DNA from: Selaginella moellendorffii
Lineage: Eukaryota; Plantae; Lycopodiophyta
Assembly: GCF_000143415.4 (NCBI RefSeq)
Contig: NW_003314267.1
Location: forward strand, 2,707,839-2,771,838
Reading direction: 5' to 3'
DNA length: 64,000 nucleotides
Part shown: one piece after another, positions 1-64,000 of the stretch
Layout: every line of letters starts with the position of its first letter
How positions within the stretch are numbered: the stretch's first letter is position 1
Program-made: the position numbers and the translations under genes
The notes under the pieces: generated by a model
Told to the model about the DNA's origin: nothing
Databases searched by the model: none
Seen by the model: only the letters and a program-made list of their open reading frames with translations

Positions 1-1293
1 CGCTACCGGATGGTTGTCTTGCTTCAGAACTGCGCCCAACGCAAAGTCTGAAGCATCCGTTTCTACCTCAAAGTCCTTACCAAAGTCTGGTAATGCCAAT
101 ATGGGAGCCTTCCTCAACTTCCCTTTGAGGTGGACGAATGCCGCCTCGCATTCTGCTGTCCATACCATCTTCCCTTTTCCTGTTTGGTCCGTTAAGGGCA
201 AAGCTACTCTCGAATAGTGTCTGATAAACTTTCGATAGTAGTTGCATAGCCCCAGGAACGCCCTCAACTCATGTACATTCGATGGTCGCTCCCATTCCTG
301 GATCGCTTGGACCTTCTCCGGGTCCACCTTGAGCCCGTCCTGGCCCACCACATGCTCGAGAAACTTTACCTCTTGTTGAGCAAAGTCACATTTGCTCTCT
401 TTAGCATACAGTTTGTGTTCCCTTAGTTTCTCAAACACCTTCGCCAAGTGTTCGGCATGCTCCTCTAGCGTCTCGCTATAGATCAGGATGTCGTCAATAT
501 AGACGACCACGAAGTGATCCAGATAGGGTACAAAGATGTGGTTCATCAACGCCGAAAACGTTGCCGGTGCATTGCACAGCCCAAAGGGCATCACTAGAAA
601 CTCGAAGCTCCCATACCTCGTTCGACAGGTTGTCTTCTCGACATCTTCCTCAGCTACCCTGATCTGGTAGTATCCTGACCTTAGGTCAATCCTCGAGAAG
701 TATTTTGCCTTTCCCAACCTATCGAACAGGTCCTCAATCCTTGGCAAAGGGTACTTGTTCTTCTTGGTATACTTGTTGAGCAACCGGTAATCTATGCACA
801 TGCGCATAGATCCATCTTTCTTTTTCACAAATAATACCGGCGCCCCATACGGCGACTTGCTCAACCTAACATACCCTTTGTCCACCAACACCTCTAGTTG
901 GCACTTGAGCTCCTTGAGTTCCTTTTTGTTCAAACGATAGGGTGGACGAACCACCGCCTCAGTGCCCTCAACCAGCTCAATCTTATGTTCTATCGGTCGT
1001 GCAGGGGGCAACCCCGCCGGTAGCTCCTCCGGCATGGTATCCTGGAATTGGTCCAACACTCACTGGATCACTAAAGGCACTTCTTCCGTTCTCGCCTTTT
1101 TGTCACTCTTCACCGAGAGTAAGCACAAAAAAGCTGCCTTAGTTCCTTTAGTGAGTTGTCCTCTCGTGGACACCAGGTTTAAGCAGGATTCTTTGGCCTT
1201 GCTTTGCCCTACCTTTAGATCCTGGGCTTCCACCCTAGATCTTCTTCCTTGGGCATTCGCCAGTACCACAAGGTTTCTACCTTGTCCATGTAA
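1..1293 (-). mobile_element. Ty3/gypsy pol segment (reverse transcriptase and start of RNase H), decayed; runs off the window start
   Basis: Minus-strand translation gives [62 protein letters not shown] and [13 protein letters not shown]. There is an in-frame TGA at 1060-1062. Confidence 0.95.
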
Positions 1294-4200
1294 GCTCTAT
1301 TTCGTTAAAGTGGGAATTGTCATTATCCCACTTGTAAAATAAGGTTTCCAAACCTTTATATAGTATATAAATATAACAAAATTCAACTGCATTGAGGCAC
1401 ATGCCATTTTATTTTAAACAAGGAAATGTCTACTCAATCACTTCTCCTCCCCCTGCCACTGCTTCACCTCTCTCTTCTCCTTGTCATCGTCGTCCAATTT
1501 CTTTCCATCCTTTTAATATTGGCTCAGTTGCTCCGAGTCTAGGTGGAGCCCAAGTCCCCATTCAATCTTTACTTTCCCATTATTAATAAAACAACTTCGT
1601 AGACTTCCAATAACATGTTGTAACACTTCTAGTATAATGCAAATCCTCTCAAAGAATTGTCTTTTAATATTAATACAATGGCATGGAACCCCATGCCATA
1701 ATAAGTTACATTTTTAAATAAATACATGCCATCTCAGACTGTTATTTTTTGCCTCCAACGCCTATACAATAATCTTGGAATTTCATCACTCTCCACACTA
1801 TCAGGATTTAAACCCAATAGTAATGCCATCTCTTCTCTAATACGTCCACGCTCATGTTCAGTGGTCGAAGAACCCATCCGGTTGAGCAGATTATGGAGAT
1901 GCGGATAGTGCTTGGCTAGACAATATACATGCCATAAATGATGACTGGTGTCTGTCCGATCAAATGGCTTCTGATATACCGTTCCATCTGCCATTTGGTT
2001 GATTTCTGCAGCCACCTCCTGGACTGGCCGGTTCTCTATCACCATCGCTCCAAGCCGTTTTGCAAGGTCCCCCAGAACATACGGTTTCTTCTCCCTAGTT
2101 TCCATACTGCAAGAGATGGGGTGCACTGCATATGTGTGCGTGTTCGCTGCAGTTTTAATCGGCGAGTCATCGATGATGAGGATTTCACTTGAGCTAGCAG
2201 TCCGGTTCATCACTACAGCCTCTGGCTTGACGAAGATGGGCTTGCTACCCCTCACATGGACCATAGTCAAGCAATCCTCCTGCGTTAGGAGAAAGTCAAA
2301 TGGTAATATTACTCACGTCTGATTGTGCATCATCTGTAGCAACGTTAATGCATTGTGGTGCATCATGGGTGTCCAAACTCCCAATTGCAAATTGAACTCG
2401 GCCCTCTGTTTTAAGTGTCGCATGGTCATTATTAGATCCCGCAGTTTCTCCCGTGTGATTAATGTGAATCTGTCTCTTTTGACCAACTTGCGACCGCAGG
2501 CTTTGGAGGGTGCAATGACATTCGAGGACGAGCCACGCTCATGGGAGAAAAGGACACCGTTCAGATCAAAAACGATACAGTACCTTCGTCGTGACCTTGA
2601 AATGAAATGCGTCAGCATAAAAAATGGTACAAGTCAATTTTACCATCTACAATATTAGCGAATGTTGCTCCCGATGGTCGTTGAGAGGGTTTTGGTCGAG
2701 GAAACGTGAAGGGCGGAAATACTCTCCTCTGCAATGTGGGGTCAATCGCATCCGATGGCGTGTGGGCACATGCCATTTCAGCTGTAGACTCTGGTACAAC
2801 TGGCTCAACAGTGGCATGGGGTGGTTCCGATGGCGTGTGATCACACGCCATTTCAGCTGGTGCCTCCGTTGGCAAAATGGACATGACCGAACAGGCAGCA
2901 GGGGCGGTGTAGGGAGGTTCCAACGGTGCGTAGTCAGACGATTGGGCACACGTTGAGTCCGTTGGAAATGAGGATACGACCGGCTCGGCGGCTGGGGCGG
3001 CCTCATGTGGGTCCAATGGCGCCTGGTCACCGTCAGTTGGATACGTGGACAAGATTGACTCAGTGGTATGGGCAGCATCAAGTGGAGCGTGGTCAGCTTG
3101 CTTGGCGTTGATATGGATAGTAGCCTCCACCAGCTCTGATGACTCTTGCAGCCAAGTAGAGTCCACTGGCGGATCCATATGCATGTCCAAATATCTCCCT
3201 TCGATTGAGATGGTATCCTCCCGTGCTACTAAAAACAAACTCATTAGCACATTGAATCGACTATACTGTATTTACCATCAACTGCTATTGAGGAACTAGG
3301 ACCGATATCACTTGAGCGCACTGCTGATTCTGAAGGATTGGACATACGTTTCGACCCTTGCTTGGCACTATCCTTCCTCGACACTAAAGGCTAGAGTTTG
3401 TAAATTCAACTGAATAATCTCTACTTACCATTTGCTCTGCGACCTACATGGACAATGTTAGAAATGGTAAAAGGTTAGGAATGGATGTATTATTATTTAC
3501 CTGATGGTTTGTCTTGTATGACCTTCCTCCGCCGCTCTTTGGCCACCTCAGGCTGGCCATCGTCGTCATCATCGTCGTCGTCGTTATTGTGATCGTCACC
3601 ATTGTGAGGACCATCCAAGTCCTCTTCGTCCTCCTCTTCTTCGTCCTCCTCTTCTTTGTCCTCCTCTTCGTCATTTTGCTCTTCCTGCTCATTATCTTTC
3701 TCTGGCTCCTCATCCCCCTCTTGCATTTCTTCCATAGGCTGCTCAGGCTGGATGGCTTGTTCTTCCAGGACCATCTTGGGAAAATCATCTGGCCGAGTCT
3801 CCATCTCAAAATACAAGACATCCATAGCCTGTTTTAGTGCGTGACCTAGGATCGTATCCTCACCCGACTGTCTTAACATGGTTTCTGCACGTTCTTGCAC
3901 CCTTCGAAGACGACGAGATGAGAAAAACGTGGCCCTGCCTTGAAAAGCTTCCCTCATCCATTGTACCTCTCCATTGAGATTGGGGAAGGGGAGTCCGCCA
4001 TAGGAATCTGAGTCATGAGGTGGTGACTGCCTGCTTTCACTCAGCCCTTGATCTGCAATGAATGGCATGAGCACACACGCCATAACCGCGAGGCATTACC
4101 TATCATCTTTTCGTTGCCCTTCTTCCTTTTCGAATCAAACGCCTCTGATCTCGACGACTGTCCAACGTGCTTTCGCTTTTTATGACCACTGTCAGTTTGA

Positions 4201-4742
4201 GCTTGGCTGGTGCTTGCCTGTTTTGCCTTTGAAGAAGTTTCTCCTGCAAGGAATGGCATGAGACCACACGCCATTGCAAATATAATTTGTACCTCCTTTT
4301 TTCCTATTGCTTTTCTGTTTGTCCTTCTTCGATGCGCCACCAGTGCGCTTTTCAGTCCTCATGTATGAATATTCACAACGATCTATAATCAAAATGGCGT
4401 GAGGCCTCACGTGACCTTACCTTGTGCAGGTTGTGAGCTCGGCCCAACATGGGTATCTTCAACAGTAGCTGTTAACGCCGTTTCAGCATCTGGGGGTGGC
4501 CACGCTCCTGCATACAGAGCTTGTGAGATAACATTTAAACTTAAAGTGCGTACTCACCAGGTTCGCAGAGAAGATACTGTTTTTCTTTGGCAACTGTAAT
4601 TATATGCTCCATTGAAGTCACCTCTTCAATGGAGTTTGTCACCGCAACACACGGGACACCCTTGAGTAGTGCGGCTCGAAAGAATAGTCCGCCGCAGTTG
4701 TACTCGACAACGCATTTGCCCTTGGAGTCGGAAGCAGGTGAC
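1294..4742 (-). other. Foreign ~3.45 kb intron-containing insert interrupting the gypsy polyprotein between protease and RT
   Basis: Protease ...FNRFVVALRG stops at ~4742 and the polyprotein resumes as HGQGRNLVVL at ~1290. The intervening DNA is non-gypsy and has GT-AG introns of about 45-57 nt. Confidence 0.8.
1734..2600 (-). pseudogene. NIF/FCP1-like HAD phosphatase domain relic inside the insert
   Basis: Motifs CIVFDLNGVL, LGVWT, FDFLLTQEDC, IFVKP and ILIIDDSPIK lie in one frame, broken by a TGA at 2313-2315. Confidence 0.7.
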
Positions 4743-6319
4743 CCACGTAGGGCTACCACGAACCGATTGAACCAATCCATTCTGAAGATCACGTCAAATC
4801 CCGCCATGTCCAACACAGTGAAATCCATGTCTACCTTCCAAGTCCCTACTTCGACTTTCGCTTGTCGAAGTACCTCATCGGTGCTTTGGCTACCTTGAAC
4901 AAACTCTATAGTCCTTGGTTCGCCTAGCCGCTGCACCGTTAGTCCGGCTTGCCGGACTATGTCTGCAGCCACAAAATTATCCGAAGCACCTGTGTCAATA
5001 AGGATCTTAACAAAGCTACCTCCGAGCTTCCCTCGGAGGGCTAGTAGATGTCGCGAACGACTCTCTACCAAAGTTGCTCGTGTAATGAGTAACTTTGAGT
5101 TAGGGACTGGATCACATACCTCATTTTGGACTTCACCCGACTTGATGGCCATATTGGCTCTGGCCTTCTTCGGGTAGGGACATTCCCTCGAAAAGTGTCC
5201 CGCTTCACCGCAGTTGTAGCATACGTTGTTTCCCACGCTGCTATACGACTTGACCTTCTTATCCGTGGGTTTGTCTCTTTTCGCTTGACTCCCCCACGTA
5301 CTTGCTCGCTGGCCACCGGATTTGCCTTTCCGGAACCCCGAGGACTCATTCTTAGAGAAACTCTTCTTGAATTTCCCCCTGCTATATGTTCCCCTTGGTT
5401 TGGCCCCTTTGCTAAACGTGGATCCCGACCCCGTCGTGTTCCCCTTTCGCAGGTTATCGTTGAAATGCACCTTGATGGCCGCATCCAACGCTTCCTTGTA
5501 GTTGGTCGGGTTCCAGCGCATCACCTCACCGCGAGCCCAGGTTTGCAAACCTGATATGAAGGCATGGAACGCATCCATATCCCCCATGTCCGTAACAAGT
5601 ATCCTCTTTGCCATGAACCCATTCACATATTCCTGGATGGTTCCAGTCTGCTTCAGCCTACTCAGTTCATCCCTCAGATGCAGAGTGGCATTCGGAAGAA
5701 CATATGTTGCGCGGATCCCCGCCTTCATCATGTCCCAAGTGACCACCGGTCCTTCGTTGGCCTCCGTTGTTCTCCACCAAGACTTGGCATTATTTGCCAA
5801 GTATGGTTTTGCACATGGGACCTTCTCCGAGCTTGGTAACCGCAACGCTCGGAAGTAGTCATCCATATCGTAAAACCAATCCTCCACCACCTTATAGTCA
5901 TTCACTCCCTTGAAGACCGGTGGGGGCTTTGGTTTGTACTTGGGAACTGCCTAAGGGACTGATTCCACTTCAGTCTGTTCGACCTTGTCTGGTTTTGCCT
6001 CAGTCCCTGCCGAAGGGTCCGCACCTTCTGCGCTGCCAGCATCCGCAGTCTTTCGCCTTTTCTTCCGCTTCTCGTCACGCTTTAGCTTGCGTACGAGAGT
6101 CTCCAGCAGGGCATTGGTCTGCGCCAATTGACCTTCTAGAACGTCCAATCGAGCCTTGGACGACCGAACCTCGCCACCGGACTCCTGTTTGGAAGTTTCC
6201 TCACTAGAGTCCTCCTCATGCAAGGATTCCTCATCCATAGCCTCTTGTTCGACCGGAGGCTCCAGCTCTGGCGGAGGTTCCGTCTCCACCTGGGTTCGCT
6301 TACGCCCTGCCCTTGCCAT
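4743..6319 (-). mobile_element. Ty3/gypsy gag (capsid, CCHC zinc knuckle) and aspartic protease, with a premature stop
   Basis: AKSWW capsid-type region, CYNCGEAGHFSREC knuckle, LIDTGAS protease. ORFs 5951..6319 and 4541..5905 are in the same frame, separated by one TAG at 5951-5953. Confidence 0.93.
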
Positions 6320-6362
6320 CTCCCAGCAATCCGCCTCTATCCTTCGCTAGAACTGAGGAAGA

Positions 6363-6375
6363 GGCTCCGATACCA
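6363..6375 (-). promoter_or_regulatory. Primer-binding site (tRNA-iMet type) of the gypsy element
   Basis: Minus strand reads ...GGCTTACA AAT-spaced TGGTATCGGAGCC, matching the TGGTATCAGAGC iMet PBS 3 nt after an LTR CA end. Confidence 0.85.
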
Positions 6376-6378
6376 AAT

Positions 6379-7170
6379 TGTAAGCCACAAATTTTTCCTT
6401 TCCAATTTGCCAGCCTACCTCGTCTATCCGTCCAACACTGCCTTGGCTTTTGCTAAGTTCCCTCGCCAAGGTTCTCGCCTATGGTACCAGCTCCTACTTG
6501 GTCCTACTTGGTTTCAGCTACTCACTGCACGAGCAACGGAGTGTTAGCCATCCATCTACGGATTCCCAAATCTCTCCTAATCCCCCTCCCCGGGTTAGAC
6601 TAGACTTAAGGTTTGGCTACACTCCCCGCAGGCACAAACAGCCAAGCACACCAAGCCTCTAGATTCCTAACACCCCTTGGTACCACAAGACTTGATCATG
6701 GGACCCTCTAAATCCCAAGCCTTGGGTGCAACACTTGCTTCGGGACATCGGGGCATAGCCTAACGGCCCGGTATGGGTACCTCTACCCCCCCCCCCCACT
6801 CTTCCATCCTGAAGGGAAGGCCCAAGCCCCTAGGAGGGGCGAGGACCAATGAGCCACAAGGTACTCAAGTGGGGCACCACTCCACATGAGCTGGGAGCAC
6901 TGCAGTCGGTTTCCCTTTCAGGAGTGGGAGCTGCTCTTGAGCACTTCCCTGGGTGGCCCCTCCGGCACCACTTAAGCCCATTCTCACTCCCACCCCAGGC
7001 CCCTCGGCCCCAGTCTCAACCTCAAGTCAGTTTGGAAGCCCCACTGGAGAGTTCCTTCAAGACTGGTTCCTGGACCTCACTATCCCTACTATACTTTTGG
7101 AACCCCTTGCAGCCCCCCCCCCCCCTGGGAGACACACGCTTTGGGCTTTCACCCCTTGAGCTGTATTAGT
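6379..7170 (-). repeat. 5' LTR of the gypsy element (distal boundary uncertain)
   Basis: Ends in CA next to the PBS, is non-coding and contains poly-C tracts. No matching TG start was found. Confidence 0.6.
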
Positions 7171-7174
7171 ATGT

Positions 7175-7480
7175 GGACTTAGTCTTAGAATCAATCTCGG
7201 ACTCAATCTCGACTTAGTCTTAGAATCAATCTCAGACTTGATCTCGGACCCGACTTCGGACTTGGTCTCGGACTCGATCTCAGACTCGATCTCGGACCCG
7301 ATCTCGGACTTGACTTCGGACTCGACCTCGAACTCGGTCTCGGACCCGATTTGGGTCTCGGACTCCGTCTCGAACTCGGTCTCGATCTCGGTCTCCGATT
7401 CGGCCTCAGCTCGATCCTGGACTCTATCTCGAACTCGGTCTCAGAGTCGGTCTTGGACTCGATCTTCAACTCGGTCCCAT
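7175..7480. repeat. Degenerate hexamer-based tandem repeat (GACTCG/ATCTCG/GTCTCG)
   Basis: Iterated ctcggactcgatctc-type units, plus a direct repeat gacttagtcttagaatcaatctc at ~7176 and ~7211. Confidence 0.85.
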
Positions 7481-7529
7481 CCGATGAACTCTTTGTCATT
7501 TCGATCAAGCTTTTGGGGATCCTTTAGCC

Positions 7530-7851
7530 TACGACATCTCGGGGAGTCGGTTCCTTACAGATTCATCCAACATTCCATGTGAGCAAGCTTAAAGCGTGTT
7601 TGCACTCTGGTGATATCGTGGATCAGTCCATCATCCAGGTTCCAGAGATTGATGCAGAAAATGCTGGTCCGGCCAATATTCTTGCTCAAAGATTGGTGAA
7701 AACACACTGGAAAACAACTAGGGAGTTGTTAGTTCAGTGGAATGGTTATTCCATGGACGAAGCTACATGGGAAACTGAGGATGACGTGAAAAGAGTGTTT
7801 CCAAGTTTTGGTTATGACTTGGATGACATTCCTGAGGAAGGGGAGAATTGA
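7530..7851 (+). mobile_element. Chromovirus (Ty3/gypsy) integrase C-terminus with chromodomain; second, truncated element
   Basis: IHPTFHVSKLK followed by ELLVQWNGYSMDEATWE, ending at a polypurine tract. Confidence 0.9.
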
Positions 7852-8098
7852 GTTCTATAGCCATATTGCTATATGATTTGAGCCATTTGTTCTATTCTCA
7901 TTCTCTTGTTTCCATGACCGTATTATCATGTGAGAAAGCCGTATTGCTTTCTTTCTTTCGTGGCCATTTGTCGCGACGTTGGTGTTGCCGTTTGCACATC
8001 TTTTCTCCATGGCCGTATTGCCTTGGACTCCCTTCATGTGAGGCTTGTTTGGCTTCTCGAGGCTGCCGTATGTGGCTGGGTCATGAGGGAGGGGAGAA

Positions 8099-8481
8099 TG
8101 ACATGAACCATGGGAATATTCTGAGAATATTCTATGGCCTGTGGGATTTAAGGCTGTAACGCCTTAAGGGTTGGGAGGTTGGCCTAGGGTTTGCTCTCTT
8201 GTTTATTTCACCTGTACTCGTACTCATGGACTTTACCAAGTAGGTTAAGCAGCAAGGAGATGACATAGTAGGGGTCCTTGGAAAGAGGGGATTCTTGACA
8301 AGTGTTTTGGGGGGATTGACGAGTAGTGAACGTGAGGATTGAGAGAGGGCTGGTGCTCTGTGCGCATGGGGTGTTCATGCTCAATCTGAGATGAGGTTAA
8401 ATTCTTGGGTTGTCATCCTTGTTTCACCTAAGAGTCATTCTTGTCCACGGTCCATTTTTAAACGCTACATTGTGCATGACA
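8099..8481 (+). repeat. 3' LTR of the chromovirus
   Basis: Follows the PPT GAGGGAGGGGAGAA, starts TGACATGAAC and ends GTGCATGACA (8/10 terminal inverted match). Confidence 0.65.
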
Positions 8482-11054
8482 ACATTCACTTTAAACCCTA
8501 AATAAATATTCACTTTAGGGTTTCAGTAATAGTTGTTCCAAAAAATATGGTGCAATTCAAAGTATGTTTTGAGCATGCTATATTATCTATGGAGGAATTA
8601 TTGAAATAATGTTTAATAATAATTTTAATGAATTGGTTGAAAATTTTTCTAGTTCAGCCACCATCAATGAAAAGGATGGTTAGTAAGTCAAAATACCCAT
8701 CCCTCTTGTAAAAATCCAGTCTTGGACCATTCAAGAAATGCTCGGGTATTTATTTTTCATTTGACATTTTTTTTACTAGGCTTTCTAAGATTCTTGAAGA
8801 CCTTCAAAAGGACATGAAATATCCTTGTCACTGGAGTGAATACATAATTGAGGATTTCATACTTAGAACGAACTCACAAGCATTCCGGAACCATGAAAAA
8901 GCCAAAGTTGTCAGAGCTTCTTAGGATTCGAACCTTGGACTTGTCATTTGTTAAAAAGGTAACCATTCTTAAACTTTGTAGCTCAGGGATTGTTTCTTTT
9001 CTTAGAAAGTTAAATTGTAGACTTTTTGACAGGTTATAATGGGGATGAAATTGACTGCTTTGATAAGAAGGTTGAAAAACTTAGGCAGAAGTACCCCATT
9101 GTCAATAAGGTCACTGATCCAATGTTAGTCATTATTGAACCAGTAGAGGTGGACGTGTGTCCAAAAAACCTCCTTGATCCCCAAAGTGTCTTTTTATTTC
9201 TTTTCCTTTTTTTTTCCAGGAGCCACATTCCTAGCTAAAATATCATTAAAGGATGCGCTACCATGCTACGATGTGTATCAAGGAGGTCCTGCAACCTGAA
9301 TCCTGGTTGTAAATACCACTGTGGCATCTTTCAGAGTTTTTTGACAACTCTAAAATGCAAAAGATCAAGTATGTCTCTAATATCTCTTTGACAAGCGTTT
9401 TCAGGGTTCCCAGTACGTTTGTGCATACATATTTTCTGCTATAGCTTTTTCAAGGAAGGGCAACACTACTAACAAGCTTGAGCTTGATATCTAGACCGGC
9501 TGATTCGGACATGTTAAATAGCTGGCCTAGTGAAGGTGATTGAGAAGCCCTGCTTGACACCATCGGACCAGCATGGCCTTCTCCTGGGTAAAGAATTGTC
9601 ACAATATGACCACAAGACAATGGAGATCCCAATCTGCAAGATACAAAAATTTCTTTTGCTTGATGGACATTTTTAACAGGTGTATTCTCACTGTTTCCTG
9701 TAATTTTAAGCAGGTGACTAAGATTATAAGCATACTTACTGGAAAATGTGTTTGTTTTGTAAAAACCTTGCATACGTATTTGCGTTCCATTTGCAGAGGG
9801 TTGCCATATTCCAAGTTAAACCAGAGTCTTTTACAATCTTTATGTTTCTTTCCGTGGGTGGGAGGCAATTGCTGGTGCAATGGCTTGCCGAGCCACCTCT
9901 TCTGATTGTCCAAGGAAAAAATGAAACTCCTTGTGGGATTGATTCATTATTTGCAGTGTAACTTACGAGCAAGGCTATTGGACCTGCAAGTTTTGCAATG
10001 GAAACCATGTGGTCTTTTACATATATTTAGGGTTTTTTTAGGGTTTCTTTGCAATCAAAAGTACCACGTTTGAACAGGTTCGCATCAGTTTAGTTCGTTT
10101 CGTTCGGGTGTTTGCCAGTAAGTATGATCATAAGCTTAACAATTGTTTCATGCTTTTTCTTGTTTGTTTGTTTGTTTCGTTTTTTTTTTGTTTAATTGTT
10201 TCCTCTGTTGTTTTTTTTTATCCACATTATCAATTGATGGCCTTTCCTAGTTTTGTTTCGATTTGATCTATATTAGGATTGAATCAATTATTAAATACTT
10301 ATAATAAGTGACATGCTTCTAATAGCGTATCATACAGACGAGCTTTATCCAGCTACTATCACTCGCTCCGTCTTCAAACCTTCCCACTTCCTTGGAACAG
10401 GACATAACCACAGTTCCAGGCTTTTGAAACAGCTCTACTTAGGAAAACCAACGTCGACGTCTTCAAGGTTACAGGTTTCAATACCACTCACTGCATCGCA
10501 GAGCAGCAAATCCAAAACCTGCATACCAGAGCTTTCAGAAGAAACTTTTCAATGCAGGAAGCACCATGCCTGGCGGACCCTGCGTCTCCACACGTTGTCA
10601 AGGCATTTCAATGTATAAGTCCTCTAATCTGATATCTGTCCTTGTAAAGCTACTGACGAAACTATCTCTAAACAAGTTGGGGAGTTGCTTCTTACTGAGA
10701 AGATTCGATTGGAACTGATATGTTCTTTCCATGGTTTCCATTTTATACTCGTGTCTGACTATGCTCTTCGCTATTCTGAAGGATCGTCAATGAACCTCGT
10801 AGTTTTACTTACGGTTTGAACCTCTTTAACTAAAACTTTGAAAACCAACATTTGCGCATCGACCTTGTGGAGCAGGAACAGCCTCTTGCTTGGTGTGGTT
10901 AGTATTCTCTGATCATGGAGCGAGCAGTTCTTGATAAACTCCTCTGATTCTTCCTTCAATTTGGCCAGTCGGTAACCAAATCCGACTATTTGGCCTTGCA
11001 TATGGGCTTTGTGACGGTAAGTTGATCACAAAAAATAACGCTGAGTTGTTGCAG

Positions 11055-12099
11055 AAGCATGAGACACGCCTCAGACATGATTTGATCGTTGGAGGATGAG
11101 TACAAAGATATAGTTGGAATAAGGTATTTAGTTGTGGTTGGTAAAATGCTAATGCCACGTTCTTCTTTGTTTTTTTGCTCCTTGCAACATCATTTTCTGG
11201 AAGTTTGTTGTTTGTTTTTTCTTTTTCGATGTTCATGGTTAGCAGTTTTTCTCTTTCCGCTTCTTGTTTGTAACATAATCTTTTTCAGGTGTCAACTTAT
11301 TTTTCTGGATGTCACTTGTTCCCATCGTGGTATGGTGTTTTTCTTTTCTTTTCTTTCTTTAGTTTTAATTTATCTCTTCTAAACTTTGCCATTAGTGGTC
11401 GGAGCGAAACTCCAGTATGGAATCGCCAAGTTGGCTTTGGAAGATTCTGGGTCTGGACCACGGATAGCAGGTTTAAAACCTCGAGACACACTGTTTTGGT
11501 TCAACAAACCACGATTGATGCTACATCTGATCCATTTCATTCTCTTCCAGGTTTGGTTTGGCTTGAATTGGCACCACAGTGACATCTCTTGCGTTTTTAC
11601 AGGACGCTTTTGAATTGGCCACTTTTCTTTGGGTTGGGTAAGTTATAATGAAATGTTGTAAGGACGTTAATTAATCCTGGAATGCATTTTCAGTAGCAAT
11701 TCGGTTGGGACTCCTGCTTGATGCAAAATAGGATCTTCTCGTATTTGCGAGTTGTCACCGGGTAAGTTTGAAAGTTTTGCGTGAATCAGGTAGCGGTAAC
11801 ATTGTCTGGTGATCAGGTTCTTGGTGCAAATACTATGCGTTACCTCTCTATGCTCTTGTGACACAGGTAAGCAAAGTTTTAAATCTCAGCGCATGTATAC
11901 TGACGACAATGCTTGTACGTAGATGGGGTCCAACTACAAGAGAGCGATATTTCAAGAACACATAGTGGACTCGATTCACAACTGGAAGAAGGCAGCAAAG
12001 AAGAGAAACAAAGATCACAGCAGCGTGATGGACATGAGCACCATAGACCGCAGCACGATTGCTTCTTTTGGACAGGAGCTACGAGCAGTGCCAGAGTAG
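11055..12099 (+). pseudogene. MLO: MLO-family gene, 3' half only, with stops and deletions
   Basis: Exons give SLEDEYKDIVGI, VGAKLQ...KPRDTLFWFNKPRLMLHLIHFILFQ, AFELATFLW, LPLYALVTQ and MGSNYKRAIF...HNWKKAAKK. In-frame TGA/TAG codons and a deletion in FLVQILC are present. Confidence 0.88.
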
Positions 12100-12301
12100 A
12101 GAGCGAGTTACAAGTAACACAAAGGCCTGACAAGGTGGAGATATTCAAGATATCTGTTAACTTTTAATAAGTAATTTAAATATATTCTTTAACAAAAAAA
12201 GGAGGGCTTCATTTAGTTAGTCAAAAAGGGAAAACTTTGTACTAAAGCGTCGTGCTAATGAGCTCACCCTTAATTTTTATCGTCACAACGAAGTAAGAGA
12301 G

Positions 12302-13174
12302 ATGACGCGATACTCAATCGATTACTCGACAAGGCTGGGGCGTGGTACCGGTGGAACGGTGAGAGAGGGGATAAATCTCGACACTATGGAGAAGGTCGCC
12401 ATCAAAGAGATGGTAGAGCATCTAAATCTACACGAGGAAACGAAGCTGGTCTATGGTCTTCTGCAAGAATGTCAACATGAAAACATCGTCAAGCTTCTGG
12501 ACGTGGGCTCGATTGGAGGTAAAACGTACATGGTGTTCGAGCACATGTTTGGGGATCTCTACAAGTTCAAGAAGAGATTGGGCATGCTTATGAAGAGAAC
12601 CCTCAACAGGGAGGAGATCAAGACGATCATCGAGCAGATCCTTCAAGCCCTAGCCTACATGCACGAGCATGGCATCGTTCATCAGGACATCAAGACCGCC
12701 AACGTCCTGATCAACAAGGAGGGCACCAAGGTGAAGCTGTGCGACTTTGATCACGCGAGAAGGGTGACGACGCCCCCAAGAGACCCAGAAACGATTGGAA
12801 CGCTGGCCTACAACGCGCCGGAGATCATCCTGGGCGACACCCAAGAGCTGGGAAGTGGCGTGGACGTGTGGGGCGCTGGAGTGATCCTCGCGGAGCTGGT
12901 TCTAGGGTACAACCCTTTCAGCGTTGTACGCGAGAGCCACGCCGCCAGAGAGCTTTACAGGGTGGTGGAGGAGATCAAGGAGAGGCTCCACAGGGAGATT
13001 GGCGACGAAGATATTCTTGAGCTCCTGGACAACATGCTGGTTTGGGAGCCGGAGGAGAGATGGAGTGCCGAGAGAGCTCTTTCTTCCAGTTTCTTTGAGG
13101 ATGGGACTCGCCAAATGTGTGGAGATCCATACCAGCAATTGACTTGTAAAATGGCCACACAATGCGTAATATAA
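12302..13174 (+). CDS. Intronless, divergent CDK/CMGC-like Ser/Thr protein kinase
   Basis: 290-aa ORF with GRGTGG, VAIK, HENIVKLLD, HQDIKTAN, LCDFD, YNAPE, DVWGAG and ERWSAERAL. Confidence 0.85.
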   Translation: MTRYSIDYSTRLGRGTGGTVREGINLDTMEKVAIKEMVEHLNLHEETKLVYGLLQECQHENIVKLLDVGSIGGKTYMVFEHMFGDLYKFKKRLGMLMKRTLNREEIKTIIEQILQALAYMHEHGIVHQDIKTANVLINKEGTKVKLCDFDHARRVTTPPRDPETIGTLAYNAPEIILGDTQELGSGVDVWGAGVILAELVLGYNPFSVVRESHAARELYRVVEEIKERLHREIGDEDILELLDNMLVWEPEERWSAERALSSSFFEDGTRQMCGDPYQQLTCKMATQCVI

Positions 13175-13479
13175 AAAAGTAAAAACCATAAGCTATAATT
13201 ATATCTGGAAGAACTTTAATAACGAATAAAATAGTTTACGTGCAAACAAACCTTATTGTTAAAGTTCAGCGGCGGATTTTCGAGATAGTTCACTGTTGTC
13301 GGAATGGACATTCTTGGATGATATCCACCATCTTCTTTCGTCCCACCATTTGTCTAACTGTGACAAAATCAGCCTAGCACAAACCTGTAACGCAGAGCTT
13401 GTGTTTTAATGTCCCAATGATGCTCTTTTAAATTCTTATTAGTGTGTCACTTTAAAGCTCCCACCCATTCCATCCAAAA

Positions 13480-13745
13480 GAAATGCAGGTGCCTCGATTG
13501 CTTGCTCATGGCAACCGGAAGCTTGGCAGCCATCGTGCACAGCCTCGTCCTTCCGATCAACATGTACTACTTTGGCCGGATCGTCAATGCTCTCGCCACA
13601 AATCAGAGTGACAGGGAAAGTAAGCACGAAAAACAAAGCTCAGTGTTCTTCCGGGGAACTTTGAGAAGCAATGCTTAATTACCTGGCAGTTCGCGATCGC
13701 GATGTTTATCGTGGCGCTCAATTCTGGATGGGTCACGTGGCTAGG
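13480..13745 (+). pseudogene. ABCB (P-glycoprotein) N-terminal fragment
   Basis: DCLLMATGSLAAIVHSLVLP..MYYFGRIVNAL is the typical first ABCB transmembrane region. No downstream ABC domain follows. Confidence 0.7.
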
Positions 13746-14829
13746 TGAGAGCTGACTGAGTTCTCCTTACTTTGCAATAGCGCGGATGATCGTTAAGAAT
13801 CCTACCATTTGGCTGCTCGATATGCGCCATTGAACTCCAGTTTCGAGATATGCAACATTTTCGAGGTTGAGAGAATGAGAACTGGCATGCTGCCAAAGTA
13901 CACTTGTCAAATAAAAGAACACCTTGACGAATTTGGCAACTGACTTACAGGCCCTTTCCCGGAGGATGGGAGGTGACAAAGGCATGCGTTGCTTATCTAA
14001 AAAAGGACGATTTGACGTAAGACGTAGTTATGGTGATGGGGAGAGAGATGGACATCAACTCTGAAACAAGCATTTGCCATTGCATCAGCTTGAACAAACA
14101 AACCATAGAGTGGTTTCCTCTTTGTTCTGGATAGCCACTGCCAAGCCAAGTCCGATAAGGTTATTAGAGAATGAAAGATAACCGGAAAGAATTACTTGTC
14201 CGAGATGGTCTCTCTCCTATCAGTGAAACAACAACGAACAACGTACACACGATCATGTAGGAGTTAACTCTAGAGATCTTGAATCGCTACCTCCTGCCAT
14301 AGCTGGCAGGACGGAAATGAAAAAACACTCGCGCTCGAGATATAAATAAGTTTGCTAACGTCTCCACACACACACGCAGCACAGGAAGGAGGAGTTCCAG
14401 CACTAAAGACAAGCCACTGCGCCAAATTCTTCTATGGTTCTGGTCGCCAGGGTGCGAATTGAAAGCACTAGACGCTCACCTTTGGCCGAGATTGCTCGCT
14501 TCACCAGCACCGCCATCACAAGCCGCGCCGACTGGTTATTTGAGCACTGCTCCTTGTTCTTGACTTAGTCTTTAGCAGAGTGATCCCCGTGCTTCTTGTT
14601 CTTCTCCTTCTCCGCCTCGGATTGATCAGCAGAGAATCCTAGCAGCAATCTAGCATCGCCGCGCCATGGACAGGAGCCGGCTACAACGCCGCACCTCCAG
14701 CGTGCACGAGAACGGAGAGATTGCCGCCGCCGGCCAAAAACTATTTTGCTCTAGAACCCTAAATTTGACAATGTACGGTCACGGACACCTAACGCGGAAA
14801 TGTACGGCAACACACTTTCGTACGCTAGG

Positions 14830-15726
14830 TTAATCAAGCCCTTTCGTTATTTGCTGGACGCTACAGTTGTGGAGAATCCATTGCTGCGCGGCGGAGAGAT
14901 CGGGCAGAACGATCACTCCACTCTCTTTCAATCGCGCGGCCTCGGCCGTCTTGAATCGATCGAGGAGTATCGCATGGATCCCGAGGCTCTGCGCCGGGAG
15001 ATAGTCCTTCCTCAAGCTATCCCCGATGTGGAGCGCCATGCTGGGAGGAACATTGCCCGCCTTCTCCAATGCGAGCTTGTAGATTCCTGGGTCGGGCTTC
15101 TCCACGCCCTCGAGGCCCGAGAAGACACCAAAGTCCCACTCCGATCCCTGGCGACACCATGATCGATCGTGAGCCCCATTGGCAGGAAAATCGAAAGATC
15201 GATACTTTTGATACCTGATTGAGACCCAGGGCCGGGAGAATCACATCCCGGTAGCGCGACTCTGCATTGCTCACGATCCCAACGCTCAATCCACTCGCGC
15301 GAGCCCAGCGGAGGAATGGCTGCGCGTCCGGGAAGATCGTGTATGGCGCCGTGGATCCAAACATCGCATGGATTCGATTGAAAATCTGCTCCCCGGTGTC
15401 CGGATCGAAGGAATAGCCCGCCTGGCCGATTAAACATGAGACCAATGCATCGAGAGAGGAGCTATAGCACGTACCCTGATGAAAGAATCGCGCACGCACC
15501 GCCTCCACCACTCCACATCCGAGAGATGGCCATAGCCGAAGCATGGGAATTTCTTGCTCATCTCCGCGTAGGCAGCCTTGAATCCCTCGTGGACGCGCTT
15601 GTAATCCGGGCACGGCAGCCCCAGCGCCTTGGCGGACATGCAATAGTAGTCGCCGAGCTCGCCCTTGTACGCCATGAGCGTGCCAGTGACATCCAGGGTC
15701 ACGCATTTGAGCCGCGCCGCCGCCAT
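14830..15726 (-). CDS. HAD-superfamily hydrolase, HDHD3-like (3 exons)
   Basis: CVTLDVTGTL, GIVSNAE, EKPDPGIY and ALHIGDS motifs. Confidence 0.92.
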
Positions 15727-16052
15727 CGCCAAGAACTCGCGTTTGCCAGAGGAGATTGGACCATCTGGTTCTTAAACTTGCTGGCCACTCCAGCCTCCAA
15801 GCCCTGGGATAGAACTTTCCATCGTCGCCATTGTAATTTTATTCCTCTCTCGCGGAAGCCGCCACCACGACTGTACGAGATGGCTCCACTGTGGTCGTAT
15901 ATTCCGTCCTGCGGTGGCATATCTTTCTCGCGCGCAGTAGATTTTAAAAAATTTTAGATTCTTCCCTGAAAAACGTGTCGGAGTTTCACCACTTATTTGT
16001 GCTGTGACACTTCCATACCTCTTTAGTTTACACTCGCGGTTATGAAGAAACT

Positions 16053-18628
16053 TCAGCTCTTCTTTTTGGAAGTAAGAACTTGGAATGGATTCGCGTTCTC
16101 GCAGCTTTTCAGAGGAGTGAGCCTTCCACCTCCGGCACTTCGTCGGAGCTTTTTAAGTCTACCACGGTCATACTCTTCATCCCTGGAAAACAAAAGAGAT
16201 GTAAGACAGATAGAGAACTAAATTCTCATACCACTCATCGGGTCTCTTTGTTGAGACCTTGTGTTCTTGGCTGAGAAAGCCATCGACTTCTTTCCCGTCG
16301 ACGCCCTCCCATCGTGCAACTGCAGGACAGAGTCACTCGCTGTTTGTACAGAAATTGGAGAAAAGTACTTACCTCCAGTTCCAAACAGCTCATTCGGACT
16401 GCACTTCTTTTTCTTCTTGGGATCGTCGTTCTCCACGAGCTTTTTGCTTTTGGAGGCAGCCGTCCCTTCAGCAATTCCACCTTCAAGAGCCTTTTCCATC
16501 AACAAGCGCCTGTTCTTGGGCATAGCTTTAAGTAACTTCAGGTAGCCCTTCTCAGGTCTTCTTGGCGGATCCGTGTCGAACTTCCTGAGGGAGATTTGGC
16601 CTTTCGGTAATTCTCTCTCAGGTTTTTCCGGATCACGTTTGTCCAGCTTTTTAGTTGACCCCTTGTCCACCATCGAAGGCGCTTGATTTTCGGGCTCGAT
16701 TCTGCTTGCCGGGACAGTTCCCTGTAGACAACACAGTAAGCAACATAAACAGAAACAATGACTCAAAATGTTACCTCCTTTTTCAATTCTGGCTCAGGAC
16801 TAGCACGCTTTTCCGCGGAAGGAGCTACAGGGGAGAGAGGAGAACAGATGTCCTCTTCCGAAATTGCTTTTCCCTCCTCATCCGTAGCAGCTGGCACAGT
16901 TTCCTTTGCTTTGGCTGTAACAACTTTATCTGGCGAATTTTCTTCTCTTTCCTTGGTTATACCAGCAGCGGGGACTTCCTGCTCTCGTAAACTTGTTTCC
17001 CTTTCCTCGATTTTAGCAGCTGGCACAGCATCCGGCATATGAAGAGTCTTTGTGGTAGCAATCTTCTTTCCTGAAATCTCTGTAGCAGGCGCCGAGGGGA
17101 GTCTCTGTGTTGGCGTCTTACGAATATAGAAGAGTATGTAAGCCTTTTGGTTCAGAACAGTTTGTTCGCTCAGCTGTTGAACCTGCATGTAAAATAGCTT
17201 TAATAAGCACACAAGGTAAAGACGCTCATACCCGAGAGTCATCTAAGACGTGCCACATATCGGAGGAAGTGCGTACAAAACAATAGTAGTGTCCAGAACG
17301 GGTTGACCACCCCGCGTGCACCAGCACACCATACAAGTCATAAACCGCACCATCCTGCTGGGCAGCGTTAGCTATAAAATGTGAAGCAGCTACCCTGGCT
17401 TACCCTGGCGTTACTCATAAAAGGAGTGATGTCTAGCTTTCTTCCAAAGTGAACCTTCTTGTCTATCTTTTGCCCATGTAAGCCAGTGCTGCTGAAACGC
17501 TTGAACTGAACTGTTAGGACGTTTGGCGCGGTTTCGATCGTAAACCGCTTTATGGCACGCACTTTCTTCTTGCATTTCTCGCAGTGATACTTGTTATCAC
17601 CATCGAGTATCTCATTGGCTGTAAACCATGCGAGGGCCTTGCCCAGCGAGTCTGCCCGTGTGATGTCCAAGCTCAGGTCTAGAAAAGGATCAACAGTTTC
17701 TGAACGTTCCAGACAATTACTGCATTTCACCTGCAAAAAAATGCTCGTAATTCAGCTCCTACACAGTGTAACTAGGCAAATACCTGACTTCGAAGACGAC
17801 CACCGAAGATTTTGTACAGAAGAGTTTTTTCTTGTTCCGGAGAGTTCATCGGCGTTTTGCTAGGAAGACAGTCTTTCTGCAAAGCCTCCATGAGATATCT
17901 TAAAAACTCATGCGCATCTTCCTGTCTCCAAGGTTGAAACGCACGTGATATGCCTGCATTCGAATAGTTTACGCGAGAAATCTATAGGTAATCTATAAGG
18001 ACTTACTGCGCAAGTTTTTCACCATATGATTGGGAGCTATCACCTTTCCCCATGACTGCAACGCATTCTTGACGTGCCCTTCCAGAGCGCACATTGCACA
18101 AAATCCAGACTTTCGACCTGCGACAAATAGAAGCGATAAACTGCAGTAAAGAGAAAACACTACTAGACAGACTTACACAAGAGCTTGTGTTGGCCGCTTT
18201 TGAGAAACTCCGCCAAGGGCTGCGTGTACGTAAGGCATTGCAAGACAGAGTTGAGGAAGCAAGTGTTACCGAGATTTGTAAGCCCGGCTCCCTATCAAGC
18301 ACAAAGTTAGAGTAAACCTCCCAAAACCCCTACAAAAACTCACAATCCGGAGGGGAGCTCCCAGCTCGGGTAGCACATTCTCGCCAAAATCCTTCTGCGG
18401 CTCGCCATTCGCTTCCTCCCACGATCGCTTGATCCCTTTGCCATCGGGCGACTTGGAAAGGCTCGGAGGAGGAGGAGGAGTCGCCGCATTGAATCCGTGA
18501 TTGAGCGGCTCGATACCTGGAGGCAATGCCGCGAGCAATGCAGTGTCTTTGGCGGGATGGAACAAGATCCGGCGCTCCAGAAAAGGGAGCTGATCCTGGC
18601 GCTCACAAACCCTAGCCGTAGCCGCCAT
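16053..18628 (-). CDS. Ubiquitin-specific protease, UBP23/USP36-like (multi-exon)
   Basis: Cys box [33 protein letters not shown], His box VLVHAG...SGHYY, and a C-terminal DEEYDRG motif. Confidence 0.92.
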
Positions 18629-18749
18629 GACTGCTCTTCTTCCAGCTAGGGCGCTGCCCTAAGTTTCCCGGGCTTTTACTGGCAGAGCCGGTATCCCACT
18701 GCCACGTGCCGGTGAAAGAGAAGTTTATTGACGAGCCAAGGGAAGATCT

Positions 18750-19550
18750 TCAGCGTTTTCCCATGGCATTGGAGAGGTAGAAGTTCCAAAAAATCGAGCA
18801 GCACGACATGAATCCAACTCGAGCATCCAGAGGCACGACACTGAAATTGAGCGCGCTGGCAGGAATCCAAAACTTCCATCCTGCCAAAGAATCGAGAAAT
18901 CGGTGAAAAAGAAGAGATTTTGATTCTTCTATTCTACCATCGACGAGCGTAGGCAATGCCTTGTTCCTGTACATTGATGGGAGCTCGCGAGCTTGGCCTT
19001 GCCAGATGCTATTCCACGCGAAGATTACGAGAATCACGCATGGGCCGAGCACCAGCTGATTCAAAACAATCTATCGCGTCGCAGCGAGATTCGTGAGCAA
19101 ACAACACAAACTTGGCGTAAGAATCTCACCTTGATGGATAGATTTCTCATCGTCTTGGCAGGGAAGTACCAATCGAGGAGCTCGTACCAAGCCTGCGATC
19201 CTGGCCCGTAGAGCAAGAACCCATAGCTGGCCATCCTCAACGCCCTCACCCAATCGTGATTCCATAGCTCCCTCTGGAAGAACAGGAAGATCACAGCCAC
19301 GCCAACACTGCTAGCCTACCTCCCAAGCGTCGCTGTTCTTGTGCTGGTTCCATCGCCCACGAAGCTGAGCAATGGTATCGCCTGTCAAAGCTAAAGATCC
19401 AGCCACCATAGCTTGCTTGAATGGAAATCTTCCGCTAGAACTACTAGTGCTGCCGCTGCTGTTCTTCCCTGCTCGTCTTTTGCTGCTTTTCCTATCAAAA
19501 CCCAACCTTTGCTTGTAAAACCAAGCGCCGTCCCAGCCCAGAGTACCCAT
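18750..19550 (-). CDS. Mpv17/PMP22 (PXMP2/4) family membrane protein
   Basis: GDTIAQ, DWVRALRMASYGFLLYGP, NQLVLGP and GWKFWIPASALNF...FWNFYLS. Confidence 0.93.
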
Positions 19551-19638
19551 AGCTAGCTTTCCAAGTACCTAAAAGATCAAACAAAGCGCAAAAAACCCAT
19601 GAAAACCAAAGCTTTGTTTATTTTATTTTTTTAAGTTC

Positions 19639-20734
19639 TCAGGCAAGCGTATCGATGAGCGAAGCTCTCATCTCGTTGACAATGGCACTGGGTTGAGACT
19701 CTCGGAGCTTGAAAACGCTCTCCACAACCGAGAGCTCGGTGGTGGTGGTGTCGAGGCCGCAAAAGGCTGTCCAGTCGTTCACGATCAGCCCAGCGCCGAT
19801 CACGTCGCTCCCGCGGTTGACAGTGCCTGCAACCAGCGGGACTTGCAACAGCGACGATAGCTCGTCCAGATCTTCGATCGATGTGTGAGGATGCACCTGT
19901 GACAACAGAAAAGTTCCTCAAAAAAGTTCACGAGAAAGACCAGACAAGGATCTTCTTACCAGTCCACCTCTGTTTGAGAAGACGCCGTAGCTTCCAACCA
20001 AGACGTTCCCGGCGATGGTCTGCCTGAAAACTTCAACTCCAAGCACATCGGCCACGAGCTCTTCGGTTTCCTGGAGGAACAGACACATTGATTGCTTCAA
20101 AGAAACAAAGACTGGATGGAGAAAACGTCTACCTTGTCCAAGTCCGTGTGAACGAGAGAAACGTAGTCATTCGTTGCAATGCAGTTTCCCAAAGCAGACA
20201 ACCTTTCCTCCACCCTTTGAACCACAACACGGTCGGGAAGAGAGTTCCGAATGTGAAGAAGCTCTGGAAAATCACACAATCACCTCCGGCTATGGCAGAA
20301 AACGAAGAAAAGAGAAAAATTTAACTCGAGACTTACCTTGATCAGTCGTCGAGTTTGGGAGTAGCAAGCCGTTTTTGTTTCCTGTGCAAAATGAGACATA
20401 CATTTTCAGTCCTAGATCTCTATCGATAATTCTTACCGACACACATCCTTCCAATCACTCTTGTCCCAGAGATGGACACCTTTACTACGGGAATGTGGTC
20501 GGCTAGCTCCGACTCGAAGGTGCTGCGACAAAGAATTCACAAAGATCAATCCAAGTAACGGATCGAAAACTCTCACCTGTAGAAATTCTCTGATCCTCCA
20601 ATCGCTACCAGGCAGTAGGCATTAGTGAGCTTGGAGAAGACGCCAATGTCACTGCTGTTCTCAAACTGCGCCCCTGGAACAAGGCCCCAGTCGATCGATC
20701 AGCTAGAGATGAACCAAAACTTACTCGTCGCCAT
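19639..20734 (-). CDS. EIF6: Eukaryotic translation initiation factor 6
   Basis: [43 protein letters not shown] and [16 protein letters not shown]. Confidence 0.97.
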
Positions 20735-21147
20735 GGTTTTGGCGTTGTTCTCGCTCAGGCACGCTTGCTTCACCGCCAAGGCAGAGAGGGTTAGCGCAGA
20801 ACCCTAGAAACGAAGGATAGGTTCGAATCTCATTCCGAGCTTAGTTCTGGAGTTGACTTTAGTTTGACTAAACTTTGACCGAATGGTCAATCAGCCATTC
20901 AAGCAAAAGAGATTTTCTACGTCAGAGGAGATCGATCTGATCGAGTCAACCGGTGAATATCTACTAGCTAGCAGCTACGTTTCCTTGCCTTTCCTTGTTT
21001 CAAGTGGAGCCAGGAATCCCACCAGAGATTTTTAAGTTAGCTATGCTATTGCTATGCGGCCATTAAGAAAACAATCAAAACTTTTCACAGTAGCAGCACC
21101 AGCAGCAGCAACCGATGATGGCGACGATAATTTTCCTTCTTTTCGTC

Positions 21148-23484
21148 TCAATCGATCTTGACCGAGGCGTAAATGGTGCGAACAAACCATAAGCATGCGT
21201 AGAACCCGATGGTGCCAGTGAGGACGAAGAAGCCAATCGAGATGATGGTCATGTAGCCAAAGTAGAGCAGCCCCGACACCAGCTTGGTGATCTCCAGCTT
21301 GGTGAAGAAGTAGAAGGTTGCGTAGAGGAACAAGTAGATGGCCGAGGAGCCCGACGTGAGGTACGCTCTCCACCACCAGTAGTAGTCCTCGCTGCAGAGC
21401 TGGAAGTAGCAGAGGACGATGGTGATCTCGGCACAGGTGACGACGAGGATGAGGAAGACGATGAAGAGGAAGCCGAAGATGTAGTAGAACTGGTGCAGCC
21501 AGATGGAGGTGAGGATGAAGAAGAGCTCGATGAAAACGGCGCCGAATGGAAGGATGCCGCCGATGAGCACCGAGAAGATGGGCTGCATGTACCACGCCTG
21601 CTCTGGGACCTGTCGCGGGATCTTGTTGGTCCGGACCGGGGGCTCGATGGCTGGTTTCTTGTATCCCAAGTAGCTGCCGACGAACACCAGCGGCACCGAG
21701 ATGCCAAACCAGAGGCAAACCAGCGCGAACATCGTCCCGAAAGGCACAGCCCCCGACGACTTCTCCCCCCAGATGATGGCATTGAGCACGAAGAAAATGG
21801 AGAAGACGACGGCCGGGAAGATGAGTGCCGTCTTCATGGTTATCTTCTTCCAGTCACTGCCTTTGAAAGACTTGTAGAGGCGCGCTGAGGCATACCCGGC
21901 CACCAGCCCCATGAACACCCACAGCAGCACCATAGCAGTCATAAGCCCGCCACGGTTCGAGGGCGATAGGAATCCCAGCAGTGCGAAGATCATGGTGACG
22001 ACTGTCATGCCCAGGCACTGCACCCCTGTTCCCACGAACACACACAGCGTTCCAGCGTGTTCCGGAGCTCTGAAAACGTCACCGTGCACCAGCTTCCACC
22101 CAGTTTCTTCCTGTGCTTCTTCCTGAGTCTCCAGTTGATTGTACTTGGATATATCGCGATGCAGTGTACGCATCATGATCATGGCCACCATTCCCGTGAG
22201 GAAGAGAACGATCATGAGGGAGTTGATGATAGAAAACCAGTGGATTTGGTCGTCTGACATCATAAGGTACATATCCCATCGGGAAGCCCATCTCGTGGCG
22301 CTCTCCTGCAAACAAACAGGCACGTTGAGAACAGAAGGATAAAAGACAGGCAGGTAACAGTTACCTCGAATTTGACGTCGTAAGTGAAAACGATCTCTTC
22401 CCCGACTTCAACTTCTTGTGGTGTCTTTGAAGATTCAACGAACTGTTTGCCTTCGGGGTTACAAGTCTGTAGTTTCGGATTATTTTTGTTCCATGATTCG
22501 TAGGTGTGCTTCACACTAACCACAAAAACCAGTATCAGGTTCCGAGTTCCGAGTCAAATCAAAATAAAAAATGAGCCACAAACCTCAAGGGGAACACCTC
22601 AAAGCCCACGATGCGAGAGACATCCGGATCCTGATCCTTGTGAAAATAAACCGTAAACTTGAGGTGGTTGTAAAGGTTATACTTCCCATCATCACTCTGC
22701 GAATTTTTTAAGGTCACTAGAGTTTAGAAAGAAAGAAGGGAAAAAAAGAAAAAAACGAAATCTGGTACTAACCTTGAATCCTACAGGAAAACCTCGCTCG
22801 TAAAGTTTGAGATGACTGCCGTCCATGTTACCAGGTGCAGCGATAGCTACAGGAAGGTTGTCCAAAATCCTGTGGCGATGACATGTTAAAAGCTTCAAAG
22901 CATTATTACCACCAGACTTACATGTTAACATGGTAATCCTCGTCAATCTTCTCTTTGAAATTCTTGGCACTCTTTTCGGACAGCTTTTCGCCTTTGCAAG
23001 CAACAATGCACGACTTGTCTTCCTTCATGGAAAACTGCGAAGCAAAAACTTTTAGAAACAAATATTATCAGCGGAAACATGCTTACAGAATAAACAGAGT
23101 TCTCGATCCGATCCCCACGAAGAACTTCCCCCAAGTTCTCGGCACTGTTGAGAATTTTCTCGGGCCGACAGTAGCCCAGTGAATAGTACTCATACGGAAG
23201 GAGAGTTTTGATAGATGTGAGCTTGTTCACCTTGACTTGGAGCTCCGCACCCTGTGTAGCATACATGAGGCAAGCTTTACCAAATCACACCCTATGCAAG
23301 CATGGATCTAGGCCAGAGAATGCCAGAGATCCCAGATCTGGGCCACAAGAAAGCATCCACTTACCTGGGCGAAATCTTGTGGCGCCACGCCTGGGAGGTA
23401 GAAGGCGGTGGCGAATTGGAGGTGAAGCAGCAGCAGCAGCTCCACCGCTGCCGCCAACCCTAACATCGCCAGCCGCGGCGCCAT
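21148..23484 (-). CDS. Transmembrane 9 superfamily protein (EMP70/TMN)
   Basis: Signal peptide plus FYLPGVAP, QIHWFSIINS, EETGWKLVHGDVFR and a C-terminal IYASVKID. Confidence 0.97.
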
Positions 23485-24596
23485 CGCTCGCTCCTCGGGC
23501 AAACACCGAAGTAGAAAAGGGCAAGTCCGCGTGGCACACCAAGTAGAGTACGGAGGCGTACGAAAGACGGATATCCTTGGCAAGTTGAAAAGATTCCCAT
23601 GTTAAGTTTAACTAAAAACTGGATCGCGCAGCGATTTCGATGCTGCAGCTCGGATGAAGAGGATCAGTTCCAACTCCGTAATCACAGCGTTTACAGCACG
23701 CCTGTCTCAAAGGTTTCCAACTCCTTACGGAGCGTGAGTTCCACAAACTCATCATGAATTTATTTTTCTTTTTATGCTTAGATCCTGCGAATAGGGCAAG
23801 CAGAGATGAAGAGGTGTCTCTGAGAAAGGAAAGGGAAAAATTATGTAGTGAATGGACTTTTGACCACCTTGGCTATGTTTTTCTTTAGCTTTTGAGTTGG
23901 GATGAGAGCGATGATAGGCCACTCGACGCAGCCATGGCGCAGCAGGAAGATAGTCGTGGGGGAGATTCAGCGCACAACGACGATCAAAGGTGCCTTGGCT
24001 TCCCAGGTTTTAGGAGCAGACGACACAATCCTTCCCAAACTCTCAATTGCCCAGTTCCGAGCGAGTCGCATCCTTGATCCTTGGCTCGCGAGTCGGATGG
24101 AGGAGAGGCATTCTTCCTTTATATCTATGCGTCTCTCACCTGGAATTTCTCCAGGTTAAGCTAACTAAGAGGCCGTTTTTGTCCGTTTTCTTACATAACT
24201 ACGTTTCAGTGAACATAAAGTGCTTCTTTGGGGAGTTTTATTGAGAGCTGTTCTTTTGCACATGAAACCCGCATGTAGTAGCTTCCCGTGCATGAACTCG
24301 TGTCTTTAGTGGCTCTAGCCTCGCTCTGCTGCAAATGCCAAGCCCTAGAAGACATCCAAAGCTGGGACTAGGATCTCTGGTCTAATCACATATTTTTCCA
24401 GAGAGCAAGAGCAAGAGCAAGCGCGTCCCATTGCGGCCACTCTTCCCGATTTGCTTCTTCGCTTCCTTGGCCTTCGGACCCAATGCTCGTTCCTACGGCA
24501 GTTTATCATGCCCTAAAAGCATATGCGTACCTCTCTCCTTTACCGAGATAGAGCAATTCTTGCATTATATGTGGCAAAATGTACCAGTCGAGAATA

Positions 24597-27500
24597 TTAC
24601 ATCCATGGCTGCCATCCCACCCAGAGGCGCCCCAGGAGATTTGGATCGGTGGCTTGATCAACCAAACAATCCACCTGTTCCTCCACCGACGCGCAGATCT
24701 TCCTGTCGATCCGCCGCCTCGTGTTCTTAACTGGATCACCCAGCACCGCCGCCTCGATCGCAGGCATCCACGGCGTCCCGGCGTGAACCGAGCTCTGGAG
24801 CTCCCCGAGCGTGACATGCGCTGGGTTCCACAGGTCGAGCTTCCTCTGCGCGTTCTCGATCTTGAGCTCTACGTGCTGCTGCTCGTGGCTCTCCTCCTCG
24901 CCACCCCGGATGCTCGCGGTTCTCGCCGCCTCCTTTTTCCAGTCCACCAGCGGCTCCCTCACGAACACGTCCATGACCGCGCATATCATCTGCCGGCTCT
25001 TGTGGAGCGCGCTCAAGACCCGGACCATGTCGTTCTTGAGCAGTCCCAGCGAGTCGAGTGGCAGCAAAACGTTGGTCAGCTGCGGCGTGAGCCGGAAGGG
25101 GATGAGCTCCGGGACGGGGAGGAGGATCACTCCGGTGCCAAAGCTGTAGCCAAAGTCGATGGGAACGAGCGAGCCTGTTTGCATGTCGATCAGAGTGTTG
25201 GCCAGGTGCCTGTCGCCAACTCCGGCAATGTATCCGCAGATGCTCATCACCGAAAGGCTTCGAGCAAACTGGGAGCGCATCGCCAAGAAGGACTCGGCGC
25301 TGCTCGTCCGCTTGTACAGCCCCGTCTTGAGAGCATCCCACGGCACCTGAGCTACGAGCGCGTTCATCCTCGCCTCCATCTCCCCCGCCTTCACCTTGGT
25401 GTAGAGATTCTTGTAGCAGTCGTGGACGCTCTTGGAGCCGCCTTTCTTCTCCACCCACTGGTGGTACTGGTTCCTCAGCTCCACCAGGAGATCGCCCGCT
25501 TTCTCCTTCCGCTTTGCGGCCGCCAGCTGCTGGGCCACTCCATCCTTGATCACGTCGTCGAGAACGCAGGTGTTGTCCACGAACTGGAGCAGCCCACACT
25601 GCTGGGAGACGGGGATGACGGCGTACGTCCTCATCGAGAGCTCTCGCTTGGCACACGCGCCGTCTTCCCTGAGAACGCTGTTCATCTTCGCAAACAGCTG
25701 CTCGATGCGCTGGTCCAGCCGCAAGTCCTCGCCACCCTTGACGATGAACTTGTACTCTTTCTCGTCGGATCCCCGCATCGTCAAGATCTTTGGGCGTTGC
25801 TTGGAGCTCAAGCTGATCAGAGTCTCGTCGAATCCAACTAGTGTGATGTGCGATGAAACGTCGGGGCACTGCAAACCATCATACTGTCCAGGTATCTCGA
25901 TCAAGTCATCGCTGCTGCTGCCGCGTCCTCTTGGCTGATCGAAGTTTGCCATCCACTTTGAAAAGGAAGCCAGGCTTAACTTCCCCCCGGGCAAGTCCTT
26001 GATAGCTTTCTGCAAGCTCGTCAGGACTCCAGCGATGGCTGTCGCAAACTTCTTCTCGTCCATCTGTAGGAGCTTGCTACCGTCTTCGCCAAGAGCCTTC
26101 ACAACCGGCTTGGAGTAGTCCCTCGCAAACTTGACGTTGTATTCTCCGGCCTGTCTGGTCTCATTGCGCATGGCTTCCACGTCCAAACAGTCCGCGAAGA
26201 CTGCTCGAAATGTCTCCCGAGCTTTGGTACGATTGCCAGACATGAGGCAGCTCTTCACTTCGCAGAGACCATCAAACAGCCGCTTCTCGGGAAAGGTAAG
26301 GTCTTCGAGAGCTCTCACAAGGCCTTCAAAGAGAGGACTTTTCAGAGTGGCTGCCAGCTTCCGAGTCCTGTCCAAGCCGACAGTTCCATACTGATCTTTG
26401 CTGACGTGAAACGGGAAGAAGAGAGCCTGTGGAAAGTGTTGCGCAATGCTTTCCAGTATCCCAATGAAAAGGCCGCCTTCTCTCGAGTCCATCAAAGCCA
26501 GCAGTTGTGGCAACCATCCTAGGAAGATCCAGCTTGGAACCTTGTCAATCCGGGCCGAGAAGATTGCCTGAATCTCTTGGTGGCCAGCCATTGATATGAG
26601 CCTGGCTACTGCAAGCTGAGGCCCGACTGAAGCATCCATCGACAATGTCCGCAGCATGTTCGTCACCATAGCTTCCCGAAACACCGAAAAGCTTGTCACT
26701 CCAAACGACTGCCTGCTGTCTTGAATGCTCCTCCTGACCTCACTCTTCCACTTGGAGTCGTCTGCCGTGTTGAGAAGATCATCGCAGAAGCATGCAAACT
26801 TGAACGATGTCCTGGCCATTTCACGAGACGGTGGCACGCTGTCGGCATTGCGGAGCAACTCTGAGTACGTCTTGTAAGCAGAACCAAGGAGAGCCATGGA
26901 CTGGCTTAGAGCGTTCGTATCCAAGTCCTTGTCAATCAAAAGGTCCAGCTTCGTTCGGCCGAGCTGCGCGGAAGTGTCGCTCTCCACCAGCATAGTGACT
27001 CTGCGCCAGTCATCACAACCCGATATGCTGGGCTTACTTGCCTGCTTACGAACGTAGTCCAGCACCTGGTGCACAAAAGAAAAAACGTTTTAAAAGAAAA
27101 TTCGATAGAAAGCAAAGAACCTGTTCTAGCATTGCTGCGGTGCTCTTTGGATCCCTTTCCGACGTGCGAAGTGCTTGAAGACAACGAGGCTTGACCAGCC
27201 GTTTAAAAACGGTGGGATTGAAGCTTGTTTTCTCTGCCACGGCCACGTATTCGTCCATATATTTCTACGAAGAACATGATCAGAATTCATACTTGACAAA
27301 AATCGAAAGGTATATTAGTTCCTCACCTGTGCAACGCAGTAGGCTCCCTGTTTCATCACTCCCCTGGAAGCCTGAAGAAACCCAAAGGCACGCTCCTCGT
27401 CAAGCTGTTTGGTGAAGTTCTGCCTGGCTTGGTCAGCCTTAGCCTCTGGTGTAGTATTAAACAGGCCCTGGAGCTTCTGTAGAAACACCAGTCGGTTTTG

Positions 27501-30500
27501 AAGTATATCATCCCATGCTTCGACGTCATCTCTCTTGGTTGAGGGCCAACGCTGGCGCCATTTGCTCAATAGCCTGCCAAAACATTTTAGCAAGCAGAAA
27601 ATCACGGAATGAAATATACCTTGAAATGTTCGACCGGTCTGGTCTCGAAGAAAAATCGACAAACTCCTCCAGTTCCACAGCCCTTTGTAGGATACGAACT
27701 TGCAGTCGCCTAGCGCCAATCGCGAGAGGATGCAGAGCGGACCACCTTTTCCTGAAAGTCTTGTAACATTCGGCCAAGTAGCATCTAGCATGATCGATCT
27801 CGTCGTTGAAAACCGCAGATGCCGCGACTTGTGTGCCAAATCGTTGCAGAAGGACGTCCCTTTTGGTGGAATCCTCCAAAGACGTTTGCAGGAATTTCGT
27901 CAGCAAAGATTGATGTGTAGGAACTTTTAACGCTCCTTTCACGAAGAGTCCCAAGTACGGGTCTTGAAGCTTCGGATGCCAGAGCTTCTCCAGGTCATAC
28001 TCATCGGTCTCATCATTCTTCACTTGCAGTAAAGCGTCTTCCATGATTTCGCCCCAGCGGGTCAAGTCGACGAGGCACGCCAGTCGTTGATTGTACCACA
28101 AGTCTTCCTCGACTTTGGAAGCAGTGCCTTCTGGAGTCTCTGCATACGAAGCAAATATATATAAAAAGGAGAAACAACAACATAACGTACCGTTGATAGC
28201 CTTGTCATAAAGCACTAGAGCTCGATCAGTATCTCCTCGAACCTGGGACTCCAGCGCCTGATGGCTGATACTTTGCGTCGTGAGGCGGTTCAGGTAGAGC
28301 GATAAAACATAATCGTCCTCTCCAATCGCGTTGTAAAGACGTGCAAGTTCCAGCCATGCTTCTTCTGTAACTGCATTATCTTGAGAGGTTTGGCCCGATG
28401 GCCCTCTGTGTCTTTTTGCAGCGTTGAGGTTCGGTCTTGTCCCATGAAGAATTTGCTTTTCCAGAAGCAGAATGCCGGAATGGAAATTCTGTGAGTTGTA
28501 GCTCGCGGAACCGGCAACTTCTGGCTTTATCCAGGCGTCTCTATCTTTTAAACAGAGATCCTGGATTGTCCCGACCAATGTGCTCTCGCTGTGAGTTCGT
28601 TCTAGCGCGTTCTCAAAGCCTGTCCTGATTTCAGTCTTCACTGTCGTAACATCGTTCTGCCAGAAGGCCCCGAAAATAGTCGATAGTAAAAGTCTAGCAA
28701 AAGTTGCGTCCCGCTCAGCTAGTGACCCCATGGGGCCGATAATGTCTTCGTGTTTAATCTCAATATCAGGAAGTTCACCTGTAGACACGGAAGAACAATG
28801 AAGTAAGTTACAACACGAAGATTCAAGCACCTGTACGGTATTGCCTCATGATCTGGACCTTGTTGGCACGTTCAAAAGCTTCAGCTGACTGCAAGGCCTT
28901 GCGTTTCCTTGTTGCATTAAAAACGTTTCTCAGCGTTCCAGCGCGGGATTCCTTGACGTGGTACAAACGCCGGTTCAACCTTGTGACAGGATCAACGACC
29001 GCCACGTTTTGAGATCCGTCCGCTGCGTTTTGAGTCTGTCCAGGTTCGTCACTGCCCTCAAGTATTGTCATTGACGGGGTGTATGATGCCGTTGCTCGGA
29101 TCAATCCTCCACGACCATGGTTGACAATGGCCAGTGATGCATTAGCCTCGGCAAGCTGACTTTCTTTCATAGAGCGAAGTGATCCTGCTTCCGAGAATAG
29201 GGGAGTCATTGGCAAGCTGCCCCCCACCGCCGAGGAATCAATTTGTCGCTCCTGAAACTCACAATCGGAGAGAGGAGCATTAAAGATAGGACGTCGGTAG
29301 TCCACTGATCTCTGACACAGCTGCAAGTTTGAAAAGGTTTAGTCACAAGATCGCGAATGGCAAAATGACAAACCTTGAGCAGCAAAACGTTTGTAAACGG
29401 AGTCCAGTGGCTCTCGATATCCGGAAGGTGCATGTTGTTGAGGACGTGACTGAAACGCTCCATCATGTTTTCCGGAAGATGGGCATCCCAGAACGATTGT
29501 AGACTCTGTCGCACGCCGTCCGCCACATCACACAATCCCAGAACCAAAAATCGAGCGATCCTGCTATCGTGCGGCAGCTTCTTGGTTTCATAAAGAAACA
29601 TAAGCATCTGGTAGAACTGCAAGCGGCATTCCTCTGTTTCGTAATGCACGAATGCATCACAAGTCTCCAAAACGACCTTTTGAGTGCTATTCGGGTCGGC
29701 CTCCCCTTTCACCACCTCCGCCAAAAGTTGTAGCGACCGGAGCTGACCTTTTGGATCGCGGTGACGAAGAAGCTTTGAGAGAAAAGAGACGATCATGTTG
29801 AAGTAGCTGTTGGCTGTGGCCGGATCTCGAAGTAGGATATCCAGCGCAACTGTCTTTGAAGGACCATGCAATCGAGGCAGCAAGTCGATCAGCACATGAA
29901 TGTAAGCTCCAACATAAGGAGGGTACTTGGAAGTCAAGCGGTCCAATATGACGAGGCACTTGCTGTAGTTTCTTTCCTTGAAGGTTGACATGAAAAACTG
30001 CTTGAACTTGTTCTCGACGGCGGATAAGTCTGTATCCTCGCTTTTGTCTCTTAATACCATCCCAAGCACGTCCGCGGAAGCCGCAAACACTTCCTTCGCT
30101 TTTAGCTTTAGATTGCTCAGAAGCGTCTCATAGACATCCTCGCTTCCAACAGCGAGCCTCTCGAGTCCTTGGTTTACTGATCCTGAGGACGACACCACTG
30201 TCGCAAACAGCTGCAGCCCCACGGACTTTTGAATAGCGAGCTGCCTGTCTGAAGTGTTCGTGCTTTTGCCTCCAGCTTGAAGATACTTTAGAATCAGCCT
30301 TCCGTCAATGTTGACGCGGTCCTTCCAGAGCTGTATAAATGCTTTGATGATCTCCACATTCGCTCTTAAAACCTGGCTTGACTCGTGCGCTGCTACTGCC
30401 ATCAAGTGATCAATAAACCTCGAAGCAGTGTGCCTATCCGTCGGCTCCTTGACATCCCAATGAAGAATTGTGATTGAGATGTCACGAAGGACGTAGTGAA

Positions 30501-33500
30501 AGGAGAAACCTCCTGTAGTTGGCGGGTCGTGAAGAATGACGTTCACTAGCGGCTGGAAGAACGTGTCTGAGAACCTGGCAAAGACTTTCCTGGCCTTCAC
30601 CACCACCTTCCCCAAAAACAACCGAACGTTTGCATGAGTTGAACTGCTCTCCAGCGTTGCATGGATAGATTTCATCCACTCGGGCATCTGTTGGCTGCTT
30701 GGACTTCCAAATCTCGAATGCAAATGATCGATAAGCCTGAGGATAACTCCCATGCACGGATGCTGATCGAAATCGTCTTGATCCAGAGCCACAAACTCGA
30801 CGTGTTCCTCCGTTTGTTCGTTTGCTGCTTGCTCTACGTTTTCATCAGTCTCTGGTAAAGATGCCATACTGTTGTCCCCGACAAAGCTGCTGATCACAGT
30901 CGGTTCTTGGCTCGTGCTCATTCCAACAAGATACTGCGACGAGAGTGTCATGGAAGACGTTCCACGGCGTAGCCCGTGTCCCTTGATCATGGCTCGGATT
31001 CCCTTCACGATAGCATGGCTCTCAACCAGTGTGCTCGTTTGAACGGGAAAAGAACTGTAAACTTTGCTGCAGTCGACGAGGTGTTGCCACAGAGGATTTC
31101 CAGCGTCTTTGAACAGCAGATTGAAGATCTTCTCGTCTTTCTGCGTGCACATTACCACGGCCGCCAAGCAGGTGTATGCCGATACGTGTAGATCACGCCA
31201 AACGCTCACATTCTCTTGAAACGGATAGACTCTAGGATCGTTCTTCCCACGGGTGTCATTCGATGCAAACTTCATCAACTGCTGATAAGAGAATGTGATC
31301 CTTTCCTTGTCAACTTGAGTAAACAGCAGCTCCAGAAGTGTATAGCTGTATATCTTTGCAAGTAAAAGCTCCTGTTCCGTTTCCACGTCTGGACTCATTA
31401 CTGTCCGACCGAGAGAATCCATGAGCTCGGGTACACGAGGCGTGAACCAGCCCGTAAGCGTGTCAACCGGAGACAAGCAGATCAGAGGAACGAAGAAGTA
31501 GTCCAGCACTGCTTTTCTGAGCCTGGGAAGTTTGGTTGCATCTTTCAAAACGTCCATACAATAGCTGAACGCAGTAACTCTTTTGTCTCCAATATTCTGT
31601 GCATAAGCTCGCAGCGCTTCAGAAAGTGGTGGCGTTGTGAGGCCTGTCGGGTTCTGAAGAAGCGGAAATAGAACCTCCAGAGCGTCTAAGTTTCTCGACG
31701 ACACTATCGCACCGATCAGCAGGTCGAGAGTCCCCAGATAGTCTGTTCTCTCCATAGAACCGTCAGGAAGATCAGCTTCTCTTACCAGAAGATGGCTGGT
31801 TACAAGAGATGTCAAGCTACCGATCAGCCGGGTACGGAGGCTTGAGTCCATGGACTCCTCCAGGAAAAAAGGGACGAGCAATAGAGCACTCTTCCTCAGC
31901 ATTGCGCACTCGCTCCAAACTCCAAGTGTGGTAGCACTTAAAAACGCGAACAGCACCTCCAGAATAAATTGGAACGCCGGTTGAGAGCCACCGACAACTG
32001 AAGCTTTATCCAGCACCAAGAGCTTGTGAATAATACCCGCAATAAACTGTTTGTCCGTGACAGAGCTACCATCCAAATAGCATGGTCGCAGTTCCGTAAG
32101 GTGCAAGAGAAATTCCCCCACAAAGCTTCCTCTTGTTATCGTTTCACCTTGATACTCGTCCAGAACAGCATGAAGGATTAGCCTGGCCGTTTCATTCCTC
32201 ACGGACTCCTTCATCAGGACGGGTAGGCATTTCTTGTAGAAGAACTTCACTTGCTGGATCACCACCTTTCGAAAGCTTAAATAAAATCTACCTCCTGGAG
32301 TTACACTGTCGGTGCCACGGTCGACTGTGTCCCCGTTCTTGTCCAACACAATACGAAGAAGTTGGTCCACTACTACCCGTAATGCTACAGACAGTCGTAT
32401 AATCTCCACGTAAAGTGGCTCGGCCAACGGTGATACTGGTTCTTTGCTGATGGTGTATACTGTATGCAAGAGCCGTTCACTTAGCTGCTCCGACCTCTCC
32501 TTCCCCAGCGTGGGAACCAAGGCTCCCACAGTATGCAAATGCTGATACGCTTTTACGAGGTTCATACTTTGAGAGAGTCTGCCTTCCGTGATCTGATGAA
32601 GTTCAAGCGTTGAGATATCAAACTCCGAGAACGTGTTGAGCATCTCCCGAAGAACTTGTACTAAACCATCCTTGAAGCCAGGCGATATACGTGTCAATGA
32701 CCAAAGAACGCTCGAAACAAGCATGCGAAGCTCTTCTGCACCCGATGACTCTGGTGTGAAAGTCGTCATTTCTGATGGCTTAAATAGCAAAAGGCATAAT
32801 AGGTGCTGTAGCTTGTCATAATGAAGCGGCAGGATCTCAGCTAGAAGCTTCTCTTTGTCATCACGAGAAGGTGTTTCAACTGATGAAGGCTCGCTCGCCC
32901 CTGTTCCCATCTGTATAATGTCCTTGAAAAGAGCCATCAGATGCAGAATTGCACTATCATTTTCCTTCAGAGGAATGCACCTTGCAGGGAGCTTTTCTAC
33001 AAACTGGTTGATCCGAGAAAATATCTGCGTTCTGAGCGGTTCAATCTCCTCCAAACCTATCATTTGAGCTCCTAGGTACCAGTGTAGAGAATGTAAAGCT
33101 GTCGAAAGCTCAGGCATTGACTTTGCAGTGAATATATTCGAAGGCAGTTTCTCGAATAAACCTGCTAACATATGAAGGCGCTGGGTGCCAGTGAACCTCT
33201 CGCGAAACCAGTGCACGCACGATCCTCCTGCAAAGCCATTAAAGATGTCTCAGCAAAACACTCACAACAAATGTTACATACCCGGCAAGGCAGAACAGAC
33301 CGCAGATAACAAGGCCATACATTTCGTGCGACACCTCTCGTGACTAAGTTTTGTTTGCTCGAACAGCCACGTCATGAAGTCTTCCAAGGTACAGAATAGC
33401 ACTCTGTCCTTCTTATTCTTCTGAAGCAAACTAATATTTCGCACAATAAGCTTCTCAATGCCATCCAGAGCTTTATATGCTTGCTTTATTGTTCCTGTCA

Positions 33501-36500
33501 CAAAAAGCAAAGTAAACTAGGCTTTCTCTTATTTTTCCCTTACCAATCTGCTCAGCATCCGTATCACCCACGCGTAAAGATTTCAGGAGGAAAAATGCAA
33601 GCTCAAAAATATAGCGGTCCACAATGGATGAGTTCTGCCGCAGGATAGGATAAATTTGATAGGCAGCCATAGATGCACCAAGTCGATGGTAAGGACTTGG
33701 ATGGTCCATGCGATTGTACAGGCGACGTAGCATAGACGTCACATTCACAAAGTTACTAGCCTGAAACAAACGAAACACAATCATGTCTCAAACTGCTAAA
33801 AACTGTCAAACCTCTGGAGGAGCATGCCGAATTGACCAACGCAAGAACTCGCTAAAACATCGAGAGCATAATTCTCTGCAAGGAGGACAATATGAATTAA
33901 AAGAAAAAGCAAAACACTTATTGACACACCTCAAGGAACCGTTTTCAGCGTCGACAAGTCCTTCAAGTATAGCGTCTAAGAGGGCCATAGTTTCCGGATT
34001 TTCCTTTTGAGTATTGCTTGTCATCCAATGAATCAACTGCATAGCGAACTCACTGAAAAGTTGTTGCGTAACCTGGAACGATATCGTGATTAAATTTCGA
34101 ACTATACAAGCTAGAGAGTTATTACCGGTTCAACATCTGTCGCAAGCCAAAGGACAGAAGGAAAAAGCTTTCTATAAAGTTGCACATAGTTTCCCTGAAC
34201 AAGAAACTCGATAAGGAAAGAGACGATTTACTATGTTCGCTTACCAGATTTGTCTCGTCATTTCTGGTTCGTAATGGGCCTTTTGCAGCATTTCCCAGCA
34301 TAAGCAAACACATTGCATGCAGCAACTCAGACGAGAGTACTTTAATTTTCCGGTCGCTGGAAGATTTGGCCAATTCCACAATCCTGGGAAGCAAACAGTC
34401 TACGAGCACAATTAATGACATACCCAGTAATTTTTATTCTTACCAAGCCAAATGTCCAGCTTCTCATCTCTTAAAGGTACTGTAAACTTAATACGATCCA
34501 CCACGTCCCAGGACAATCCTCCCGTCCCGCTAGATTGCAAAAGATTCGCGTCAGGAACAAGAAAATGACCATATGCCCCTATTTGACCAATAAAACGTTG
34601 AACGCGAACTTGAATATCTTCGAATGTAACAACCTACAAAAAAAATTAAATCTCGACTATGCAAAGAAGCAAGTACCTTTGTTTTCTCTTTTTCTAAAAG
34701 CTTCAGTGTTTTAGAATCCATGGTCTTCTTTCTGGAGTCCGCTACTTCAAACAAATAGTCTCGTAGACAGGGGACTATGTCCTGTAACTGCTTTTGTAGT
34801 TCTTTTGGATGCAAGTTATACCACCGCTGGAGAGAATCCAGTGCAATATTTGCCAAAGGATGATATGTGGCTGGAAGTTAAGGACAAAAGACTGATCGAA
34901 AGAAAATTCTCAAAAAGGATATCTGAGTCCAATTTTTAATGCCAGCTTCAAGGGCCTTACTATTGATGCCAGATCTAGAAGGGTCGGAGGGCACGAGAGA
35001 CATAGATGAAGACAAGAACCAAGAAGCTCGAGTTTATAGCGCCTGCTAGTGATTAGGACCTCGTGTAAGAATTCTTGGATCATTACATGAGAAGACTGCA
35101 CAGAAAATAACCTGAGAATAAAGCCCAGAACAGAGATTTAGCGGTACCTGGTCTTTCTCGAAGTAGCCTTTCTGATCACCAATACTAATCACAGCAGCCA
35201 AAAGCTTGTAGAATCCGCTTATAAGAGGATATTTCCTTGAGAGATCGATCAAACATCGACAGAACGGAAAAATCCACTTTTCCATCAAAGACGCATGGTC
35301 ACTATAAGAAAAAGATAAAACGCCAGGAACTCAGAGGAAGTAAGTAAATACCTTGCGAACAGACGAAGAACAAAATCCACCTACAAAGAAATAAGAAACA
35401 AGAGTCAGCGGGACAAAAAAACCTCCCAGGTAGTTCAATACCAAGTTCAGATATTTCAGCATCTGATTTTTGTCCAACGGTTCTATAGGAGCTTCAGCTT
35501 CCGGCTCTTGTCCTGTTACTTAATAAGTTTTGAGGAAATGCCGGGCAACCATGCGTACCTGAAAATTCCGAGCTATTTGCCTTGTTCAGGTCTTTGACCC
35601 TATACTTTAAGTTGAGCTCCATCATCAGCTTCATAATACTACGGATTAACGAGTCGAAAATTGTAGTTTTAAGATCGGAAACATTCACGCTTAACACCGC
35701 GAGATCGACGCCCACAATGCCATCATCATCTTGTAAGTTTTCCGTATGTGATGGCTCGGAAATGTTCGTCAGGATCTGGCACCAAAGGTCACAATAGCTC
35801 TTCCACAAGAAATCTGACGCCGGATCCGTATCTGTTGCACGATCAAGAGAAGACCATACTGCAAGGATAAAAACACAAGTCGATTCACGTCAGCTTTTAC
35901 ACAGCGTACTCACCAACATTCATCAGGAACATGACAAAAAGATTCCCCTTCGGATACAAAGCCTTTAAAAGACTGCTGATGGTGCTATGAATTGCCACCC
36001 GTTGCTTAGGAAATAAGGAAGGGTACTGGAAAAATATACGACCAGTAACCTGCACAAAACAAGAAGAAAAGAAACCATAAAGAATGACCATATTACCAAA
36101 ACAAACCCACCTCGGTAATCAATGAAACCATGAAATCTTCCACCCGGTCAATATATACAACGATATTCGCAAATGCACCTACTACGGTCACCGCGTATCC
36201 TAATTCTTCATGACTATCACCACCTCTGCATAAAGATAGATGACATTAGACAAACATAAAAGAGATAGACAATGCATAAACCTGGAGAAACTTCCAACAA
36301 AAGGGACTAGTCTTTGAAAGGCTTTCTCAAGATCAGATTTCCCAGAATATTTTACGATAGGTCCTGCAAGCTTTCCGATGCCCCGAATAGCCAGCGCTAC
36401 AAGCTTCGGGTTATCTTGCCTGAACTCAAGTGTGTCAAGCATGTGCTTCATTAATGCCTGCAGGAAAAGCTCATCAAAGCCGTGATCGGAAACGCAAGTT

Positions 36501-37869
36501 ACGAGTAACCTTGTAGGTTCGGTCCGGATCTTCTATTCGGCGATCATCAGATATCAAGCAGCTCGAGATCTGCAAAGCAAAAGCGTCGTCATTGATAGGA
36601 AAAGGGAGCAAAATCAAGACCTGTGATACAAACTGGTCGTATGCAGGTAAGGCTGCCGATCTTAAACTAGCATTGCCATGTAGGCTAGTAGAAACGAAAA
36701 TGTTAACAAAGAAAGAAAGAGAATGCAACATACCAATATATTTGCAGCCACTTCAATAAATCTCCACTGTTCTTGAAAAGCGCAAGTCGAAAACGCCATG
36801 CATGTCTTGCGAGAAGCCGTAATCCAGCTGCAAAATGCCATGGCTACCACAGCACCTAGTAATGACCAAGTTACCTCGAATCATTTCGTATCGTTTCATG
36901 TCTTCCCTGTAGTAGAGAACTTGCTCCAGATAAGCATACGCTCTCTTCGAATTCTCAATAGTTCCTAGAAAGGAAGTCAGAGACAAGAACGTATTGTAAT
37001 GCTCGACAGAATTAAGTCGCGTACCACCAGCCGGCACTGTGTCATCGAACCACTGAAGCAACGAATCAAGGCACTTGACGGCACCCGCAATGAGCACGAA
37101 GGTGACATCTTTCCCGGACTGCTTAAGCTGTTCTTCCAGGGTATTTAAACAAAGGCGGAGAACAGCGCTCACATTGCCATCATCATAAAGAGATGGAAAG
37201 AGCTCGATTGAGTAGCCAAGTGTGATGAGTATATTTGCTCTCACTGCAAAGATCACCAATCAAGACGAGTGAGCAAAAGCAAACAAGGTGTAAGTGTTCC
37301 CACTTACAAGAACCAGAAGTTTTAGCTTTCCGGAACTCCGCAAGCAGCATTTCAGCAACTTTCCAGTCCATCAATCCGTCGCTCGTAGCGTTGCCAGCCC
37401 GAAGAACCCCGATCTCAAGCAAGGAAATGATCGGAGCCAGCGCAGCTGCTTGCACCGATCGCGTCTCGTCAATGCGAAGTATTCTCAGCGCATTCTCCTG
37501 GAAGACAAAAACACAAGATGAGAGTGGCCTGCATTCCAAAAGTCGTACCTTGATCAAGGAACAATACAAGGAGGCTCGCTCCGGGCCGACATTTCGCACA
37601 AATTCCCCCAGAAACACCAGGCACTTCTCCCGCGCCTTGTGGACGCTCCTCTCCCGAGAGATCCTGAGCCTGTCGACGACGCAGAAAATCCCTGTATCCC
37701 TGTCGAAGACGGCGGAGGCGGCGAAGGCGAAATCCTCATCGGACACCAGCTGACTGCAAAAGCCCGATAGATCGTCGACGATCACGCCTAAATCCGTCTC
37801 GGATCCCTTGAGAGCTTCCTCTGCCTCGCTGTTGAGTGCCGCCAAGTACTGCGAGACCTTGGAATCCAT
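24597..37869 (-). CDS. PRKDC: DNA-dependent protein kinase catalytic subunit (PIKK family, multi-exon)
   Basis: Kinase motifs KGGEDLRLDQRIEQLF, GVGDRH and IDFGYSFG; FATC end LGRLWVGWQPWM; DNA-PKcs-type segments RQYRTGELPDIEI, MQLIHWMT and HPSPYHRLGA. Confidence 0.96.
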
Positions 37870-37995
37870 TGGCTTGTCGCCAAAGCCCCCAAGAACCCTA
37901 AAACCGGATGACCTGGAAGTGCCGACGTGGAACTGGTGACGTGGCGGACCATCGCAATCCAGTGAAAGCTTTTATACATGGCTCCCTCGCTCTTT

Positions 37996-38004
37996 AAACC
38001 CTAA
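37996..38004 (+). promoter_or_regulatory. Telo-box (AAACCCTAA) in the PRKDC/KASII divergent promoter
   Basis: Exact motif between the two start codons. Similar motifs sit next to several other starts (e.g. ~50900, ~62003). Confidence 0.5.
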
Positions 38005-38028
38005 ACCCGCAGCGAAGGGGGCGTTGCG

Positions 38029-40483
38029 ATGAGCACTCCTCTCACCGTCTCCGCGCCGCTGTGTAGCTGGCTGCTCGCGGCATGCTACACAAGAACAATG
38101 GCGGGGATCTCTGGAATGGAGCAGCAGCCGGGCGCCAATGCAGGCTTGACAGGCAGGGTGAGCAGTAGCAGGAGATCCGGAAGGCGGAGCGCCAGATCTC
38201 GCAGCGCCGCCATGCTGCACCAGCGGATTGTGGCAGCGGCGGGGACCATGGGGAGCAGCATGGTCGCGTGCCTCTCTTTCGAGGCTTGCCCTCACTATCG
38301 CAATGCCAAGTGGTCATCGTTCTTGTGGGAGGAAGAAGCGCGGATTCTTGGCTCCCCTCAGCGAAAGAGGGCAAGCAAGACGAGATGCGCCGCTGCGATC
38401 ACAGGTAGAATTGGTGTTCTTCGATTCCTTCTAGCTCTTCTTTTGCTGGGGCATGCAGCGCTTGCATGCGGATGCATGCATAGGAATCTTCTCTTTTTTT
38501 CGTGTTTTTTTTTCTTAGCCGGATTCTTCTCTGTTTTCTAGATCGGCTCGTGGCTCCCGAAAAGGATGCGGGCGAGGAGAGTAGGAGCAGCACCTCCGTT
38601 CGAGACAGAAGGGTTGTGATCACAGGAATGGGTCTTGTTTCCTCTCTTGGTAATGATCCAGATACCTTCTACGACAACCTGCTTGAAGGAAACAGCGGGA
38701 TCTCGGAGATCCAAAACTTCGACTGCCAGGAGTTTCCCACGGTAGGCAGACACTTCCGGAGACTTTGTCAATTAAGAGTTTCTTCGTTTTCTTTCTTTGC
38801 AGCGGATTGCTGGAGAGATCAAGGACTTCTCCGCTGATGGCTGGGTTGCTCCAAAGTTTTCGAGACGCATGGACAAGTTCATGCTTTACCTCCTTACCGC
38901 TGGCAAAAAAGCGGTGGCCAATGCTGGAATCGCTGGCGATGGCTCAGTGGAGCTTGACAAGAGCAAGTGTGGAGTTCTCATGGGGTCCGCCATGGGAGGC
39001 ATGCAGGTACATCCCTCACATATTCCTGCCTTTGGATGCATTTGTTTGTTTGGAGTTGATGGATATCCGAAAATTCCAGGTCTTTAACGATGCCATCGAA
39101 GCTTTGAGGGTCTCGTACCGCAAGATGAACCCGTTTTGTGTCCCATTTGCTACGACTAACATGGGGTCAGCAATGCTGGCCATGGATCTGGTAACTTTGA
39201 CGTTGCGTCGTTGACTAATGTGGCTTTTGAAAACCGCACAGGGATGGATGGGTCCAAACTATGCAATCTCGACGGCGTGTGCTACCAGCAATTCGTGTAT
39301 ATTAAGTGCTGCAAACCACATCATTCGAGGGGAAGCGGTAAGCACCTCTGGCGTTGAAGTTTGTCGCTCGTCTGCTTATGTTTTCTTTACTCAGGACGTC
39401 ATGGTCTCCGGCGGGTCGGATGCGGCGATCATTCCAATTGGTATTACGTGCGCTGAATTGTGCTGATGTCTTGACACCTTTCTCAGGTCTTGGAGGATTT
39501 GTCGCTTGCAGAGCACTGTCACAGCGAAATGACGATCCCAGTAAAGCGTCACGTCCCTGGGATCGGGTAACTTTCTCTCTCTGTCTCGTGTAGGACACTT
39601 ATCTGAGTTTCATTGTCCAGGATCGGGATGGCTTTGTTCTTGGAGAAGGTGCAGGCGCCCTTGTTCTGGAGGAACTGGAGCATGCAAAGGTTGGTGACAA
39701 TGCAAAGCCTCTTTCCAGAACATGATTGGAGTTTTCCCAGAGACGAGGAGCAGAAATCTATGCTGAATTTCTCGGCGGAAGCCTTACATGTGATGCGTAT
39801 CATGTGACTGCAGCTCATCCGGAAGGTAAATTCAAAGGTTCGTGGAAAGAAAAGAGTGACATTTTTCTTCCTGTCTTTAGGCACTGGAATGCTTCTTTGC
39901 ATTGAAAAGGCGCTGGACCAATCCGGCGTGAGACGGGACGATGTCAACTATGTTAATGCTCATGCCGCGTCGACAAGGTCTGGAGATGTTCAAGAGTACA
40001 AAGCCATAATGCAGTCCCTTGGCGACAACACTGAGGTATTTATTTGAAGGACTCATCTGGACGTGTCATGAGATCTTGCGGTTGCAGTTGAGAGTCAATT
40101 CAACGAAATCGATGATGGGTCACCTTTTAGGAGCTGCAGGAGCGGTAGATGCCATAGCCACTATCCAGGTACTCTTTTCAAAAGCAGTGTGTTGCGTATT
40201 CCTTCTGACACGCAACCGCAATGCAGGCTATCAAAACAGGTTGGCTGCATCCCACCATAAACATCGAGAATCCGGAGAAAGATGTGGTGCGTTTTCGTCC
40301 GTCATTTGCTTTCCATGTTTTGTTTGGCCTGAAAGAATTTCGCTGCAGAATATGGACTACATTGTGGGAAGCCAAAAGCAACGATTTGATGTGAAAGTTG
40401 CGCTCTCGAACTCTTTCGGATTTGGGGGACATAACTCGTCAATTTTGTTTGCCCCGTATCAGGATGAAAGGTCTGATAACTAG
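38029..40483 (+). CDS. KASII: 3-ketoacyl-ACP synthase II, plastid
   Basis: [11 protein letters not shown] transit-peptide motif, [37 protein letters not shown] and [11 protein letters not shown]. Confidence 0.93.
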
Positions 40484-40566
40484 GTAGAACGTGAGCTGTA
40501 CCTTTTTTTCCTGCTTAAAACTTGTTGCTACCCCCTCGGCACAAGGCCATCCTTTTCTCTTGTTTT

Positions 40567-41360
40567 TCAGTCTACTGTCCACCATGGCTTTGTGAGTTCG
40601 ATGCCATTGTCTACCAGAAACGAATGGCAGATGTCCAGTGATGCTCGGCACATATTTTTCGTCTCGCCAAAGGTCCCCTGGAAGCGCAACATTCCCCTCA
40701 AACTGGGTATGACTTGATCTTCATTGCCAGATTCTAACGGCTTGTCATCCGGTTCTTTCGTAGGCAAGCCAACAAAAATCTCAGATGTAGTCTGTAGTGT
40801 TTGATGCCAGCACTCGTCATTTAGAGGTCCCAGAGTTGCGACCACCAAGGTCACTAGTTGTTCCAGGCGGCCCTCGGACAGTCCCAAAGTCCTCAAGTCG
40901 ACGACAACCAGGTTATCCCCACCAATGCTGTCCTGCGACAAAACAACCGGGGGAGTGGCAATGGCGACGACACGAGTGTTACCCGATGGATGAAAATGTA
41001 AGGCCACTGGAGCGCTTGGCAGTACTTGTAGTAAGTGTCGGCCAGGGGCTGCTTGCGAGCTCCAGCCGAGCGCACCAGGTGAGCATTTCTCTTTGCAATC
41101 TCGAATGCCTTCGAAAACATTCAGTAGTTTGTTTCGGCCCCAGGAGGAGACCCGATAGAAGACTCACTTTTCTTTCGGAAGCCGTAAGGATGTGGTGGAC
41201 TGCTCGCCGACCAAGCTTGTTCCTCGTCAACACGATGCGAACTTCATCCGCCAGGCTCCTCGCTGATCTGACTCACAATGCGTTGAGTCACTCCCGTCTG
41301 GACTCAAACCTCACGACTCACCTGGTGCTGTCCAAGCATCGAGCGAGGAAGGCCGCCATG
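40567..41360 (-). other. Unassigned, probably degenerate multi-exon coding sequence
   Basis: Exon-like ORF pieces with GT-AG boundaries and apparent frame changes. No family recognised. Confidence 0.3.
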
Positions 41361-41765
41361 GCCACTTACGTATTTTTCTTTTCTAGTCTATCTATATTCT
41401 CGTGGACAGTCTTTGAAAACGTTTTTGGTTTATAAGCTCTGTTTATCAAAAAGAAGACTAGCTCCTGTTCAAGGTCGCAGATGTAGCTCGTCTTTAATGC
41501 AAGAAATCCAAGCTTAGAGGGCCACCACCCTCGAAAATCATCCCTTTAGACATGGCCACTTAATACTCGTGGACAGTCTTTGGCGCATGGAAAACATTCT
41601 TGGTTGGCTCTATCGAAAAGGTGTTCCATGCATGGGCCGTGAAGGATAAGAGACGTGGCTCAAGACTTGGAAACCTCTATTTCTCTGATGTGAAGGTTGA
41701 GTTGTAGCTCGTCCTCGATGCAAGAAATTCAAAGCTTAGAACACCACCACCCGCGAAAATCATCC
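41358..41765. repeat. Diverged tandem duplication of a ~200 bp unit
   Basis: atggccactta...ctcgtggacagtctttg...tgtagctcgtc...atgcaagaaat...aagcttaga...cgaaaatcatcc occurs at 41358-41543 and again at 41552-41765. Confidence 0.8.
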
Positions 41766-42437
41766 GCCAACCAACCAGTGCAGTGCAGTAGGCCTGCGTT
41801 GAACGATCAGTAGCGATTGAATTATGAGGCGACTCGACTTAGTCGCATTGCAAAGCCATCTACACACGGAGCACGCAATATTCCCGCTTTTTCTTGGATG
41901 GGCGACCATGCGTTAACTCCCCAGTCTATCACTGGCGAAGAACATCTGTTGTGTCTCGTCTTTCTTCCGAATATAAATTATATGCGTGTCGCCATGAGCT
42001 GTGCCCCGAGTCTTTTATCTCCATTGTTTAGTCTAGTGCCTGCCGCTCACATCTCGACAACGCGACGAGCACTAGTAACAAAAAGCTCCTTTTGTTGTCT
42101 CTCGCGTTACCACGTATCCAACAGGAAGAAAGAGATTTGTTCCATCGCCGCCCCTCTTGCTGGTGTTTATGTTCCTGTGAGTGGAAGAAGCATTCTCTCG
42201 CTGCAACCGTCCAAAGGATTTGGATTGGATTGACTGCACCACGTCCGCCACTTCGTTTCATTGCGCCCGGTCCTCCCCTCGACTAGACCGTCTGTTGCTC
42301 CATTTAACTGTACTCACTTGTTCGTTTTCCTCGAAGAATCCCAGCGGTATCGCTGAATATAAAAGAGGTCCCCCCACTTCCAGTTCTCCCAAGACTCAGT
42401 GTCAACTCTCTCTCTCGGACTCTGTCGGCTTAACGAA

Positions 42438-45171
42438 ATGGCTTGCGCTTCCATCTGCTCCCAGCAAGTATCGGCCAAGCTTAGCCGAGACTCGCTCAAT
42501 TCTCCTGCTTGCAGCAGCTCCGCGGCTTTGGCATTCAAGTCCAATGTTTCCGGAAGCATCCGAGAGTTTGGCTCTGCAGCCAAGCTTGCTAAAACTGCTC
42601 CACATTCTCAGGTACTCGTCCCTTTTGCTCATCTGCATCTGCATCTGACTGACGTGATCTTGCTCCCCTTTGAAGCAGAGTACCGTCGTGGTTCGAGCTT
42701 CAGCGCTGTCCGAGGCACCTGAATACTTCTCCGAGAAGCCTCCGACGCCACTGCTGGACACCATCAACTATCCACTTCACATGAAAAACTTGGGAGTTTC
42801 TGTAAGTCGCGATCTGTTTTTCCTGCAGCCAGCTAATGAGATGTCTCTTCCGGCAAGCAGGATCTGGAGCAGCTGGCTGAGGAGCTCCGGAACGAGACCA
42901 TCTTCTCTGTTTCCAAGACTGGCGGTCACTTGGGATCCAGCCTGGGAGTAGTGGAGCTCACTGTCGCGCTCCACCATGTGTTCAACACGCCGGAAGATAA
43001 AATTCTGTGGGATGTCGGCCACCAGGTGCGAATCCGAAAAGTCCCTTCACTATGCAGCAATATCTGACTGACACGCTCGAGTGCGGTGCGGTTGCAGACG
43101 TATCCTCACAAAATTCTCACGGGACGGAGGTCCAGAATGCACACGTTGCGGCAGACCGACGGCATTTGTGGCTTCACCAAGCGTTCTGAAAGCGAATATG
43201 ATCCATTTGGTGCCGGACACAGCTCGACAACGATCTCCGCTGGCCTGGGTAGAGTCAAAACTTCAATTTTAGAAAGATGGAACGAAAACTAATTGGAGAC
43301 CTTTACGCGTTGCAGGAATGGCTGTTGCAAGAGACCTCCAAGGCAAGAAGAACAACGTGATTGCAGTCATTGGAGACGGCGCCATGACGGCCGGACAAGC
43401 ATACGAAGCGATGAACAATGCGGGATACCTGGACACAAACATGATTGTCATTCTTAACGACAACAAGCAAGTCTCCCTACCAACAGCAACTCTGGACGGC
43501 CCGGCTCCACCAGTTGGAGCTCTCAGCAGTGCTCTGAGCAGGCTACAGTCGAGCAAAAAGCTTCGAGAGCTGCGCGAAGTGGCAAAGGTACGAAAATCAG
43601 AATCTAACTTCTAAGAAAACCGCCTACGCCTTACCAGGGAGTTACCAAGCAAATCGGAGGACACATGCACCAGCTTGCTGCCAAGGTCGATGAATATGCT
43701 CGCGGAATGATCAGTGGTACCGGAGCTACTTTCTTTGAAGAACTCGGCCTGTACTACATCGGTCCCGTTGACGGGCACAGGATTGACGATCTTATCACCA
43801 TCCTCAAAGAGGTTAAGGCAGCTGAGACAATTGGACCGGTCCTGATTCACGTTGTCACTGAGAAGGGGCACGGCTATCCTTACGCAGAGAGAGCTGCAGA
43901 CAAGTATCATGGTGAGTTTTGAAGCTAAAGGATTGCATCGATAGAGAACTTACACACAGGAGTTACCCTCCAGGAGTTGTCAAGTTTGATCCTGCAACTG
44001 GCAAGCAGCAAAAAGGAAAGCCAGCAACCAAGGCATACACCACATACTTTGCAGAGTCCCTCGTTGCAGAGGCACAGAAGGACGAGAGCATCGTAGCAAT
44101 CCACGCAGCAATGGGTGGAGGCACGGGCCTCAACATCTTCCAGAAGCAGTTTCCAGAGCGATGCTTTGATGTTGGCATTGCAGAGCAGCATGCAGTAACT
44201 TTTGCCGCTGGACTTGCGAGCGAAGGAATCAAGCCTTTCTGCGCAATTTACTCTTCATTCCTCCAAAGAGGATACGACCAGGTGCGTGCTTACAGACGAG
44301 TTTATGGACCAGCCATCTAACAACTTGGTTTGCAGGTGGTTCACGACGTCGACCTTCAAAAACTCCCAGTCAGATTTGCAATGGACAGGGCAGGACTCGT
44401 TGGAGCAGACGGACCGACACATTGCGGTGCATTTGATGTCACTTACATGGCTTGCCTTCCAAACATGGTGGTCATGGCACCCGCTGACGAAGCCGAACTC
44501 ATGCATATGATTGCTACAGCAGCGGCCATCGACGACAGACCATCGTGCTTCAGATATCCTCGCGGGAACGGTATTGGAGCGTTACTTCCGGCTGGAAACA
44601 AAGGAACACCGGTTGAGGTAAGCCGCATATCCAAGTCGAGAGCATCCAACTGACCCCTGAGGTTTACGCCAGATTGGAAAAGGAAGGATACTGGTTGAAG
44701 GATCCCGCGTTGCTCTCCTGGGCTACGGAACCATGGTACAAAACTGCCTGGGGGCCCGTAACCTGCTTCAAGAACACGGCTTATCTGTCACAGTTGCAGA
44801 CGCCCGATTCTGCAAGCCTCTGGACCAGCAGCTAGTAAGGCAGCTCGCAAAGGAGCACGAAGTTCTCATCACCGTGGAAGAAGGATCGATTGGTGGTTTT
44901 GGATCTCATGTTGTTCACTTCTTAGCGCTCGACGGTCTTTTGGATGGAAAGCTCAAAGTAAGTAACGCTGGCTTCGAAAATTATGGAAAGCTTACGAAGT
45001 GACTCTGTGACTTTGCAGTGGAGGCCTATTGTACTTCCAGACCGTTACATTGACCACGGATCACCTCAGGACCAAATGGCAGAGGCTGGACTCACATCCT
45101 CGCACATTGCTGCCACAGCCTTGAGCATGCTCGGCAAAACAAGAGAAGCTCTGCACCTCAAGTCCAGGTAG
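42438..45171 (+). CDS. DXS: 1-deoxy-D-xylulose-5-phosphate synthase
   Basis: [44 protein letters not shown] and [13 protein letters not shown]. Confidence 0.98.
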
Positions 45172-45473
45172 CCAAATAGTAAAAGATTCTAAATTGAAAT
45201 TCGTAGACAAAACGTTCACCCTGTAAATGTTCGATTGCGGCATGTGAAGAAGAATCAACTTCATAATAAAACTCCGCCAGGAGAATACTTACCAAGTCAC
45301 CGCCATCTTTGAAATTTAACTTGCTCTCTTCAGTGGATTATGTAAGCAGGCTTGCCCACAGCATTTTTCTTTGCCTGTTTGAATAACCTGGTCAAATACT
45401 TCACGCGGAAAAAATGGCAAAAGGAGGACAAAACTTTGTCAATTAAAAACAAAGAGAAGAAGAACCTTTGGCA

Positions 45474-46381
45474 TCAAATAATCTTCTTCTCGGATTTAAT
45501 TGTTTTGTAAGAGTCTACCAGCTCTCTAAATTTTCCTCTCATCTCCTCGACTGTACAAAAGTGAACTCGTCACATTTAATCTACCAAGAAGTTCTTTCTT
45601 ACCTTTGTCGGGGTTCTTGTCTGGATGGAATTGCAAAGCTCGCTCTCGAAAGGCCATCTTGAGACAAACCAACCAAGGTTAGCTTTTAGCGCGTAAAGCA
45701 CTTGTCTCACCTTGATTTCCTCTTCGGAAAATGCTTCGTCTCTGAATCTGGATATATAGAAACGAGTCGTCAATGCGAAAGAACCTCAAGCTAGACATGA
45801 ACTTACGGGTCAAGGCCGAGCACTGCGTAGTGGTGCCGCAGCCTGGATCGTTCTTTAAGCTTGGAAGCAGCTTGCTCTTTAGTTTTGGCCTCATCAACTT
45901 TCTCCTCATTCCGTTGGGGATGCTCTTCCCACTTCTGATATCTAGCCGTGCGGACATTCCTGTAGCTAGACTTCAAACTGTCGTAGGCACCCTGCATTCG
46001 AGCAACACGCTCCTGAAGGAAAAGGTGTAAGAAAGCCCTCACAGAACGAAGGAAAGGCGAGCTTCTTACTCTCCGTTCTAGCTCATCCAAATGACTCTGC
46101 CGGAGATCCGACTCATCCGGTGCGTACCATTTGGCTTCCTTGTAAAAAACCCAGAGACTAGCTGAATAAGAAAGGAAAAACAAAAGCTCCCCGAGCAATA
46201 CCTGGTTAAACGAAGAGGGCCGTCTGAGTCTCCGGAACTTGGTCGCCTGTCAAGAGAACACCAAACGTCGATCGATCAGCCGAGGAATCACATCGCTTAC
46301 AGCAACTCCAGCGACAAGCGCCGCAAGAGCGTAGCTCTTCCATCCGAATCGCGCCTCGCGACTCTTCTGCCTCGTCTCCAT
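45474..46381 (-). CDS. DnaJ-domain protein with N-terminal hydrophobic segment and C-terminal J domain
   Basis: HYAVLGLD, SEEEIK, AFRERALQFHPDKN and KFRELVDSY across short exons. The start codon is inferred. Confidence 0.75.
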
Positions 46382-46440
46382 TTGCCTTGCCTGGCATTTT
46401 AGGGCTAGGGCAAAACCACTTAGATGAAGCAGGAGGTTTT

Positions 46441-46821
46441 ATGCTGCGCGTCACTCCAATGCTCTTCCTGACACATCTTTCATTCTTGCGGCGGATCGGC
46501 TTCTCCCCTTGCCGCGGCGGCGACAACGAGGGCAGGGATTCCGGCGATCGAGCTAGATCATCCAGGAAATCGAGGAACGGTATGGACAATCATCCAAACA
46601 AGGCTGATGGAGATGGGGCTGGATCGAAAGAGGAGCAGCCGCCGCCGGCCAAGAAAGAGGAGGAGGAGGAGGAGGATGAGGAGGATCTTGGGCCGCCTCC
46701 AGAGAAGCCGCTTCCAGGCGATTGCTGCGGGAGTGGCTGCGAGAGGTGCGTATGGGACATTTACTTCGACGAGCTCGAGGACTACAAGCTGCGCAAGGCA
46801 ATGAAGAGCTCCAAAGACTGA
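46441..46821 (+). CDS. Oxidoreductase-like N-terminal domain protein (OXLD1-like), intronless
   Basis: PPPEKPLPGDCCGSGCERCVWDIY motif. Confidence 0.88.
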   Translation: MLRVTPMLFLTHLSFLRRIGFSPCRGGDNEGRDSGDRARSSRKSRNGMDNHPNKADGDGAGSKEEQPPPAKKEEEEEEDEEDLGPPPEKPLPGDCCGSGCERCVWDIYFDELEDYKLRKAMKSSKD

Positions 46822-46861
46822 TTAATTATTATAAAATAAAAAGAGGCGGATATTCTTCGAA

Positions 46862-47608
46862 TCATTCAGTGGCGAGCCCTAGAACCGAGACGCGCGAAGA
46901 ACACCCCTCCGACGAGACGGCTGGGCAATCCACGAATCCGGTGCCGGATCTACTACTGCGTCGACCGGGACGCCACAGCTGCGGCTGCGGGACATGATCC
47001 ACCCGCTGGCGGATCTGGGCGCGGCCGGGATCGTGCCCAACGGGAGCAGCTACGACGCCGACTCGAAGCTCCGCGCGCTGCACACGCGCACGATTCTCGA
47101 GTGCAGCAGCAGCGGGAGCAGGGATTACCCGCAGCGTCGTGGCGAAGTAGTCGTGATCGTCCGCGAAGGCGCAGCTTCCGTGGGCTTGCTGGTATTAGAT
47201 CAGCGCTTGCATGATACTTCCAGATCGATTGGCAACACAGATTGCCGACTTGATGCCCGAGCTTCGCTCGCGGTGGCCCTCTCTCACATGCCCGCAGAGC
47301 AACGGCGACGATTTCTGGGAGCACGAGTGGGAGGCGTTGTATGGCGTGGAGTCGCAGTACTCCGGAAGAGACGTGGCGTTGGACAGACCGTGGAGCGTAA
47401 AATTGGCAGCGAATCCCGGCGGGTAGCAGCACTGGTTGATGCTACAAAAGGCGTTTGGCCACTGCGTCCAAAAAAGAAAAGCTTACGAGGATCTTTGCAG
47501 AATACTTTTGACTTGGCCTGCCTCGAGAACAAGGAGAAACATGTCGAAGCCCTGAATCCCTCGCGCCAGAAACACCATCGCGATCGCCGCTATTGCAGTG
47601 CGGCCCAT
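46862..47608 (-). pseudogene. RNase T2 paralog scrambled by three internal micro-inversions
   Basis: Minus strand: MGRTAIAAIAM...FDMFLLVLE, WPNAFC...FTLHGL, AHGSCAF and GFVDCP...*. Plus strand, interleaved: IADL...FWEHEW, HPLADLGAAGIVPN...ILEC and IYYCVDRDA. Confidence 0.9.
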
Positions 47609-47837
47609 GGCGATGACGATGGATCGAGCTAGCGGTGCGTGTGCGTGTGCATGCACGCATTGACCGCTTCAAGCATTATAGTTTATTCATGGCCAGGTTG
47701 GAAATATTAGTTTTCTCAGGCAGCGAAAGAAATGCTCCCCGAATTGATTTGCTACGTTCATTCATCCCCTTTGCGTGAGCGGGACAAGAAACGGTCCCCT
47801 CTCGCTTCTTTTTATTTCCACTTTCATCGGGTGCTGG

Positions 47838-48661
47838 TCACAAGGTGGCGATCTCATGATCGTGATCACGTTTGATACCTCGGCCAAACGATGGGAATTC
47901 CACCTGCGTGGTGCACTTGCTGTTGGGAAAGACGGGGCAGTCGATGATGGTAGACGCGTCGGAGGCGACGCAAAAGTAGAGCTGGTAGAGCTGCGCTGTC
48001 CGCGACGAATCCCGGTTGCATTCGATCCCGATAGTGTGGCCCAGCCCGTCTTCCAGCGCAAGCTGGATGCTCTGGAGGCTGTAGAGGCGATTGTTTGGGC
48101 GGATTCCAGCGCTGGCCAGGTAGCCGAGGGGATCCACTTGCTCCCGCAGCGCTAGCGATCTCTCAAAGTATTGGTGCTCGTCCCTGAAGGCGCAGGTGCC
48201 GTGCTTCTCCCACTCGTGCTCCCAAAACTCGACGGAGTTGCTGCTGGGACAGTCAAGTGATCCCCATTCCCGGTTCATAGCTCTACGAAGATCCGAGATC
48301 TGATGGACGAAGAGATCTTAGCTTATAGTTACTGCAATCGAGTACTACTGACCTGGGACAGCTCAAAGGGATTGGAGGGGTCGCAGAATTGGGGCCAAGT
48401 TCCATCATCCTTGTTAGGCCACAGGCCGTGTATCGAAAAATCTTCGGCCGGCTTGCCTGTTGTTGGATAGCAGCATGCAGCTTGACCCCGATCACAGTAT
48501 GCTCCTGGCCACTGCGCAGCAACGAATTACTGTCACAGATACTCTGTTTTTAGCATTGGACTTGCCTGGAGAACGAAGTAGAAGAAATCGAATCTCTGCG
48601 CTCCTGCGATGATGAACAAGTTGCTGCAAACTAGCGCGACGACGATCGCACAGAACCCCAT
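47838..48661 (-). CDS. Secreted ribonuclease T2 (S-like RNase, RNS1/RNS3 type)
   Basis: Signal peptide, FDFFYFVLQWPG, FSIHGLWP (CAS I) and FWEHEWEKHGTC (CAS II). Confidence 0.96.
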
Positions 48662-48837
48662 TGCTTTGCGAATCTCTCTGCCCGCCCGCAAGAAATCCCT
48701 TGAAACGGAGAGTCTGGCAACTACACGTTTATGATGGCGAACCACCTTGAATATGCTTCTGGGAGATTCGAACAAGCTTAAAGGTCTTCGGGGTTTTGTT
48801 TCGTACAAGCTTAATGGTTTTAAAGGGCCTTTTGCTT

Positions 48838-48884
48838 ACGTGGCAAAGCCCCATTTGCGGCACGGGATACGCTTTACACGTGGC
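48838..48884 (+). promoter_or_regulatory. Paired G-box/ABRE-like elements upstream of plastocyanin
   Basis: ACGTGGC at 48838-48844 and CACGTGGC at 48877-48884, about 175-220 bp before the PETE ATG. Confidence 0.55.
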
Positions 48885-49058
48885 AGCAAGGCACTGGAGC
48901 ACTCTCTATCCAGTTCGCCTGGCTCCGATTGCGCCACCTGTAACGCCATCCCATTTTATCGACTCCATAGCAGTAGCTAGTAAGCTAGGGAAGAACAAGA
49001 AGAAGTAAGCCAGGGAGGAAGAAGAAGTAACTGGTTTTGCTTGCTTGCTATCAATCAG

Positions 49059-49580
49059 ATGGCGTCGTCGGTTGCAGCATCAAAGCTCGCAGTTCCCACA
49101 TTCGTGGGGCTCAAGGCCGGGGAAGTGGTGAAGCCGAGCATCGCACGCAATGCAAGGCCAGTGCAGCACCAAGCTCCGCTCGTCTGCGTCTCGTCCATGG
49201 AGGGCGTGGCCAAGAGAGCCGGCAAAGTGATGGTGGGAGTGTCAGCGGGGCTTCTCCTGGGGGCATCCTCGGCTCTGGCAGCGTCCGTCACCGTCAAGAT
49301 GGGAGGCGACGATGGCTCCCTCGCCTTCATCCCCAAGAACATCAGCATTGGCGCCGGCGACACCGTCATCTTCGAAAACAACGCTGGCTTCCCGCACAAC
49401 ATTATCTTCGACGAGGACGCGGTTCCCTCGGGTGTCAATGCCGACGCCTTGTCCCACCCCGACCTGTTGAATGCACCGGGTGAGAGCTACAAAGTGACTT
49501 TGCAGACCAAAGGCACCTACGGCTTCTACTGCGAACCCCATCAGGGCGTTGGCATGAGCGGAGATATCAGCGTCAACTAG
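49059..49580 (+). CDS. PETE: Plastocyanin precursor, intronless
   Basis: Bipartite transit peptide ending ALA; copper ligands in NNAGFPHN and [10 protein letters not shown]. Confidence 0.98.
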
Positions 49581-49813
49581 AAGTCCCCGCACTGTTTCTC
49601 ATCCGAGCTCACAGATATGTCCACCTTTTGTATCCTTGAAAGATATTGCGCCTGCGTGCATATTTATAGCTTAGCTATGAATCGATCAATGAAAGCTGAG
49701 AACCAAGCGATTGCTAGGCATACCTTTGTGCCACCTGAAATTGTAACTCAATCATGAAGCTTTTCCCTTTTTTTTTTCTTCTTCTCTTCCTCATGCATTC
49801 ATTTGTTCCTTCC

Positions 49814-50889
49814 TCAGTACGTAGGGCCTTCTGTTGAACACAAAACCATTCAGGAGTTGAGAAGCAACGAGTTGTACGCCTTACCATCATCGCCACCACC
49901 ATCATCAAAGTCGTACTCTTCGTCGTCATCGAACTCCTCGTTCTGGAGATGAACAGTCAGGAAACAAAATGAAAAATTCGGTGGGAGCAACACGCACCTT
50001 CCCATAGTCGTCCTCGAATTCATCCTCGTCATCAAAAGCTATGTCTTGGTCCTCCTCGTTTTCTTCTGCACCTTCCCCTTCCTTGTTCTCGCCAGCTTCC
50101 TTATCGCCTTTCTGGAATATATAACGTTTCTCTGTTCATCCGCAGCAGCGAGATCAACAAACTCCAAACCTGTCCAACTTTCTGCTCCAGGGACGCTAGC
50201 TTGTCCAACCGACCAAGATCTGAAAGAATGGGAGCGTAAACACTGGCCAGGACATGATGACACACTCACCACTCTTGCTGCTCCCCTTCAGATTCCATAT
50301 ACCTTCTTCGTCATTCTCCCTCCTTTTCTTTCTCTCTACCGAAAAACACCAGTGAGCAAGGAATGAAAACGAAAAAGGCTTACGGTTTCCTAGCAACTCT
50401 GCAGGGAAGAACATGGAGCTGAGCTGAAGGTAGAGCGACAAGGACTTTCGCTTGGTCTGAGGGCCAGGCTTGGATCTACTCAAGCAACGCTCGACATCCG
50501 AAGGCACGCTAGCTGGAGAAACAAAGAACTTAGTGTGGTGTAGCAAGCCAAGGATCTCGCTTACAAGTGTCTTTGTCGACAGCCTCGATGTAATAGGCCG
50601 ACTCGTTCCAAAATGTGTGGAGAGTTCTCCTCCGCTCCACAAGGAACGCATTGTTTCCCTGTGTGATATCCGGCCTCTCGGGTAGTGTCTCTACCGCCTA
50701 AAACTAATTTATCAACGTCTTAAACCGCAAGGAAGGCGGACGAACCGGAAAGAGAGGAGGCGGCCCTTCGAGCTTCCTCGCGGTGAGAATCCCGCCTGTC
50801 TCGTCGCGGATGATCGGCCCGGCACGCCCCCCTCCTCCGCGACCCCGCCCACGCCCGCGGCTAAATGCTCCTCGCCCGCGCCCAGACAT
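49814..50889 (-). CDS. RNA polymerase III subunit RPC7/C31-like
   Basis: MSGRGRG...GRGGG, PPPLFP, FFPAEL and an acidic tail ending DDEGPTY. Confidence 0.75.
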
Positions 50890-51628
50890 CCCTAAAGCTA
50901 AAACCCTCAACCCTAAAACCAGATTTACTTGTGTCCGCTCTAGGGTTTCTTGGGCGCCGCCTTCTTCTCTCTCGCTTCTCCTGTGTGTGGGGTGATGATA
51001 CATTGATTCAGACGCGAATCGTAGTGGTGACCTGAATCAGACTACAATTATCTGACCACGCTGCCATTCCAATCCTTTCTCTGTTGCTCTCTTCTGTTGC
51101 CACTGATGAAACAGCAAAGAGCTATTAGAACAAGAGTGTTTGGTGGCTGTCACGCTCCAAGTGCTATTGCGGAGCGGATGTAAAACATCCCCATCGCGCC
51201 CCGCAAGCAAGATGATTCCCAGAACACCCAAATCCTGCTGACAATCCACGGCTGCGAGCGATTCCCCCGTGCCACGTGTGCGGCCGGATTTTGTTTGCAG
51301 CAACCTCTGGGCCTATGGCGAGCGCACGGGCGAGAGACGAGAGAGCAGAGGGGGGCAACAAATGCAAGGCGCCGGATCCTTTGCTTTGTCTCGGGGTGGT
51401 CTCCGTGCGCGTCCTCGATCCGTGATGCGTCCGTCCATGCTGCATTTGGCGGTTAGTGCAAGAATTTAGGCTTCGATCAGGGTTTCGAAGTGGAGCTGGA
51501 GCCAGATCTTGCTTGGATTGTCGATCCACTCCTAGTCTCTCTCCCGCGGCAAGCACGCGAATCCTCTCTCCAATTCTAATCCGGGCTACTAGGCAGGATC
51601 ATATGAGCTTTTGGCGAGGGCCCCGGAC

Positions 51629-53118
51629 ATGAAGAAGGCAACCCCTCCGATGGTGGCGGCTGTGGAGAGGAAGTGGCTGCTACCACTGGTGGCCAGCACC
51701 TTGGTCTCCATCGCCTTGTTCCTGGCCACCTCCATCAACTTTGGGCGAGCCAATCTCTCCCACCTCAACTTGTTCGTGGAGCAGCAGCAGCCACAGCGCG
51801 CCCAGCAATCCGGCAGCGACCCCATCCGCCAGCTGCCTGCGTCCGACTTCCCGCCACCTCCGCGCCTGGCCTACTTGATCTCGGGAACCAAAGGCGATGG
51901 CAACCGCATGCGGAGGGTTCTGCAGGCGCTCTACCACCCGCGGAACCAGTACGTGCTGCACCTGGACCTGGAGGCGCCGCCTCGGGAGCGAGTGGAGCTG
52001 GCGCGATATGTCAAGATGGATCCAACTTTCGGCGACGTCAAGAACGTGCATGTGATCGGCAAGGCCAACCTGGTGACTTACCGAGGCCCGACCATGGTGT
52101 CCTGCACGCTCCATGCCGCCGCCATCCTTCTTCGCCAGAGCCCCGACTGGGACTGGTTTATCAACCTCAGCGCCTCGGATTACCCCCTCGTTACCCAGGA
52201 CGGTACGTGGCTTGAAAGATTCCTATGCTTTTGGTGTGCGATTGACAACCAGGCTTTGGTTTCTCCAGATTTGCTTCATGTCTTGTCGTACTTGCCCAAG
52301 GATCTCAACTTCATAGACCACACCAGCGACATCGGGTGGAAAGAGTACGTTTTGCTTTTTGTTACCTCTATATGCTGACTGACATGGCCTGGCGGCTGGG
52401 GTTCCAGGTTCCAGAGGGCGAAGCCACTCATTGTTGATCCCGGATTGTACCTCAACAAAAAGAGCGATGTTTTTTGGGCCACCCAGAGGAGGTCTCTTCC
52501 TACCGCATTCAAACTCTTCACAGGTATCTACACAAGAGCAAAGCAAGAGAGGTTTCAGGATTCTCAACGTTTGTTTGTGTGGTTTTCTGGTCAGGGTCGG
52601 CGTGGGTGGGATTGTCTCGAGCGTTTGTGGACTATACCGTCATGGGATGGGACAATCTTCCCAGGACACTGCTCATGTACTACACCAACTTTATATCCTC
52701 GCCCGAGGGATACTTCCACACGGTCATCTGCAACTCGCCGGAGTTTCGAAACACCACCGTCAACCACGACTTGCACTACATCGCGTGGGACAACCCCCCG
52801 AAGCAGCACCCGCTCACGCTCACGTCCAAGCTCTTCAAGAACATGACCAGCAGCGGCGCCCCGTTCGCGAGGAAATTCGCGCGGGAGGATCCGGTGCTGG
52901 ACAAGATCGACAAGGAGCTCCTGAGACGCGTTCCCGGCCGCTTTGTGCCCGGAGGCTGGTGTTTGGGATCGTCCGACAGTGGCGAGGACCCTTGCCTGAC
53001 GGTGGGCGATTCGTCCGTCCTTCGTCCCGGCCCGGGAGCCAAGAGGTTCGAGAAGCTCATTCTCCAAGTTGTGTCGTCCAAAACATTCCGCTCCAACCAA
53101 TGCAAAGTGAGGCGGTGA
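51629..53118 (+). CDS. GT14 core-2/I-branching glycosyltransferase (GlcAT14-like)
   Basis: PRLAYLISG, LYHPRNQYVLHLD, WDWFINLSASDYPL, SPEGYFHT and PFARKF. Confidence 0.96.
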
Positions 53119-53190
53119 TCTCTTCCTCCACCAGCATTGCATTGCAGCAGCGCGTGTATATTTTTTAAAGATAGGGTTACTTTCTTCGTC

Positions 53191-53538
53191 ATGGAGCTGT
53201 CTCTTGTCACGCTGGCGCCATTTCCAGGCAGTCGTACTACTCGTAGCAAATGCCGCCGTCGCAGGGCGCTTGTCTCGAATGCGATCAAGAGCCCGCCTCC
53301 TCTGGTCGTGCAGCTCTCGGTGGGAGTGTTCGCGCTGGGATTCCTTGACGCCGGGTGCGTTTGTTATGTACATGTATTGTCATTGACATGGTCGCTTCAC
53401 AGGTATAGTGGCGACTGGTCGCGAATCGGTGTGCTATCCAAAGGCAGCGAGGCAGTCATTCGCGACGCCGCATTCGCTGTTGTGCCACTGTGCCTGGCGA
53501 TAATCTTGTGGATCGGGAAAACAAATGAAAAGCCCTAA
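53191..53538 (+). CDS. Small conserved plant (probably plastid) membrane protein of unknown function, 2 exons
   Basis: Transit-like N-terminus; spliced motif LGFLDAG|YSGDWSRIG followed by a hydrophobic segment. Confidence 0.7.
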   Translation: MELSLVTLAPFPGSRTTRSKCRRRRALVSNAIKSPPPLVVQLSVGVFALGFLDAGCVCYVHVLSLTWSLHRYSGDWSRIGVLSKGSEAVIRDAAFAVVPLCLAIILWIGKTNEKP

Positions 53539-53575
53539 AACAGAGCACTAAAGCCCTAATTTACTTTGTGTTGCT

Positions 53576-54783
53576 ATGGCGAGTATCAGAGTTGGAGGGG
53601 CGCCTGCGGCTCCGGCTCCAGCTTTTCCAATCCCTGGAGCCCAATTCCGGCTCGCGGTCTCGACAATCTCGGCGATTCCCGCTCCCAGGCGCCTGCGCCG
53701 CCGTCTCGTCACCAGGGCCGCCAATCCATCCACGGCTCTGTTTGCAAAAGAAATGGAGCGCGTCGCAGCAAAAGAGGCTCTACTTTTCGCCGTGAGTCCA
53801 TGCATTATCCTCAGTCTCGATTTTTCTTGTTTGCTCCTTGCTGCTACTAGGTGAAAGATGCGGGAGGCCTAAACGCGAGCAACGATGCTGCTGTCCTCGA
53901 CATATGTGAGAAGCTGCTCGCTGTGGAGCGCTTGAATCCAACTCCACGTCCAACGACGTAAGCGGGACGCATGATGCGACTAACAAAGACAAGTCTGGTT
54001 TTGTCCCCAGGTCACCTCTTCTCGAGGGCCTTTGGAATCTCGAGTGGGCGGGAGCTCGGTTGATGGCATCCAAGGTTTTGATAACGTACATCGTGTCCTA
54101 AAGGCAAGTTGGAAAAAGTACTTCAGTGTCTTGTGTAATGTGTAGAACGTTCCCCGCATTGCTGTCTATCGAAGGAGTCACGCTACGAGTAATGGACGGA
54201 ATGGCGAGAGCTACTCTCAATCTCAAATTCTTGAACTCGGTAAGTTTGCTGGTCTCAATTGCCAACTTTATTTTGCTTTCTCTCTCATTTCATTTGATGA
54301 GGTGCAGATTGAGACGAGCTTCATATTGACAACAAATATTTCAGCTCAAGGGCCATTGCGGCTTAAAGAGCAGTACGTGGATGGTGTTATAGCTCCTCCG
54401 CTTGTCAAGGAAGGCAGCATTCCACCCCAAGTTCAAGGAATTTACGACCAGTTTGTAGCTGCCGCTCATAGGCTTCCGGACTCTGTCAAGGATAGCGTCT
54501 CTGGCGGCCTCAAGCTTCCACTTGGTAAACCACCTAAAGTACATCTGTGAGCCTGACTAGGAAGTTTTATCTGATCAGGTGGAGGCTTGAGTTACGAGAG
54601 GCTGTTGCTTATCTCGTACTTGGACGAAGAAGTGCTGGTGAGTAGCTCTTGTTTCACTTGTTTGAAACGATGCCGTTTTTGCCCCAGGTTGTAAGAGATC
54701 CAACAGGAGCTCCAGAAGTTTTGTCGAGACTAGAGGTAAAGTCTCCGGTTGCAGCCGATCCGGAAATCGGATACTACAAGTAA
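53576..54783 (+). CDS. Plastid lipid-associated protein / fibrillin
   Basis: VERLNPTPRPTTSPLLEGLWN, GPLRLKEQY and LLISYLDEEVLVVRD. Confidence 0.88.
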
Positions 54784-54997
54784 CAAGCTGTAAGCAAACT
54801 TTTTCCTCTCCCCTAGTGATAAGTTACCTACTGGGACCGTGTCGGTGTGATGGATTGACATGACTCCTTACCAAAGAGATAATTGCAGCTTTGAATTGAA
54901 TCGAATCGAGTTGCGTGCGCACAACGCAACTCCCCGTGCATCGGTGATCAAATCCAGCCATCCCCCCACTCCTTCGACAAGCTTATCGACCGATCGT

Positions 54998-55550
54998 ATG
55001 TATGACTCTCCTGCACTCTGGTGTTGTTCGCTTTCTTCGTCGGCTCGGCTGTTTCGTCCGACCCGGACCCCCCTCCAGGACTTCTGCATCGCTAATCTCA
55101 CCATGGACTTGAATATCAACGCCCACTTCATCTATTGCGGCCTCGTCAATTCTTCCAAATTCACCAACGTGGACCGAGCTGGTGCCACCTTTGGAACAGT
55201 CCAACTCTTCCCGGGGCTGGGCCTGTCCATTGGCAGGCTCGACTTCGCACTGGGTGGGATCATCGTTCCGCACACCCATCCCCGAGCTTCGGAGCTCGTC
55301 TACGTCGAAGAAGGCAGCGTCCACGCCGCTATCATCACCTCGGACAGCCGGCTGTATGCCAGAGTGATCACCAAGGGCGAAGTCATGAGGGTCTCATCCA
55401 CTGGCAGATGAGCGTGGGGAAGACCAACGCCAAAGTCATCGTCACGCTCAACTCCCACCTCCCTGGACTCTAGTTCGTTGCTCAGTCCATGTTTGGATCC
55501 GGAATTCCAGACGAAGTGCTTGAGAAGACGTTCTTCCACACCATTTCTCA
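54998..55550 (+). pseudogene. Germin-like protein pseudogene
   Basis: DPDP/LQDFCIA, PHTHPRASE and GLIHWQ motifs, with a +1 frameshift at a C-run, small deletions and an in-frame TAG. Confidence 0.85.
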
Positions 55551-55636
55551 GGTGAAATATGTTCGCTTGAAAATCCGCAAGTCTCCGTGTAAAGTTTAAA
55601 CTCGTTGTATAATGGTTGAGTGGCCAGAGTTCCTGC

Positions 55637-57102
55637 TCAGATATCCAAGTCATCGTCGGGGTCTTCGTCGGAATCTGGCATTTCGTCATCGGAATCCCGC
55701 AGGTAGTGAATGCTGCCGCTGGAAGATTTTGTTTCGACTCCAGCTTCTGACTGGCGACCGTCATATATTCGCACCTCCTGTCCGTCCCCTGAAACACAGA
55801 ACGGACTAGGCTAAGCTCCTTGGAAGAGGCATGAAGTCTCCTACCTTGGTGTTCGAAGGGAAGTCTCACTCTGGATCTGTCTTCCACTTCCTTGTCTGAC
55901 AGGTGCAGTCTAAACTGAACCTGAACATGCCACACAACACCATGTGCCTCGGAAAAAAATGAGAGCTCTACTACCTTGTGAATCGCATCAACATTGTCTA
56001 CTTTGGTGCCAAGCTCCACGGGGAAGAAGTTGAACCTCCCAACCTCCACCCTGAACTCATCCACCTGAAGAAACGATTTCGACTTGTCACACACACAATT
56101 GAATAGCCAGAGCACGCACCTTTTCTGAGACCCGCCCGTTTCTTCGCTTGTGCCGGATTCGTAGCCTTCCGACACCTCTCGCGTCAAGAAAATCCAACTG
56201 CGGCTCCACAAAAGCGGTGGCTGTTGCATTATACTCCAGTGCGTCCACGACCCTGGCCTGATGCAGACCACCATCCGTGAACCACAGGATTGCAGACACG
56301 CTATCTGCACATTTATCGCCCCTGTTAGAAGACATACAAACTTACAAAGTCGTACCGAGAGCCCGAAGCTGGCAAATAAAGCTCGAGACTGCGGCCAAAG
56401 AGTGGTGCCGCATCAAAAAGGTCAGCTGGTTTTGCGATATACAAAGGACACAATCAATGATCAGAAAGCAGAGATAGGAGGACAACTGGTACCGAGTCAA
56501 TCGCGACAGCAAATCTTCCTTTAGGTTGCTTATCGGCGAACACTGGCAAACACACACGCTTGATCGCTAAAGCAGGACAAAAGAAAGAAGGGGAGACTAC
56601 CTTTGCCAGCCTCGTGAATTTTTGAGAAAAGAGAGCTGAGGTTCCTCACGTCGATAGCTTTCATCTCCTCCAGACTAGTTGTGTTTGGCGAGATCAGCCT
56701 ATCCCACCCCAGGGGATCCGAAAAACAGTCCAGAACCTGAAAGCTTTACAGAAGTCTCGAGTCACAAAGAGTTCAGCGCAAGAAAAATGTCCTTACCAGG
56801 ACGATGACACATTTCTCAGCACGGAGAAATAAGTTTGCGGACTAGAAGACGATGCGACCAACACCAATCCTCTGTGGCTTGCAAGCGAGCGCGTTTAGAT
56901 TCCAAACTAGAGAGACGAAAGCAAACACTTACTTCGCTTGTGCCGCTCCCGACGCAAGGTTGGCAGCCAGCGATTCCACAAAATGCCTGAAGATGCCCAA
57001 CCCGGCTGTTGTATCGACGGCGTTGATCACCATCACGGCAGCCGCGTGCTCGCCATCGGCGGCCCCGCTGCGCAGCACGCGCGCAATGCTCGCTTCCGCC
57101 AT
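55637..57102 (-). CDS. ELP5: Elongator complex subunit 5
   Basis: [35 protein letters not shown] and a C-terminal [12 protein letters not shown]. Confidence 0.85.
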
Positions 57103-57136
57103 GGAGTGGTGCCCGATTTTAGGGTTAGGTTGCGCA

Positions 57137-57795
57137 ATGGCGCAGCGGTGGCTGGCACTTGGCCTCTTGCTCGTGGTTGCGCATCAATGGTAAGCTTCCC
57201 TCGGCCTGTGGATGGATGGATGGATGGATTCATGTGTGCTTGTATCTCCAGCACGGCATCGTCGTCATCCTCGCCTCTGGTGATATCGGAGCAACAGGGG
57301 AATTCCAGCTTCGAATGCATCGCGTCCCAGCGCTGCGTGCCCTGCGCCCTCGCTCAAAAGGTTTCCCAGGGACTGTCTTTCACCATCTCTTGCTTGCGCC
57401 TAATGCCCCACGGGCGCCATGGCAGGAAAACGATGACGTCTACCACTGCTCCGCCACGGGCTACTACATGCAGTACAAGTGCGTGAGCGTCACCCGACAG
57501 GACGAGGAGGAAGCCCCCCGCAAGGCGGCAAGCGCGAGGCAGCAAGACAGCAGCAGCAACATCTTCCACATTTACAGGAGCTGCGTGCCGTCCATTCCCG
57601 AGGACAGGCTCAGCGTTGTCGGCTTCGAGGTGGGCGACCCAATTTGTTTTCGAGTGTCATCCCATCACGCTTGTTTGGTCGCAGGGAATCATGCTGGGGT
57701 TGCTGGCGGTGTTCTCGCCGGTGCTCTACCTGAGGAAGAAGCGGGGATTTGTGCCCTCGGGAATGACCCGGATCCCATCCTCCACCAGATTCTAG
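57137..57795 (+). CDS. Small Cys-rich type-I membrane protein (JTB-like)
   Basis: Signal peptide, CVPC...CSATGY...C, YRSC, a transmembrane segment, then RKKR. Confidence 0.7.
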
Positions 57796-57856
57796 GCTCG
57801 TTATTGTTTAAATAATAGTCTGCCCTATCATTTTCTAGGGCACAAGGGCTGGAGCC

Positions 57857-59665
57857 ATGAAGAGCAAGGGCGGCAAGGCGATGAATCCCACGGACGCATA
57901 CCGCAAGGAGCTGCGCAAGAAGGAGTTGAAACGAGTGAGTTGCGCTTGCTGTTGCTCTTCCTGTCGCTCAATTCCATGTTTGCAGAACAAAAAGGAGAGG
58001 AAGAAGGTGAGGGAGGTGGGCATTCTCAAAAAGGACCCGGAGGCTCTCAAGGACCAGATCAAGAAGCTCGACACCCAGAGTAAGCGCGCATGCATTTCTA
58101 GGCCAACACTGACAAACAGTGCGCGGCAAACGTTTTAGATACAGAAGCAGACGGAGCTCTGGACAAGACGAGGCGGCACAAGAAGCGGCAGCTCGAGGAC
58201 ACTCTCAACCTCGTTCTCAAGAAGCGAAAGGTATGCTCTTGAAACCTCCCAGGTTGTGTGTACCAATCATAAACGCTGGGTGCAACCAGGAGTACGTGGA
58301 CAAGATGAAAGAAAAAGGAGAAGATCCGGTTATGTTCAGGTAAGCTGTTTGTTGCTAGAGGTTTTATGCCTTTGTGCCAAACCATCTGACAGGTCTATTG
58401 GATGACAGCCACTTGCCTGCTCCTCGAGCAAAAGCTCCAGGCGACGAAGACGACGACAAGCCATACACACCTCAGGTGACACGGTCCCGCACTCCATTGT
58501 ACTTGTGCTTACAACAAGTTCCAGGACTCTGCGTATGACCATACGACGCTAAATCCCGCTGGAGTTCCACCACCTGGGAAGCCGCCAATGTACAGACCAT
58601 TCACAGGATCAGGTACATGTCGCGATCGCTCGATATCAGCTCTTAGGTCCCGAATGTTGGTGTCCATGTGATTTCAGCGCCCGAGCTGAATGTAGCTGTG
58701 CCTCTCCCGCCGCCACCTCCTCCGCCACCTTTGCCTGTGAGCAGGGAAGTGAGTGAGTTGGACCCGCTCTCTGTGCCCGTTCCTCCGCCGCCTCCTGCTC
58801 CTCGCTTGCCACCCAAGCCTTCGACTATGACGTATATTCCACCTTCCGGGGAGCCCTCTACCTCAGCAGGGAACGATGCGAGAGCAGAGGTTCGTATAGC
58901 GTGCTTCTTGTCATAGTGTTGACCCTTCGTTGGCATGTAGTTGGCAGATACACCACCTCAAGACTCTGGAGACGATGATAATGACGACGACGACGACGAT
59001 GACGACTCCGACTCTGAACGAGAAAAAGCTGCTTCAACGTCATCTGCTGTGGTCCGGCCACCCTTAGTAACGCCAATGCAAATGACACCACTCCCACCAC
59101 CACCACCACCACCGCCAGCAATGAGACCTCCGCCCCCTGTTCCTCCAAGGTTGCCGCTGGCCCCTCCTGGAATGGTTGCACCACCAGCTGGTATATCACA
59201 GCCACATTTCACGTTTCCACCACCGCCAGGTCTTCCTCACGTTGGCATGGCCTACGGCAGTGTTCCTCCAGCAGCTGTAGCACCAAGAGCAACAGCACAA
59301 GAAGCCCCCCCTAAAACCACCACCACCAATAAGCCATTCTATGTCAAGTCTGCGGCCCCAACAGCGACAAAGCGACCCCTGGCACAGCACACTCCGGGCC
59401 TGACTGCCATGGTACGTAACTTCGAAAGTTACCTATTTATTTCATTTTGCGACTCCCTTGACAGGTGCCAGCGTCTGTGAGAGTTCGAAGAGAAACAGCA
59501 CCGAAAGCAAAGCCTAAGCCGTCTGTAACTCACGCTGCTGCCCCAGCCATAACACCGAGGCCTCCCGTTCTAGCTGTCAAGCCTCAAAGCATCGACGACT
59601 CCTATTCCGCCTTTCTGGAGGACATGAAGGCCCTGGGTGCATTTGATGAAGAAGACGTTAAGTGA
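57857..59665 (+). CDS. ELF5: WBP11/Npw38BP homolog (EARLY FLOWERING 5-like), proline-rich
   Basis: [33 protein letters not shown], poly-Pro tracts and [18 protein letters not shown]. Confidence 0.92.
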
Positions 59666-59832
59666 AAGAGGCTTGTGTAGAAGCGCAGTCTTTATTTCCG
59701 TTCTGTACAAACTTTTCTTGCTTGGAGAAGCAAGTTATTGTGCTTTGATTCTCAGCGGCCTTGAAGAAGTGGCTCCTCCCTGTTATCAAATGGAATGAAT
59801 ATAAATGACTGAGCACACAAAAGTAAGTCTGG

Positions 59833-61985
59833 TTACAGTTTGGAAGTAGCAGGGGACAGTCGCCGCTTGAGATCGCCTGCGACCGAATCTAAAAACTCTT
59901 CGGTGCTAAGATACATGTTTCGAGGAGCCCTGTAGCAAACAGAAAACGTGAGCAAACAAAGAAAGTTGTTGCCAACTTACTTCGGGCCATGGAGAAGTAT
60001 CGCAAGATCTTTAGTCATCTTGCCAGCTTCGACAGTCCCAACACAAGCCGCTTCCAGCTTCTCAGCAAATTCTTGTAGTTTTAAGTTACCATCCAGTTTA
60101 GCCCTGCACTCACGGTCTAAAGCCAAAGCGAGAGACAAGCCTGACGTCTTACCTGTGGCCAAGTCCCCGGCTCCATGCAAAAATGGATGCTATACTGTTC
60201 GTACTAGTTTCTCCTCCCTTCTGATGCACCCTGAAGTGCCGTGTCACTGTGCCATGAGCAGCTTCAGCTTCGATGGTCTTCCCATCGGGACATCTCTACA
60301 TCAAACACATATTAAACAGGCCGTCCAATTGCCTCGACTTACCAGAATTGAAGTCATGAGACCCAGTGAACCAAAACCTGGGGGTACTCGAAATAAATGA
60401 GAGACAACGTTGTACACCGAGGCGTACCTTGAGCAAGAAAATCGCTCTGAACATCGCCGTCGTAATTTTTGCAGGCCCATACATAACCACCTTCACTCTT
60501 CAGAGCGTACGCGACCATATCATCAATAAGCCGGTGCTCATACCTGCGCCAGCATTGTCCATGGACATATAGTCAATAGGCTGTATGCTTACCAGATTCC
60601 GGCTTCCTCAAACTTTGACTTCCAGTCGGCTTCATATACATCCTGGAAGATATCCTTGAACCTTGGAGGCGAAGAGATCAACCATTACAAGGTGGACGTT
60701 TCCTTTGAGAACTTTAGAGTCATACCTGCCGTCGTACTTCTTCAAGATTGTGTTCTTTGTGCTCAAGTATAGAGGCCATTTCTTGTCATAGGCCATCATC
60801 ATCGACGACTTCGCAAAAGCTGCAATCGACTTCAAGACGACGTTTACAAAGATGTCAGGCATTGCTTCGGAAACAGTACGGGCATAAGGACCTCGTCTGT
60901 GTTAAACATGGACAGTCCCACGCCACCCGCGCCCTTGAAGTTATATACTTCCAGTTCCACCGGCTTTCCATTGTCAGGGACTGTTAAAAGACATAAGTGG
61001 GTATATACCACAAATGACATTCGATGACATACCGTATACCAGGTTAAGCTTTCCAGGACCTTGAATCACCATGTCTGTTGCTCGGTACTGATCCCCAAAA
61101 GCATGCCTGCCAATGCAAATTGGCTTTTGCCATCCTGCAAAAGACTGCTTCGGCACCAAGCTTACATTTTAGTAAATCAATCACCTGGCACAAGTCTTGG
61201 AATATTTTTGCAAAGGATAGGCTCCCGAAACACGGTACCTGAAGCGGAGATGAGAGATAGAATGCATTGAGCTGATCTACCATTCAAGATGTTCCTGATG
61301 GTTCCGTTGGGACTTTTCCACATTCTCTTAAGCCCAAACTCTTTGACCCGAGTCTCATCTGCAGCGCGACAACAATGAAAGCCCGAGGCTGGGTTGCAAG
61401 CAAACGGAAAAACAAACCAGGAGTGATGGTTGCACACTTGACGGCCACGTTGTACCTGTGACAAGTCAATATGGTGCCGCCGGAACTCTATAGAGGAGCA
61501 AAAATCCTACGTACCTGAGGGTAGCCTGCGCACTTTCAGCAGTCACTTTGTCATCGGTGGCATCTCGGTTGAGAATGCCAAGATCATAGTATTTGATATC
61601 CACATCCACAAACGGCACAACAAGCTACAAGAAAAGAAGGGAATGATTGCTCTTTGCCGCTGCTGTGTGCTATCCATGTACCTTTTCTTTGATCATGCTC
61701 CAGATCACCCTGGCCATCTCATCACCTGTCGAGAAGCAGGAATGCGAGGTCAGGCAACCCAGCTGGTAAGTGCGAAATCGAACCATCCATTTCCACGATC
61801 GGATTATCGACTTTGATCCGCTCGAACGCCATATCGGACACGGCCCTCAGCGCCTGTGCTCTTGGTCGTGGGGAGAAGATGCGGACGGATGCAGGGGCGG
61901 ATGAGAGACCGAGGCAGGCGGCGCCGCGTGTCGGGGCCGGAATCGCTGCAGGCGTACACAGGTGCCTTTGCATCATGCGCAGCAT
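59833..61985 (-). CDS. IDH: NADP-dependent isocitrate dehydrogenase
   Basis: [55 protein letters not shown] and MTKDLA; ends SKL. Confidence 0.97.
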
Positions 61986-62045
61986 CAAAGCCAGACCTAG
62001 TTAAACCCTAGCTAAAACTTTTCATTTTGCGTTTTTTCTGAGGAT

Positions 62046-64000
62046 TCATCTCTCCTGGGCAACAGCACCGCCCGACGACGACGACGACGTGGTTTCCTCC
62101 GCACTGCTCCCACAGCCAATCTTTTGCTTGCCCCGCTCTTCATCTCCTCCCGGGAAGCTGGCTCTGGCGAGCTCCCGCAACACCTTGAGTGTCTCCTCCT
62201 GCGGCCGCGCCGACGACGACAAGGACAGCGATCTCACCCACTCATTCCACGTCTGTTTCTTGTTTCCTCCCGCTGGCGACCGCGGCAGCTGTGGATCCGG
62301 TGCCGGAACCCCCACTCCGGCCTGATCCGGCCGTATGGACCGTGCTTGTTGGAAGTCTGGTGACGGACTGGTGAAGTGCACCACCGGGGCGAGGCCAGTC
62401 GCCGGCTGCCTGTTCGCGTGCGGGGTGACGAACTTGGACCACTTTGCACGGGGGACAAACGGCAGCAGCAAGCCCCGCAGCAGCATCTTGAGCCCCAGGC
62501 TGAGCGACGGCTGCTCCGCGGATGGCAGGCGGAGCAGCAGTCCCATGAGTGCATACCACTCATTCACAAGCTGCGCTATGAAGGTGACGAGCAGAAAGGC
62601 CAGCATGACAAATGCACTAGCCTTGCCATACCGATGCCATGACAGAGCAAGAGCAGTCGCGAAGACTCCCGCTTCACACGCCAGCGACACCGCCTCCACC
62701 GCGTGGACGCCCCGCCGAATCAAAGGCTTGAGCAGCATCAAGTAGAGCAGCTGGGACGCGGTGATGAGTAGCGCACTCAGAACCTGGCTTGTTCCACCAC
62801 CAATTGCAGCCGGGTACGCGCCAAAAAGGATCCCCAGGGCTGCCCGGCGGAGCATGTCCACAACGATGTAAGCCGTCCTGGCTGCTCCCACAGACCATCT
62901 CCTGCTCCATTTGGCAGCGTGCTCCGCCTGCTCGCCCTCCCAGTTGATCCCTTTCATCCTTCCAATGCCGTTGGAGCCACTGTCAACCCATGCCGTCGCC
63001 TCTTGCTCCGCATCCACCACCACCACTTTGGGAGGACCTTTCCGGTCTTCAAACAGCAACCCATACCTGGGCAGAAACGTAGACGACAGCCCGGCCTTGC
63101 GCACCCACCTCCCAAAAGTCCGCTTGCCAACCACGGACGCTAACACTGCTTCATGACACGAGACCTGCTTCCTCCCCACTAAACTCACCTCTTGGTACTG
63201 TACAAATGCCGCATTGCCCACCCCTGCGGCCAGGAAGAGAGAGACGCACAGCATGAACGCGGCAGGCAATCCCAGAAGTATCACGCCTACCACAATCCCA
63301 GCAACGCTGCCTCCTGCCACCCACAATTAAGTAAATTCGTGGTACAGCATTTTTCATGAGCCACGTACCCGATATAACGAATGCACAAGCTTGCGTGATG
63401 CAAGGCAAGGAAAGCAGGGCCAAGAAGAGCTCGAATCTAGGAACCGTGAGGGCTCCCCGCACCGATGTCTTGGTTCGCCATCTCAGAAACGTCAACGTAG
63501 CCAGGTGAACAAGTGTGAGAGCCAGTCCAGCCACCGCCAACCAAAACACATTCCTCTCAAAATCGTGCCACCTTCATAGCCCACTCGGAATGAAGCAAAT
63601 GTTGAAAATGAAGATGGCTTACCCCGTGTACTTGCGCCTCAGCAAGTCTTGAAGAGAAGAAGTAGCTTGCGGTTTCTGCAAGCAGCAGTCAAAAAAGGTG
63701 CCATTGGATTAACAATCTATTCCACAAAACCTCAAAGTAGCTCTGGTATTCGGCAGCTCGTAGAGGAGGTCCGAAAGTAGACGAATTTGAGCCAAGCTTT
63801 CGTCCATGCAATGGCATGGCAGCGTCCAGCCTCCGCCACCTTGTCTCGACCAAAGATGGAGGGGGCTGCGAGTCGATATCAAACGCATCAGACACCGGTC
63901 GGTCCTTCTCCCATGGGACTTTGACGTGTGGAATGAGCCATCGTAGTCCCCTCACGCTTTCAGAATACTCGAGCGGCACGCTCCTAACCGTCAGTCTCTC
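62046..64000 (-). CDS. Uncharacterised multi-pass membrane protein; 5' part lies beyond the window
   Basis: Long hydrophobic ORF 62046..63326 plus upstream exons (PLEYSESVRGLRWLIPH, GALTVPRFELFL). Confidence 0.8.

What the first reader, a model, noticed from the sequence alone, without database searches (positions are those of the whole stretch)
46862..47608. RNase T2 duplicate scrambled in place by three micro-inversions; two flip back exactly in frame
Seen in sequence: next to the intact RNase T2 is a paralog whose pieces keep gene order but alternate strand. Inversion B (46985-47128, 144 bp = 48 codons) is bounded by perfect 7-bp inverted repeats, GCTGCGG (46978-46984) and CCGCAGC (47129-47135). 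Inversion C (46944-46973, 30 bp) is bounded by GTG/CAC. Re-inverting both gives an uninterrupted ...AHGSCAFADDHDYFATTLR-LRDMIHPLADLGAAGIVPNG...ILECSSSGSRDY-PQLC-RIYYCVDRDA-TGFVDCPAVSSEGC...* that follows the neighbour's C-terminal half motif by motif. Inversion A (~47191-47327) carries intron 2 plus the IADL...FWEHE exon start and leaves a 1-nt lesion at one junction. Inference: three clustered inversions within ~400 bp suggest one replication template-switching or repair episode. The locus could also make partly antisense transcripts against related RNase T2 genes. A reversible switch is conceivable but unsupported, since junction A and the HGL(WP) site look damaged.
Basis: partly seen in the sequence, partly recalled or inferred. 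Interest (0 to 1): 0.85.

Follow-up and report, generated by a model that had tools for sequence, protein, structure and literature searches.

The report
Three tiny flips break one allele
In the spikemoss Selaginella moellendorffii, one of the plant's two copies of a ribonuclease gene is knocked out by three tiny in-place DNA flips at short inverted repeats, while the copy on the other haplotype is unflipped and present in all four runs examined. This is a real and unusually dense example of a known kind of replication or repair error, not a genetic switch.

Summary
The window is Selaginella moellendorffii scaffold GL377571.1. The RNase T2 paralog at 46862-47608 (minus strand) has three segments on the opposite strand. 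Putting B and C back gives an open frame to the native stop.

The assembly's other haplotype (GL377660.1) settles it. It is collinear over 23 kb with about 1.3% substitutions, carries the same gene unflipped and intact, and differs there by exactly these three reverse-strand blocks.

Contigs from four public runs carry the unflipped form. One 132-nt contig and one run's word content carry the scrambled form. So this is a heterozygous null allele, not an assembly artefact or a reversible switch.

- **B:** clean, 144 nt between perfect 7-nt inverted repeats.
- **C:** 30 nt with only GTG/CAC.

The most likely cause is template switching at inverted repeats or microhomology, probably in one episode. 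A fourth 38-nt flip lies 8 kb away on the other haplotype, which hints at a high micro-inversion rate in this genome.

The parts
46862..47608 (-). Scrambled (null) allele of an RNase T2 paralog on haplotype GL377571.1. It is annotated on the wrong strand as the chimeric model SELMODRAFT_407198.
47522..47608 (-). Exon 1 (start codon 47606-47608; signal peptide through the FDMFLLVLE motif), not inverted
   Evidence: splice joint 47461/47522
47462..47521 (-). Intron 1, 60 nt, GC-AG type. A contig of run X1 skips it.
   Evidence: table 5 (skips 60, CT..GC)
47328..47461 (-). Exon 2, not inverted. It carries a window-specific 9-nt in-frame deletion between 47382 and 47383 that removes W-P-V of the HGLWP active-site motif. 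47328-47335 (TGGGAGGC) is the surviving arm of the 8-nt inverted repeat of inversion A.
   Evidence: (table 4)
47186..47327 (+). Inversion A: intron 2 plus the start of exon 3 (from IADL to FWEHE) now on the plus strand. The left junction has lost one repeat arm plus 2-3 nt (net 9 nt). There are also 2 adjacent substitutions at 47191-47192 and a 1-nt insertion at 47208.
47129..47185 (-). Un-inverted piece of exon 3 (AHGSCAFADDHDYFATTLR). 47129-47135 (CCGCAGC) is the right arm of inversion B.
46985..47128 (+). Inversion B: 144 nt (48 codons), a clean flip between perfect 7-nt inverted repeats. Both arms are kept.
   Evidence: (I11)
46974..46984 (-). Un-inverted 11 nt between C and B. 46978-46984 (GCTGCGG) is the left arm of inversion B.
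46944..46973 (+). Inversion C: 30 nt (10 codons), bounded by GTG and CAC in the window (GTG and TAC in the intact allele). There are 4 substitutions in 31 nt against the intact allele.
46862..46943 (-). Un-inverted 3' end of exon 3 with the native stop codon (46862-46864)
47838..48661 (-). Neighbouring intact RNase T2 gene (238 aa; exons 48566-48661, 48353-48511, 47838-48299). Spliced contigs cover it in three runs.

Best explanation
This is a heterozygous loss-of-function allele of a tandem RNase T2 paralog in the Selaginella moellendorffii reference plant.

On haplotype GL377571.1, three short segments of the gene were replaced in place by their own reverse complement: 30 nt, 144 nt and about 142-149 nt. 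Haplotype GL377660.1 keeps the ancestral, intact gene. That form turns up in every run examined, in contigs that look like RNA by a guess only.

The flips most likely arose when a replicating or repairing DNA end switched to the opposite strand at a short inverted repeat, copied backwards, and switched back at the partner repeat. This is short-range template switching, or microhomology-mediated break-induced replication.
- B used a perfect 7-nt repeat at both ends.
- A used a perfect 8-nt repeat at one end and a blunt, lossy junction at the other.
- C used 2-3 nt.

The three lie within 395 nt on the same haplotype, so one multi-switch episode is the most likely history.

Shown: the structure, its allelic nature, the ancestral orientation, and the repeats at the breakpoints. 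Inferred: the replicative mechanism and the single episode.
For: - **Other haplotype.** It is collinear over 23.2 kb at about 1.36% substitutions, with only these three reverse-strand blocks in the gene.
- **Intact allele.** Its product is a full-length RNase T2 (Pfam PF00445, 135 bits). It is collinear with the neighbour at 42% identity, E=2e-56, so the unflipped order is ancestral.
- **Unflipped form in reads.** All four runs laid (one DNA-like, three RNA-like, four studies) give 'opposite strands' joints at 46978/47136 (7 nt shared) and 47183/47335. These contigs carry the other haplotype's SNPs. The DNA-like run X28 has its own private SNPs, so it represents a third, unflipped haplotype.
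- **Scrambled form in reads.** X2 record 9 covers 47106-47237 with 0 differences. It spans the right junction of B and the left junction of A, with the window-specific SNP and indel. X1 record 2 matches window-specific sites in 46771-46918. Run X25 holds 94% of the stretch's sampled 31-mers, whereas a sample with only the intact allele would hold 38%.
- **Repeats at the breakpoints.** In the intact allele GCTGCGG/CCGCAGC and GCCTCCCA/TGGGAGGC abut the breakpoints, each pair with 144 nt between the arms. The chance of a repeat abutting given breakpoints is 6e-5 for 7 nt and 1.5e-5 for 8 nt.
- **Clustering.** P is about 0.003.
- **Known class.** IR-flanked micro-inversions and the two-switch and MMBIR models are described in PMC8755829 and PMC5453318.
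Against: - Nothing dates the three flips relative to one another.
- The A-left junction has no microhomology and lost 9 nt. C has only 2-3 nt of flanking repeat. Potapova et al. argue that such short repeats fit simple two-jump switching poorly. Break repair (MMBIR or end joining) may therefore fit A and C better.
- Substitution density in the flipped interval (3.0% against 1.2% outside; Poisson P=0.004) is no higher than in the rest of this fast-diverging gene. It is not a specific mark of error-prone synthesis.
- The excess of window-lineage changes inside the flipped parts (6:1 against 3:4) is not significant (Fisher P=0.27).
- The scrambled form was seen bridging junctions in only one listed contig, plus X25's word share. 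X25 may be the sample the assembly came from.
Confidence: 0.6

Rival explanations
1. The mutation class is the same, but there were three separate events. The first flip killed the gene. The other two accumulated later in a genome, or a GC-rich repeat-laden exon, that is unusually prone to micro-inversion.
For: A fourth, independent 38-nt micro-inversion lies 8 kb away at 55125-55162, this time derived on the other haplotype. Unchecked notes from this scan list many small precise intragenic inversions in this genome. The 551-nt gene region of the intact allele holds 14 inverted-repeat pairs of 7 nt or more. The junction types differ: B is clean, A is lossy, C has almost no repeat.
Against: Even at the locally observed density, 3 of 4 events within 400 bp has P of about 0.003. 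All three are on one haplotype. None was found in the non-coding half of the 23 kb, so relaxed selection alone does not explain the clustering. A and B have the same 144-nt spacing.
Confidence: 0.3
2. The flips came from double-strand breaks and re-ligation of excised fragments in reverse orientation (end joining), not from replicative template switching.
For: The A-left junction is blunt, with a 9-nt loss and nearby small mutations. C has only GTG/(T)AC at its ends.
Against: B keeps both 7-nt arms and its exact length. End joining would achieve that only by chance. A 30-nt fragment is an unlikely substrate for excision and re-ligation. The repeats abut the breakpoints exactly.
Confidence: 0.12
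3. This is an assembly or cloning artefact of the Sanger draft, and the true sequence of this haplotype is unflipped.
For: Per-haplotype coverage in the original assembly was probably low (my own recollection, not checked here). Most public runs hold only about 0.3-0.4 of the stretch's words, as a sample with only the intact allele would.
Against: X2 record 9 reproduces 132 nt across two junctions with zero differences, including window-specific SNPs and an indel. X25 holds 94% of the words. No known assembler error inverts 30 nt and 144 nt exactly at inverted repeats.
Confidence: 0.03
4. This is a programmed, reversible DNA-inversion switch that turns the RNase gene on and off.
For: B and C flip back exactly in frame. 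Both orientations occur in the same runs.
Against: Orientation is tied to haplotype SNPs: every listed unflipped contig carries the other haplotype's letters. The arms of A, B and C share no motif. A has lost an arm and the intron donor, and the active-site WPV is deleted. The neighbouring genes are DXS, DnaJ, Oxidored-like, plastocyanin and Rpc31, with no recombinase.
Confidence: 0.01

Closest known systems
Definite micro-inversions between human and chimpanzee (Potapova, Kondrashov and Mirkin 2022, PMC8755829)
   Same: A segment is replaced in place by its exact reverse complement. Perfect or near-perfect inverted repeats of 3 to more than 8 nt abut the breakpoints. The explanations offered are two template switches or MMBIR after a break.
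   Different: Those are 17-33 nt long, isolated, and very rare (59 in a whole-genome comparison at about 1% divergence). Here two of the three have 144-nt interiors. Three lie within 395 nt. One has a lossy junction. A fourth lies 8 kb away.
Short-range template-switch mutations, four-point model (Loytynoja and Goldman 2017, PMC5453318; Walker et al. 2021, PMC7954356)
   Same: Each flip can be written as one switch-and-return event with four points. A's 9-nt loss follows naturally if the return point is offset. Inter-strand switching inverts the spacer between repeat arms.
   Different: The model explicitly does not treat several successive rounds of switching. Most of its events are a few to tens of nucleotides long and are seen as mutation clusters, not as exon-sized flips.
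Iterative template switching at inverted repeats in complex genomic rearrangements (e.g. DUP-TRP/INV-DUP, PMC11293582; MMBIR/FoSTeS from general knowledge)
   Same: Several strand switches at inverted repeats within one replication-repair episode give alternating orientation (abstract seen).
   Different: Those act at kilobase to megabase scale and change copy number. Here there is no gain of copy, the segments stay in order, and the scale is 30-150 nt.
Plant S-like RNase T2 genes (Pfam PF00445)
   Same: The intact allele and the neighbour both match PF00445 over nearly the whole profile. Both have a signal peptide and the HGLWP and FWEHEW motifs.
   Different: Both alleles of this paralog have Ala where the second active-site motif normally has Lys (EWEAHGSC against EWEKHGTC in the neighbour; that Lys is usual there is from general knowledge). 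The two alleles differ mostly by amino-acid changes, so the gene may already be under weak constraint.

Membership tests
IR-flanked micro-inversion (template-switch / MMBIR class) | The segment equals the reverse complement of the same segment in an otherwise collinear allelic or orthologous sequence | tested here: met
   Three reverse-strand blastn blocks (30 nt at 93%, 167 nt at 95.8%, 150 nt at 98%) lie within 23 kb of plus-strand collinearity.
IR-flanked micro-inversion (template-switch / MMBIR class) | Inverted repeats abut the breakpoints in the ancestral form | tested here: met
   B has perfect 7-nt arms. A has perfect 8-nt arms in the intact allele. C has only 2-3 nt, which is weak.
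IR-flanked micro-inversion (template-switch / MMBIR class) | The inverted copy is precise, with no other change at birth | tested here: inconclusive
   B keeps its exact length with 5 substitutions in 158 nt. A lost 9 nt and has junction-near changes. C has 4 changes in 31 nt. Later substitutions cannot be separated from changes made at birth.
IR-flanked micro-inversion (template-switch / MMBIR class) | Both forms exist as real DNA in independent sequencing data | tested here: met
   The unflipped form is in 4 runs from 4 studies. The scrambled form is in X2 record 9 (0 differences across 2 junctions) and in X25 (94% of words). Only contigs were available, not raw reads.
RNase T2 (PF00445) | Pfam match above the gathering score over the whole domain | tested here: met
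   The intact allele P0002 scores 135.3 bits against a cut-off of 26, over profile positions 20-188 of 188. The annotated window model P0001 scores only 27.2 bits over positions 65-93.
RNase T2 (PF00445) | Both conserved active-site motifs (HGLWP and EWxKHGTC) | tested here: not met
   The window allele lacks W-P-V through the 9-nt deletion, and its second motif is split by inversion A. The intact allele has HGLWP but Ala in place of Lys in the second motif. The window copy descends from the family but cannot encode an active member.
Programmed DNA-inversion switch | Both orientations occur on the same genetic background | tested here: not met
   Every listed unflipped contig carries the other haplotype's SNPs. 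The scrambled contig carries the window's SNPs.
Programmed DNA-inversion switch | A common recombinase site in the repeats and a recombinase gene nearby | tested here: not met
   The arms GCTGCGG, GCCTCCCA and GTG are unrelated. The genes called within about 10 kb either side include no recombinase.

The most novel reading that the evidence does not exclude
Selaginella moellendorffii may generate short in-place inversions (tens to a few hundred nucleotides, at 3-8-nt inverted repeats) at a rate orders of magnitude above that measured in great apes. It may sometimes make several in one multi-switch episode. That would make micro-inversion a major source of heterozygous gene knockouts in this lineage.

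The evidence here is four such flips in 23.2 kb of haplotype comparison, hitting two genes, one on each haplotype. Two of the flips share an identical 144-nt spacing between repeat arms. That spacing is close to nucleosome or Okazaki-fragment size, which might point to a replication-linked unit.

In heterozygotes the scrambled allele's transcript would be perfectly complementary to the intact allele's RNA over up to 128 nt. It could therefore act as a natural trans-allelic antisense.
Probability: 0.3. Interest if true: 0.75.

Novelty: new member of a known kind. Interest (0 to 1): 0.5.

Why it matters
- **A clean natural example.** Both the 'before' and the 'after' of a triple micro-inversion sit in one diploid plant. 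The breakpoints can be read to the base, so models of short-range template switching can be checked directly. In particular, it shows whether several rounds can occur in one event, which published models leave out.
- **An annotation error.** SELMODRAFT_407198 is a chimeric plus-strand model built from the flipped pieces of a dead allele.
- **A possible genome-wide pattern.** One further flip was found without selection in the 22.8 kb of flanks. If that density, together with this scan's many unchecked notes of small precise inversions in this genome, holds genome-wide, Selaginella would be an outlier in this mutation class. A haplotype-against-haplotype scan of the existing assembly would test this cheaply.
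- **No new system.** The finding itself adds no new molecular system. The RNase gene is ordinary and may already have been under weak constraint.

Tried and rejected
- **Exact-product look-ups of window-specific ORFs spanning the junctions.** The 212-aa and 71-aa ORFs found nothing, so they add no support for the scrambled form. The look-up of P0002 was also blank.
- **Extending the haplotype comparison beyond 23 kb.** This failed. The kinase ORF at 12302-13171 and its other-haplotype product P0004 are not on record as called genes.
- **Looking for an outgroup to polarise substitutions.** A homologue search with the intact allele returned only the two alleles' own models at E<=1e-10. Polarity rests only on the third haplotype seen in run X28.
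- **Testing for error-prone synthesis.** The flipped interval has 12 substitutions in 395 nt against 1.2% outside (P=0.004). But the whole gene and several intergenic stretches are equally diverged, so I dropped this as specific evidence. The lineage split (6:1 against 3:4) is not significant.
- **One large inversion followed by re-inversions.** Rejected, because that would permute the order of segments, and the order is kept.
- **Gene conversion from a paralog.** Rejected, because conversion cannot invert a segment.
- **Cruciform or hairpin flipping as in plastid loops.** Rejected, because 7-8-nt stems with 144-nt loops are not stable.
- **Earlier scan notes near this place.** None were found.
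- **Limits of the read evidence.** Read laying allows one call, so I could not inspect the 39 unlisted contigs, the run X25, or the cupin flip.

Full report
**What is in the sequence**

The window is nuclear DNA of a plant with short introns. A minus-strand RNase T2 gene of three exons lies at 47838-48661 (238 aa).

Immediately downstream, at 46862-47608, lies a second RNase T2 copy. tblastn with the neighbour's protein finds its pieces in the right order but on alternating strands. The plus-strand hits are 46979-47122 and 47235-47381. Everything else is on the minus strand.

- **B:** 46985-47128, 144 nt, between GCTGCGG at 46978-46984 and CCGCAGC at 47129-47135.
- **C:** 46944-46973, 30 nt, between GTG and CAC.

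Re-inverting B and C by script gives one open frame of 107 codons, from AHGSCAF to the native stop.

**What organism and what the partner sequence shows**

A protein search with the plus-strand ORF over B returned three Selaginella moellendorffii entries:
- The 127-aa model SELMODRAFT_407198, on a 3.97-Mb scaffold.
- Two 'ribonuclease 1-like' isoforms, on a 719-kb scaffold.

Look-ups place the window on GL377571.1 of GCA_000143415.2. They place the isoforms on GL377660.1, in the same gene neighbourhood: DXS, DnaJ, Oxidored-like, two RNase T2 genes, plastocyanin, Rpc31, Branch, fibrillin. GL377660.1 is therefore the other haplotype of the same locus.

Over 23.2 kb (window 36415-59667) the two haplotypes are collinear, with 308 substitutions in 22,659 aligned bases (1.36%). 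Inside the RNase gene the only non-collinear features are three reverse-strand blocks: 46947-46976, 46971-47135 and 47186-47335.

The other haplotype encodes a full-length RNase T2 (PF00445, 135 bits). It aligns end to end with the neighbour at 42% identity. The unflipped order is therefore ancestral and the window carries the derived, scrambled allele. The paralogs are old tandem duplicates, not a fresh duplication.

**Is the scrambled form real?**

I laid Logan contigs of four runs from four studies on 46200-48800.

All four give 'opposite strands' joints at 46978/47136, with 7 shared letters (the repeat arm), and at 47183/47335. These contigs carry the other haplotype's letters at 47023, 47041, 47067 and 47068, and the 9-nt insertion at 47382. 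So the intact allele is present in every run.

The DNA-like run X28 has a 1335-nt contig that is collinear with both flanks and unflipped. It has many private differences, which makes it a third haplotype. This again supports the unflipped order as ancestral.

The scrambled form is supported by three observations:
- X2 record 9 covers 47106-47237 with no difference. It spans the right junction of B, the left junction of A, the window-specific SNP at 47159, the GG at 47191-47192 and the extra T at 47208.
- X1 record 2 matches window-specific sites in 46771-46918.
- Run X25 holds 94% of the stretch's sampled 31-mers. A sample with only the intact allele should hold 38%.

X25 may be the source sample, and the evidence is contigs rather than raw reads. 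Even so, an assembly artefact is very unlikely.

Orientation is tied to haplotype SNPs in every listed contig. That argues against somatic flipping.

**Breakpoints**

- **B is clean.** In the intact allele the arms GCTGCGG and CCGCAGC are 144 nt apart. In the window both arms are kept and the interior is exactly reversed.
- **A is lossy.** In the intact allele, A lies between a perfect 8-nt repeat, GCCTCCCA and TGGGAGGC, again with exactly 144 nt between the arms. In the window only one arm survives (47328-47335). The left junction (47185/47186) has no microhomology and shows a net loss of 9 nt. There are two adjacent substitutions 5-6 nt inside it and a 1-nt insertion 22 nt inside. The loss removes the intron-2 donor and two codons.
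- **C has almost no repeat.** C is 30 nt with GTG on one side and CAC on the other (TAC in the intact allele). It has four substitutions in 31 nt. At least two of them are specific to the window lineage, because X28 agrees with the other haplotype (table 5c).
- **A separate deletion.** A window-specific 9-nt in-frame deletion at 47382 removes Trp-Pro-Val of the HGLWP motif.

**Mechanism**

Repeats that abut the breakpoints (chance 6e-5 for 7 nt and 1.5e-5 for 8 nt) mark the known class of IR-flanked micro-inversions. Two explanations are on offer for that class (PMC8755829; PMC5453318):
- two template switches between strands at the repeat arms;
- microhomology-mediated break-induced replication after a break.

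B fits the two-jump model well. A and C fit a break-repair variant better.

Homologous recombination is excluded by arm length. Site-specific recombination is excluded by the unrelated arms and the absence of a recombinase gene.

Three events within 395 nt on one haplotype is unlikely by chance, even at the high local density (P about 0.003). A and B also share the 144-nt spacing. I therefore favour one multi-switch episode (about 0.55-0.6) over sequential events (about 0.3), but nothing dates the flips.

Substitution density in the interval (3.0% against 1.2%) matches the rest of this fast-diverging gene. It is not a specific mark of mutagenic synthesis.

**Consequences**

The window allele cannot make an RNase. 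Exon 3 is interrupted upstream of AHGSCAF, and the active-site WPV is gone.

The annotated SELMODRAFT_407198 is a plus-strand chimera of the flipped pieces, joined through the flipped intron.

If transcribed from its own promoter, the scrambled allele would carry stretches perfectly complementary to the intact allele's RNA. Shared 31-mer runs span 128 nt (47208-47335) and 67 nt (47069-47135). Whether that matters is untested.

Similarity to the neighbouring paralog is too low for an antisense effect there (77-85% over 40-107 nt).

**Wider context**

Scanning the same 23 kb for other reverse-complement blocks found one more, at window 55125-55162. It is 38 nt at 100% reverse-complement identity, and the other haplotype has 11 extra bases at its junctions. 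It lies in a germin-like cupin gene. There the window keeps the open frame and the F-x-Y-x-G-L motif, and the other haplotype is broken.

That makes four micro-inversions at two loci in 23 kb. Great apes show 59 strict or about 4000 lenient events per genome comparison at similar divergence.

The RNase cluster was the reason this window was chosen, so only the cupin flip is unbiased. One event in 22.8 kb has a 95% interval from 1.1e-6 to 2.4e-4 per base.

Earlier notes of this scan, which I did not check, list many small precise intragenic inversions in this genome, including one allele-specific 259-nt flip and one pair of equal-sized flips. This is a lead, not a result.

**Verdict**

- A single event is unproven.
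- The idea of a switch is not supported.
- This is a new and unusually dense member of a known mutation class.

Noticed in passing
window 55125-55162 (other haplotype: L003 about 15960-16010): This is a fourth micro-inversion between the haplotypes: 38 nt at 100% reverse-complement identity, with 11 extra bases at the junctions on GL377660.1. It lies in a germin-like cupin gene. The window keeps the open frame (annotated model 87 aa, against 121 aa on the other haplotype), and the other haplotype has stops, so that haplotype is the derived one here.
   Followed up: partly
window 54886-54992: A 108-nt stretch just upstream of the cupin gene is present in the window and absent from the other haplotype.
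   Followed up: no
window 47462-47521 and 48512-48565: Intron 1 of both RNase T2 paralogs is of the GC-AG type. Contigs in the runs skip exactly these 60 and 54 nt.
   Followed up: partly
window 47522-48699: One 1071-nt contig of run X1 joins the spliced neighbour RNase T2 to exon 1 of the downstream paralog. This suggests read-through or overlapping transcripts of the tandem genes. A contig alone does not prove a single transcript.
   Followed up: no
window about 24600-36400 (L005 1-1448): A very large minus-strand gene is annotated with DNA-PKcs domains (3914 aa on the other haplotype). From general knowledge this end-joining kinase is missing from many flowering plants. It may be worth noting in a genome that seems rich in small rearrangements.
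   Followed up: no
window 47129-47185 / P0002 residues 108-120: Both alleles of this paralog have Ala where the second RNase T2 active-site motif normally has Lys (EWEAHGSC; that Lys is usual there is from general knowledge). The alleles differ by about 11 amino-acid changes against about 6 silent ones, so the gene may have been under weak constraint before it was scrambled.
   Followed up: partly
window 46862-47185, minus strand as it stands: B and C are multiples of three, and their antisense frames happen to lack stop codons. The scrambled exon 3 therefore still reads open from AHGSCAF to the native stop, with 58 residues replaced by antisense-encoded ones.
   Followed up: yes
window 47473-47700 in run X28: The DNA-like run X28 carries a third, unflipped haplotype with a dense run of private differences over exon 1, intron 1 and the promoter of the paralog.
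   Followed up: no
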